This document shows, piece after piece, positions 1 to 64,000 of a DNA stretch of 64,000 nt. The stretch spans positions 6,262,001 through 6,326,000 of the forward strand of contig OZ059894.1 in NCBI GenBank assembly GCA_964057225.1. The letters run 5' to 3'. The number at the start of each line of letters is the position of its first letter. Positions within the stretch are counted from its first letter, which is position 1. Source of the stretch: Auanema rhodensis. Its lineage: Eukaryota; Animalia; Nematoda. A program made the position numbers and the translations under genes. Below the pieces are notes generated by a model. It was not told the DNA's origin and searched no databases. It saw only the letters and a program-made list of their open reading frames with translations.

Positions 1-1418
1 TTAGTTGCTGCTTTCAGGCAATGTTCCTTTCCACCGTTCAAGGTAACTGTAATACGGGGTCCAGCCTTTTTGTGGTTATTTCCAACAACGAGTCCTGGAT
101 CATTCTCATCTCTGTATATATTGATTATAGTACCAAATGAGCATCTACACATACTCTTCAGCATCCATAACAATAGATTTGCCTGGTGGCACAGTTAGCC
201 TGTTAATCAAAGAAGTTTTAGCTGGAGCTTCTTGTGGTTTATATTTTGAAGATGATGGCTAAAAAAATGTATATATATTTTTTGAATATATCTTAAAATT
301 TATGTACTTTAGCGGCACCTGACGAGCTTCCATACCCGGCACTAGCACTAGCTTCCGATAATGCTTTCATAAACATTTGAGATCTTGATTTAGCTTCTTT
401 TTCACTGCAAAATTTCGTTTGAAACATAATAAATATTTTAAAAATATACTCTGGAATAGGACGAGGTTTTCTCTTTACAATAACTTGCGATGAAACTCTG
501 GCCATTTCTGGACTAGCATTCATGTTTCTCGATGTTACTACGGAAGACGGGACCTTGAAATAAATATTTAAATTTATAAAATAACTAAAATACCTTTTTG
601 AATGCATTTTCATCGGAATCATAGGAAGCTTCAGAGCATGATCTCGACCTGGAACGACGACTCCTTGATTTAGTATTTAATTTGACACGTCGATCTTCTT
701 CTCTCCTTTAGTGAAAGTAAAATTACAATAATCAAAAAGATAAAAATATAACTATACTTTTCGCGTTCTCTCCGTCTTCTTTCATCCTCTCGTAATCTTT
801 CCTGTATAATAATAATTATTATTAAAAAATAGAAAATAAATTACCTTTTCTTTTCTTTCTTTTTCACGTTCTTTTTCTTTTTCTCTCTCCTTTTCTCTCT
901 CACGTTCTTTCTCTCTCTCTCGTTCTCTTTCCTTAGCTTTAGCTCGATTTTTTTCTGTAGAATCAGCTGGTTCACCCTTAGGCTCTCGTGGTCCAGATAC
1001 ATCCTAAAAATTAATCATTTAGTTTCACTTGATAGGAATATTAACTTTTTTTTTATGATCCTCATTAGGCTTAGGTTTCGAAGAACTTCCAGAGCCGCCT
1101 GTTAACCTTTCACACACTTCAAATAACCTGTAACAGAAATTATATATACATATATAATTCCAGTATGAGACGTACCAATCAACAAATGTCCCTGTAGCTT
1201 TTCCCATGAATAGGATTAAGTTGTCCTTCATTTCAGCCATGTCCTTCTTATTAGCTATCATAAGCATTATATACTGAAGAAGGTCTTTGTCTGCAGACAC
1301 ATCGAGTTCTTCCAATTTTGTTTTGATTGCCAACTGAAAACTTAAGTTGCAAAATTTTATAATAGAAGAAACTTACTTTTAATTTGGTAGAAATTTCTTC
1401 TGTAAATGCGGTACCCAT
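1..1418 (-). CDS. sut-2: ZC3H14/Nab2-family poly(A) RNA-binding protein (SUT-2-like), 5' part only; multi-exon, continues beyond the left edge
   Basis: ATG at 1418. Exon 1 (1418-1377, MGTAFTEEISTKLK) splices to 1333 (LAIKTKLEELDVSADKDLLQYIMLMIANKKDMAEMKDNLILFMGKATGTFVDW), matching the PWI-like N-terminal domain of ZC3H14 (EISRKIRSAIKGKLQELG...YIMVMVANKK). An RE/KE-rich region follows (about 780-950). The CCCH zinc fingers lie outside the window. Confidence 0.85.
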
Positions 1419-2111
1419 TTTTGACCACTAAAAAATTATATTAATTTAACATTTTGGTGAAAACTAAATAAAATAATGCATTTTAATCTATTTAACACGT
1501 AAAAATAAACATTTGGAGGTTTATCATAGAATAGGCAAACAACGTCGTTTCGAATTTGCAAAAGTATATTCAAAGTTTGGGGCGTGGCCAGCTGTGCAAC
1601 GGGTGCATGGCAATCTCTCCCCTGGCGAAATATGTTCAACTGTTGATAATCAGCAATAAGATTTACATAAACATTTTAATGTACACATTGAGTTGAGAAC
1701 TTTTTTATAATATAATGTCAATATATTTTTTCATTAAAATAAAAGTAACATTCGCACTGAATTAAATGTTTATCATTGTTAAAATGATATAATCAACATC
1801 GTAGACGTGGATATTTAAACGATATAATTAAGCTTAAGATATTGATCGCAGAATAGGGTGTCCTGTGTAATCTATCATATTGATGATCTATCGCTGAAAC
1901 CTGTGTTCGCGCGATCGTTCTTTCTCTGGTCGTGGTATAATCATGCTCTATGTATTTCAGTTAATGTGATTAATCATTAGTGGGGTGTTTACCTCTTTCT
2001 ACCCTATTACATCTTTTCGGCAGTTTTTGTTATATGATGTTTGTTTAGAGAGGTTTAAGAGGTAATTTATTCTTTTTTTATGCATATCTAGTCTTTTAAC
2101 TGTAGCTAGGT
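1419..2111. promoter_or_regulatory. Divergent intergenic/promoter region between sut-2 and sos-1
   Basis: About 690 bp between head-to-head start codons at 1418 (-) and 2112 (+). Confidence 0.55.
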
Positions 2112-5100
2112 ATGACGGAAGTTTCGTCAAAGTTGGATAATGTTTCTCTAATGAGTAAATTAAGTATAGGTGATACACAATGGGGGCAACATTACGTCGA
2201 AAGAATCTATCAGGTGAGTTCAGATTGATTTAAATGTCCGAAAAAAGGTATTCAGATCTGTGGTCAAATAAATCCAGGTATGGCTATTGATCTTGATGCT
2301 GTCTTACATATAAAGGACACTATAATTAGGATTCTTGCTGAGGTTTTCTGTATATATGATAAAATGTAAACGAATATTGTTAAGATTCTGGAACCACGCC
2401 CTATGAGCGTATCTGAATTAGAAAAAACTATTCTTCGTGTATTCCCTAAAAGTTTTCATTGGGTTGCTAAGGTTATTTGACAAAAAAACAACAAAACTCT
2501 TCAGGAAAAATTGCTTCAGGAAGCAGCTGAAACCGTATCACATACTAGTCTTCGAAAATTGCATACTGGTCGCTTTGGCTTCTCCCGACAACATGAATTC
2601 CAATCAAAAATGATCAGTCTGGTGGAGGTTCGGACACAAACTTCTGTGAATATTGTAGGCCAACTTTAGAGTGTACTGGGACCTCGAGAAAATGAAAAGA
2701 GAGATCGAGAACAAGAAAAGGAGATAGAAAGATTAGGCTTCTTTGTACAAGCAGTTTGCGAAGGTTTAACTGAGGTTTAATAAATTCATAGAGATATTTT
2801 TGCTAATAAAAGTTCTAGGATATTTTACAATGGACCGGAAATTATGTGAAGCATATTCGTAGCTCAGATCCAAAAATTACTCTTCAAAATTTGCAAATAG
2901 CTATGAATGCTGATAAGGTAAATTTAAAAAATCTAATCAAATAAAGATACAACTAAACATCTATAGGGCCTTATGCAACTTACCAATTTTGTTAATAAGG
3001 AAGAAGAAGATGTATTTGTTGGTGGATTTTTTTCAAATTTTTCTGACTATGAAGAGGATGTTGTCGACGCGAACACTTCTATGCCTAGCGTTACTTACGA
3101 ATCGGTAATGTTATTATATTTTCACGTGAGCATGTCACGTAATTCTTTCGCTAACGAATAATTTCATTTATGCTCTTGATTTTCACAGAACTGGTCGATC
3201 TAGTTGTCTTTATTAATAAAACTAATTCATATGTTTAGATTGCACATGAATTTCTAAAGGAAGAGAGACTGTATCTCCGCGAATTGAATCAAGCCAATAT
3301 TTTCCGAAGACGATTGGAGACTTATTTAAAAGATGATGATAAAGTAAGCTTAATTCAAGAATGAATCATTTATTAAAATTTTCAGGAACTGCTGAAACAG
3401 TTATTCGGCAATTTAAATGAGATTCACGATCTAACCATGAAAGTAGAAAGAACGTTGGAGGATTCCATAGAAATGAATGACGGCTTGTGTATAGGAATGG
3501 GATTTTGGGAATTATCGGAAGCCCATGAATTTGACGCGTAACGTTTCTAATTTTGTTATTTCTATATTTTCGGTATTGTAGGTATTTATCATATCTTTTA
3601 CGTGGAGACGACGACGAACAAATGTATAATACTGCTGTGGAGTCTTGCATAAATGAACTTCTTATTAATCCACAGTATGCTCATATCTTTACGGTAACTT
3701 CATATTTTTTCCTGTTATTATATTTATACTTAGAATGATGATGGTGGCTACGCAAACTCTCTTGAAGGTACAACTTTTCGTTTGGCTGTGAGATGTGTTC
3801 TCTCCAATCTTCTGAATGCTCCTATTATGCACATTTTCAGATACCTGGATTATATAAATGTAAATAGCATTTAAAAATATTTTCTGTTTTATTTTACTAA
3901 TATAGAAATTGTTACGGTTCTGTCAAACAGAAGAAGATAGATCAGATTTGGAAAATTGCAAACTATACTTAAGCAGCGTTGTCAACAAAATTGAAAATCA
4001 ATGTTCTCATTTGAAATCTCGAATTAAACAGTATGTTTTTATTTTCTTATGTGATCATGAATATCTATTACTTTTTTAGAGAACAAGCTGCCAGAAATGA
4101 TTCACGAATGTCGCAGGTTAAAAAGCTGCAGAATATTCAATATACCATTGATGGATTTGAAGGTAATCCCATCGGCCAAACATGCAACGAACTAGTGAAA
4201 GGTAAAAATTAATTATTATTATTATAATACTTTTGTTTTTGTAGAGGGTAATCTTCGAATGGTTCGTCCTTCTGTTGCTATAACGGCTGACATTACCAAA
4301 AAGGGTAAATGGGCAACAGAACGGTATATCAGATTTCCAGAAAAATCATTAAATAATTGAATAATTTCTAGTTATATCTACCTTTTCGATCAATTAATTG
4401 TTTTTTGTAAGAAACACAGATCTACAATCAAGTTCAAAGCCAGAGCAGCTGTGCCTATACTCGATGTGGTTGATCTCGGCAATGCTAATGGTAATAGCTA
4501 TAGTATAATTATTGAAAAAAACTTCTTGATTCAGGTCTAAAACACTCATTTCGCTTGGATATCAGGGAGAAAAGTGGAGAGATGAAGTCATACACTATGG
4601 TATGTAAAAGTGTTGAAGAAAAATCTGCTTGGTTATCTGCTCTTGTTACTGTAACTACGAAGGGGTATTTTCTTTGTTTCGTTATTATAACCTATTTTTT
4701 TATTCTCTTTAGACTGCTCGACAGAATTTTAGATAGCTATCAAAAAGATGAATCTAAGCGGATTCCTCTAATAATTCCGACTCCTGAACAATACAGGTAA
4801 AGCTTTCAACAATAACAATAAAATAAAAAAGCACTATGTGATTAAAGATATGCTGAAGCCGATTCTGAAGAAAATATCATCTTCGAAGATTACACTTCTA
4901 GTAGTGGAGTGCCTGAAATAAAAAGCGGTACTGTATTAAAGCTTGTAGAACGTCTCACTTATCATCAGTAAGTTGTTTTCATCTTGTGCAGTTTTCAACA
5001 GCGTTTTAGATATACTGATAGTAAATTTGTTCAAACATTCTTGATATCGTATCGTACTTTTACAACTCCTAATGATTTGCTGGATCTTCTTATTGAGCGC

Positions 5101-8100
5101 TTCAATGTTCCCATTCCCCTTAAATTGCAAACCCAAGAGATGAGGTACTTGGAAAAATGTTTTCAGAAAAATTTGAATTGTTTTACAGAGGTGGACCTCT
5201 TGCTGGTAGATATGACACGGTTCAGTCTCACGGGTTATCTTCTGGATCGCTACTGTCCAATCGTATTCAAGAACAATGCTATCAACGTTTTAGAAAGGAG
5301 TATGAGCGTCCTATTCATAGAAGGTATTCCGTGTTTCTCACTGTTTGTACATAATACTCAAATTTTCAAGAGTGCTAGCTGTTATGCAGCAATGGGTTAA
5401 AAAACATTGGTCTGACTTTGACAATGATCCCCAATTATTAGAGAAGTTAAAAGATTTTCTGCAGAAGTCTTGCGAAACGCAGGGAAAACTGATCAATCAG
5501 CATAAAAAATTTTGTAAGAGTATTATTGTGAGTGTTGTGTTGTGTATATTTCGCCTATTGTTCTGTGCTCATCTCAAATTTTAAGGCGCTAATTGAGAAA
5601 TTAATTGTTAAAAGTGCTGGACCAATTGAAGCTCAAGCGTCAAATACAGTTTTCGACTTTGATGGCGTAGCTGCTCAAAATAATCGAACTAACCAATTTC
5701 AGCCTAAAAAACCGGAGGTATTAACATCTTACGTATTTTTGATACATAAACTGTTTAGATTGTGTGGCATGTTGCTAAAAAGGGGGACATTGAAAACTAT
5801 GATCTCCTCACTTTACATCCTTTGGAAATTGGACGGCAGGTTTTTTTTTAATAGAGTATCATTAATTATTCTGTTTTTATTTTCTAGCTAACGATATTAC
5901 ATTTCGATCTGTATCGAGCAATTAAACCTAGTGAATTAGTTGATGCAGCATGGACAAAGCCTGATAAACGGCAACGTAGTCCACAACTGCTCAAGCTGAT
6001 TGGTCATTGTACATTGGTATAACTCTTATGATTATCTTGTATGCAATTCCGTTATATTTAGTTAACATATTGGGTATGCCGTTCAATAGTCGATACAGAT
6101 TCAATGGATGAACGAGTAGCCATGTTTAGCCGAGCATTAGAGGTTGTAAAAATCAAACCTTTATGATTATTATTTTTATCGTGTTAAGGTTATGACGGTG
6201 TTTGAAGAATTGCATAATTTCACAGGAATAGTAGCTTTTCTATCTGCTCTTCACTCTTCCAGTGTGAATAGATTGAAAAATTGCTGGGATGTAACGATAA
6301 GCTAAATTTTTCTATTATGATACATTTTTTTTCAGAAACTAGATAGCGAAAAGTTCCAATGCTACACCAGATTTGACAATTTATGTGATTCCAGATATAT
6401 TAATTTAACTAAGAGATTGAAAAGTATCAATCCTCCTTGTGTTCCTTTCTCGGGTATCAACATATTCGATAATTATCATTTATTTATGTTTACAGGGTTG
6501 TATATGTCTACAATTTTCCGATATGAAGCTGGTAATAGTACATTTGTAAAAAACACCCCCGCCGCTGCAGAGAAAGCTAGGGAGAAAGCACAATCTGTTT
6601 GTAAAAACCACTATTTCGAATAATTAAGTCATTTTTGTAGGAGCAGAATAGCAATGAACCATCTTCTCCTCCTGCTGTCGGAAGTAACAAACGAGTGTTA
6701 GTATCGTTTTTCAAATGCCGGAAAATAACCGACCAGATTCGAGAAATCCAGATGTATCAAGATCAACCGTATTATCTACAGGTTGAACCATCCATCAGGG
6801 TACGTTTTTGAAAGCATTAACATATTGTAGTAAACACGAGCAATTATGTTATTAGTTGGTTTATACCTTGACAGATATGTCATAGTTTAGCTGATGATTA
6901 ATAGTATTCTGTTGGATCATTACCACACTAATTATATGTTCCAAAATACTCCTAAAATTATAATTTCAGCAATATTTTGAATCAATCAATCCTACATCGG
7001 ATTTTAATGAAGACGAAGAGGCTTTTCAAACTTATTTGTATAATAGATCGGTCTTGATACAACCTAAGGATGCAGATAAACCTCCTTTGAATAACGTTAG
7101 TTCTTTTTCATATGTAGTTTCATTGACATGACGTTTGTTTAGAAATCAAAACGCCCTCCTCATGTTTTGAAGTCTCCTGGCATCAAACCACCTAAATCTA
7201 ATGTATATACAATGAACACTTCTTCTCATCATCCACAAGCCATGACTGTGCCCAATACTCCAAATCCAGACATGGACGGGTAAAGTTTGAAACTTTTTTG
7301 GGCCTTTCATCTCTTAGTATAAATAATTTATTGAAATAAAATTCTTTCAGACCTAAATCTGCTTTCTTAATGTCGACAAAAGACGACAGTCAGATGTCTG
7401 TTGACTCACACCATATGCGACATTATTCTGGTGAAGGTCCTACTGCGCGACGGATGCAACCTCTACCAAATATTGGTTAGCTGTTCTGTAACTTTCAAAA
7501 TTCTATAATTATATATTAGGTCTATTACCGCCTCCTCCAACATATACTCGTAAGACATCTCCAAAAGCTCCAGCTCCCCTCATTCCATCTGCTGGTCAAC
7601 CTTTTCTACATAAAATGCAGCCTAAGTCTCCGTTGTCAGCTAAAACTCCGCCTACTCCAATGTCGGCTAATCGCACAACAGCTGGTATATCCTTTTTTAG
7701 CTATATATCTCAATACTTCATTATCAGATGCTTTTGTATTTCCTTCAACAGAACCATCTGGTACCCTTCCGATCCGTAATCATCGCTATTCTGGTGATGG
7801 AAATACTATTAGCGAACAAAAAATTGTTTATGAGAGGTATTTTCGGTTTTCTTTCTTCTTTCCGAGTTTTAATTTGAATTCATTAAAAGATTTTTAAAAA
7901 ACCTATTCTTAATTCAGACCTCGCTCCACTGAAGCACATTCCCCTACCGTTTGCCTTTCTGTACCCTTGCCACCAGCCTTGCCACCTAAAAGAACAGTAA
8001 ATGCACAGAATGCCCTACCTCTTCCACCTGCATTACCCCCAAGAAGAGTGGCTCAAGTGCAGCCAACTAGGATAAGGTACGAAACCGTATTCTCATATCA

Positions 8101-8203
8101 CTATTTATTCATTTTCAGCCGTGGAGCTTCTCCACCACCTCCACCACTGCCACCTAAAACTTACAAGCAGAGACTGAACAGTCCGGACCTTCCTCGCCCT
8201 TAA
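2112..8203 (+). CDS. sos-1: Son of sevenless Ras/Rac guanine nucleotide exchange factor (histone fold, DH, PH, REM, Cdc25, Pro-rich tail); multi-exon
   Basis: Hand-spliced peptides: histone fold ([18 protein letters not shown]; [15 protein letters not shown]), DH ([14 protein letters not shown]; [15 protein letters not shown]), PH ([15 protein letters not shown]), REM ([15 protein letters not shown]...[16 protein letters not shown]; [15 protein letters not shown]), Cdc25 ([13 protein letters not shown]; [12 protein letters not shown]; [23 protein letters not shown]), then PPALPPKR / PPALPPRR / PPPLPPK motifs. Stop TAA at 8201-8203, AATAAA at 8587-8592. Confidence 0.97.
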
Positions 8204-8393
8204 AAATAATTCCATATAGTCTTTCTTTTGTTTGTCGTTAATTTAATAATTTGTTGGTTTTTTTAGCTATGAGATCTGATTCTTAATAGTGTTTTTTTGC
8301 ATTTATATTGATATCATATGGTTGAAACCGATTATATGATATCGCTTGTACTTAGATGGTTTTGCTCAAATTTTTTGTGCCTTTTCTCTTTTG

Positions 8394-8556
8394 TTTCTTT
8401 CCTCTGAAAATTGCCTTGGATTTTAAATATCTGAGAGATTATAGATTACTGTGATAAAATTATTAATATTAATCATATTTATGCTGTGCACAACGAGGAT
8501 TATATCTGCTCACGCTTTGCATTATCATTAATTACGGCTGTCATATTGTAATCTGA
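8394..8556 (+). repeat. 163-bp near-identical direct repeat, copy 1 (sos-1 3' UTR)
   Basis: Base-by-base match to 15763-15925 with a single mismatch (ggattTtaaatatc vs ggattTAaaatatc region). Confidence 0.95.
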
Positions 8557-9573
8557 AAATGTTTAAACTTTTTTCCTTTTTTTCCGAATAAATAGTTTTT
8601 ACGGCTTTCTGTTCTTTCGATACTTAAGCAAGCTCAGAAAAAGAGTAAGATTATGTTGTTGAATCAGTGATTAGAGCAATAGAGATAATATATTGTTCTT
8701 GATTTATTTTAAAAGCCACTGCAGATAGATCATCAACAATCAAATAAGCATATCTAGTGTTGCTAATATTTCAAAAATGTTAGAACTTCATTATGTTTTT
8801 ATCATTCTTTTAAATTTTTTAACTGCATATACCTCTATATAGTTATCAGCACATAACTTTATATTAATTTAAAATATAGTTGTTATTATCATTATACATA
8901 AATATGATTAATACGTAATATTCTTAATTAATTAAAATCAGTTATGATCTATTGGGAAAATCATTTAATTTATTCAAACAAATAAATGAACAAAAAACAT
9001 ATAAATTAACATTTATAAAGCTAATGGGATTGAATCATAATATTATTAATATATGGGATATTAACATTTTCTTTTTTTTCAGTTTTTCTTGCGAAGAAAC
9101 TAAATATATTCTCATCTAATCAAGTACAATTATATTAAATACTAATATTAATAAACACAAATTGTGAATAATGTTAGAAAGAATAATGAAACTTTGTTAG
9201 TCATAGCTCAATATGCAACTGCTGATTTTGCATTCATCTGTCTCTTTTACTCCTTTTTTTCTCTAATTCTTAACATCTTTTCCTGCCTCTTTCATCAGTG
9301 GCTGTTTTATATCTCAAGAGGAATTGAATATTCGTTGACTAAATTATGATGAGTCATATTTGTAGGGAATCAATAAGCTTTAGCTGATATTATTTATATT
9401 CAGTATAACTGATTCATAGCCAGTTTGAAAACTCCGCCTCGTTTGCATTGGCATTTAGAGGATTGTTTATAAGATTTAATAGATATTCGTATTTGGTCAC
9501 TTTTATTCATCTTCTTTCACTCTTTATCTCACTTTGCTATTAACATATTAACACCTTACATCAGGTAACTATC

Positions 9574-10047
9574 ATGCTATGCTCTTCATATTTGGAGCAT
9601 AACAGTGTAATTCCCTGGCGGCGAACACACAACAAAGAACGGTTAGTGGACGAAGAAGACGCTTTTCATGAGAATATATTCCAACCTGTTGCCGCTTGTC
9701 TTTTAGTTCAAAAGGTGTTGCTTCTGGATACATTACCAACACACCATTCATGCAACGCATATTTGCCTATAGCTCACTGTACTTCTAATACTCTACCTAT
9801 TCATCAATATCAAGATAAAAACAAAATTTATATGGATTATGAGAACCAATTATTCTCATCACTATCATTATCATCATCAAAAACAACGTCTTCATCTTCA
9901 TCATATCGGTCACAGCAACATTCACACTGCTGTCAGAACTATCTACGTTCCATGAAGTTATCACGTAATTCTCAGAAACGACGAAAAGAACAAATGTGTC
10001 ATTGTTTGTACGTTTTTCTAAATTTTTTGAAAAAGATTTTCACTTGA
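9574..10047 (+). CDS. Orphan 157-codon ORF, possible exon of an unknown gene
   Basis: ATG-initiated open frame that is long for this AT-rich DNA; Ser/His/Cys-rich; donor-like GTACGTTTTT at 10008. No recognisable domain. Confidence 0.25.
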   Translation: MLCSSYLEHNSVIPWRRTHNKERLVDEEDAFHENIFQPVAACLLVQKVLLLDTLPTHHSCNAYLPIAHCTSNTLPIHQYQDKNKIYMDYENQLFSSLSLSSSKTTSSSSSYRSQQHSHCCQNYLRSMKLSRNSQKRRKEQMCHCLYVFLNFLKKIFT

Positions 10048-10672
10048 TTTCACATGCTTTGTTTCTTTTATTATTATTAAATCATTTGATTAAATATTTA
10101 TATCTGAATAATGAATCAAACACCCGAAAGCTATTTGTATTCAAAAGGCGGGTATATGTTGTCTTTGTTTTCTAAATAAAGCATTTTAATTATGATAATT
10201 CATCAATATGCATTATCTAGTTTTACGTAGATGATTATAAAATAGGAAATAGCCGGAAATTAAAATACTCTTGTAATAGTTAGAGCTGAATATGACTCGT
10301 ATGTAGATATAAAATGAAAAAATTTGAAATAATCCTCATCAATTCCGTTGTAATGTCAAGATTGTACCTTGATCTCAACTCCCAACGGAAGAGAATCATC
10401 ATTGTCATCTTTTTGACAGACTTGTCATCACTTTTATAAAGATTCATGTCATTTGATGCAGGATTTATTTCGTCCATATCCAATCATCCGTACTGCTACC
10501 TGACTAATCAAGCTGTGAACATCCACCATACTTCCTTATGGCAAACTGCTCACCTCTTAATAATACGTGTGAATTACTTTTGATGACTGCATATACTCCT
10601 GGTGATGTGGCTCGAGTAATGAGGGCAAGCTGAGATGAAGAGTCGGGATGGGAGGAGTGATGGAAGATGACA

Positions 10673-10682
10673 GGGGCGGGGC
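10673..10682 (+). promoter_or_regulatory. GC box (Sp/KLF-type GGGGCGGGGC) in a locally GC-rich, promoter-like stretch
   Basis: Perfect GGGGCGGGGC, unusual in this AT-rich window, about 130 nt upstream of the ATG at 10814. Confidence 0.45.
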
Positions 10683-10813
10683 TGCAACACTCACTTGAAC
10701 TGGATCACTGGTCCTCCTAACACATAACATTACTTACATTGGTACATATTCACCTCTGACAGTGTACTAGCAGTTTTCTCCTAATCTCACTTGACTTCGA
10801 TTAGTGATCAACA

Positions 10814-10852
10814 ATGGTTTTCCTTGTGATTTGTCTACGTCCTGAAGAGGCA
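10814..10852 (+). CDS. Candidate short first coding exon (MVFLVICLRPEEA), in frame with the duplicated SOS tail
   Basis: caacaATGG start context, 13 codons, then a consensus donor GTAAGT at 10853 in phase 0, matching the phase-0 TTTCAG acceptor before 13604. Confidence 0.4.
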
Positions 10853-13603
10853 GTAAGTTTTTTTCTTTTCTTTTCTTATTTATTATGGTTATATAATACA
10901 TTGAGAATACGTTCAAAATTGTCTTATGTACTTCATTCAAAATATGGTAAAGGCCTGTTTACTATACGATTCATTAATTTCGGCTGTTGCCTCTCACTAG
11001 AAACAGGTGGCAAATCATAGCACTAGTTTAGTATATTTCAGTCTTAATTATGAACACCTCATGCTGAGGACATGAGGGTCCATATCTATGTGTCCTAATC
11101 ATCTCATTACTTCTCCTAATAGCTAATAGGTACATTTTCGTTAGTGTTATGGTCATCATCTGTTGCCCATACATAGATCAAATTGCTAACTGATGATGTC
11201 AGATTACGGTTTATGATTTGCTAAAATCACACCATTTCTTATTGCTATTCCTATACCAATCTCATATATTCAATTAATATTTTAAAATTCAATGCAGTTA
11301 ATGCTTCACATTTGATATTTTGATTGATACAAAGTTTTTGACATGTATTGGAACTCGTCCTGTTTTTTTTTCGAACAATTTTTTTCGTCAAAAAAAGTTC
11401 TCCATCAATTCTTTTCCGCTGTGATAATATGTCCTAAAAATCTTCAGTTTTACCTTTTTTTTTGTGTTGTAGCAAGTAGAAGTGTCATCAAGTCCTCAAG
11501 ACAATAGGCCATTGTTTCATTAAGTGGATTAGGAGTATTTATTTGTTAAGATGTGGCTTTGATATGCCGTCTATAACCTTTTAAAGGAGTCACACGGTTA
11601 ATTAAGATTGTTAAAAGGTAAAACATGCCGACAATCCTCCTGGCAACCTGGAAAGCTGCTCAGTAGGGGGTAGTCATGAGAGCTGTGTGAAAATCTCACA
11701 AATCTGATCTGTACCTTCTTCCCAGCATTGTTCATCTGTTTTTCAAAGTGTGCTGGATCACTTTTTACTTCTTTTTTCTTTCGAAATTTCAATGAAACCA
11801 AAATGTATCTTGGTTTCTCTTCATCCACGCAACTTGCGTAACACTTTAGTTCGATTCCGGTGAGAAAGTTGGAATGTTATTCATCAACATCGCCATCCTA
11901 TTGTGTTGCTAACATTCTAAAAGACATAGAAATATGTTCTATCTATGTATTCCTTTATTGGTTAACATCTTATTATTTCGTTTCCTAGCTGTATAATTTT
12001 TCTTTTGTTACTTTGTCTTGTAAAAAAATCATATAACAGATGAGAATTGGTAAGAGAGTGAAAAAGCGAGCGATAGAGAGAAAGAGAGTAAAAGGTAAAA
12101 GAGAAAAACAATGTATGAATATATGAGTGAAAAGAAAAGCTATATGGTGATGATGATGTGAGGATACTTGCGAATTACGCAACATGAATCATTCTATTCT
12201 TAAGCTTTTGACAGGTGCTCGTTGTAGTATAATTGGGTACTGGATACCAAGTGATCATCTGCTACATTACCTGCTTCTCTTTGACCCATTAAATAGGCTG
12301 GCTACTACTAAAAAATACAAAAAAGCTCTATTGTATAATTAAGTGCTTTGTAAAAACCATATACCATAAAGCCAGGAAGATTGCAGTTCGTTTGTAAGAT
12401 TGCCAAAGCTTTTATCATTATGGATTCAACAGCTTTGAGAATCAGTTATTTATTAAGTCATCAGCTTTGATACAAACATTTAAGCATATGAAAGACAACT
12501 TTCAGCTATCTGATTTCTCTCCTCACATGTATTTATTTGTTTTCTCGTCATAGATGCCCATTTTATCAAAATAATTTGATCAGCCAACTTGTTGTCTTAG
12601 CATTTCTAAGTCGACATCTTCCGCTTTTACTTAGGTCATATGATTAAAGAACTTATTTTTCGCGCATTGTGATAACGGAATTCGTTGAGCTCGAATTCGA
12701 TTAATCGCTTCAGTGATTTCTGGCTTCAACAGAACATCGCTAAATGGTGATGTTTTGATAAATGAAAAACAGTGAATGACACAACTCATGGATGTGTTGA
12801 GAGATCATTGAGAAAAATGTGAGAAGTATGTAGAGAGGGAAGCGAATGATGAGAGAGAAAGAGAAGGGGGGGGGGAAACATTAATGAAAGATACTTCGAT
12901 CATACAGTCAAAATAATGAGAAAAAGATTGAAGAAATGAGAGCGACTAGACTAAACAGACAGCCAGTTTTACTGAATCCTTTTTCGCGTTTTTTTGCTAG
13001 CTCACTAAGTCTGGTTGCCAGTTCTGCTTGTCATATCTCGTGATCAGCGTATCTTTCGTGTTTACCGACTGTTTCCGGTCATCGTTGACCCTGCAGAAGT
13101 TTTTCTTCTGATCTAGTTCTAGCCTTCCAGCGATGATGTCGTTATGATTTTTATTTTTTCTTCTCTTCTGGCTTCATATCATCTCTTGTTTGTCTGCTCA
13201 CCATATTTGGCGTTGACGTTAAACCTTCAAGCGTAGGCCAGCCGCGTGGCTGCGAATGTTATTAATATTTTTGCTGTTTCTTTATTGTTTCAAAAAATAG
13301 AAAAAAAAACTTACTTATAGAATGAATTCATTTCATTTCTGCTGTGTTTGTCCTCAATCTCCTTCAGCTACAAAAGAGTATCAGGTAGATTTTCAACCTG
13401 TCTCAATTTGTAAACTACAAATTGAGCATTATTATGGCTTAATGCCAAGAGTACTTTGCAAATGTTTTTCCTTGTTTTGAATGAAGTCATAGGACGTCTG
13501 TAGTACTGAACTAGTTGGGTCAATGATAGTTCGCGAACTATTATTGATCCAAATTCTCTTAAAAAAAACTTTCTTATCAAATTATTTTTTTAATTGTTTT
13601 CAG

Positions 13604-15572
13604 CAATTCTTTGAATCAATAAATCCATCATCGGAATTTAATGATGATGAAGAAGCTCTACAGACGTATTTATACGAAAGATCTCATAAGCTACAATCTG
13701 CTAAGGGCTATGATAAGACACCTGATCTCAATGTGGTAAGTCAACTTCTCTTGTCACTATGCAATCTTTTTTTTCAGTTTTTCATATATTTTTTAAACTT
13801 TTTGTATGTTTTCAGAAGAACAAACGGTCTCATCTTCTGAAATCTCCAGCTATAAAACCTAAGTCGAATGTATATACCATTCCACAACATCATCAAGAGT
13901 CGACTACACCTTCAGCTCCTCCTCTATCAAACATCAATGAGTAAGTATTTATTCTTTTATGAAACAAAAAACAACAACATGTGAACGTTCTCTAAGCTTT
14001 GTCTTTGGCCCATTCATCCAACTTTCCAAATATTTTTATGGAATTCAGAATATTGTTATGTTTATATGAATATATTGATTAACTTGATGAAGAACACCGA
14101 ATGTATTTCCGTTATGACGACATCTTCGCCATCATGTGTATATATGAGTGTGTATCGTGTCGCAAACTGCATCGCAAAGACATTAAGGTTTCTTTCCACA
14201 CCTGCTACGTATTTCCGGTAGCAAATGAAGTCAAATAATGTTTCTTTTAATCTATAGATTGCGTAAATATTCTGCTTTTTATGTTTTTTCTCACTTTCTC
14301 TCTATATGCATTAGAAGCTATGGTGCGACCAAATTAAGTGTCAGTCGACTTTGGAGAATTCTTTGTAGAGGGTCAGACCGCTCATACTGTCTATCGACTA
14401 TTCACATCCACTTCCGGTATGAGTACATCATCATCATCACCAACTCCCACCTCCCGAACTGTCCTTTCTTCTCAACCGTCCTTATATATAGAGAAGACCA
14501 AATATCAGTCTTTTCATTGTTTTTAGCATTTGATACAACATCATTGAATCGCGTGTCTACTCTAACTACCGACATCATTGTCATTTCTTGTCAACTTCTC
14601 ACTCTCATTTCCTTGCCTGAATGCTGTGTGTGTTCATTCCTACCTTTTCTAAATCTATCACCGTCATCCTATGTAAACAGATTATTTGATCTCCATTTTC
14701 TCCCATTACATATGGTCAATTTCTCAAATGTCATTTCATTCTTTACTTTTCTTCCAGACCAAGATCCGCTTTCTTGATTCCTACAAAAGACGACTGTCTC
14801 ATGACTGTAGATTCAAATCATATTCGTCAGTATACCGGAGAAGGTGCTCCCAACATACGCAAGATGCCAGCTAAAATTGGTTAGTTTTTCACTTGAAGCT
14901 TTTTTCAATTTAATAATATTTGATTTTAAGGTCTTCTTCCACCTCCTCCAACCTATCCTCGTAGGACGTCGCCTAAGCCTCTTCTTATCCCATCTGCTCC
15001 TCCTCAACATCTTCTCCAAAAAATGCAACCACATTCACCTCTGTCTACTCGCACTCCATCTACACCTAAGTCGGCTAATCGCACACCAGCTGGTAAATCA
15101 AGAGATTTACTTTATCTTTGTTACCAATTACATGTTTCAGTATCAGATGCCTTTACATTTCCGTCAGCTGAGCCATCTGGAGCTCATTTAGTCTGTAATT
15201 CTTGTGATGTTAATAACTATGAAAGGTGAAGAAATTATTTGAAATAACCTAATTTTCTAACTTTCTAAATTTCAGACCTCGTTCTGCTGAAGTTAATTCT
15301 CCATCCTCCTCATCACCTCCCGCCTTACCTCCTCGAAGAGGGTCCCATGTTCAGATGACTCCACCTCCATTGCCCCCAAAACCAAAGTGAGTATTTTTAT
15401 AATCTTTTTTTTTCAAAATTCATTCATTTAAACTTAAAATTCATAATCATTTTTCAGCCGAGGAACATCATCACCTCCTCCACTCCCACCCAAAACGTAC
15501 AAACAGAGATTGAATAGTCCAGAATTCCAAAAAAGGAATATGATCTCTACACTCTCACCTGCAGGAAAATAA
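13604..15572 (+). CDS. Intact duplicate of the last seven sos-1 exons (end of Cdc25 domain plus proline-rich SH3-binding tail), 283 aa
   Basis: Exons 13604-13735, 13816-13940, 14758-14879, 14931-15092, 15141-15225, 15276-15386, 15458-15572 correspond one-to-one to sos-1 exons 6970-7095, 7143-7279, 7351-7475, 7520-7684, 7728-7836, 7918-8076, 8119-8203. Internal intron phases are the same (0,2,1,1,2,2) and the entry is phase 0. Total 852 nt with no internal stop. Examples: QFFESINPSSEFNDDEEALQTYLYERS vs [27 protein letters not shown]; [16 protein letters not shown] in both. Confidence 0.9.
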
Positions 15573-15762
15573 TCTAATTTTCTAACCATCTTTATTAGTT
15601 CAACGCTTGACACTACCCTCTCATTTCTGATAATACCAATTCGAGTTTTGGCTTTTTTGCCTTCCTAATTGTTTTTTTTGTGTCGGATATAATTCATCTT
15701 TCAAGCCATTGATGACATGATCTCGTTTGTACTTAGATAGAGTTTCGCTCAAATCTTCTTCA

Positions 15763-15925
15763 TTTCTTTCCTCTGAAAATTGCCTTGGATTTAAAATATC
15801 TGAGAGATTATAGATTACTGTGATAAAATTATTAATATTAATCATATTTATGCTGTGCACAACGAGGATTATATCTGCTCACGCTTTGCATTATCATTAA
15901 TTACGGCTGTCATATTGTAATCTGA
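15763..15925 (+). repeat. 163-bp near-identical direct repeat, copy 2 (3' UTR of the duplicated SOS tail)
   Basis: Matches 8394-8556 at a constant offset of 7369 bp, 1 mismatch. Confidence 0.95.
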
Positions 15926-16097
15926 TAAATTTAAAAACATTTTCCCTTTTATATCATTTTTGAAACAAAATTTATCCAAATTGTCATTTATATTGCTCCA
16001 AATAATGATTAAATCATCATCTATAATTCAAATGTACAGAAAAGAGAATCTGAATCAAAAAAGTACGTTCTTGGTTTTTATCCTCTATGTGTACTTA

Positions 16098-16825
16098 CCA
16101 TACTTGCAAGATGTACTTTAACTTGAAAAGGAAGCATCAACTTCCGAATCAACCCGTACACACATGGAAATGATCAAAAATCAGATATTATAGTTATATG
16201 ACTAAGTTGAGCTTGCACAGTTGATTGCAGGTAAGTCTGAGCTTTGTTTCCAAAAATAAGATCAGCAGTCTTCGAATTTACTATGAAACCAGTTTTATGA
16301 TGTATTTCTTTATCTAGATAGAGAACATCATGTGGAACTAAATCAAAGATAGAAATACCACATTGGAATAACATAACATTCTTATATTTTTTTCTTTGGG
16401 TTAAAATATTTTTTTGATAAAAAAAGACATATATTTGGACTATGAAAATCAAAACAATGAAATCAACACCGCTTATCCTATTTCTGAGAGATTTGAAAAA
16501 ATCTTATTGTCAAGTCATTGCTTGAACATATGATTTTTAATCTGTGAACTTGACATCGTTTTTTTTAAATGATTAGCATGGTTAAGAGCACCTCAATATG
16601 GAATGATACCAAAAACTATGCTGGGATTCAGCGTCATCTGTAGTTCCAAAAAAATCTCAGAACATTGATTGATAAGTTCTGTTCGCTGGGTTTGATTCAT
16701 TCTCAAAACTTTTTTTGTGATTTTTCATTTGCGACCTCTTGACGACATGCACTACGTCGTAGTTATCATCATAAAGTATTTTCTGAGGTTGATGCCCTTA
16801 TCAATTTTCATGCAATTTGAAGTCA
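16098..16825 (-). pseudogene. Possible decayed coding sequence of unknown family
   Basis: Protein-like fragments in alternating frames broken by stops and frameshifts (MNQTQRTELINQCSEIFLELQMTLNPSIVFGIIPY*; FQCGISIFDLVPHDVLYLDKEIHHKTG; DHFHVYGLIRKLMLPFQVKVHLASM followed by GTAAGT). Confidence 0.25.
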
Positions 16826-17085
16826 TTTTCTTTTAAAAAATAGCTTAAAATAAATGAAAAAAAGAAAATTATGGATTATGAATTGCTCAATAGTAAAATA
16901 TACAATTCTTTAAGTATTAGTCAATCTTTTTTTTTAATTGTTTGTTGTTTGAACACAACTAAAAGATATTGATTAGTGTTATTCTGATGTTATAAATCCA
17001 ATCCAAATAATATTAAATATAACTATTATGCTTTATTTAACTGACATTTTAAATAAATAATAATAACATATTAATATTAATATTA

Positions 17086-17112
17086 ATATATATATATATA
17101 TATATATATATA
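17086..17112. repeat. (TA)n microsatellite
   Basis: About 13 uninterrupted TA units. Confidence 0.95.
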
Positions 17113-18592
17113 CTTTGTTATAATTAATTCTAAAACTTTTTCAAAGTGATTGTCGTAAAGTTTAAATTAGAACCTGGAAAGGTTTATGTTCAAACATCAG
17201 ATCTATTAGATATTGGATTTCTTATTTTTGAAAATAAGTTAGACATATAAAACATTTTAGAAGATATTATATAAATCTGTATTTATAAATAATATCTTTT
17301 CAACTAAGATTTATAACCACTAAAGAAGGCGTTCTGATTTATACTCATAATCCTTATGTTATATCCTTCATAAAACATATATAAGAAATCGAAAAGAGAA
17401 TAGATAAAGATTTGATTATTCGAATTAAACAGATTTTTTCTTATTTTTTTTGTTTAATTCACAAGAATTACGAATAGAATGAATCATATTATCCAATCTT
17501 CAAACTATGATATCAACACAGGATTTGAATGATCAATGAAACCAATATGAGCATTATATCTCTTGACCAATAATACAGGGGTTTCATCTGTTTCCCAAGC
17601 TCTTTTTATAATTTTAGAGAAAGCAACCAATTACATATGTGTATTAACATGATATGACAATTGTTTTTTCAAATTTTTTAAACTTTTCGGCGAAACTAAA
17701 CGTTTCTTAGAATATCGTTTGTTTGAAATTCCTAAAGCAATGAGGCTATTACTGTATTATGGCCAAACTGTTGGTGTCGAGATTTCATAAGCAAATCAAA
17801 CATCATATTTTCTTTTTTTTTTCGATGACCAAAGAGATGGAACATAAACGATTTGCATCTCTCATGCATAATAAAACATCTAAATTTTTTTTTATACATA
17901 CGGAAAGAACACGAATTCCTTAACGATATGAAGGTGTATAAAGGGAAGGTCAGTTAGTCCATTTCATGACCTACTTGCTTTGAATAAAAGGAATACGTAT
18001 GTACAACATATATACGAAGGCGACAAGGTCGCTTGTTCCAGCTACTATTATTGCTACTAGTTAAATTCCCACGATTTTTCTTTTTCAACTTTACCTACAC
18101 TCAGCATGTTCTGAAAACTTTTTTTGACACACCTGTATCGTTCTCCAACATTTTCTCAGCTCGTATCCAAAATAACTACCAAGCTCAGAATACATTTTTT
18201 TCAAATTACGGTCAGTAATCAGCAAAAAAGAGAGGCAATTATCGATGTTTTAGTTTAAGGAACAGAAAAATTTAAGTTATTTCCTAATCTTCATCATTCG
18301 TTCAAAATTGTTTTTATTTTTAGTAAAAAGTTTGTTAAATTATTTAGAATACGATGAGAGTGCTGTAACGATAATTTGTGATAAATTTCTTCTAAACATT
18401 CGTATCAATTATTCCATCTTTCGTATTTTTTCAAACGATTCATTAATCCTGTCCTCATTCTCAGAGAAGTTTGATTCTTTTAGATGTTTCTCTCATTCTA
18501 ATCCGAATCATATATACAAGAAAATATTTTTTACTCAATGAACTATGCTTTGAATAATTTTATGAAATTTTATAATTTTTTTTTAGATAATT

Positions 18593-18808
18593 ATGAACAG
18601 AAATCAGATCATATGCTTTGTATTTCTTATTATTTTTTCAATTGTAATGGCTGAACTTTCCATTGATGGAGATGAGGTAATATTTTAAGAAATATTTCAT
18701 TTCATTCAATTTGTTAATGTTAATTTTTATTTTTTAAATTATTTTATTTAGTTGGTTCTATCAATGAAAGAAAATGTTCGTGTTCATCGTGCTGACGAAA
18801 CTCTCTAA
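18593..18808 (+). CDS. Small secreted peptide precursor, 46 aa, two exons (18593-18676, 18752-18808)
   Basis: TTTTAG acceptor 6 nt before the ATG. MNRNQIICFVFLIIFSIVMA signal peptide, ELSIDGDE, phase-0 GT-AG intron, LVLSMKENVRVHRADETL*. AATAAA at 18907-18912. Confidence 0.7.
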
Positions 18809-19309
18809 ATATGAAAAATGACAAATTGAATATTTTTAAATTATTAAATTAAAGATATAAATTGACATGTCTTAATAATATGTTTGTGTCGTATATTTAT
18901 TTGATGAATAAAATAATTATAACTCAAAGCAAGCATTTTAACCTGTTTTTTTTTTGAAAATATGAATAGTAAATATTCAATTTCAATTGATTATTTCATT
19001 TGATAATATAAGAAATTAATAAAATCAAAATAAGTAATGAACTGATCAATGATAAATTAAAAAAGATTTATGGGAATCAAATCAAATATACAATACAGAA
19101 TGAATCATGTATACAACATTTATTGATAATCTACAATTTAAAAAATTGGAATGAGAACGAAAGTAGATTTTAGAAGGACACACAGCGTTTTATTTTTTTA
19201 AATGATTAAAAATTGATTAAATAGAAACAAATTATCAATAAGTGAGAAAGATTTTCAACGTTTATGAGAGAGAAAAAGCTGTATAATTGGTATCTATCTT
19301 CGGAAATTA

Positions 19310-21864
19310 TCAATATTGATTGAAGCAACTTCTTTCAGCACGGTCAATTTGGCTAATAAGTTGAGCAAGTTTTCTTCTAACTTTTTTCTGATCATCAGCT
19401 GTACATTCAATAACCTATAATATAAGATATTCATGCATTTACGATCACATATTTGAAAAAAAAAAGTTTATAATCCCTACTTGAGATTGGAATCTTTGAT
19501 CAATTGGTCCTTCAGGTTGGTCTGGAGAACAAGCATTCAAATATCTACGAGCAGTCTGAAAATATTGATGATAACCGTCAATCAAATTGGAATCTTACTT
19601 CCTTTCCATTTTTGATATCTTCTTCAATTTTTCTCATGACAGTATCAATCATGGTATTGACAGTAGATAAAGCTTGCTGTTGCTCATAAGTTCTTGGGGT
19701 ATTTACAACAACTTCAACAGTTTTGGTTCGAGAAGCCAATCTATTAGTTGTAGCAGTAATATCATCTCGATCACCTAAAAAAGTAAAAATGATTAAGAGG
19801 TTTATGGGTACATGGACACATGGGTATTAACTTATAATATTTAAAATGATAATACTCTAAAAATGACTTATTCTTCTCGTTTTTGAGATAACGATATTAG
19901 AACATACCTTGTCCCAATCTTAAAAGATCAGTATTAATAGCAACATTATTGAGAACATCCAAAATTTGATCCTTTTCTTGTTCCAAAGTTGCTGCTGCTT
20001 CTCTAAAATTTGAAAAATTACGTTTATTTCTTTATTTCTTTATGTTTAATTTACTCATATAATCAGTTAATTATCTTTCTCAACAAAAAAAAGATGTGTG
20101 GGAGGAGAAATGAACTATTGCATTTTTAAAGTTTTGAATGATAATATTGTAATTTGATATCGATTATCATTACAATAAATCAATGATGATAAATATTGAG
20201 ATAGCAATGAAACTTTGATTATTGAACACATTCTTTAAATATTAAAGAAAATATTTTTTATAATATGAAATAGGATATTTTATTTGAAAAGAATGATCAT
20301 AACAAACCTAAGCTGTTCAACTCTTTTCTCAACGTCATCCAACATGTTAACGATTTGCTCATTGAAATCATCAATACTCTTATTTCGAACTATTTGAACA
20401 GGAACATTTCTTGTATGAGCAGACATTCTAGAGAATCTGAAATAAAATAATGGATAAGATTAAAATAATTTTTTTTGCTTTTGAATAAAATATAATTTAT
20501 TGAGTTGTGATGTTTAGAAAGAAAGTAGATATGGTTGAAATATATGATAACACTATATATGAAATATATAAAAACAATTTAAAAAAAGAGTAAAATAAAA
20601 TAAAATGGGAAAACAACAAACAGCTATATGTAAGGTAATAGGCAATTATCTGTGACATAATATACCTTAAAGTAAAATATATTTGACAATAAGGATCATT
20701 GAAAACTAGACAACTAGCTAGAAGTTAGACATGAATATGATTTGTGAAACAGTGGTGCGAAATATACATTGCTAACTAGTCATTACTTTGTGTTAGCTAT
20801 TGAGGTGACTTATCTATCGAACTTTATACTCAAAGCTAACAGTAACAAGAGCATATGTGAAGAGTTCATGTAACTCAGAGAGACCTGTAATTGAAAAGAT
20901 GGCATCATCATCAAACACTATGTGGGCTGAGAGTATATGTCGCAGATGCTACAACTGGATTTAAAAAAAAGGGAAATTTCGTAACTAATAAAGACAAGTG
21001 AGCATTTTATAGAAAACGTTAAGAATCAATCATACGATTTCTGAACACATTGATCAAGTTATTTCGATGTTAAGAAGTTAAATAGAACTGGAGTTTTGAT
21101 GGAGAGTAAAGAGCGAAACTTTCAGGTAAGTATCTTAGTGGCTGAAACAATCAAATCAAATCAAGGAAATAATAGAAAGAGGTACATACATGGTTAACAA
21201 CGTTTACAGAGAACAAGAGGCTGAATAGATAAGAATGAGAGAACTGTTAAGAAATAATTGAAGAGAATGGACAAGGTGAGCGAAAGATAGTGATGTGATA
21301 GAAATTGCGGGGGGGGGAGTTGAGAGTTGAAAAGCCGAAAAAACAGGCTCTTTCGTTAATTAATAACAAGGAATTATTACATGATTATCAGTAAAAAAAT
21401 GACAAAAACATAGAACAAATAAAATGATGAAAATTGGAGAACTTTCAGGTTAGAGCATAGCGTTAATGTTGTTAACATGCGAGCACTGCAGCGTGCTGTT
21501 TCAAATTTTGAGAAGCATTGAAAAGCAAACCTTGGAGTAATGATGTCAATATCCTCTTCTGGGAATTGTTCTCTAGAGAATCGGCTATAATAAAATTAGA
21601 AAATTAAACGAATCAACTCATAAGTTTGATGAAATAAAATTCACAGAATCTGCACTTGTAAAGTTGAAATAGCTATTTTTAAGTTTTTAGTTAGCAAAAG
21701 CTTAAGTTATTATAACAAAAAGAATTTTCGATAAAAAAAACAACAAAAGAAGTAAATAAAGTAACAAAAATTGGCAAAACATTATTCATTCCATCAGTCT
21801 TTAAGAAGTACCTGGTGTTGGGCAATTGGCCATTCCTTTTGAGGCTATCTAGATAAGCTGCCAT
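19310..21864 (-). CDS. unc-23: BAG2-family Hsp70 co-chaperone (UNC-23-like); multi-exon
   Basis: Spliced product: MAAYLDSLKRNGQLPNT...MLDDVEKRVEQLREAAATLEQEKDQILDVL...GDRDDITATTNRLASRTKTVEVVVNTPR...YLNACSPDQPEGPIDQRFQSQVIECTADDQKKVRRKL. This aligns with BAG2 ([20 protein letters not shown]...[26 protein letters not shown]). TTTCAG precedes the ATG; TGA at 19312-19310. Confidence 0.92.
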
Positions 21865-24800
21865 TTAGTTTTCTGAAAGAAACGCTGACTGTACAAGTGA
21901 TAAGTAAAGGTACATAAAAAAAACGAAAAAGTTTGTTGTGAAGATACACGAATAGATCAACAAACGATGAAAACTAACAAGAAAAAAGAAGAATAAGAAG
22001 AATAAGACGAAGAAGAAAAAGCATTGATCGACGTAAAATAGCAAAGATGGTTAGATGAACATATAAAACTTGACTTTGAATTCAATGCAATAGCTAGATA
22101 GTATAGAATGAGCGAAACAAAATTATAAAAAGCCCAACAGTAAAAAATGGAGAGAATGCTGAAACAAGCTATAGACTGCTTACAGTTTGAATGACTACCA
22201 AGAAATTATCGGAAAATATCAAAGAATTCTTAAGGAAGGTAGCTCTTTGACTTTCTTTATTTAACGCTAAACCAAATAAGGTGTCTTATCGAGAGAAGTC
22301 TGGAAGATAAAAGAAGAATCTGTCTCTTTTCTAGAAATGAGACAGAAAAAAGATGAAGGAAATAGAGATATAGACATAGAGAACGGAAAAGAGAAAGAGA
22401 AATTGGTTGAGGAATGAGAGTTAGAGATTATATGATAGACGTGGTCAGAACATATCTGATGTGAATAGAAAGCAAATGGTGATGAGAATTTGAAAAATCA
22501 TCAAGGAAATACTGTGCGATACGTATATGAACGTGAAACGAGGAGAGAAAGGAAATGAAAGAGAGCGAGAAAAGGGTGAGTTGGACTGAGTGGGGGAAAC
22601 CGGACAGATCTGGAAGTGCGAGACACGAAAAGCTTCCATAATGCAAGCATTGTCATCGTTAAAGATTGGAAATATGATTTAGTGAGTGAACATATCAAAA
22701 GATGAAAAGTATCACCAGGTGGCCTGAACAAAGGAAGAGATGAAGCCATTTCAAAGACATCCCACCGTCATTCTTTAGATAAAATTTTATTTTCTCATTT
22801 CAGAGGCATTCCATTTTCTCCGATTCATTGAAAATAACAGTCAAAAGGTTTATATACAATTGTTGAGCTGCATCTAAAGTAACAGTGAATCAAACACTAT
22901 TATATAATATTATTCATAAAAATTGTGATAGAAAAAAAATATAAATATGAAAACTATTAACATGTAAATATTGTATAATATGAAATACTTTATTGAGCTT
23001 TCATAGATTTTCAAAAAGTTTGAAAGTCAAATGACAGCATTTTCACGTCACGTGATCAACTTCATTTCGCCTACGTGAAATGACAATTGCGGTTGCTTTC
23101 AAAATCTCTGTTTTCTGTAGTAACTAAAGAATAATAATGATGTCATAGAACAATAGAACAATAGTTTCAAAAAGTATTTCATATTTCTTATCTAATGTAT
23201 TTGATACATCAAATATAAGCAAAACATTAAGTTTTATCCTGCAGTATACTAGAAGTAAATTAGAGAATGACTATTTTGAACTAGTAAAACAGCTAAAAAA
23301 TTGAAAAAAAATGCTTACGACACTTCGAGATTACACGCAGAGGAGGGGCAAATGTGTTTTAGAAAACTTTTGAAGTATGGGTAATGTTTGGTTAGAATTA
23401 GAGGAGGGGGAGAAACTGGTTAGTAAACTATGGAGCATCAATTGAAAGGATCAACGTTTAAACCATAAGATCAAAAGAAACGGAAAAAGAAAATCGAAAT
23501 GCATCTGAATAGCTCGTCGGTCTCTAATCTGTTTAGAGACGACGTTATATGTGAAATAGGAATGGAGAAATGAAAGCGAGAAGGGAATTGAATGAGACGT
23601 ACGTCGACGTGAAACGATATGATGATAGAGGTATGAGACGAGAGAGATAGAGAGAGAGAACACGTGTATAAGTAAAGAGTTTTCCTTTTCGAGAAGAAAG
23701 AGGTGATGAACGAGACATCGACGACAACGAGAACAACGACAGTGTCGGCGATTGATAAGTGGAAAAGGCTCTACTTGCATACATTTTCTGCCTGGCGTTA
23801 GAAAACCGGTAGTGATCTGAGTTTGAAATGCAGTTGAGCGGCTTCGCTACTTCAATGTTTACATTCTGATCATGCCTCTACCTTCACCTATGTGAAGTGG
23901 CGATGACGCCATGGCAAACCTCAGAAACGAGAACAGTAGTATAAAACACAATAACAACGAAAGACAAATCATGGTTTTTCAACATCACCTAGAAATGTGT
24001 ATGTGCAGGTCTTGAACGACGGCTTGTATTCATCGTAAACATTTGATTATATCGATCGACCACACCCAAATCATGTTCTCGGACCATCAGGAACAAGATT
24101 ACGATGGTTATTCGTCGGACAATGATGACGATGTAGGAAATGATTATAACATATGTGATGTTTAATGTTTTTTTTTTTTTGCTTTCAAGATTAAAGTATA
24201 AGAAACTGCTATATTAATAATTAGAAACCAAAAAAAAGAATTAAATATCTAATTTAAGCTTTTGAAGAACAAATAATTAGGTAATCGGAATGAATAAAGG
24301 CTGAAAGAAACTTACGAAATCAATGGATATTTTATGCTATTTGTTTAGTTTCTGCTGAACTAATTCAGAACAGCTGAGTTTTTCACTCTTTTTCTCTCTG
24401 TGTCAATCTCTCTATCTCTCTCACACTTTCTCTCTCTTTCATTTCCCTTTTGTGCAGCTTCATCTCTAATCACTTGTCCTCTCACCTTTATATCATTTTC
24501 TCTCAAATTCTATATTTTTCGAACTATTTCGTTCTGTTTAACATCAATACATTTGAAGAAAAAAATCAATTTCTATGAAAATGTGAACTAACGTTGAACG
24601 AATAATTTCAAAAAATCAAGGAACAGGCGACAACAACAAGTAAGGAATGTTTGATGTCAATTGATGAAGAACTTTTTTGAATCATTTATAATTGCAATAA
24701 ATGTAAAATACAATCAAATTTTAAAAACATTCTTATATAAACCAGGTGCGGGAGAGTGAAAAATGATTTCGAACATTGGGCAGTGTGCATAAGTCTTTGG

Positions 24801-25424
24801 AGAACATGAAAGCTATATGTTCTTCTGACATGTTTCATAAATAGTTTCAAATAGAAAAGTGCAGAAAAAACGTATGAATGGCACTTTTCAAACCGTTTTT
24901 ATTCAAATATGCTTACGAAATTCAGGAGAACAGGTTGAATCGACGATGTCATGCCCTGATAAGTTCGTGCTAGCTTTTGGAGGAAACTAGAAACCGCTCG
25001 AAGTTTTTTTTTCTTTGATGACAGGTACAGTTCAATGTTATAGATCATCTGATCATTTATAAAAAAAATAGAAAAATGTTTATCATTGTTTTTTCGGAAT
25101 AAATTTTCCGTTTTTTATTGTGAACATATCGAAATACTTTGCTCTGTATTATTTTATGGTGATTTCAATATATATTCAATTTTTTGATATTTTTTCTAAA
25201 ATAAAGGTTATGAAATATTCCAAATATATTCATTTTTCTTGTTGAATTAATTTTTAAATTGTAGGTTTTCACGTACACCTGACGTGAAAACACTTTATTT
25301 TTATTGGATTTTTAGCACAAATCGGTTGTTTCCTAAGGAATGTATTCATTAAAATTTCAAAGACGGAGAAAACATTATTTTAATGTTTATAAGTGTTTAA
25401 ACTTTTACAGAAAAGATTTAAAAA

Positions 25425-28441
<3,017 letters not shown>

Positions 28442-28928
28442 TGTCTATAAAATAATTATTTTTTAAGTGTAATAAGTAAAAATTAATACATTCGATCACA
28501 TTAATTCAAGAAAAAATATTATTTTGAAAGGAAGAAAAGAAAAGAGAAGGCATAACAAAATTCTTCAGTAGAACTACTACCATTAAAAACAGAATGCATC
28601 TGAAATGTTGACAATTGGTGATTAGACTGTTTTCTTTTGTGAAATATTGGTAACATGCCAATTTCGTGAAACAATGGATAATCCAACGTTCTGTTTCAAA
28701 GAGAATCATTTGTGAAGATTAGATAACAAGTAAATTGCTTTAAAGTCTTAAAAGAGTGTTTCATCTCAATCTTACATGCTATCTAACCATACAAATAATA
28801 TACGAGCAAAAATTGAACTAAGAAGATTATGAGATCACATTAGAAAAAGTATAGTCGTTGTATGAAACTCATATTGAGATCAAAAATAATTTCCATGTCT
28901 CGGAAAATTGTTTATACGAATGTAGGAG

Positions 28929-30311
28929 TTAGCATCTTGATAATGCATTTCGGAATCTGCTTCTGGTTTTCAGTAAATTTACCTATGAAAAAAAATTGGA
29001 CTAGAAAAATAATTCATCGTAATACTTACTTTAATATGTGTATATAAATTTTCTTGTTTTATTGAACGAACTACATATTTTACTCTTGATAACCCATCTG
29101 TTTTCCAATCTCGTTTTGTATATCGTAAAAGTTTATAACGGCATCTAATTAAAATTGGTAAATAATTAATAATTATGAAGAAAAAAAAGTTACACCTATT
29201 AATTTTATTAATTTTTTCATCTTTTTCATGATATAACATCATGTATCGTCCAATTTTTGATGGGATTCTCCATATTGATTTTCCACTGTAATTTATTCTG
29301 TAATGAATCACATTAGCATACGTGAATCATGCCGTAATAGCTTCATTTCATTTTAATATATAATGATAGCGCAAGCGGTATGGTTGCATTCCTTATCTAT
29401 ATTTTTAACAATTGATAGTATGTGTGATGTATTTTGTTTTCGTCATTGAAAGACTAATTTTGAACCTTTTGGCCATGTCATCGTCTTCTCCTCCCCATCC
29501 CCAATATCTATTTGATGCACCATTTATATCAATAAAGTCTTCTTTTGTGAAAGCACATACTCCTCCAAAATAATTAGGATATGGTAATCTACAAAAATGT
29601 ACATTACCAATGAGCAAATTAACAATCAAACACTTGTAGCCGAATTTATCAATTCCCGTACTCAAATGAGCAGGCGAATTTGCACATTCATAGAGAATTT
29701 GTTCATCTAACGGTAACAGATCAACATCATGAAAAATGAAACAGTTCCATGCATACATACGCATGGACTCCTTGAACCCAATATTCATTAACTAAAAATA
29801 TTTAAGACATGTGTAAGCTATGAATTGATAAAACCTTTGCTCTATTAAAAGAAGTAAATCTTTCAGAAGGCTCTATGATGAATATACCATATTCAATATT
29901 TTGCTTTTGAAGAAAATAATGGATATGATATAAGAACTTTTTCAAATGTTCTTCTCTGTTTTTAAATGGAACAATGATAGCTGTCTGAACATTATGATGA
30001 GTTATGAAACAACACTCGAGTGCAAGGACAAACTCTAAATCTCGCTAGACAATGTAAAGAACGCTTTATTCCTCCACTTCGAATACTCGAGGAAAAGCTA
30101 GAAAAAGTATGCTTCCCTCTGCTCGAAGATGTTTCACCACATGATTGCAATTTAAAAAATATACTTGGTCTCATATAATGAAGAATATCATAGTCTGAAG
30201 TTATTTATGTTATAAATTACATAGCTACTTACCTACACCCAATTGTAGTATTATGATTAACACTATGAAGATTAATACTATAGGAATAGAAACAATCCTA
30301 AACTTTCTCAT
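28929..30311 (-). CDS. GT7-family beta-1,4-galactosyl/GalNAc-transferase (B4GALT/BRE-4-like), type II membrane protein; multi-exon
   Basis: N-terminal TM (MRKFRIVSIPIVLIFIVLIIILQLGV); TAIIVPFKNREEHL, FNRAKLMNIGF, FIFHDVDLLP (DxD), LPYPNYFGGV, YWGWGGEDDD, GRYMMLYHEKD, DWKTDGLS, LYTHIKVNL. Confidence 0.93.
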
Positions 30312-30596
30312 TTTAATATGTTTAAGCTTCACTCTTGAAGTGAATTTTATTTGGTTCAAGTACAGCTTAGCAACCTCAATTAGTCTCTTGTAACAATGCT
30401 TTTATACAAATTTTAAATATATGTACAATATTTAAAGAGACTAGGTCATGCTGAAATTAATGAAACAAGAATACTTTAAACAAGCATAGAAAAAAAAATA
30501 AAACAAACGAATTATTGAGATGAAGGCGTAGGTTAAGCATAAATATTAGAGGGTACGAATAGATAAATAGATAAAGAGTAAAATGGAAATATTTGA

Positions 30597-32226
30597 TTAC
30601 ATAACAGAGCATCCACTGAAATTACTGGGATCTTTTTCAGTTTGGTAAATCTTTTCCTCTTCCACAGGATCTATTTTCTTCTTACTCTTTTGAATTTTAG
30701 AGAAATCAGGCATTTCGGCTTTACTAAGATCAAAAGCAGCATAAACTTCAGCGTTCCAAATCTAAGATACGGTATTTAAAAGAAATTCAAATAAAATATG
30801 ATAACCTTATTTATTTCAGGCAAGGAATATTCCTCAATCTTTGTAACACCATACGCGGATTCGTTATCTAAAGATGGACAAGCATCAGGAACCTGTAATA
30901 TATCAAATGGAGACCGTTTAAAATTAGAAACAGCGCATACTTTCTGATGATAGATGAAACTGTTTTCTCTCTTTGCTTTCTCCAAATGTCTTTCCAATAA
31001 TGGCTTCACTTTACGGAAAAACATATGCTGCTCCGGTTTTATACGAGTGCCTGGACCATCAGCCTTCGAGTATTTAACAGCTACTTCTTCCGCAATCTCA
31101 AACTCCGAAACTCCTTCCTGACATGCTCTATAACGAAAAACCGCAAGCTTGATGCGAAAGTTGAAGAAAACGGTTTTACCTTACTGCTTCTCCACATTTA
31201 TCCTCAGCTAAGAATGATTCTCCCAAGAAAGCATACCCATAAGATAGGTACAGATGATGCTTTAATTGAAGATACTTTCTCCACCGCCCGAAGATATCCT
31301 CTTTAAAAGTTGAGAGTTCACGTTCTATAAAATGAAAATAGAAAAATAGAAGTATTATGACTCTATCGTATATACCCGCTTTAGAAAACATATTTGCTGT
31401 ATGAGTTGACAACGATGAAACAATTAAAGGCTTGTGCTTCAACTCAATAGCTCGCGCAACAACTATTTCCTGTGATTCAGCAGTAGATTGAAGTTGGTAA
31501 GCTCGCAGCACTTTTGGATCTAAATCGCAGCCTTCAAAATCATCTGCTCCAGATATATAATCTGTAATTATTGATGGATAGAGTATGAGTCATAAATAGG
31601 AACTAACGTAAATTTTCAAGCACAAAACCAAACATAGATGATGCAGTTTTGAAACAAGTGTGAACCAATTTAGCATCAGTGTCATTAACCTCATCTTTTC
31701 CAGCAAGCCAAGCAGCATGCTTTGTTAGCCAAATAGCCATGTTAATAGTTAAGTTCAAAGCTTCAAACCAAGTGTTAGAGTATTCCCTAGAATATGTGAA
31801 TACATAAATGCTACTTTATATGATACAAACGTTCCAACTCCTACAAGCATAGTGTGTCCCCATTTTGTTTTAATCAAGGGAGCTAATTTACTTTGGTTAC
31901 TACTTTCAGTCACATCGTACAAAAAACCTATAAAAAAATTAAAATAAAAATGAGAAAAATAAGTTTAGCAAGTATACCATGTAGTAATGACATATATTCA
32001 TTAAAATCTTTCGTAACTTCATTATATTCACTGGCAGCACTCGCGAAATATGGTAGAAGCTTTTCTCTTCTTATGCGTAATTCACTAAACTATTGATTGA
32101 AGCCAAAACACGTTGTATGACTAACCTGCATATTTTACTACAAACATCTTTGGTAACCACAGCTTTCAATTCAAATTTAGCAAGTTCAGTAGGTTTAATA
32201 GGATTACGATGGAACCAATGCGCCAT
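30597..32226 (-). CDS. BROX: BRO1-domain protein BROX with C-terminal CAAX box; multi-exon
   Basis: Starts MAHWFHRNPIKPT; WFEALNLTINMAIWLTKHAAWLAGK, AESQEIVVARAIELKH, KAKRENSFIYHQKVP; ends KDPSNFSGCSVM* (CAAX), as in BROX proteins. Confidence 0.93.
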
Positions 32227-32787
32227 TTGACTATTGCAACCTAAAGAGTAGAAATTAAATGATAATTATGAATGAAGTACAGGCTAGGCAATCTATATGA
32301 GTCACAAGCTCGAAATTGTTCACGATAATAAAGAAACATTCTATACGTAACTGAAGTAACTTTTCATATAAACTGATTAACCTATAAAAGATTTAAATAT
32401 CAGAATAAAATATAAGTTTTAAGTCATAAGTTTAGATTTTATATAATATATGTACTCAGAGCCATAACAATGGCGAAGCCTCATAAGTGAACATAGGAAT
32501 GGATTGTATTTAATCAATAAATATTTGGAATATTTCAAACAAAAAAAGAAAGCAGAAAGCATAATGCTATATTACCAGTACAATAAACAAAGTAAATAAA
32601 AAGAAAAAAACGTAAACAACAACATAAGCTTATAACCTATTTAGGATACGGTAGATAGTTACAAAAATACGCAATGCTGTAAAACTTAAGCTTTTATAAT
32701 CTTGAATAAAACTTTAAAAATTTATATTAGCTTAACTTCTAAATTAATATTAATTAGGAAAGATGAAATATATTAGTGCATTTTTAG

Positions 32788-34750
32788 ATGCCTGCTGGGT
32801 CAATTGCAAATCCGCTTTACTTCTTTTCATCGTCTAACGTTTCTACGTCTGCTTCAGACACAACAGTTAGGCTTACCGGTTAGTAAACAATTTCTAAGTA
32901 CTTTGGCAATCTGAGAAGTTTTATAGATGTCATGGAGTTTTTTTTCATAGCCCATCCATTATCTGGGCGAAAAGAAGGCGAGGAGCATAAAAGAATTATG
33001 TATTTTTCACCAAAGTTTGAATTAGTAGATCGACAGGTGCAAGATAATCACAAGTAACAAATTATAAATCCATTCCAGACCGAAGTTACCGGTTTCGCGG
33101 AAGCTATTGTTAATTTTACAAACAATTTTGTTGATCCTAAAGGCAAAGCTCATAAAACAGAATTCCCCTTCCGAACTGTAAGTACGAAGAAGACTGACCA
33201 GGTTTATATCCAGGTTGAAGATGAAGAATTCTTGATTGGCGTTTCACTGCTAAAGTGAGTTTGTGTTACACTATTCTTGAATTTTAAAAATACATCTTTA
33301 CTTGAGTCATTTTTCCAGATCACAATGCGAAACTTTTGAACTGTACGTATTTCCACCAGCAATAATCACAGTCCTGTCAAATTGCTATAAGATGTTTCGA
33401 TTGTTCTTTGGACGTTTTTCTCCCTTTAGGTTACCTTTATTATTAAATGTAGATTAAATTATTTCTATTTCCAGGAGCAGAAATGAAGAAAAATTTAAAG
33501 AAAGGCTTGATTATTTTTTTAGTAGATATCTTCTTCAACTTAGACTGCACAAGGTAAATTCATATTTAACATAAAATAAAATAAATATTCATTGAAATTT
33601 CAAGGTTCAATTATTAGATTATTTGGAGGGAGCAGCTTTTCTACCTCTTCCAGGATCTCGGTATTTATCAAATGTTACACTTGCTTCCGAAATTACTGAA
33701 GAATTCCCAGTCGTGGAAAAGATTTTGATGTTATATCAGGTTTGAATTTTGTTTGTTTAAATGTATAGATTTGTTTCAGAATAAGTTACTATTCTACACC
33801 GTGTCTACAAAAGATTTGCCTTCGATTTTCCGGTATCTTTCTGAGAGCTTGTTGCCATCCTGTATCGGACCTGAGCTAGATCCGTCAAGGTTTCGTACAT
33901 TTTTTAAGTTCTATGAGTCTAAGCTTGCTTTTAGATCAACTACTAACGGACGTTATCTACGGGGTCCTTCAGAATTAAATTGCGACGATCCATTAGAAGG
34001 TGAAGATGTTTTGCCTACAGTTCATTTACATACGGCATCAGATGATGATGAAGAAGAACTACTTGTGCCATATCAAATGGTATAATACATAATTTTATTT
34101 GGGTTTATTGTTGTTTTTTTAGATGGTTTATAGATGCATGAATGCCACTGTTTGTATGTTTGTGAAGGTGAATGTAACCAGAAAGATTATGCGTAATATT
34201 GATGCTTTCCTCTCAACTGAATTAACAACATTGGCATCCCAGATCAGCGAAAGGTAAATACTCAATTTTTAGTATTTCTTGAAATGTGTGCAATTTTTAG
34301 TTTGGATGGACCAGACAAGGCAGCTCCGTCTGATGCTTTTCACTACATATACTATAATCCATCTTCATTATCACTTACCTCGTCGTTTGAAACAACTCCT
34401 GGTCCTCAAGCCCCATCTCCTCCAATGGATGTAAATAGGCAATTCAAGATATTTTTTTGTCCGGAATATATTTTGAATTTAGACTCGTGTGTGAGACAAT
34501 GGATAAGTACATATCAAAAGAAGATGAATTTGGAGAAGCCTATGTTAAATCGGACACGGAATGGTGGATCATGCTGAAAAAGGTTTTATATTGAATTGAG
34601 AATCTAAAAAAAAAATTTTTTTTTCAGATGAATTCACGAATTTTATGTTTACTCTTGCCACCTTTTACTAGTCCTCAATCACTCGCTGATATTCAATTTC
34701 GCACTGACTATATCATCAAAACTCATTTCGAGGCAATATTTTTCCATTAA
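32788..34750 (+). CDS. ccz-1: Vacuolar fusion protein CCZ1 (Mon1-Ccz1 Rab7 GEF subunit); multi-exon, one GC-AG intron
   Basis: MPAGSIANPLYFFSS...EFFFIAHPLSGRKEGEEHKRIMYFSP...TEVTGFAEAIVNFTNNF...YKMFRLFFG...LDYFFSRYL...GRYLRGP...HYIYYNPSSLSL...VKSDTEWWIMLKK...THFEAIFFH*. Confidence 0.95.
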
Positions 34751-35763
34751 GTGTTTGTAAATTTAATTTTTTTGTAATATATCAAAACGGGTTAATTTGC
34801 TGTGTTTTGTTAAGTTAACTATTCCATTACGGTGTAGCATGTTGTGATTTTCTTTCTTTCTATCTTTCTAGTAATATTATCACCTATCGTCTTGCCCTTG
34901 TAGTCGTAATAATAAATAGAAATATCAAATAAGTTGTGAAGGACCACAATTTTTATTTTCTTGCATTATATCAAGATTTGCTTGAGAGAGGAGGAAGTGG
35001 AAGTCTCGGAGGAGTTATGCGGGCAAGCCAATTTATCTCATAATCAAACAATCCCTTATAATCACTTTGGGTTTGCTAAGGTTTCTAATGTATCGTGGCT
35101 TCCTGGAATATGAATAAATATATGTGTACAGGCTTTATATACAATCATTTATGTGAAAGTGTAGTGAGCGTTAACCATCTAATGGAATACGAATGCACTG
35201 ACAGGTGCTTAACCTCATTCATCAAAATTATTACCCAATTGTAATAAATTATAGATTGAGGATTATAAAATTGGATCTCCACATCTTGAAAGAAATATAG
35301 AATGAATTTTAAATTCATATAATTTATTTTAAAAGCAATTATTAGTATTTTTATATTTGAAAATAAAAATTCCCTTTAATGCGCATATAGTTCAAAATGT
35401 TAATTAGATTTGATAATTAGATCATTTACATCAATCATGTGTTATTATATTTGTGAATTCAATTAATGAGTATGAAAATGAAATTATATTTATACCTTTT
35501 CTAACAAAATATTTTCCAAATCAATGGTTACATTTCTATAAAAGAGCATAAAATGAAATATAATGGAAAGCTGAGCATGTTTAAACAAAGGGGTGATAAA
35601 GTACATTGCCATAAAATCAAATATTAAAGTTGGAAAATGAACAGCAAATGTTAAACTAGTTCAATAATTTCATGAGGGTGTATATCATGAGAGTTGGTTT
35701 TACTCATTAACAAAGTCTATATTATTTATTCATAATGACCGGAAAACTCTGGCAATTAAATCC

Positions 35764-35806
35764 GACAGCAGACCGGCAAGTATGAGATACTTGTCGGTCA
35801 TCTGTC
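35764..35806. other. Isolated GC-rich hairpin (inverted repeat)
   Basis: GACAG-CA-GACCGGCAAGTAT-GAG-ATACTTGTCGGTC-AT-CTGTC: a 13-bp inner stem (one G:U) plus a 5-bp outer stem. Confidence 0.6.
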
Positions 35807-38800
35807 TTAGACCACAGCTTTGTGATTTTAGCCGTTTTCTCTAAGAACCTTAATAACTGTATGCTCATTCTAATTCTCCCCCTCTCTCTTTTTCATGTTC
35901 TTTTTCAATTTCTTTTCCTAATTTCCGGCTGTGTACCTGTTCTCTGATGAGGCATCCGAATTCAATTGGCCACCGAATTTTGTCTTGTCTCCATGGTAAC
36001 TCGTCTAAATGAAAGAGGCCTCCGGTTCTGTTCCATATATGCTTAAGCGTGAATGCCATCTGGAGGCCTAAGAACACTCTTCTCTTAGATATTGTAATGG
36101 CTATTGAATGAAAAAAAAGGTTTGGTAATGCTAGATTACTTATGCTTTGCGTTCAGATATACTTTACTAAGCTTGGCAAGCTTTTCCTCTCTTTCCGATG
36201 TTTTCAGAGCTCATGCTCTGTTACCTTTACATCAATCTCTCGTCCTATTCTTTCTCTTCATCCTCCAATTTTGCGTTTTTACGAGGATTTTGTTCAATTC
36301 AAATAAGCTCTTTCAACTCCAATCTAACACTCTAAATAGTGGTGGATTAGTTTTTTTCGTGAGTCCCACAGAGTATCCCCCTAGTGCGCCATTTTGCGAT
36401 TTAGCTGTAGCGCTTATAATCCATTCCGTAGGCCATTAAGGATAAGGAATGAAACAAAGTCATTCAAACTCTGTTTCTCATGTTACTACAACGACATCGT
36501 TTATTGTTCAGTTTCGTTATCAATTGGCTTGTTGTTCATTTTAAATTTTGTTTCAGTTATATCTTTTCATTGTCTTATTGTGCTATTTCTTATATTTGGC
36601 TTTTCGTTGATAAATAAATAAATTGATATTCTGAAATATAATAATCTTCATCATTTATCTTTACTATTTTATTTTGATAGCATGTCAGAGAATTAAATAT
36701 TCAAATGATGAATTCATCTTTCATAAATACTTATGAACATGTGTATGTATGTTAGATTGAGTGCTTGACTTTATTTTTTTTTTTTGATGAAATCTGATTG
36801 ATGCAACATATACATACATTACATATTTCCTGTCATGGCTTTCATTACATTCAACTTGTCAACCTATTTACATATGTCAAGAACATACATAATACACTTT
36901 TTCAATGTATGTAAGCTGTCATCATTTTGATTCATTTTTTTCATTTACTTGTTAGCAGATTTCTATTTTTCTTTTGATTTCACATCTATATGTATATCTA
37001 TATTTACTATCTGTAACAGATTGTCTTATGTTATTACAAACAAAAAAAACAGAAAAAAAAAACAGAATTTTGAGAAAAATAGTCGGAATTCACGTCATAT
37101 TCTATATCCGAAATTACTTTGTGTACACTGCAAAAGGATAACAATGAATGCGTCATTCAAAATGCTTATGATGTAAGCGGGTTACCATTTTTTGAATGGG
37201 GCCTGGGTGAATCTTTGCTCATCGGACGTGTACAGCTCGCATGAAGTTTAGCAGCATTTTGGCAGGTTTCGCATTTTTTTTGGTTCTGCCAATTATTTTC
37301 GATTCGGCTGGGCAGTACCGTAAATAGATGAAATTGCTATTCAGCATCAATACTATTTTCAACTTTTCATCTGAAATTAAAGTTCCTCTGAGCAAAAAAA
37401 AGAAAAACATATAACTTAACGCTTGAACGCTTTTATTGACCAATAACTTTCAGGTTCAAATTCATTTCTATACTTTTCAGAATAACACCTATCTCTGATT
37501 TTTTTTTCTGATTTCTTCGTAAAAATATTTTTGTTTAATTAATATTTTGAAATTAAAAGCTATAACAATTCCAATAGATTTATGTATCTGCACATCATTT
37601 CAGGTTTAATTCAAGAAGCTGAGCATAATTCCAATTTTCTTTCCTTCTCTTTCTATTTTTTTTTTTGAAATATCAAAGTTTATTTAGTTTTGTATGCTAT
37701 CAGCATGGATAATATGTAAACAAAGCGTTTTTGCTCATTTAATCCAAACTAATGAATCTGTGTTATGTTTTTTCCTTTAATCTTTCTTGATTTTTACTTA
37801 CAATATTTTATAAACAAGTCGTTAATTTAAATATACATATAGTATTTACATGAAATAACTCATTTTATCTCTTTAACTTCTTCAATTTCATCCCGTACTT
37901 ATTGCTGATTTTTCTTTGAATTCTGTTCATCTCAAGTGCCATAAACAACAATATTCTGACTTGTTAAATCATTTTGAATACTTAGTAATAATGAATTTAG
38001 CATAAATTATCCAATCATTACTGCATATTCTCTATAATTTCATTTCAAATCCTAAATACTACAAAATATATAAATATATATTATTCAACTACTTATTACT
38101 TACGAACTAGAAAAAAATCAAAAAAAAATGCTATTAGGAAGCAGCCCCTTTGTCATAAAATTTGGAATTTTTTCTTTTTTTTTCTTTTTAAGAATCATGT
38201 ATTATTGTATTTTTTATTTCTCAACAATATTAATTATTTATTAAGTTTCGAATGTTTTTTTCGTTATCCACGCTCATACACATGTTCACAATCTTATAGT
38301 CACTCCCACAAATGATAATGAGGTCGTAGACATTGTCGTCGATCAGCAGCTTGATTAACTGTTCTTTTCCCTCCTTAGTGGTGCTTTTCTGTGTTTTTTT
38401 TTGTTGAATTGTTTTCGTAGAATACTTCTACGAATATTTGTTTTTTTATTTCTTTTCTCACATTATTGCCGTTCTTCTTCTCCATTTTTTTTTCAAAAAC
38501 GAATTAATTGTTTGAAAATTTATTCAAACAAGACCAATTCATTTTGGCTCCATTTTATGCAACTTTGTATTCTACTTAACTTCGGCTCGCATTTCGTTCC
38601 ATTTAATGATGCAATTGATGACCTGTCCAAACTCTTTTCTAAGCCAAGTCTTCTTTTTGGTCTTCTTGAGATCTCCCATTTCTTCTAATTAATTGCAACT
38701 TTGAGCAAAATGGAGGCTATCAAAGCAACATGAGAAGATTAACGTTTGCTCTGCTGTCATGCAGAGTCCGCTTTATCCTTCTCTGCTTTTTGAATAGGAA

Positions 38801-39357
38801 ACTGCGGATGTAAGAAGATGATGAGGAGCGAGGGATTGGACGACAGCCTAAAGAGCAGAGGATGGAGCAACGAAGTTCGTCTTCGTCACTTGACTTCATT
38901 CTCCAATCTGCTCACAACTCTACCCTTTTGCCTACACGCAACGTTCTGCTTTGGCTGTCTGTCGTCCATTTTCTTAGCTCCTGGTTTGTTTCTTTCTCTT
39001 CTTTTCCCTCCTTTCCTCTAGTTTCTTTATTCTATTACCCTACCCATCTTGCCCTGCAGTTTTGTTCTGTCACTGAAAAGCACATATTTCGAATAGCTGG
39101 CTATGAGCAATACACGGAAGAATACTACGTATCAAATCTGCTGCTCTGTTTGGCTTCGAATCATTTCATTTTCTCAAGTTTCATCGTTTCAACTTCAAAT
39201 AAGCGATGAGCTTATATCCTCTAATATATTATTTGCGGAAATTTCTTTCCATATCTCAAATGTTTTTCAAAAATTTCACTTTTTTTCTCTTCAAAATACC
39301 TGTTCAATTTGAGTTTTTCATTAATTAGATTTATTCTTATTCTAAATATCCATACTC

Positions 39358-39361
<4 letters not shown>

Positions 39362-39394
<33 letters not shown>

Positions 39395-39410
39395 GTATAT
39401 ATATATATAT
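39362..39410. repeat. (TA)n microsatellite interrupted by CATATG
   Basis: Direct reading of the sequence. Confidence 0.95.
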
Positions 39411-42400
39411 CAATATAATCAACTAATATCGGTCATGCTTGCTGATTTTCATGTTTTTTTTCTATAACAAAATGTAGGCATCAACTATTCAGTGAACAGA
39501 TATTTTTTTTTTGAATTAATTATTTGAATTAGCTTCATGTCAGTCATCTCTAAAAGCATGTTATCTTGCTTTATCAACAAAAAAAAAGAAAATAAAACAT
39601 AACAGATTCATATGTACATATATACATATCTGAGTTATTTTTTTACTCTTCACAATTCATTGCATACTACTACCTTTCATGATATTTGTTTAGTTTTCTA
39701 CTAATTTACATAAATTTTAATAAACCGCTATATATACTCATGAATATATAGTTTTTACTTTACTTTATTCACGCATCTTTAGCTTTATTCAAGATTTCAC
39801 AACGTATTTTGATCCCTATTACCCTCCGCTAACTTTATCCGTTGGTACATTCAATTTCTTTCATAAATCTTTTTTATTTTTCTGTTTTTCGTTACTGAGA
39901 ATGTGCAATAAACTTAGTTATTTCTAATTTTTCCGTCAGTTTGGTCAAGATTCTGATATGCAGGCAGAAATCGTGCACTTTGTTTCTTCCTAACCAATAT
40001 GACCTATGAGAACTATATATGTATGTGAAAACCTTCTATGATTTCTTGAAAAATATAAACAAAACTTACAAGAAATCTGTTTCAGAATATCAATGAAGGT
40101 TTAGTCCAACTTAATCTTTTCCAAAAATCTTAATTTCACTATTGAAATTAGCTTGATAAATTTCTTTCATTTCGTTTTTTATTTTAATTTTAAACGAAAG
40201 ATATCAGAGATTATTTTGTTTTGAATTTCTTTTTATTCATTAAAATATTTTTAATTTTTCTCAATTTATTATACAATCATCATTCAAGCGGAAATAATTT
40301 ATTCTGACAAAGGGCACTTATCTTTTTCATAGATTTTTCTCTTATTTTTTGAAAACATTTTGAAATAATTCAATTATTGCCATATATATGTATATATATA
40401 CATATATAGTTATTGAAGTTATGACATATTGATGAATATATAACTATATGCAAATAGCTTTAGTAAAACCATGTTGTCTGCTTAATAGAATGTTGCATAT
40501 GAATGTATTCTTTCCATTTCATTCATTTGAATCTCAGCCATTCAGTTATGAAAATTCAAAATATTTCTTCGAAGTATCTTTGAATTCAAATGTTTGAGCA
40601 TATTCATCTATTTTCAACACTTAAGTATTACTTCTTGCTTTTCCATCAAAACTTAAAAGAAATTTTCATTTATGGAATAGTAATAGCTAGTTGAATATTT
40701 TATGCATATAGTCATATAGCTTCTTGAGATCCCTGCCCCCTCCCCCCACTCAAGCTTAGTTTAAAATGCTCATTTCTCAGATAATGCTTATATGGTCATA
40801 CTTAATACTCAAATTACCTATAGCACCTACACTAATAAAGTGCGTATAGTTAGAAAAACTGAAAAAAAAAACTTTTCTTACATCCCAATTTTTAGCTAAT
40901 TTGAATATTACTTATAACGGCACGTTTACGTTACTTTCCACGTGATTGCTTCATTTTGCATTTCAACATTGACCAGATCGGTTGTGCACGGATTTCGTTT
41001 TTCAATGACTACGTTTAACTCACTCTTTACGAACCATTTCGCTTTCTCTCTTACTGCATTAACTTTATTCTTTGGTTGTTAAACAAATTTAGCTTTCTCA
41101 AGACCTATTTCTTCAGTCTTTATTTGTTCGTCTCAGATGACACCTCTTCCGTTAACGGCTTGAAGCCCTTTTCCTTAAAAATTCACATGATCGATTACAT
41201 TCCAAGCTTTTTTTGTTTTTTTTTTCATCTAAGCTGTTATCAATTTACTTTCTCTCTGGAATTTTTAATAGAATTCTGATTGTATTAGCGGATCAGAAAA
41301 CATGCTTGTATACAAATCTTGTTGTTTCACTTCCACATAATGCTATTCCTTTTGCAAATATCTTGCTCTGAAACATTCTTTTTCATTCCTTCTAGTTTGT
41401 GGTTTCGGAGCCTTGCGGTAGGACGTTGTCGTTCTGATTCAGTTATGCATAAATCTCTTCGTTTATCTCTCCTCTTTACTCAATCGTCTCTCGCATAAAG
41501 CCGTGTTAAACGGAATTCATCTACTGTTTCTTAACTTCTGTTCAACATTTCGTAGAAAGGTACTAATACGAAAAATCAGTTTATGCAAATTGGATATTTC
41601 ATAGATCTTACTTCTATCTTATATTCGTATAGTTTGAAAACAGTTTAGATAATTTATATTTTGAAATTCTCGTCGTCAATTTGTCAAAAGATGCCCTGAA
41701 AAGTTCTCATTTCCCACTACAATAACATTGCTGTGACCCTCCTTCATAGAACATGCCAACAAAGATTTATGACTTATTTCAAAACTTGAACATGAAAATT
41801 AATCGTAATCTTGTTTAAGATTATATTTCTTTATTTTACTATAGTACTGAAAATTGTCCAATAAAATCCATCTTTTCAATTTCTTTTGTCTTTTGGCTGC
41901 TGAAATTACTCCTTCGACCTCTCATCTTTTATATAAATATCCTATACGTATTATGTAGTGACTGCTATAGATAATCATGTGGATAGAGAAGGAAGTCACA
42001 TTTAAATTCATATTCAGTATGCCTCCATACTTTCCAACTCTCTCAAGCTATGTCAAGATTTTGTCATTTTCGTTTTATGTTTATTCTTTTATTGCTTTCA
42101 TACTTTCATAACAACGATATTTTGGATGAATGACATGCTTTCAAAGAAAGATCAAAAGATGTTAAATTGATTTTGATTAACCTTATTAGCTTTTTATTAA
42201 TTTTTTGAAAACATTTTCTACTTCAGATTTTACTTTTTCTTAAGGGAATAGAGGCAGAAGATATCTGATTGCTACTACAAACCAGCAAATTACATGTGAC
42301 GTCCGAATCCGTTAGAATGCTTTATCTCTCTCTCTCTCCCTCTTTCTTTCATTTTCTCTCAATCTCCCTCGTATCTTGCATTTCTACGCACTTGGTTGCG

Positions 42401-45400
42401 TTCTCTTGTTCGCTCATACCCTGTTACTGCTTTCAATTCTTTTTCTCTCTCTCCTTATTTCCCTCTTTATCTTTCCGTTGTAGCCATGCTTCTCTCTTCA
42501 TGCCCTCATCTAAGACTACATCGATACGAAAATGTAACTTTGTCCATCCTCTAATAGCAGGAGAAAAGAGTAAGAGAGAAAAAGAGAGAGAGATACGCAT
42601 ATAGAACATCTTTCATGATAGATTGATTTACACATTTTAATTTTTTTGTTATCCGCTTTATTCTCTTCAATTTTTTATGTTTTCCATTGCATTATTTTGA
42701 ACAAAAACTTTTATTCGCTCTCAACAACTCAAAAATGAAGGCAATAAGTTGTATTTCAGTTTTGTATAGTTGCCTAACTTCGGCATTGTTTTATAGCTTT
42801 TTTCAAACTTTAACTTCAGAATTCAAGCATTTCCTTCGTTTTATTCCGTTCAGAAACAGTTGCATAGAAAAAAAAGATAATTGCTACATGGCTTTATTTT
42901 TCTTCTAAAGAGAAACTTTGTGAATTTGGAGGCATTAAGTGAAATATTTAGAGAAAATGAAGGAGAGTGAGAAAGAGAGAGAGAGAGAGAGGAGAGAGAA
43001 AAAACAGAAGAAGAAAGAGAGTAAAGAAAATAATACATCTGAAGAGATAAATAGTCAAAAACCGAGAATTTTCTTGTTTCATTCAGATATCGAAACATTC
43101 CTACATGTGTCCTACTATTCCCATGTTCTCCCATCATTTACACTAATATATCTCTTTCTCTGTCTCTCGCTTTGTCTATCTCACTCTTCGAACTATTTCC
43201 CTCTTGTGAATTCAAATAAAGAATCTGAATGAGCCTATGATAGTGTTGTGACCTCCGAGCCAAGTTAGTGCTGTTCCCTTGGCATGATGCTGTCCATCAT
43301 CATGCCCCCGATAACAGCTTGTAACTTCCGCACTTCATCGTCTCATCTGAACAGAACCTCATGTGTCAATCGTCATGAGAATTCGTTTTTCGCAAAACTG
43401 ACTTGAAAAACCTAAATGAAGCTGGAGAAAATTTATCTTAATGTTCTTGAATTGTCCTCGGCATTTTTGATAAAATCTTCGCAAATCATAGAATATTGAA
43501 GATCAAGCATAGCTGACTCAGCTGACCAACATAATGAAACTCTCAAACTTTAAAAAAGAAAAAGAAAACCAATAAGCTACAAAACTGGACTAAAAAGAAT
43601 AAAAAAGAAAAGAAGTTAAGAAAATAAAAAAATAGGAGGAAAGAGAAATAGAGAGACTATGCAAAATAACGAAAGATGAAATGAAAGTTCTGACTGAAGT
43701 TCATGAAGTCAGACGACGTCATGTCAAGTCACCAAGTAGTCGTCTTTTTTGCTTATTTGAACATGAATCTGGAAAGGATAGCTCTGCTTGAAGTTGGGCT
43801 ATGAGAGACACTCGGAAGCAGAATGAGAAAGTGGTGAAAGACTATTGAAAATAAGGAGCTTGTGAGAAAATGAGCAAACGAGAGATCATGGTTAGCTGCG
43901 AATGTGGGTCAGAAGCTTTGATATGAGCAACAAGCTTCAACAAATGATGTTCGTTCGAATCGTGTCCCAATGGGAGAATGGTGGGGCAATCCAATGAGAG
44001 AGCTTACAAGAAAGGAGGTTATAGATATATGGAAGCTGATTGTATGAGAATGAGCAACATACTGAGAGTGGGGGACGAATGGGTGAGAAAGAGAGAAAAA
44101 GAGAGATAAAACAGATAAAAGAACATCGGTGTAAGAAGCTTGAACTGAATCATGCTATTTGATTGGACTTCGGAATTGATGTTCTTCGGAAGTAGTGTTG
44201 GAACGCAACATAAAAAGCCATCATGCTGAATTGTAATTTGTATCTCAGTGTATTAAGCTAATGAAACCGTGCTTCTTTAATTTCTGGATTTTAACTGTGT
44301 TTTCATGCATTTTCTTCTTCAATATCACCTTTTCCATATTGAAATTCTTCTCTTGCTTCCAAGTAACACCAGGACCAGGACTAGCGCCACTACCTCTTCA
44401 AGTAAGCTGCAAAGCAACTTGAATCAACTTGTGTCTCGTTGTGTCTGTTCGTATTTCAATCACAACTTCGTCCTTTTTTTCTTTCCTCCAATGAATCTAT
44501 CCTTACGTTCTCGTAAGCATATGCTCTTTCGTCCAATTTCCTCCATCTTATGCTTTATGCTTCATAGTCACCGTCGTCATTTTCATCTTTCTTTAGCCGT
44601 ATATGCTATTTCAAACAGAAAAATACAAATTTTAAAGTCATTTTTCACTTGTCACATCTTCTGTAACATCGTTTTTCCAAACTTTAAACATTCAGGATAT
44701 ACCAATGTTATTTTAGTGACACAAATATATTATTTTTGCTTTTTTTTCCGCTCGAATTTCAGTTACAAGCTGATATTTTCAGACGAAAAAAAGGTTTTTT
44801 TGTTGTTTTTGTTGAAGATGAATGCCATTCAACTTTTGTCAACTATCTCACTGCAAACTTGTGTTAGAACATCCTGTAGCCTTAGTTGTATATGTATATT
44901 TCATTTAAGAGGGTGCTATTTTCATACTTTTTCCCTCTTTTTCTCTCTAATGTTTTCTTCAAAAAAAATCGTATTTTTCAAACTGACATATTCACATAAT
45001 TCAGTTATATATATGTGAGGTCATCAAAGGTGCTTCCACATTTTTTTCTATTCTTCAGAATTTTCCAAAAGAATCTGGATCTTAATTAGCATATGTGCCT
45101 GTTTTCTTAATGTTTTCCCATGACTAACGCGAAACAAAGCTTCAGATTCCCTCAAAGCGACTTCACATTTTCCATATAAATGCTATACTATAAAGTAAGT
45201 CTGGCGAAAAGTTGTCGATTATTATTTTTCTTTTTGAAATTTCATAAGAAAATCAAAATTTTTTCTTTTATTTTAAGGTGGTTAACTGAATTTTTTTTCA
45301 AAATTACTTAAATTATCTTCAATTAAATTCAACTTGCTGAATACGTTCAAATAGATCGAAATGGCCTCTAGTTTCAGAAGGGTCAAAAGAGCAGACGCTT

Positions 45401-46600
45401 GTTCACCTCAAACTTGGTTTGGGATTTCCTTTCTTTCATAGTTCGCGACTTAAGTCAGGTTTTTTGAGTGAAGCTAAGGCTTGCAAGATATTTCCACAAG
45501 AGTTTTGCTAAGCATTGTTCTTTTCTTAGCTTTCATAATAACGTAAACCCTTAGCAGCTTTCTCACCTTTTTTCTCATTCCAACGACCTCCTTGAAATTT
45601 TGACCAGTTCTTCTTCTTGCCATCTTTACTCTCAGTTTTCTTTTTATTATTTTATCACTTTGTTTCACAAAAAGCTTAGAGTTCGTCTTCTGCATGACTT
45701 GCTTGTGCTATTCTCAATCGTCCATCTCTCTCTAGAATAATTTCTAAATATACTCTAGACTTTTTGGAAAAATGTGATCATCGTCATTCTATTCATGTCA
45801 TACTCACCACCTATTCAACTTTCAAAAATCGTTGAATCATGTGTCGTCACACTCATCAATCATGAATGCTGAATATCCTCAAGTCAACAAGTTTTATTGA
45901 GCCCAAATATAATCTTTAATTTTTTGGGAAAAGCCTATTGATCATTCATTTAGTGTCATCATCATCACATACATTCATACATATTCTATTAATCATCACA
46001 GTTTTTATATAATTATCATTCCAATAGTTATGACTATAATAATTCGTGTATAAACCACTATTGAAACAATGAGAATCATGATGAATTTATATTTCTGGAA
46101 TATTAATGACGCCTCACGCGATCTTCTGAAGAACACTCTCTCGATCTTCTCATGAATTACGATTATTACTTCGTTCAGCTGACTTCAAAATCATCAAATA
46201 TCTTCTGTCATCTACACAAAATGTTCCTTCATTTGTATGTGTGTCTTGACTTCATTGACAATTTTTTCTTTTTTTTTTTGAAAAAAAGAGAAAATCAAGC
46301 TAATTAGTGTTTGTTCACTTTTCTCAGTTTTCAAACAATTTTATATTTTTTCTTTTTTTTTTGAAGCTCAAACGCTCATTTTAAAAATTATTCTTCTAGA
46401 AATTCCGCTTGTCTTCTATGAATGATCATTTTTTTCGTTTTCATCTCGTTTTTCAAACATTTTTTCGTTAAATTCTCTGCTCTTAACATGTTTCCTTTTT
46501 GTCGTCTCACAACCATCCATCTTTCTATTGACCCCTACTTAAGACTTTTTCGACATCTTTCTTAACTTTTTTGTTTGTTTCAGAAAACAGAAGATGTGAG

Positions 46601-49600
46601 ATGAGTTGGCTCTATTTAATTATATTTCTGGAACTTTTATTACCAGGTTTCAAGTTTTTTTATTTATTTTTTAATTATTTTGTATTTTAGAATTCGGTTC
46701 AGGTACATCGTCCTGGCTTCGAGTTGAAACAGGTCATCAGAATATTGAAATAGACGGAAGTAAGCAATTCTAAATGTTAATTTTTATTTTTTTCTGTTTT
46801 TTTCATTAATAAATAGTATGTAATTATATTTTTCAGGAGATTCGTACCTAGGTTACTTTACAAGAGTTCATTTTCATGATGTAACTTGTGTACAAGGTTT
46901 AGTCATTCATTGTCTAAAACCGTTGACAGGAGCTGAAGAAATGTAAGTTTCAACAGATTTTCATAATATTGCAAAATATTCTTTGAATTTTCTTCCAAGT
47001 TATATAATACTCTTAATGTACATATACTAATGAAAAATATATGGATTATGTATTCTGTCTTAGAGTTCATCTGAAAAGAATTTTAAACTTGTTGCTGTGA
47101 AGACCAAAATATTCCAAAAAAAAAAAAAAAAACTGATTTCAATATATTTCTCAAAATAATAGTTAAGCTTTTATGTATAATGATTAACAATTTTCAGTGA
47201 AATTTTGTTATCGCAATGTACACAAGGCAACTGGCGTGTCGTGCACTACACGAATTCAAAGGAAGAATTTCGATTGAAATTGGTAAGCTAAAAACAAAAC
47301 TTGAATATAACTTAGTTCATACACTAACATTTTTTTTATATTTTTGTTGTTTTAGTAGAATGTATAAAAAATTTAAAATTTATAATATATTTAAAGAAAA
47401 ACTGAAGTTATTTTCATCTGAATCATAGAATTCATTAGTTAAGTTTTGCAAAAAAATACTTTTTAGCCTTTCAATGCTCGTCAAATGATGATTGTGAGTC
47501 GACAACCATTGAATGTCATTGATGTTCAAGTACAATCATGTCATTTGGATAATTCAACGTAAGTTTACCATAAGAGCTTATTTTTAAAAAATAGTTTAGA
47601 AAAGATCAGAATGTATGAAAAAGAGAGAAAGATATTATATATGTACATGTATCTAATTTGAACTTTATATATAATTTTCCAAATAAAACCAAAATATTAT
47701 AAATATATTTTATAGTTTTATTCATGAGAGATATTGTAAACACTCTATTTTGTGTTTAGTGAGTAAACTTGGTTGATGATACACCAGGGGCCGTTCAGTT
47801 ATACATATTTCAGTTAATTTATGTTCGGAATATTTTGAAAATTATAATAACTATTAGACTTGAGAATGTACAGTTTATTATCTTTTGTTCAAATTTCTTG
47901 AAATTCTATCTTTCTATATCTTTTCGTATCTGGCTAAGAATATAGCATGATGAGAGGAAGTAGAAGAAGACGTAATGATATTATGTTGGCCACTTGATGA
48001 GATTTCATACTGAACACAGATTTTTCAACAATCCAAATGATAGAAATTGAATAGCCTGCAAGGGAAACTGTTACTGCCGTTTCTTCGTCCTAAAAAAAAA
48101 TTTTTTTTTTACTTTTTATATAAAAACTTTTCGTTTGATAGCTCATTAGCATCCATCGCCAGAACATTCTAAGTGTTCTTGAACGCAGAGAGAGGAAAAA
48201 AACTTATTTTGCTTCTACTATTACAAATAAAATTTCCGGAATTTCAATTGTTCTCAAATTTTCGGGAGAAAGGAAAAAAAAGAATCGGTTGCAACTTTTC
48301 TTATCTTAAGACTGGCAACTCTAAATACGGGCTGTACTCGGGATCATCCATCAAGACATGGTCGTAGTGGCCCGATACGGGCATCAGAATATGGACGACG
48401 ACGAAGGTTTAAGAGGTCGGTGAAATAAATTAAGAAAATCGTAGTTTTTCAAATCGTTTCAGAGATTTGCCCACAATGCTTTCTCCTGCTAAGGAAGACT
48501 CTCGAAATGAAGAAGTCATTCCGACTAGGTCAGATATAGAAATTTTTCAAGATAAGGTAGTTGAAGCTGGAAAAGTTCTAAGAATTGAGGAAGGATCACG
48601 CTTATTATTCGGTGATGGTGCTGGTCTCATAGTTTATGGTATAGTTCAGTTTTTATGAGAACAATTTATAAAACTTGCTTACAGGAACACTCATTGTTAA
48701 TGGATCTAAATACTCTCCTGTAAAGTTTGAAGCATCAGGAACAAAATGGAAAGGCATTTTGATGAAATCAAGTAAGTTTTAAGGTTTTAAGATTTAATAA
48801 TATTGAATGTTTTAGCTTCTGCCCTATCAACATTAAGATATGTGAACATAAGTAGAAGTGAAAATGGCTTAACAGTTGATAAAGGATCACAAATTTCAAT
48901 CGAGAATGTAGTCGTAGATGGAAATGATATTGGAGTCAAAGTTCAAACGGTTCATCCTGCAAAACTTCAGAAAATTATCCTCTAAGTGCATTCTAGGATT
49001 CATCATCAATACGTATTGCCAAAACCTATGCCATCAACAATGCCGGTCCCGGTTTTATATTTTCCGGAAAGGTATCTCAAACATGATCTGTTAATGCTTT
49101 CTTTGAAGATGACACGAACAATTTTCTTCATAAGAATTATTTATTATATATCTCTCTTATATTATTTGATTGTTAATTTTCTTATAATGAAATCAAAAAA
49201 GGAAACTAAAAAAAAAGAAATTAAAATTTACAATCATAATAACAGAAAAAATCTCAACTAAAGTTATGATGCTAGTTGTTCTTGATCTCCTCGACATGAA
49301 GTACCGGTATTTAACATATAAATTATTAATTTTTCATATAAATCTTTGAAATAAATTGAGCGATGTTTAGCACAAAACGATTTGTCATCAGAATCTCAAC
49401 AAGCTTTATCATCTTAACCATCATCAATTCTTTTTCTTTCTATCTTATCATTATGATAAAGCTTTTTTCAAGCATTTTCTTTATATACAAGTTAAATCAC
49501 CATGTCAATCACCTCGTATCGTCTAATTGTGTTCATCACCAGTTGTCAGCACTACCAAATGAAAGCTATTTTCAAGAATAATATTCATAATTTGTCTTCT

Positions 49601-52600
49601 GTTTTCACATTATTCTTATAGATTTTTTTGAAACAAAATTCAAAAAGAAATGTATATATATATATTTGTTTTTTATATTATTTTATATAAACTGACAATA
49701 GCTAGATACATACGTCGAATAAATTTTTATATAGTGGTTATGGCTGAAACACGTTCACATTGCACAAGATTTAGATTGAAAATAGCATGATGCCTCTGAC
49801 ATTTTCAATAAATTTCCACACTTTGATTTTTATATTCAAAGATTATGTAACAAATAATGGAAATTGGATAAATATACAAAACAAAGAATGTTTTTCCGAT
49901 TATTTCTTACGAAGCTATTGACCAAATAAGAAATCGATTCAAGTTATTTCGTATTGTTGTTGTTGTTGTTGAATGGTTGATGATGTGGTTGAAGGAAAGC
50001 TATGTAATTGAATATAAGTGAAGAACTCAAGGAAATTTTGGAAAATCTCAGTTACAGTAATCGATATATGAAAGTTTGCATGTTTAGTGATTGTATTAGA
50101 GATGACATACTTATGTATATACATCAATGATTAAAGGCTTTCAAGAGCAATAAATCAGCACTATTTTCATACAAAAAAAATTATTTTTTGAAATATATTT
50201 ATACGAAATTTCCTAAGTTATTGAAAATATTTTGTTATTCTAGGGTACAGTTGAATTGGATACATGCATCTCAGCTTCTAACAAAGAACAAGGAATATAT
50301 GTTGAAGGTTTGCTGAACTTCCCCTTTCAACTTCAATATTTATATATGGAATACTTAAAAAGCAAAGAAAATGCACTTTAGACGGTTTATCACTCACACT
50401 AACTACTTGCAATCTATTCTCAAACAGCAAGAATGCCATTTCTGCACAGAATCTTCAAAGTTTGGAGATTCGCAAAAGTGTTATTGATGGAAACGGAGCG
50501 GGAATCGAAGTTCAAAACACCGAAGGATCTGAATTTTTATTAACGGTAATTATAAACTAAAAGTCAAATTATTTGAAGTAAAGGTAATAATAAAAATTAA
50601 AAATTATAATTTAAGTTATCAACTGTCAATATAAGTAATCATCATTACGGTCCAGCTATACATGTCAAAAGTTTAAAAACCATTATGGAAATAGAAAATT
50701 CAGCACTTTTCGATAATTATTTTGGTGTAATGAATTTAGAAGATAATTATATTCAGGTAATTACAATTTTTTCTTTTTTTTCTTCCTCATTTCGTCGGTC
50801 TTTTAATTATAGTTGGAGATAGCTAACACAAATATTACACGAAATAGAGGAAAAATCATTTATATTCCACTGTTAATGGCTGGACGAATTATAATAGGAA
50901 AAAATATTTTCACTTCAAATCAGTTTAATGAATATGCTGATCGTGAAGCTGTTATTGAAATTACAACAGGAGTTCATCGAGCTGAAGGTATATCATACAT
51001 GATACATTCTTTTCTTGGATTGAAATTTTTAAATTTCCATTATAGATGCCAGCATTAATATTTTTCAAAATGAATTTACAAAGAATATTATGAATGATGT
51101 AATCAGTGTTAGGAAGATTACAGGTTTTTAAATTTTCCCCTCCAAATAATGCAACCTTTAGTAATGTATCTCCGACTAAAAATGAAAAATACGCATAGCT
51201 TCACGTGAAACTTTACGTGTAACTTTACGTGTAAAATTATTTGAATATTGCAATTTAAATATAAGAATGATTCAATAATTATATAAAATTATATACAAGT
51301 ATGTAATGAATTATAGGATCACCAGTCAATACTATTATCAGTGATTGTGATTTTCATGGAAATTTAGCTCAGTCAATCATTCGAGCTTCAGGAATGTCAG
51401 CTACTATTCAATATAATTTTCTCCACAATGTTCAAGTTATTCATATTAAGAATATAAATACCAATAAATATTCTTTTAGACATCTTGTGATATAGCAGTA
51501 CCTGTACCATCACATGCTGAGGAATCAAAAAACTATTGGGGATATGATAACCATAAAGAGGTTTTTACATGTAAAAACTCTTTTTATTTTTTAAATCAAT
51601 ATATTACAGATTCTGGAGCATATATGTTCAAATAATGAATCATATGAACATTTATATTACAATCAAGATATTAATTTGAATCCTGATAGTTCTACAGCTT
51701 TTCCTTTACCTCCGGCCATGAATATAACAACAATACCATGGCCAATTTTAGGAAATACATATAATCTTATTAGAAATGAAGCAAACCCTTATTTGTATGT
51801 TTGATAGAAATATAATTTTTTAAATGTTTTTGTATGTTTTATTTCAGAATCAAAGAAGATATTATTATTAAACCGGATGAGACCGTTATCATTGAACCGG
51901 GAACAAAGTTATTATTTGCTCCAGGATCTGGAATAATAATTGAAGAAAAAGGTTCGAACCAAAAGCTATTCATAAATTTCTTGAATTTTTATTTATTTAG
52001 GAAAACTTTTCCTCAACGGGACTGTGGGAAATGAGATTATAGCCGGTGTCAGTGGCACAGGTACTTGGAAAGGAATCTCTGTAAAACCTGGTGAGACATG
52101 ATGATGATACGTTTACAAAAAAATATTTAATTTTCTTATAGGTGGTATGATATCATTAACTGATACAACAATCAGTGACGCTGCTATTGGACTGTGGATA
52201 GATTCTGATCGTGCTACACTCACTCGAGCACATATACAACGGCCTACCGTAATCTTATTGGCATACTGTACTTCATAATTTTTTGAGATTTTAGGTTCAT
52301 GGTATTGAACTAACAGGGAATTCTGCAAGTGAACATAACTTTGGAGGGTCAACTATAGAAGAAGCTTTAAACTCCGCTATTGTTGTAGATGAACGTCGTA
52401 CTGATTTGTTAATAAGGTAAATTTGAATGATTTAAAAGTATATTTTGAAGTTGATTATAGTAATGTATCGATAACGGATCCATCAATGAGTGGCATTGAC
52501 TTTGTTTCTCCATCAGCTAATTTACAACTTAAACATATAAATGTGAGATATCTTATTGTTGTCTTAGAAGCCAATTGTTTATTTTAGATTACTGGTGGTA

Positions 52601-55600
52601 GATCCCATTCAATTCATATTTCGGAGTATGCTACAGCTCCACTTCAATCACTTCTAATAGAAGATGTTCTAATAACAAATCAAAAGCGTGGACATTCAGC
52701 AATATTTGTTAATAGTGGTTGGATAAGAAATTTGACGATTAATCGTTTAAAAGCTCATGGAAATTCAGTTCCATCATTAGTTATTTCATTGGATGTATCA
52801 ATATTATTTACTGATATTCTATATTATATTTTGTATTTCAGTGTAATGCTGCACCGTCTTTAACAACTATCAGAAATTCTGAATTTCTTGATAATTTAGA
52901 CACAGTTGTCCTTATGCAATTAGGAGAATGTGGTGGATTAAACTTTTTTAGAAACGTTTTTCGATCTAACAACCAAAATGAAAGAGGAGGTGCTTTACGT
53001 ATTGATGTGCAACCAGCTGAATCAGTTAGTTTAAATTCATCTACAGCTTTTTAAATCAAAGTTATTTAGAATTCCATACCCATAACAGTTGCGGGAAATA
53101 ATTTCTTCGAAAATAAAGGAGATTTCACCGCATTTTTGTCATCAGAAAACGCTGGAATTATTGGAAAATTTGAGAATAACTCATTAGAAGGTTGCTTATT
53201 CAATATATGATATGGGATTCTATTTGTTTTGACTACTTCAGATAATTCAAATTCTGTTGCCACAGTTGTTCTTACTTCACCTCATTACTCCATACATCGT
53301 AATAGATTCGCAAATCCACATTCTGCCTATGAGATTGAAGCTAGAGGAGATGGTAGTTGGATTGCAGATGGAAGTGATAACTGGTGGGGAACATCAGATG
53401 AAGAACAAGTAAAACCACGATTGAAAAGCTTTGAGGGTATTATAAATATTCCAAAGTTTATACAACAATATTTCTTAAGGTTCAATTAAAATTGATCCAA
53501 TACGTACTGGAGAATTTCATCCTGACATCGCCATTACTCATCCTGATGCAGAACTTCCTCTACTTACAACACAGTATGAAGCATGTGCTCATGTAAACTA
53601 TTGTTCTTATCGTGGTACATGTCTAGGTTTTACAATTCAAAATTATTCTTAAAGTCAGAAAACGTTTTTTTAGCTGGAATTTGTGTATGCCCTGTGGGTT
53701 ATATAGGATCAGATTGTTCAGTACTTGTTGGATGTAAGAATAATTGCTCTTCTAATGGTGTATGTGGACTTTTCAATGTTTGTGCTTGTAATGAAGGTTA
53801 GTTTTGAATAATTTCTTAAATTTAAAGTAAAAGTTTTCAGGATGGAAATCATCTGATTGTTCAGTTCCAATTTGTAAGACAAGTTGCGGTGGGCATGGAT
53901 TCTGCGTGAGTAAGGACATATGCCAATGTGATCCTGGCTGGACGGGTAAGTCGTTGAAAACAAACAATCTCTATCATCGTTTTACAAAAAAATAAAAATT
54001 GTGATAGTGTTGATTCCTATGAAGAATGGAATTGTGTTCATTACTCTGCTCTTTCAGGTGTTGATTGCTCGGAAGCTGCATGTTCCCCATCCACATGTAT
54101 ACATGGTCACTGCAACGAAAAAGAGGAATGTGCTTGTGATCAAGGTTATAAAGGAAAAATGTGTACACAACCTATATGTACTTCATGCTCTTTAAATGGA
54201 CGATGTATTGCTCCAGAAAGATGTGAATGTTATGAAGATTATGGAGGGAAAGTATGTCAACTTCATATATAACGATATACATGCTTTAATAATCTTTTAT
54301 TATAGGATTGTAGCAAATGTATTGGAACATATTGTAATCAATGTGATTTTGATTGTGATCATGGAATATGTGAATCCACAACACGGTATTGTGTTTCAAC
54401 ACAACTCTTCAATACAAATTTGGTTTTACAGAACATGCAGTTGCTCATCTGGTTGGAGTGGAGCAGCATGTGATGTGTGTTCATCATCCTGTGTTACCGA
54501 ACCACCAACTCTTGTATATATACAGCCATCTACTTCGTCAATTTTAGAATTATCAGAATCATTAATAACAGTTTTTGGAAAATATTTTCATAAGTAACAC
54601 ATATTCTTGAAAACATTGTTGTGAACAAAAGCATTTTACAGAACAACCAATAATGAATATACATGTGTTTTTGGTACACAAAAAACCAAAGGACTACGAA
54701 TATCATCCACCCTAATGAGGTTTGAGAACTAAAATTGTATGAATTATAACTAAAGTTTATTATTATAGATGTCCTATTCCAACTAATTTAACTGTTGGAA
54801 GACATTTATTTAATGTTGAATCATTAGGAGTTGTAGCTCAACCTATTGATAATCGTCCAGTAAGTTCAAATATTTCATACTCATCGAATTGCTTTTAAAC
54901 TTTGATTTCAGCTTCACTTCACGGTATATGATTCTTGTCGAGCAAGTCAATGTCATGGTACATGTTATGGACCACTGTGCCTCTGTCCACGCGGAAAAAC
55001 TGGAATGTTTTGTGATATTATAGGTGCAAATTAATTTTTTTGAAAATCCTATCTAACTTCAAAATTAATTTTAGAAGTTATGCCAGAAATAGATCAATTA
55101 TTCTTAACTAATCAAGTTGCTAATAAAGCTGTTGAAGGAGTTCCATATATAGTTTATTTACCATCTATGGTGAGAATTAATTTATAAGAAAAAAACAATA
55201 AATTCTTTATTATAGCCTGGTACGGTACTTCGAGTTAATTCAACAATACCTGATTTGAATTTTGATAGCTCACGTTCTCTCTTAGAATGGGCTGATCCTG
55301 TTGGTCAGAAGAATCCTTATACAATAACTGTTTTTGCCAATTCATTAGCAGGTTTCAATCATCGAAACTTTAAATATTTATAAATATAAGTATAATGTTA
55401 TAGGAGAAAGCCGTTTAGCATGGAATTTATCAATTGAACCATCATATAATCCATATATTGATAATATAACATCAGAAGGTAAAACAATGATAGTAAAAGG
55501 ACATATAGATAATGCTGTAAGATAAATTAATTTAATAAACATGAATTATATGAATTATTTTAAGAAATTGAGCGGAATGCCAGTTATAGTCAAATTACGC

Positions 55601-58600
55601 AATGGACGAAGTTATGAAGAAGAAATTGAAGTGAAAGCTGATGAAAATGGACAATTTTCTTATTCATTTATACCAAATGGAGTTGGAATATATGATATTG
55701 TAAACAAAATAATTTAAAGATTTTTTGATTATTTCATTTCAGTCAGTAAGACATCCTGGAAATAGCTCAGGCGATTCTAAAATTGAGAAAATAAACATTC
55801 AAAATGAAGAAGAATCAATACCAAGAGATCCATACAGTTATGGTGAATTAATTGGAATTCATGGTATTATATCATAATCAAACGATATATTTTGAAATAT
55901 TTTATTTTCAGATAAAAGCTGTAAGCTTAAGTTTTTAAAAGATTCTAAAAACTTTATAAGTGAAGCAGAAGTTGGTAATGGGAAAATAGTTAAAGTTGAA
56001 TTAAAAGATAACAGTGTTGATGAAGAAGTTGTTTTACTCAATTGTGATCATAATCAAAATGAGTTTTTTATGTAAGAATTCAACTTTTTTATTTTCAATA
56101 GAAAATTAATTTTTAGCATAAAAAAGAAAGAGCCTGTTCATGATCCTGAAATTGAGATTTCTCCTAATCAATTGATTATAAAACAGAATATATCTAATCC
56201 AAGATCTCATATAATTCAAGTAATAATTTTAAATTTAAATTTATTAAATTTATATTCTTTCTAGTTATCGATACGTACAAATGGTATTCAGTTATTAGGA
56301 CCAATTCAGATTACTTCATCAACAAATAGAATTGTTGTTCTTACAACAAATATTTCTCCAGATAAATTTTCTGATTATTCAAATGGAAAATCTGGTTAGA
56401 TATATACTATACAAATATAAATATATAATATATATTTATATAATTATTTCAGATCTTTTAATATCATTTCAAATGGATATTTCTACTGTTCATAATGGTA
56501 CAATATCAATTATTTCAAAAAGAAAGGTTATATTATAAATATTAATGTTATACTAAATAAGTTTTTTTATAATTTAGGAATTAAAATCATTATCTTATTC
56601 AATTGTACCGGAAAATTCTGATTTATTCAGAGGAGAGAATTTCAAAATGAGTATTTGCTTGTATGATGAGTTAAGATCCTTACGAAACAAACTTGATTCA
56701 ACTAATTCCTTGGCTTCTTTATCAATCACAAATCTTCAAACAAAAAAAGATTTAACGGAAAGTTCTAGTATAACTATAAATGGTAAAGACAATGTACTGA
56801 ATCTAATTTAATGTTCTAATATTTGCAGGAAATCAGGCCGAGTTTTGGATTCCAGAAGGTATGTATCAGATCACAGCTCAATCTGAAATGCATAGAAAAT
56901 TAGATGAATTCATTTGGGTAATATCAATTCTTAAAAAATTTTGAAATTAAAGAGTATATTTCAGCTTTCTCCACATAATTCTTCAATTTGCTTGGAACTT
57001 AAATCTCTATCACCATTAGTTCCAACTCAAACTGAAGATGGAAATTGGCATATAACAGAAATTAATAAACAAATAGTAGAATATCTTTATATTTCAAATT
57101 ATTTTTCATCAAAATTTGTTTAGAATTCATTTCCATATATCACATTCCAACCAAATTCTATCAATTCCACAGTAAAAGCCATTTTTGCTACCGTAAATGG
57201 TCTTGGTAATGGTATATTATCTCCAAGAATAGCAACAAATAAATTTTTGAAACTGGTAAGAAATACTTCTTCCAACTGTTAATTTTGGGAAAAAAAATAC
57301 TTGCAATGAATTCGAATTTCAGGTACCTCGTGTACGTTCTGTAGCTGTGAATGAATCATTTTGGATTCAATTGGAACATCAACAACGTAGAAATCCAAAT
57401 CCAGTAAAGTGTGATGCATATTTAATCGACGTGCCTTATGATTTTTTGCCTGAGGCATCTGATGGGATCATCAGATTGTCATCTCCATTACTAATTGAGT
57501 TTATATCTCATAAATCAAAAGAATCACTTCAGATATGCGACGGTAATAACAATTAATTTCCTTTATATATCTCTATATCTCATATAAAAATAATAAAAAA
57601 TAAGAAATAAGAAAGAAAATTTAATATTCTCCTTTCTTATTCAAATAATCAAAAATGAATTTTATTCTTATATTTATTATGAATTTTCAGAAGCTGGTAA
57701 TCATGTTATACCATCAGCTACAACTACTAATGTATTATGCGATTGTTCACAAGGTGCTAAAGCTAATTGTCGAGCTATTTATAGGTATAATTATTAAGTT
57801 TGAAATAATTCACTATGTTTAAAACTAAATCAGATCTCCTGCTTCATGTGGATCATCTTGGAATCGTATAGCTGATGATACTGTATCTCTTCAAGTTGTC
57901 TCAGCTTTCTTGCTTATGATCTCCGAATGCAATGATGTCAAATTGAATTTTACACAATTATATGATACCCTTCAGTATGTTATCGTTCATTGTTTTTGTA
58001 AATATCAAATATTCAAATGAGCTTTTAGATGTGTTTCAAGCTTAGAAAGTAAGTGTCCTTTATCAGCTCAACAACCTCAAAGAAGTAAACGACAACTTCC
58101 TGGTTCAGTGACTGATATGTTGATACTACAACATGATGTTACAAGATTTTTAAGACAGGTTATTATCCAGAAAATATTAAAGAAATTTCGATTGAAAGTT
58201 TTTCCAGATTTCTGGAGTATCTGAAAGTTTTATAAACCCATTAAGTGTATTCAACTCATTAGACTTACAATCAATACGAATTGCTTCTCTCTATCAGGAT
58301 TTCATACAAAGATTACAGGTAATTAACCCTTTAAAATTGAATTCTTCATTTAATATTTTTGCTTTTTAGGATGTTTTTCCTCCATTTATATTAAATTCAA
58401 GTCGTGAAACAATTGATTTACTTATAACAGCTATTGGAGATCAGTCAGAAGATGGAAATTACATATCTTCAGAAGAAGAATCTCTAGTTAATTGTGAGAC
58501 TTTTTTGAATTTTATTTGGAAACAAAATAAAAATATATTTGTTTATAGCTAATCGTTTAACTTCATTTTGGAATAATACTGTAAAAGACTGGAATTCCGG

Positions 58601-61600
58601 TAAATGGTCATCATCAGAGCACAATGGAATTTCATTTGCTTCAATGAAGCAACTTATAGCATCATCTGATCGTTTAAAATCTTTTACACGTCAGGTATGA
58701 TTCACCATTTGAAAACATAAAATTTTACTCGAAATCTTGTAGAATGGAGGTACAGATCCATATTCTGTATTACATGAATATTTAGGTCGATTACTGAAAA
58801 CAACAAGTAATCCTAATACGGTAATCAAATTTTTCCGAATGATTATTATATTTTCATTATATTTAGATTTGTGCCAAAGCTTCGGTTATGATTCAACCGG
58901 AAAATATTTTTGAAAATGACGTCATCACAATAGATGTTTTTGTTAAAAATGAACGGGTTAGATAACTATATAAATTATATATAATATGTATAGTTAAAAT
59001 ACTTTTTTACAGTCTATTCCATTAACACAAGTCTCAATATCCGTCGATATTGTACGAGATGATGCATTTTCACCTCAAGCAAAGCTGGTTGCTAATGGAA
59101 TATCCATGAATACTTTATCGGCTCAAGGTGTTTTAGCTCCAAATAGTACATTTGTAGCATCATGGACTAAACGAATTATATTTGCAAATCAGCTAACTTC
59201 GCCAGCTAAATATCAAGTGATTGTCGTCATTCTTTCTTTTTAAAATTTCTTTGTAATTTAGTTAATAATTGCTTTGTCTTTTACTATTCTTGGAAAAGAA
59301 TCAAAGCAACGTCTAGCTACACGTACACTTGAAGTACATCCAATCAGAAGCTTGAAGGTATATTTCATTAAAATATTCTTTTTAAATTTAAAAAATAATA
59401 AGTAAAATATATTTATAATTATACAAAATATATTATTTCAGTTAGTATATTTCTTATCTCCAACATTATCTTCATCAAATTTGCCATTTTCAGTTATGAC
59501 ATCAATTATGAATAATGGGTATTTATATAAAAATAGAATATTATAATTTTTTTTTGAAATATATATTTAGATATACGGATATGGATTCTGTTCGTGTTGA
59601 AGGAACGGATATTCAAGTTTCTAATAAAGATAATCATCCATTAGAATTTCATATAGAGGGAATGCAAATTAATGATGAAAAGAAAAGTATGTATAACAGT
59701 TATGAAAAGTTTGAATTTCAAGTTTTTAGTTCCTACAACTGCATATGATGTTGGTCCAATAGCTTCTGGAAGTTCAAAAACAGTTATAATGAATATAACT
59801 TCATCTGATTCACTTGTATTCATATATAGATAGTTCATATTAATTATAATTTTTCTAATTATTCAGGCCTACATAGCAAAAATTAAACACCAAATATCAG
59901 CTAATGGAAGAACAGTAGCTGCTGATGATAGTAGTATATATAAAGTACATGCAAAAGCTGGACAGAATGGTTTTTCTACTTTTACATCTTTGTTGCAAAC
60001 AAATTACTTCCAGGTATTCTTGTTTCACTAATGGAACAAGATCAACCTCTATTCTTCTTCCGACCAGAAACTGGAAATATTGTGAATATTATTCCATTAC
60101 AATTCCAAAAAGTATAAATCAACTGATCAATGATTAAATTTATTTTGAGACTCATTTCCTTTCAGAGCTCGATAGAGGAAGCAACAAATCCGACTCGTAC
60201 GATAGTTCAAGGAAATTACAAAAACACGTATGATTTGCTATGCTCATTAGCAATTCTGATTTCTATTGTTTTGTTTGTTTTTTAGTGAATCAAGATCTTT
60301 CTTTGGATATTTATATGGATCAGTACCATATCCTAAAGTTCCATCAAACTATGAGCTCATTCAAATCCGTGCACAAGGAGGAAATCGTTTAAGGGATGTA
60401 CATCCAATTACTTGGATTGACGGAGCTCAAGAAGTGATTTTTTCTATTTTTTTTTAATATTCTATTAATATACTTTAGGAGAAAAAATTGCACTTTATTG
60501 ATAGTGGATCACTAAGTCCAGGTTATGAGCAATCATATGATTTTGTTTTTGCGGATCCAGCTGTTCTTTCAGTTCCTAGATTTAGCCAAAATTCATATAG
60601 AATTCAAGTAAACAACAAAAATTAAGAATTATTAAAAATATTTTGAGCTTTAGCTTCATCGTGATGCATGGCCTGAAGTCGGAAATGATATAGGTCGAAT
60701 TACAGTTGAGAATGATAATCAAAATATGGAATACTCCTTATATTCTCCAGATGATTCAGCAACATTCAGTGTTAATCCCAAGTCAGGTAAAATATAAAAA
60801 TTGAATAAAATGGTATACAGTATAACCTATAGGCCACATTTTTCTGGACTCACCTGTTTTACCTGGATCAGAATTTTGCTTCATTCTCAAAGCAAAAAAT
60901 TCTAATGGTGAAGAAGCTGCTGTACCTATTTCTATCAACACTGGTATGAGAAACTTCTCAACTTTTCTAAATTATATTTTGATTTTAAGGCGGAACTAGA
61001 CGTGATTGTATAAGTTTCAATACGTATGGTCTTACTTCACATGTTCATCCCGAATTACCTCTTGTTGATTTCCCAACACCTTTTCCTGTTTTTCCAACTT
61101 CTGATTCATATGAATCAACAGAACTTCCATCATCTGAGCCTCCTCCAACTAATTTTCCTACGCCACCTACATTTTCTACAACAGATCCCTTTCCCTCACC
61201 CTCCGACTTATCAGTCACAACGGAAACATACACAAGCACGGAAGTTTTTCCTGAACCATCAATCTTTCCCACGAGTAATCTTTATGGAGACACTACCACG
61301 TATTTCCCTCAACCCTCTGTTCTACCCACCGGAGAAACTCTCGAAGATACAACAACATTCTTTCCCCAACCTTCTATTCTTCCAACATGGGAAATACATC
61401 CGGATACAACAACTGATTTGGTTTCAACAGCTCTTCCAACAAGTGAAAATAATCTGGAAACAACAACTGGATTTTCAAATCCATTAGGTCTATTAACATC
61501 AACATTGGGTAAGACATTACATACATTTTTAAACATCTTTTCCTGTTTTTCAGCAACCGATCGAACAACTGAAGAGATTACACATGAGCAGGAAACAACA

Positions 61601-62278
61601 ACACCAGATAAATCTGTGTACTCCACACATGAAACATTCCCAGATAGCACTTTAAGCCCAGTTATTACCACAGCTGCAACTACAACTAACTACGTTACTA
61701 CAACAATTGAAGATGAAGTATCTACACAGAATGCCTTTACTGTATCTTCCCTTTCATCTACACTCCCAACTACTGATGAATCTCAATTTACCAAAGAGCC
61801 TGTCTTAACTTCAACTCTTCAAACAGTGCCTACAGCATTAACACATTTCCCGCTTGATTTGACAACGCAATCAGATTTTCCTACACCTCCAACTGATTTA
61901 ACACCAGAATCAACTTCGAGCACCCGCTTCATATCCCTTATTCCGTGGATACACTTTTCAACCGGAAACCCATTAACTGTTTCTCCATCAACCACTGTTC
62001 CTACTTGGACTTCAACTGAACATACAACAGAAAATCCAATCGAGCTATCAACAGTGTCTGGTGCAGAGTACACACATCTCATCACACCCGATCCTACTCC
62101 AACTCTAATGACTGCTGAACCTGTTATAACGTCCACCGAAATACCAATAGCTCCCACAATGCCTCTAGCTACAGAGAATCCGTTCTATGCTAATGCTTGC
62201 TCAAAAACCTCATCATCAATCTATTCCATCATCTGTGAATTGAGCAAAGTTATAACAAATGGGACAAAGATATCTTGA
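46601..62278 (+). CDS. Very large secreted multidomain protein: signal peptide, furin site, right-handed beta-helix (pectin-lyase-like) repeats, tandem EGF-like repeats, IPT/TIG, Ig-like modules, cadherin-like repeat, Thr/Pro/Ser mucin stalk; dozens of short introns
   Basis: MSWLYLIIFLELLLP...; RRRRFKR; VLRIEEGSRLLFGDGAGLIVYGTLIVNG...WKGI and VIIEPGTKLLFAPGSGIIIE...WKGI (beta-helix lead-ins); DGSDNWWGT; EGF repeats (CVCPVGYIGSDCS, CQCDPGWTG, CSCSSGWSGAACD); PTLVYIQPS...YTCVFG...RCPIP (IPT); PRFSQNSYRIQL...FSVNPKSG (cadherin-like); mucin region about 61030-62180; TGA at 62276-62278. The architecture recalls C. elegans T01D3.1 (from memory, unverified). Confidence 0.85.
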
Positions 62279-62677
62279 ATATCTTAGTAGAATAAGATAT
62301 GAAGCTGAGATTAAAGTTAAATTTATCACAAATTCATTTCTTTCAATTGATTGTTGTTGTTTTATTTTTGAATATTGTTTGTAAACAAAACATTTAATTT
62401 ATTATTGAATAAAAATATTAAATATACAAAAATTTATTATATTATTATCAAAAAATATAATATTAATAGCTTCATATTATACCGTAAAATAATGAGATCA
62501 TTTGGTTTGAGAGATTCATACAATGAGATAGTAATAGAAGAGTGATTGAGAGAAAGAGAGACAGACAGACAGAGAGAGGAAAAAGATATAGATTTAGATA
62601 AGAAGTGACGACAAATACATTCAACGATAATATAAGGAGATCATTACTATAAATCTGTTCGAATCGTTTAGGCCATG

Positions 62678-64000
62678 TTAAAATTCTTTCATTTCTAGTA
62701 TTTCAACACCTGTTGTTCTATCTGAAGTAGTTGATGAGGTCCTACTTGGTGTCGGCGCTGAGCTATCTGTTTTTATTGGCTGAATAAGAAAAATATTCTT
62801 ATTCATCATCTTAATTTTAAAATATACCTGTGCATATTCATTTCCATATGTTCGAAAACGTACAGATTCCACTCGAGACCAATTATGACCTACTGTTGGA
62901 GAACGTGAACGATCAGAAGAAATCTGAAAGAAATAAAATAATTGAAATGAACATAAATATCAAATCATACAGGAGTTCGTTGACCTTCTTTCAAAAGCAT
63001 AGTATCTTCAGGAAACATAGTTGTAACATCTTCCTCTTTAATTTCATCTTCTTCACGATTAACTGATCTAGTGTTAGCTAAAAAATGTTTTGAATTCTTT
63101 AAGCTTCTGTTATAAATGTCTACCAAAACTGCGATTAAGCTGTGAATAGCTCTTGGAACGATTCCATTGCTTTCGGCTTCCACAACAAGCTAAACGTCGG
63201 AATTCTGTCATACGAAAATAGCACAATGGTTGGCAAACAGAATGAACACCAATTAAAACCTAATTAGCATAATTATATAGTTAATATTGATAATATTTGT
63301 TATATAATACCTGTAGCCACCATCGAATGAAAGTACTACTGTGAGTGATTTGTAAAAAGCCATTGATATGCAAAAATGAGACTATCTATAAAAAATATTT
63401 TATTTCCTTTTTCCGTTTTTAATATATTTTTAAATCTGTGCATAAGTTTTATTTAAATATTTCTTATTGTTTCGAAGAAAAATCCACGTTTTACGTGAAA
63501 TATATTTTTGAATTTTTGATCATCATTTCATTTTTGTTAGGATGATCAGTCGGTTGCATACATACGAATGAACTTTTTACATTATTTTTTTTAAATAATG
63601 AAGTTGATTTTTAATTCTTTCATTCTATTCTTCGGACTGGAAAAAACTCACTTGAATCCCTGAATAAGGACATAAGAATAGAAGATCAACCATAAGAACG
63701 GATCCAATAACGTAGATATATTTGTGCCGTTGAACAGCTTGTAATTTAAATTTTTTGCTTCTTAAATACACAAAATCATGACATTTAATGCATTTTTGCG
63801 GGAAAAAAATAATATCAAACCTGCTTCCATTTGCAGCGCCATTTGAGCAATTAGAGTTTGTTCCATTGATAGTTCGATGAACTCGATTACTTCCGTTGTT
63901 ATGTCTGTGGCTATCTTCAGTATTCATTGAACCATTTTCATCTTTGAATTTGCGAATTGTTCGTAGAATGAACCCGTAACAGATCTGAACATATATCAAT
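62678..64000 (-). CDS. Class A (rhodopsin-like) GPCR, TM5 to C-terminus; 5' part lies beyond the right edge
   Basis: TM5 IYVQICYGFILRTIRKF; Asn-rich ICL3; TM6 RHKYIYVIGSVLMVDLLFLCPYSGIQ; TM7 WWLQVLIGVHSVCQPLCY (variant NPxxY); helix 8 FRMTEFRRLACC; Ser/Thr-rich tail ending GVEILEMKEF*. Confidence 0.85.

Follow-up and report, generated by a model that had tools for sequence, protein, structure and literature searches.

A probable tail-only gene adjoining sos-1 in the nematode Auanema rhodensis

In nematodes, LET-23/EGFR, SEM-5, SOS-1 and LET-60/Ras form one of the most thoroughly dissected signalling pathways. Engineered C-terminal fragments of SOS act as dominant-negative GRB2 binders, and Grb3-3 is a natural isoform of GRB2. 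GAP-43 (MLCCMRR) and PSD-95 (MDCLCIV) are palmitoylated at their N termini, and LAT is a palmitoylated adaptor, which recruits GRB2 via phosphotyrosine and the SH2 domain. A literature search found no description of an SOS tail-only product. Here we analyse the sos-1 locus of A. rhodensis within a window of 64 kb, the whole stretch of DNA under study. The locus carries two copies of the SOS tail, A and B. Copy B probably (probability ~0.7) forms the main coding part of a separate, expressed tail-only gene adjoining sos-1, with an ancient product and a tail that was duplicated in Auanema.

The sos-1 locus and two copies of its tail

The SOS protein of Auanema sp. JU1783 (P0009, 1377 aa) is collinear with positions 2112-6808 of the window in tblastn (Table 1). 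The last common sos-1 exon ends ...VEPSIR^gtacgt with a donor in phase 0 (carets mark junctions). Copy A begins 170 nt downstream of the last catalytic exon, is orthologous to the tail of P0009 and is the tail of full-length SOS-1. Copy B starts at 13604 behind a phase-0 acceptor (ttttcag^CAA).

Table 1 Features of the sos-1 locus in window coordinates
Feature	Position	Strand	Remarks
sos-1 catalytic part	2112-6799	+	Histone-fold, DH-PH, REM and Cdc25 exons
Tail copy A	6970-8203	+	Seven exons, 301 aa, open frame, AG/GT borders
Copy A exons	6970-7095, 7143-7279, 7351-7475, 7520-7684, 7728-7836, 7918-8076, 8119-8203	+	
Copy A 3'UTR block	8394-8556	+	162/163 identical to 15763-15925
GC box GGGGCGGGGC, candidate distal promoter element	10673-10682	+	141 nt upstream of ATG 10814
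Mini-exon (exon 1a), candidate alternative first exon	10814-10852	+	ATG in caacaATGG, 13 codons MVFLVICLRPEEA, GTAAGTT
Conserved block, likely proximal promoter	13019-13105	+	Matches L001 3176-3275 (JU1783); long invariant runs; just 5' of transcript ends
Exon 1b, first exon in RNA (5'UTR and leader)	13138-13384	+	5' limit is a contig end; start perhaps slightly upstream
Leader CDS MNSFHFCCVCPQSPSATKEYQ	13322-13384	+	21 codons, phase-0 donor; first start codon after in-frame stop
Conserved inverted repeat, 17-bp hairpin in intron 1	13515-13552	+	52-89 nt upstream of acceptor 13604
Tail copy B	13604-15572	+	Seven exons, 283 aa and stop, open frame, AG/GT borders
Copy B exons	13604-13735, 13816-13940, 14758-14879, 14931-15092, 15141-15225, 15276-15386, 15458-15572	+	
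Copy B 3'UTR block	15763-15925	+	162/163 identical to 8394-8556; RNA contigs reach ~15823

The duplication is real and beyond chance: 6964-8580 matches 13598-15950 exon by exon. At 60% protein identity, with the same exon borders and phases, copy B is a homolog of the SOS tail, descended from sos-1 tail exons. The exon lengths of the two copies differ by +6, -12, -3, -3, -24, -48 and +30, every one a multiple of three. Copy B against copy A gives dN 0.28, dS 1.28 and a dN/dS of 0.22, a ratio that refers to this pair of copies, as dS is saturated between the species for B versus B and for A versus A. Neither of the marks of a pseudogene, a disabled frame or neutral evolution, was found in copy B.

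In JU1783, a tail-only protein (P0018, 276 aa) is annotated as a separate gene model, on a contig (L001) that is collinear with 10813-14523 of the window. The JU1783 assembly has a gap of 5602 N after sos-1, against an orphan contig of 5620 nt, and the data suggest that the tail-only ortholog stands in tandem with sos-1 there too. Copy B carries the PxxPxR/K motifs PTYPRR, PALPPR, PPLPPK (twice) and PPKPNR, and such motifs are kept in copy B of both Auanema species. The initial annotation had read the retained PxxPxR/K motifs and an end motif changed from SVLIQP in copy A to SHKLQS in copy B, and the sequence bears out both. Since the JU1783 ortholog retains SLKIQP, the drift to SHKLQS is peculiar to A. 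rhodensis. The B tails of the two species are only 51% identical, so that much of the B tail is under weak constraint.

Transcript and first exons of the tail-only gene

We used RNA contigs assembled from four runs of one study and aligned over 9700-15699; in such contigs rare forms are lost, 5' ends are approximate and a gap is no proof of absence. The junction 13384^13604 and all six internal junctions of copy B are present in four of four runs. In each run the contigs include every copy-B exon and have no unaligned ends. Their 5' ends lie at 13138 (X1), 13177 (X2), 13178 (X3) and 13355 (fourth run), which places the start of the transcripts near 13138. Across 10100-11899 none of the four runs has any RNA depth; the signal therefore represents RNA and not DNA. 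Copy B thus has a 5' end and a first exon of its own, without upstream sos-1 exons, as an independent gene should. The separate tail-only gene of the initial annotation holds as regards a transcription unit of its own, which encodes no more of SOS than the final helix of Cdc25 and the Pro-rich tail (in RNA and in P0018), but not as regards its beginning, the first exon being exon 1b.

Leader and copy B are in frame and together encode a protein of ~304 aa. The leader amino acids are those of P0018 residues 1-21, and all 11 nucleotide differences between the two leaders are at third positions and synonymous. The hairpin in intron 1 has a predicted RNA fold of -20.5 kcal/mol (z = -6.3), and its JU1783 counterpart one of -18.3 kcal/mol (z = -3.95). 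An Rfam search over 8200-16200 gave no match at E<=0.1.

The initial annotation had instead started the gene at the GC box and the mini-exon, spliced from 10852 to 13604. All of its elements are in place (the GC box, the ATG in its context, 13 codons and a phase-0 GTAAGT donor at 10853), and because donor 10852 and acceptor 13604 are both in phase 0, joining them on paper leaves a frame of 296 aa (13+283) open. The mini-exon is conserved at L001 1416-1454 in JU1783, with the same ATG, 13 codons and GTAAGTT; eight of its ten differences fall at codon position 3 (Fisher p=0.0007), amid unalignable flanks (25-30% identical). The window and L001 each contain the motif G[AG]GGCGG[AG]GC a single time, in the window 141 nt and in L001 149 nt 5' of the mini-exon ATG. 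By contrast, the junction 10852^13604 is absent from the four RNA runs, where 13604 is joined to 13384 in unbranched contigs, and the mini-exon lies within the stretch of zero depth, although a contig gap does not prove absence. The JU1783 gene model has the Cys-leader exon only, and no peptide resembling exon 1a was found in the sos-1 loci of C. bovis, Steinernema, C. brenneri or JU1783. Being common to JU1783, the exon is at least as old as the common ancestor of both species. From its pattern of conservation, exon 1a may be a second, distal first exon of the tail-only gene; that it provides the start of the gene, or a minor or stage-specific alternative to it, we rate somewhat below even odds. 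Splicing of exon 1a to an acceptor-like site at 13131 was rejected owing to an immediate stop. The conserved patches at 11501-11681 and 12617-12764 were rejected as exons for want of codon periodicity.

It is unlikely that copy B serves as a switchable second tail of full-length SOS-1, reached by skipping copy A and splicing 6799^13604. Donor 6799 and acceptor 13604 are both in phase 0, and other nematodes splice their catalytic exons across a leader-bearing intron of 6.7-9.2 kb to the tail behind it, so that a splice of this type is the ancestral one. However, copy A is terminated by its own AATAAA at 8587, and no Auanema protein combining the catalytic part with a B-type tail was found. In the four runs no contig ties copy B to sequence upstream of 13138 or has a loose end at 13604, the form in which this splice alone would be visible, given that the RNA alignment excludes 6799 and contigs drop rare variants. 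Less probable still is that copy B is a transcribed relic without function as a protein, be it a non-coding RNA or a pseudogene that is expressed. The rapid divergence of the B tails, the loss of SLxIQP from A. rhodensis copy B and the lack of any Pfam match at E<=0.1 in P0018 and four other short forms would fit a relic. Against it stand an 852-nt frame that is open despite the dS between the copies, their low dN/dS, in-frame length changes throughout, use of all splice sites, a leader changed only synonymously and SH3 ligand motifs retained in both species. We favour an independent gene that begins with exon 1b and encodes the tail alone.

The short product in other nematodes and its origin

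Relatives were reached with copy-B exon 1 and related proteins as queries. Predicted proteins with a leader of consensus MLSCxLCCCCxQSPP ahead of an SOS tail occur in C. tropicalis, C. bovis, Dictyocaulus, Syphacia, Steinernema and filariae. They include C. tropicalis A0A1I7U6D4, D. viviparus DICVIV_04225, S. carpocapsae L596_011042 and the C. bovis and filarial entries, all named automatically or as 'uncharacterized'. The CCxC cluster (residues 7-10) hardly varies across 12 aligned leaders, and in the nematode short proteins a phase-0 splice connects the leader with the first tail exon. With the last Cdc25 helix as its only catalytic remnant, the copy-B product falls outside the RasGEF family, whose members have Cdc25 (PF00617) and REM. 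The short matches M..CFQ^QFFESINP and MKCFKE^FFESINP were rejected as short isoforms, being ORF calls that run through an intron end (tgttttcag = C-F-Q).

At three loci (C. brenneri, C. bovis and S. carpocapsae) the last sos-1 catalytic exon is followed by the leader exon and then by the tail exons, and in other nematodes 79-367 nt separate the leader exon from the tail exons downstream. The C. brenneri leader exon has an ATG at 16990, a GT donor and an 84-nt intron; it lies within a 9.2-kb intron of the gene annotated as full-length SOS-1, whose tail exons are common to the short form. The intron that holds the leader exon measures 6.7 and 9.2 kb at the two loci where both of its ends were located. 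No C. elegans short protein was found among matches to the C. tropicalis short form; in C. elegans the isoform may lack an annotation, be weakly expressed or have been lost.

The initial annotation had envisaged that a new promoter and a new first exon were captured, an idea that does not survive the finding of the Cys-rich leader with an SOS tail in predictions from several nematode orders. Because the leader-tail form is spread across orders and its leader exon sits inside sos-1 at the three loci above, the short product appears to predate the duplication, with a promoter and first exon that are seemingly ancient. In other nematodes, the leader exon would act as an internal alternative first exon of sos-1, and the short form and full-length SOS-1 would share one tail. 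A tandem duplication of the tail block, from the first tail exon through the 3'UTR, probably took place in the Auanema lineage. Copy A would then have come to serve full-length SOS-1, while copy B would have kept the ancestral place downstream of the leader exon, where it serves the short product alone. What seems new in Auanema is thus that two products of one gene became two genes.

In a tree of tails, the four Auanema tails form a clade (100/100) in which the two A tails group together (81/88). Branches to the B tails are 0.36 and 0.69, against 0.22 and 0.25 for A, and copy B would have evolved faster, yet under purifying selection. The 3' ends of the two copies were presumably homogenised by gene conversion. 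The 3'UTR block of copy A (8394-8556) is not alignable to the JU1783 3'UTR while 162 of its 163 positions match copy B, which makes recent conversion likely.

Possible function and comparison with known systems

By analogy with Cys clusters of the GAP-43/PSD-95 type and with the PxxPxR sites of SOS, we infer that the short product is anchored to membranes by palmitoylation and binds SEM-5/GRB2. The leader cysteines would be S-palmitoylated, anchoring the tail, and its PxxPxR/K motifs would bind the SH3 domains of SEM-5/GRB2 at membranes, and perhaps other SH3 proteins. A tail held there would compete with SOS-1, buffer SOS-1 or pre-position the adaptor. We propose tentatively, giving it rather less than an even chance, that nematodes generally, probably including the Caenorhabditis models, make a lipid-anchored, non-catalytic SOS tail from an internal sos-1 promoter, and that this hitherto overlooked pathway component, bound to SEM-5/GRB2 at membranes, modulates or redirects RTK-Ras signalling. 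In Auanema it would be a separate gene, removable without touching SOS-1.

A conserved second sos-1 product that retains just the adaptor-binding tail and is probably lipid-anchored would add to the LET-23/Ras pathway a component that nobody has studied. If this is true, C-terminal tags and 3' alleles of sos-1 affect both products. In Auanema the two products would be naturally split into two genes, so that the function of the short one is directly testable. The case would also be a clear instance of a gene whose two products were separated through partial tandem duplication, after which the freed copy diverged faster.

Copy B is homologous to the tails of C. elegans SOS-1/LET-341 and human SOS1 and begins at an identical exon border (…IR^QFFESINP; human …RFFENLNP). 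Like them, it consists of the final helix of Cdc25 and, after it, a series of PPxLPP[RK] class-II SH3 ligands; unlike SOS-1/SOS1, its product is without histone-fold, DH-PH, REM and Cdc25 core and starts from a first exon and an ATG that are not those of sos-1. P0018, the direct ortholog with an identical leader, and the other nematode short proteins share this build. C. brenneri, C. bovis and S. carpocapsae have a single set of tail exons, whereas the Auanema short product has a private, diverged and faster-evolving copy. As with the engineered SOS fragments and Grb3-3, a truncated pathway component retains nothing but a module for binding, with which it may act as a competitor of the full-length protein. 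Unlike them, the tail-only product is naturally encoded, conserved across nematodes and probably lipid-anchored. GAP-43, PSD-95 and LAT offer a parallel, with no homology claimed: a Cys cluster within the first ten residues, beside hydrophobic residues, and a remainder that acts as a docking surface for adaptor domains. Unlike LAT, the tail-only product would recruit its adaptor through SH3 ligands.

The sos-1 locus and its two tail copies

The window has a nematode-like composition, AT-rich with ttttcag acceptors, and contains a complete sos-1 gene together with two tandem copies, A and B, of its tail exons.

Features of the locus in window coordinates. Exon 1b is the RNA-supported first exon and exon 1a the distal mini-exon of the initial annotation; L001 is the contig of Auanema sp. 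JU1783 that encodes its tail-only protein.
Feature	Position	Strand	Remarks
sos-1, complete	from ~2112	+	collinear with P0009, the 1377-aa SOS of Auanema sp. JU1783
Last catalytic exon of sos-1	end 6799	+	…VEPSIR/gtacgt, phase 0
Tail copy A	6970–8203	+	seven exons, 301 aa; starts 170 nt past the last catalytic exon
3′UTR block, copy A	8394–8556		163 nt
GC box	10673–10682		
Exon 1a	10814–10852		ATG 10814
Conserved blocks between exons 1a and 1b	11501–11681, 12617–12645, 12687–12764		long invariant motifs
Conserved upstream block	13019–13105		directly upstream of contig starts
Exon 1b	13138–13384		leader ATG 13322
Upstream ORFs in exon 1b	13145–13237, 13255–13299		
Inverted repeat	13515–13552		L001 ~3647–3684
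Tail copy B	13604–15572	+	seven exons, intact AG/GT borders, open 283-aa frame
Intronic element	14209–14280		72 nt; L001 4229–4299
3′UTR block, copy B	15763–15925		163 nt

The copies are similar from 6964/13598, which precedes the acceptor by six bases, as far as 8580/15950, where the 3′UTR ends; their introns are otherwise unalignable. The two proteins share 60% identity across 268 aligned residues, with a dN of 0.28, a dS of 1.28 and a ratio of 0.22, and all seven exon-length differences (+6, −12, −3, −3, −24, −48 and +30) are multiples of three. Retention of an 852-nt frame and fourteen splice signals would not be expected of a relic that old, and by these measures copy B is coding sequence under selection.

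The 3′UTR blocks of the two copies are identical at 162 of 163 positions, the coding exons at 73–80%. The block cannot be aligned with the 3′UTR of JU1783 sos-1, which makes recent gene conversion a more likely cause than deep constraint. In the last coding exon, A and B have the same stretch of 10 protein letters, and this exon also appears homogenised within each species.

RNA evidence for a tail-only transcript

Contigs of four RNA runs from one study (X1–X4) were aligned to 9700–15699, a range that begins downstream of donor 6799 and copy A; contig assemblies lose rare forms, and a gap in them proves nothing. The runs contain 31–51% of sampled words from 13604–15572, approximately the expectation for exons alone, and all six internal junctions of copy B were found in every run. 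Upstream, donor 13384 is joined to acceptor 13604; the joint is listed at 13380 to 13600, TCAG on either side making its position ambiguous by four letters. The contigs of this upstream exon begin at 13138, 13177, 13178 and, in the fourth run, 13355, and the transcript contigs stop at ~15823, within the 3′UTR block common to copy A. No loose contig ends were reported for the four runs on 9700–15699. No branch appears between 13384 and 13604 in these contigs, so other donors to 13604 are absent or rare. Depth is zero over 10100–11899 in all four runs, indicating that the libraries are free of genomic DNA background in this region and that exon 1a is missing from these assemblies.

The initial annotation had proposed a separate, non-catalytic tail-only product that starts with exon 1a. 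The product itself is borne out by a spliced mRNA of its own from ~13138, lacking the catalytic domain; its proposed first exon is replaced in the contigs by exon 1b.

In exon 1b, the leader ATG is the first start codon past an in-frame stop and opens 21 codons (MNSFHFCCVCPQSPSATKEYQ) that reach a phase-0 donor, the frame running on into QFFESINP… of the tail. In the resulting product of ~304 aa, the leader is followed by the last Cdc25 helix and then by the Pro-rich tail, the junction peptide being …ATKEYQ/QFFESINPSSEF…. The conserved block directly preceding the contig starts is likely the core promoter. If transcription begins at or before 13138, the 5′UTR also holds two short upstream ORFs, which show no conservation in JU1783.

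The intron behind the leader contains a conserved inverted repeat, 52–89 nt upstream of acceptor 13604. The 17-bp hairpin that it forms has a folding energy of −20.5 kcal/mol (z = −6.3), and the corresponding repeat of JU1783 folds as well (−18.3 kcal/mol). The repeat could act as a hairpin that controls splicing or as a palindromic site for protein binding. The large second intron carries a 72-nt element with 90% identity between the two species, far above the adjoining intron, and has no Rfam match. Low-depth contigs (depth 2–5) cover the 3′ part of this intron at 14379–14787 (X1), 14540–14757 (X2) and 14563–14717 (X3). The X1 piece continues unspliced into exon 14758 and represents either a retained intron or an internal start.

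Origin and possible role of the tail-only product

Using the tail of P0009 as query, we recovered P0018, an Auanema sp. JU1783 protein of 276 aa entered as 'unnamed protein product'. Residues 1–21 of P0018 are identical to the window leader and continue as QFFESIN…, and the 5620-nt contig that encodes it, L001, aligns collinearly with 10813–14523 of the window. The leader exons of the two species, between which synonymous sites are saturated, show 11 differences over 63 bases, every one of them synonymous and at a third position; the leader peptide is thus under strong purifying selection. The P0018 model has one exon (127 nt, L001 5197–5323) against two RNA-supported window exons (85 + 111 nt), owing either to imperfect annotation or to a differing exon structure. 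On L002, the JU1783 sos-1 scaffold, a run of 5602 N (15905–21506) immediately follows the sos-1 3′UTR and is close to L001 in size. Since L001 fits this gap and its ends resemble both flanks, as a tandem copy would, the order of sos-1 and tail-only gene is likely the same as in the window; the assembly probably broke at the repeated 3′UTR.

Predicted short proteins with a Cys-cluster leader and an SOS tail also occur in Caenorhabditis tropicalis, C. bovis, Dictyocaulus viviparus, Syphacia muris and Steinernema carpocapsae, and in the filarial Acanthocheilonema, Cercopithifilaria and Onchocerca, with the leader consensus MLSCxLCCCCxQSPPxTPS. Their database entries bear automatic or 'uncharacterized' names. 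No C. elegans short entry was among the database matches, no Pfam family covers tail-only proteins, and the literature searched does not describe any SOS isoform that consists of the tail alone. By homology the protein belongs with the SOS tail, not with the RasGEFs.

We read three loci for the position of the leader. In the annotated full-length SOS-1 gene of C. brenneri, the last catalytic exon ends at 7935 and is followed by a 9.2-kb intron, within which the leader exon (ATG 16990, donor gtatgc) lies 84 nt before tail exon 17143. The S. carpocapsae and C. bovis loci have the same layout, annotators having split a catalytic model from a tail-only model. In our tree, short branches place the short forms of other species beside the tails of full-length SOS from their close relatives, which fits exons shared with full-length SOS rather than diverged paralogs. 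The initial annotation had envisaged a new gene with a newly captured promoter. Leader and tail occur together in all the nematodes listed above, and the position of the leader exon between catalytic and tail exons in three loci, together with the tree, argues instead that the tail-only product is an old alternative-promoter product of sos-1.

The four Auanema tails form one clade (support 100/100), in which the two A tails group together (81/88); branch lengths are 0.36 and 0.69 for B, and 0.22 and 0.25 for A. The B loci of both species share the leader exon, the non-coding blocks and the large second intron with its conserved element. These data are most simply read as one tandem duplication that copied the tail block in a common ancestor of both species. 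Copy B stands behind the leader exon, ~6.5 kb past the catalytic exons, and would occupy the ancestral position, copy A being the one put directly behind the catalytic exons. A single gene, with a tail common to its two promoters, would so have given rise to two neighbouring genes, and the B tail, once freed, would have diverged faster. The drift of the Cdc25 end motif from SVLIQP in copy A to SHKLQS in copy B, with PxxPxR/K motifs kept, is present as initially annotated, but is confined to this species: the JU1783 B copy keeps SLKIQP.

Established for the product are its own spliced mRNA, the conservation of its leader, a tail that retains SH3-ligand motifs and the lack of a catalytic domain. 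From what is generally known of N-terminal Cys clusters, the leader may be S-palmitoylated, placing the tail on membranes; from knowledge of SOS and GRB2, the tail would bind SEM-5/GRB2 SH3 domains. Depending on amount and place, this could lead to competition with SOS-1, adaptor buffering or assemblies without exchange activity. That S/T-P sites past the Cys cluster are kinase targets is speculation.

A candidate distal first exon

The GC box and exon 1a, with its ATG, 13 codons and GTAAGT donor, were correctly described in the initial annotation; the exon is compatible in phase with acceptor 13604, and joined to it would give 296 aa. L001 1416–1461 has the same ATG, 13 codons (MVFVVICLRPEEV) and GTAAGTT. 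Eight of the 10 differences within the exon fall at third codon positions (Fisher p = 0.0007), and the flanks are just 25–30% identical. The window and L001 each contain a single G[AG]GGCGG[AG]GC motif, which precedes the exon 1a ATG by 141 nt in the window and by 149 nt in L001. GC box and exon thus look like a conserved promoter-plus-first-exon module, and exon 1a is a probable candidate for a second, distal first exon of the tail-only gene. The conserved blocks between exons 1a and 1b lack codon periodicity and are probably non-coding enhancers of this gene.

In Caenorhabditis, too, the short product may possess a distal first exon in addition to the Cys-leader exon. The long intron of the C. 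brenneri sos-1 locus (L005) contains a conserved, coding-like exon at 13394–13612, which matches the long leaders (…SDPPE…RFSCAIVESTSITP…) of predicted C. briggsae and C. remanei tail-only proteins. This conserved distal exon differs from that of Auanema, yet it too lies in the long intron and is predicted to lead into the tail.
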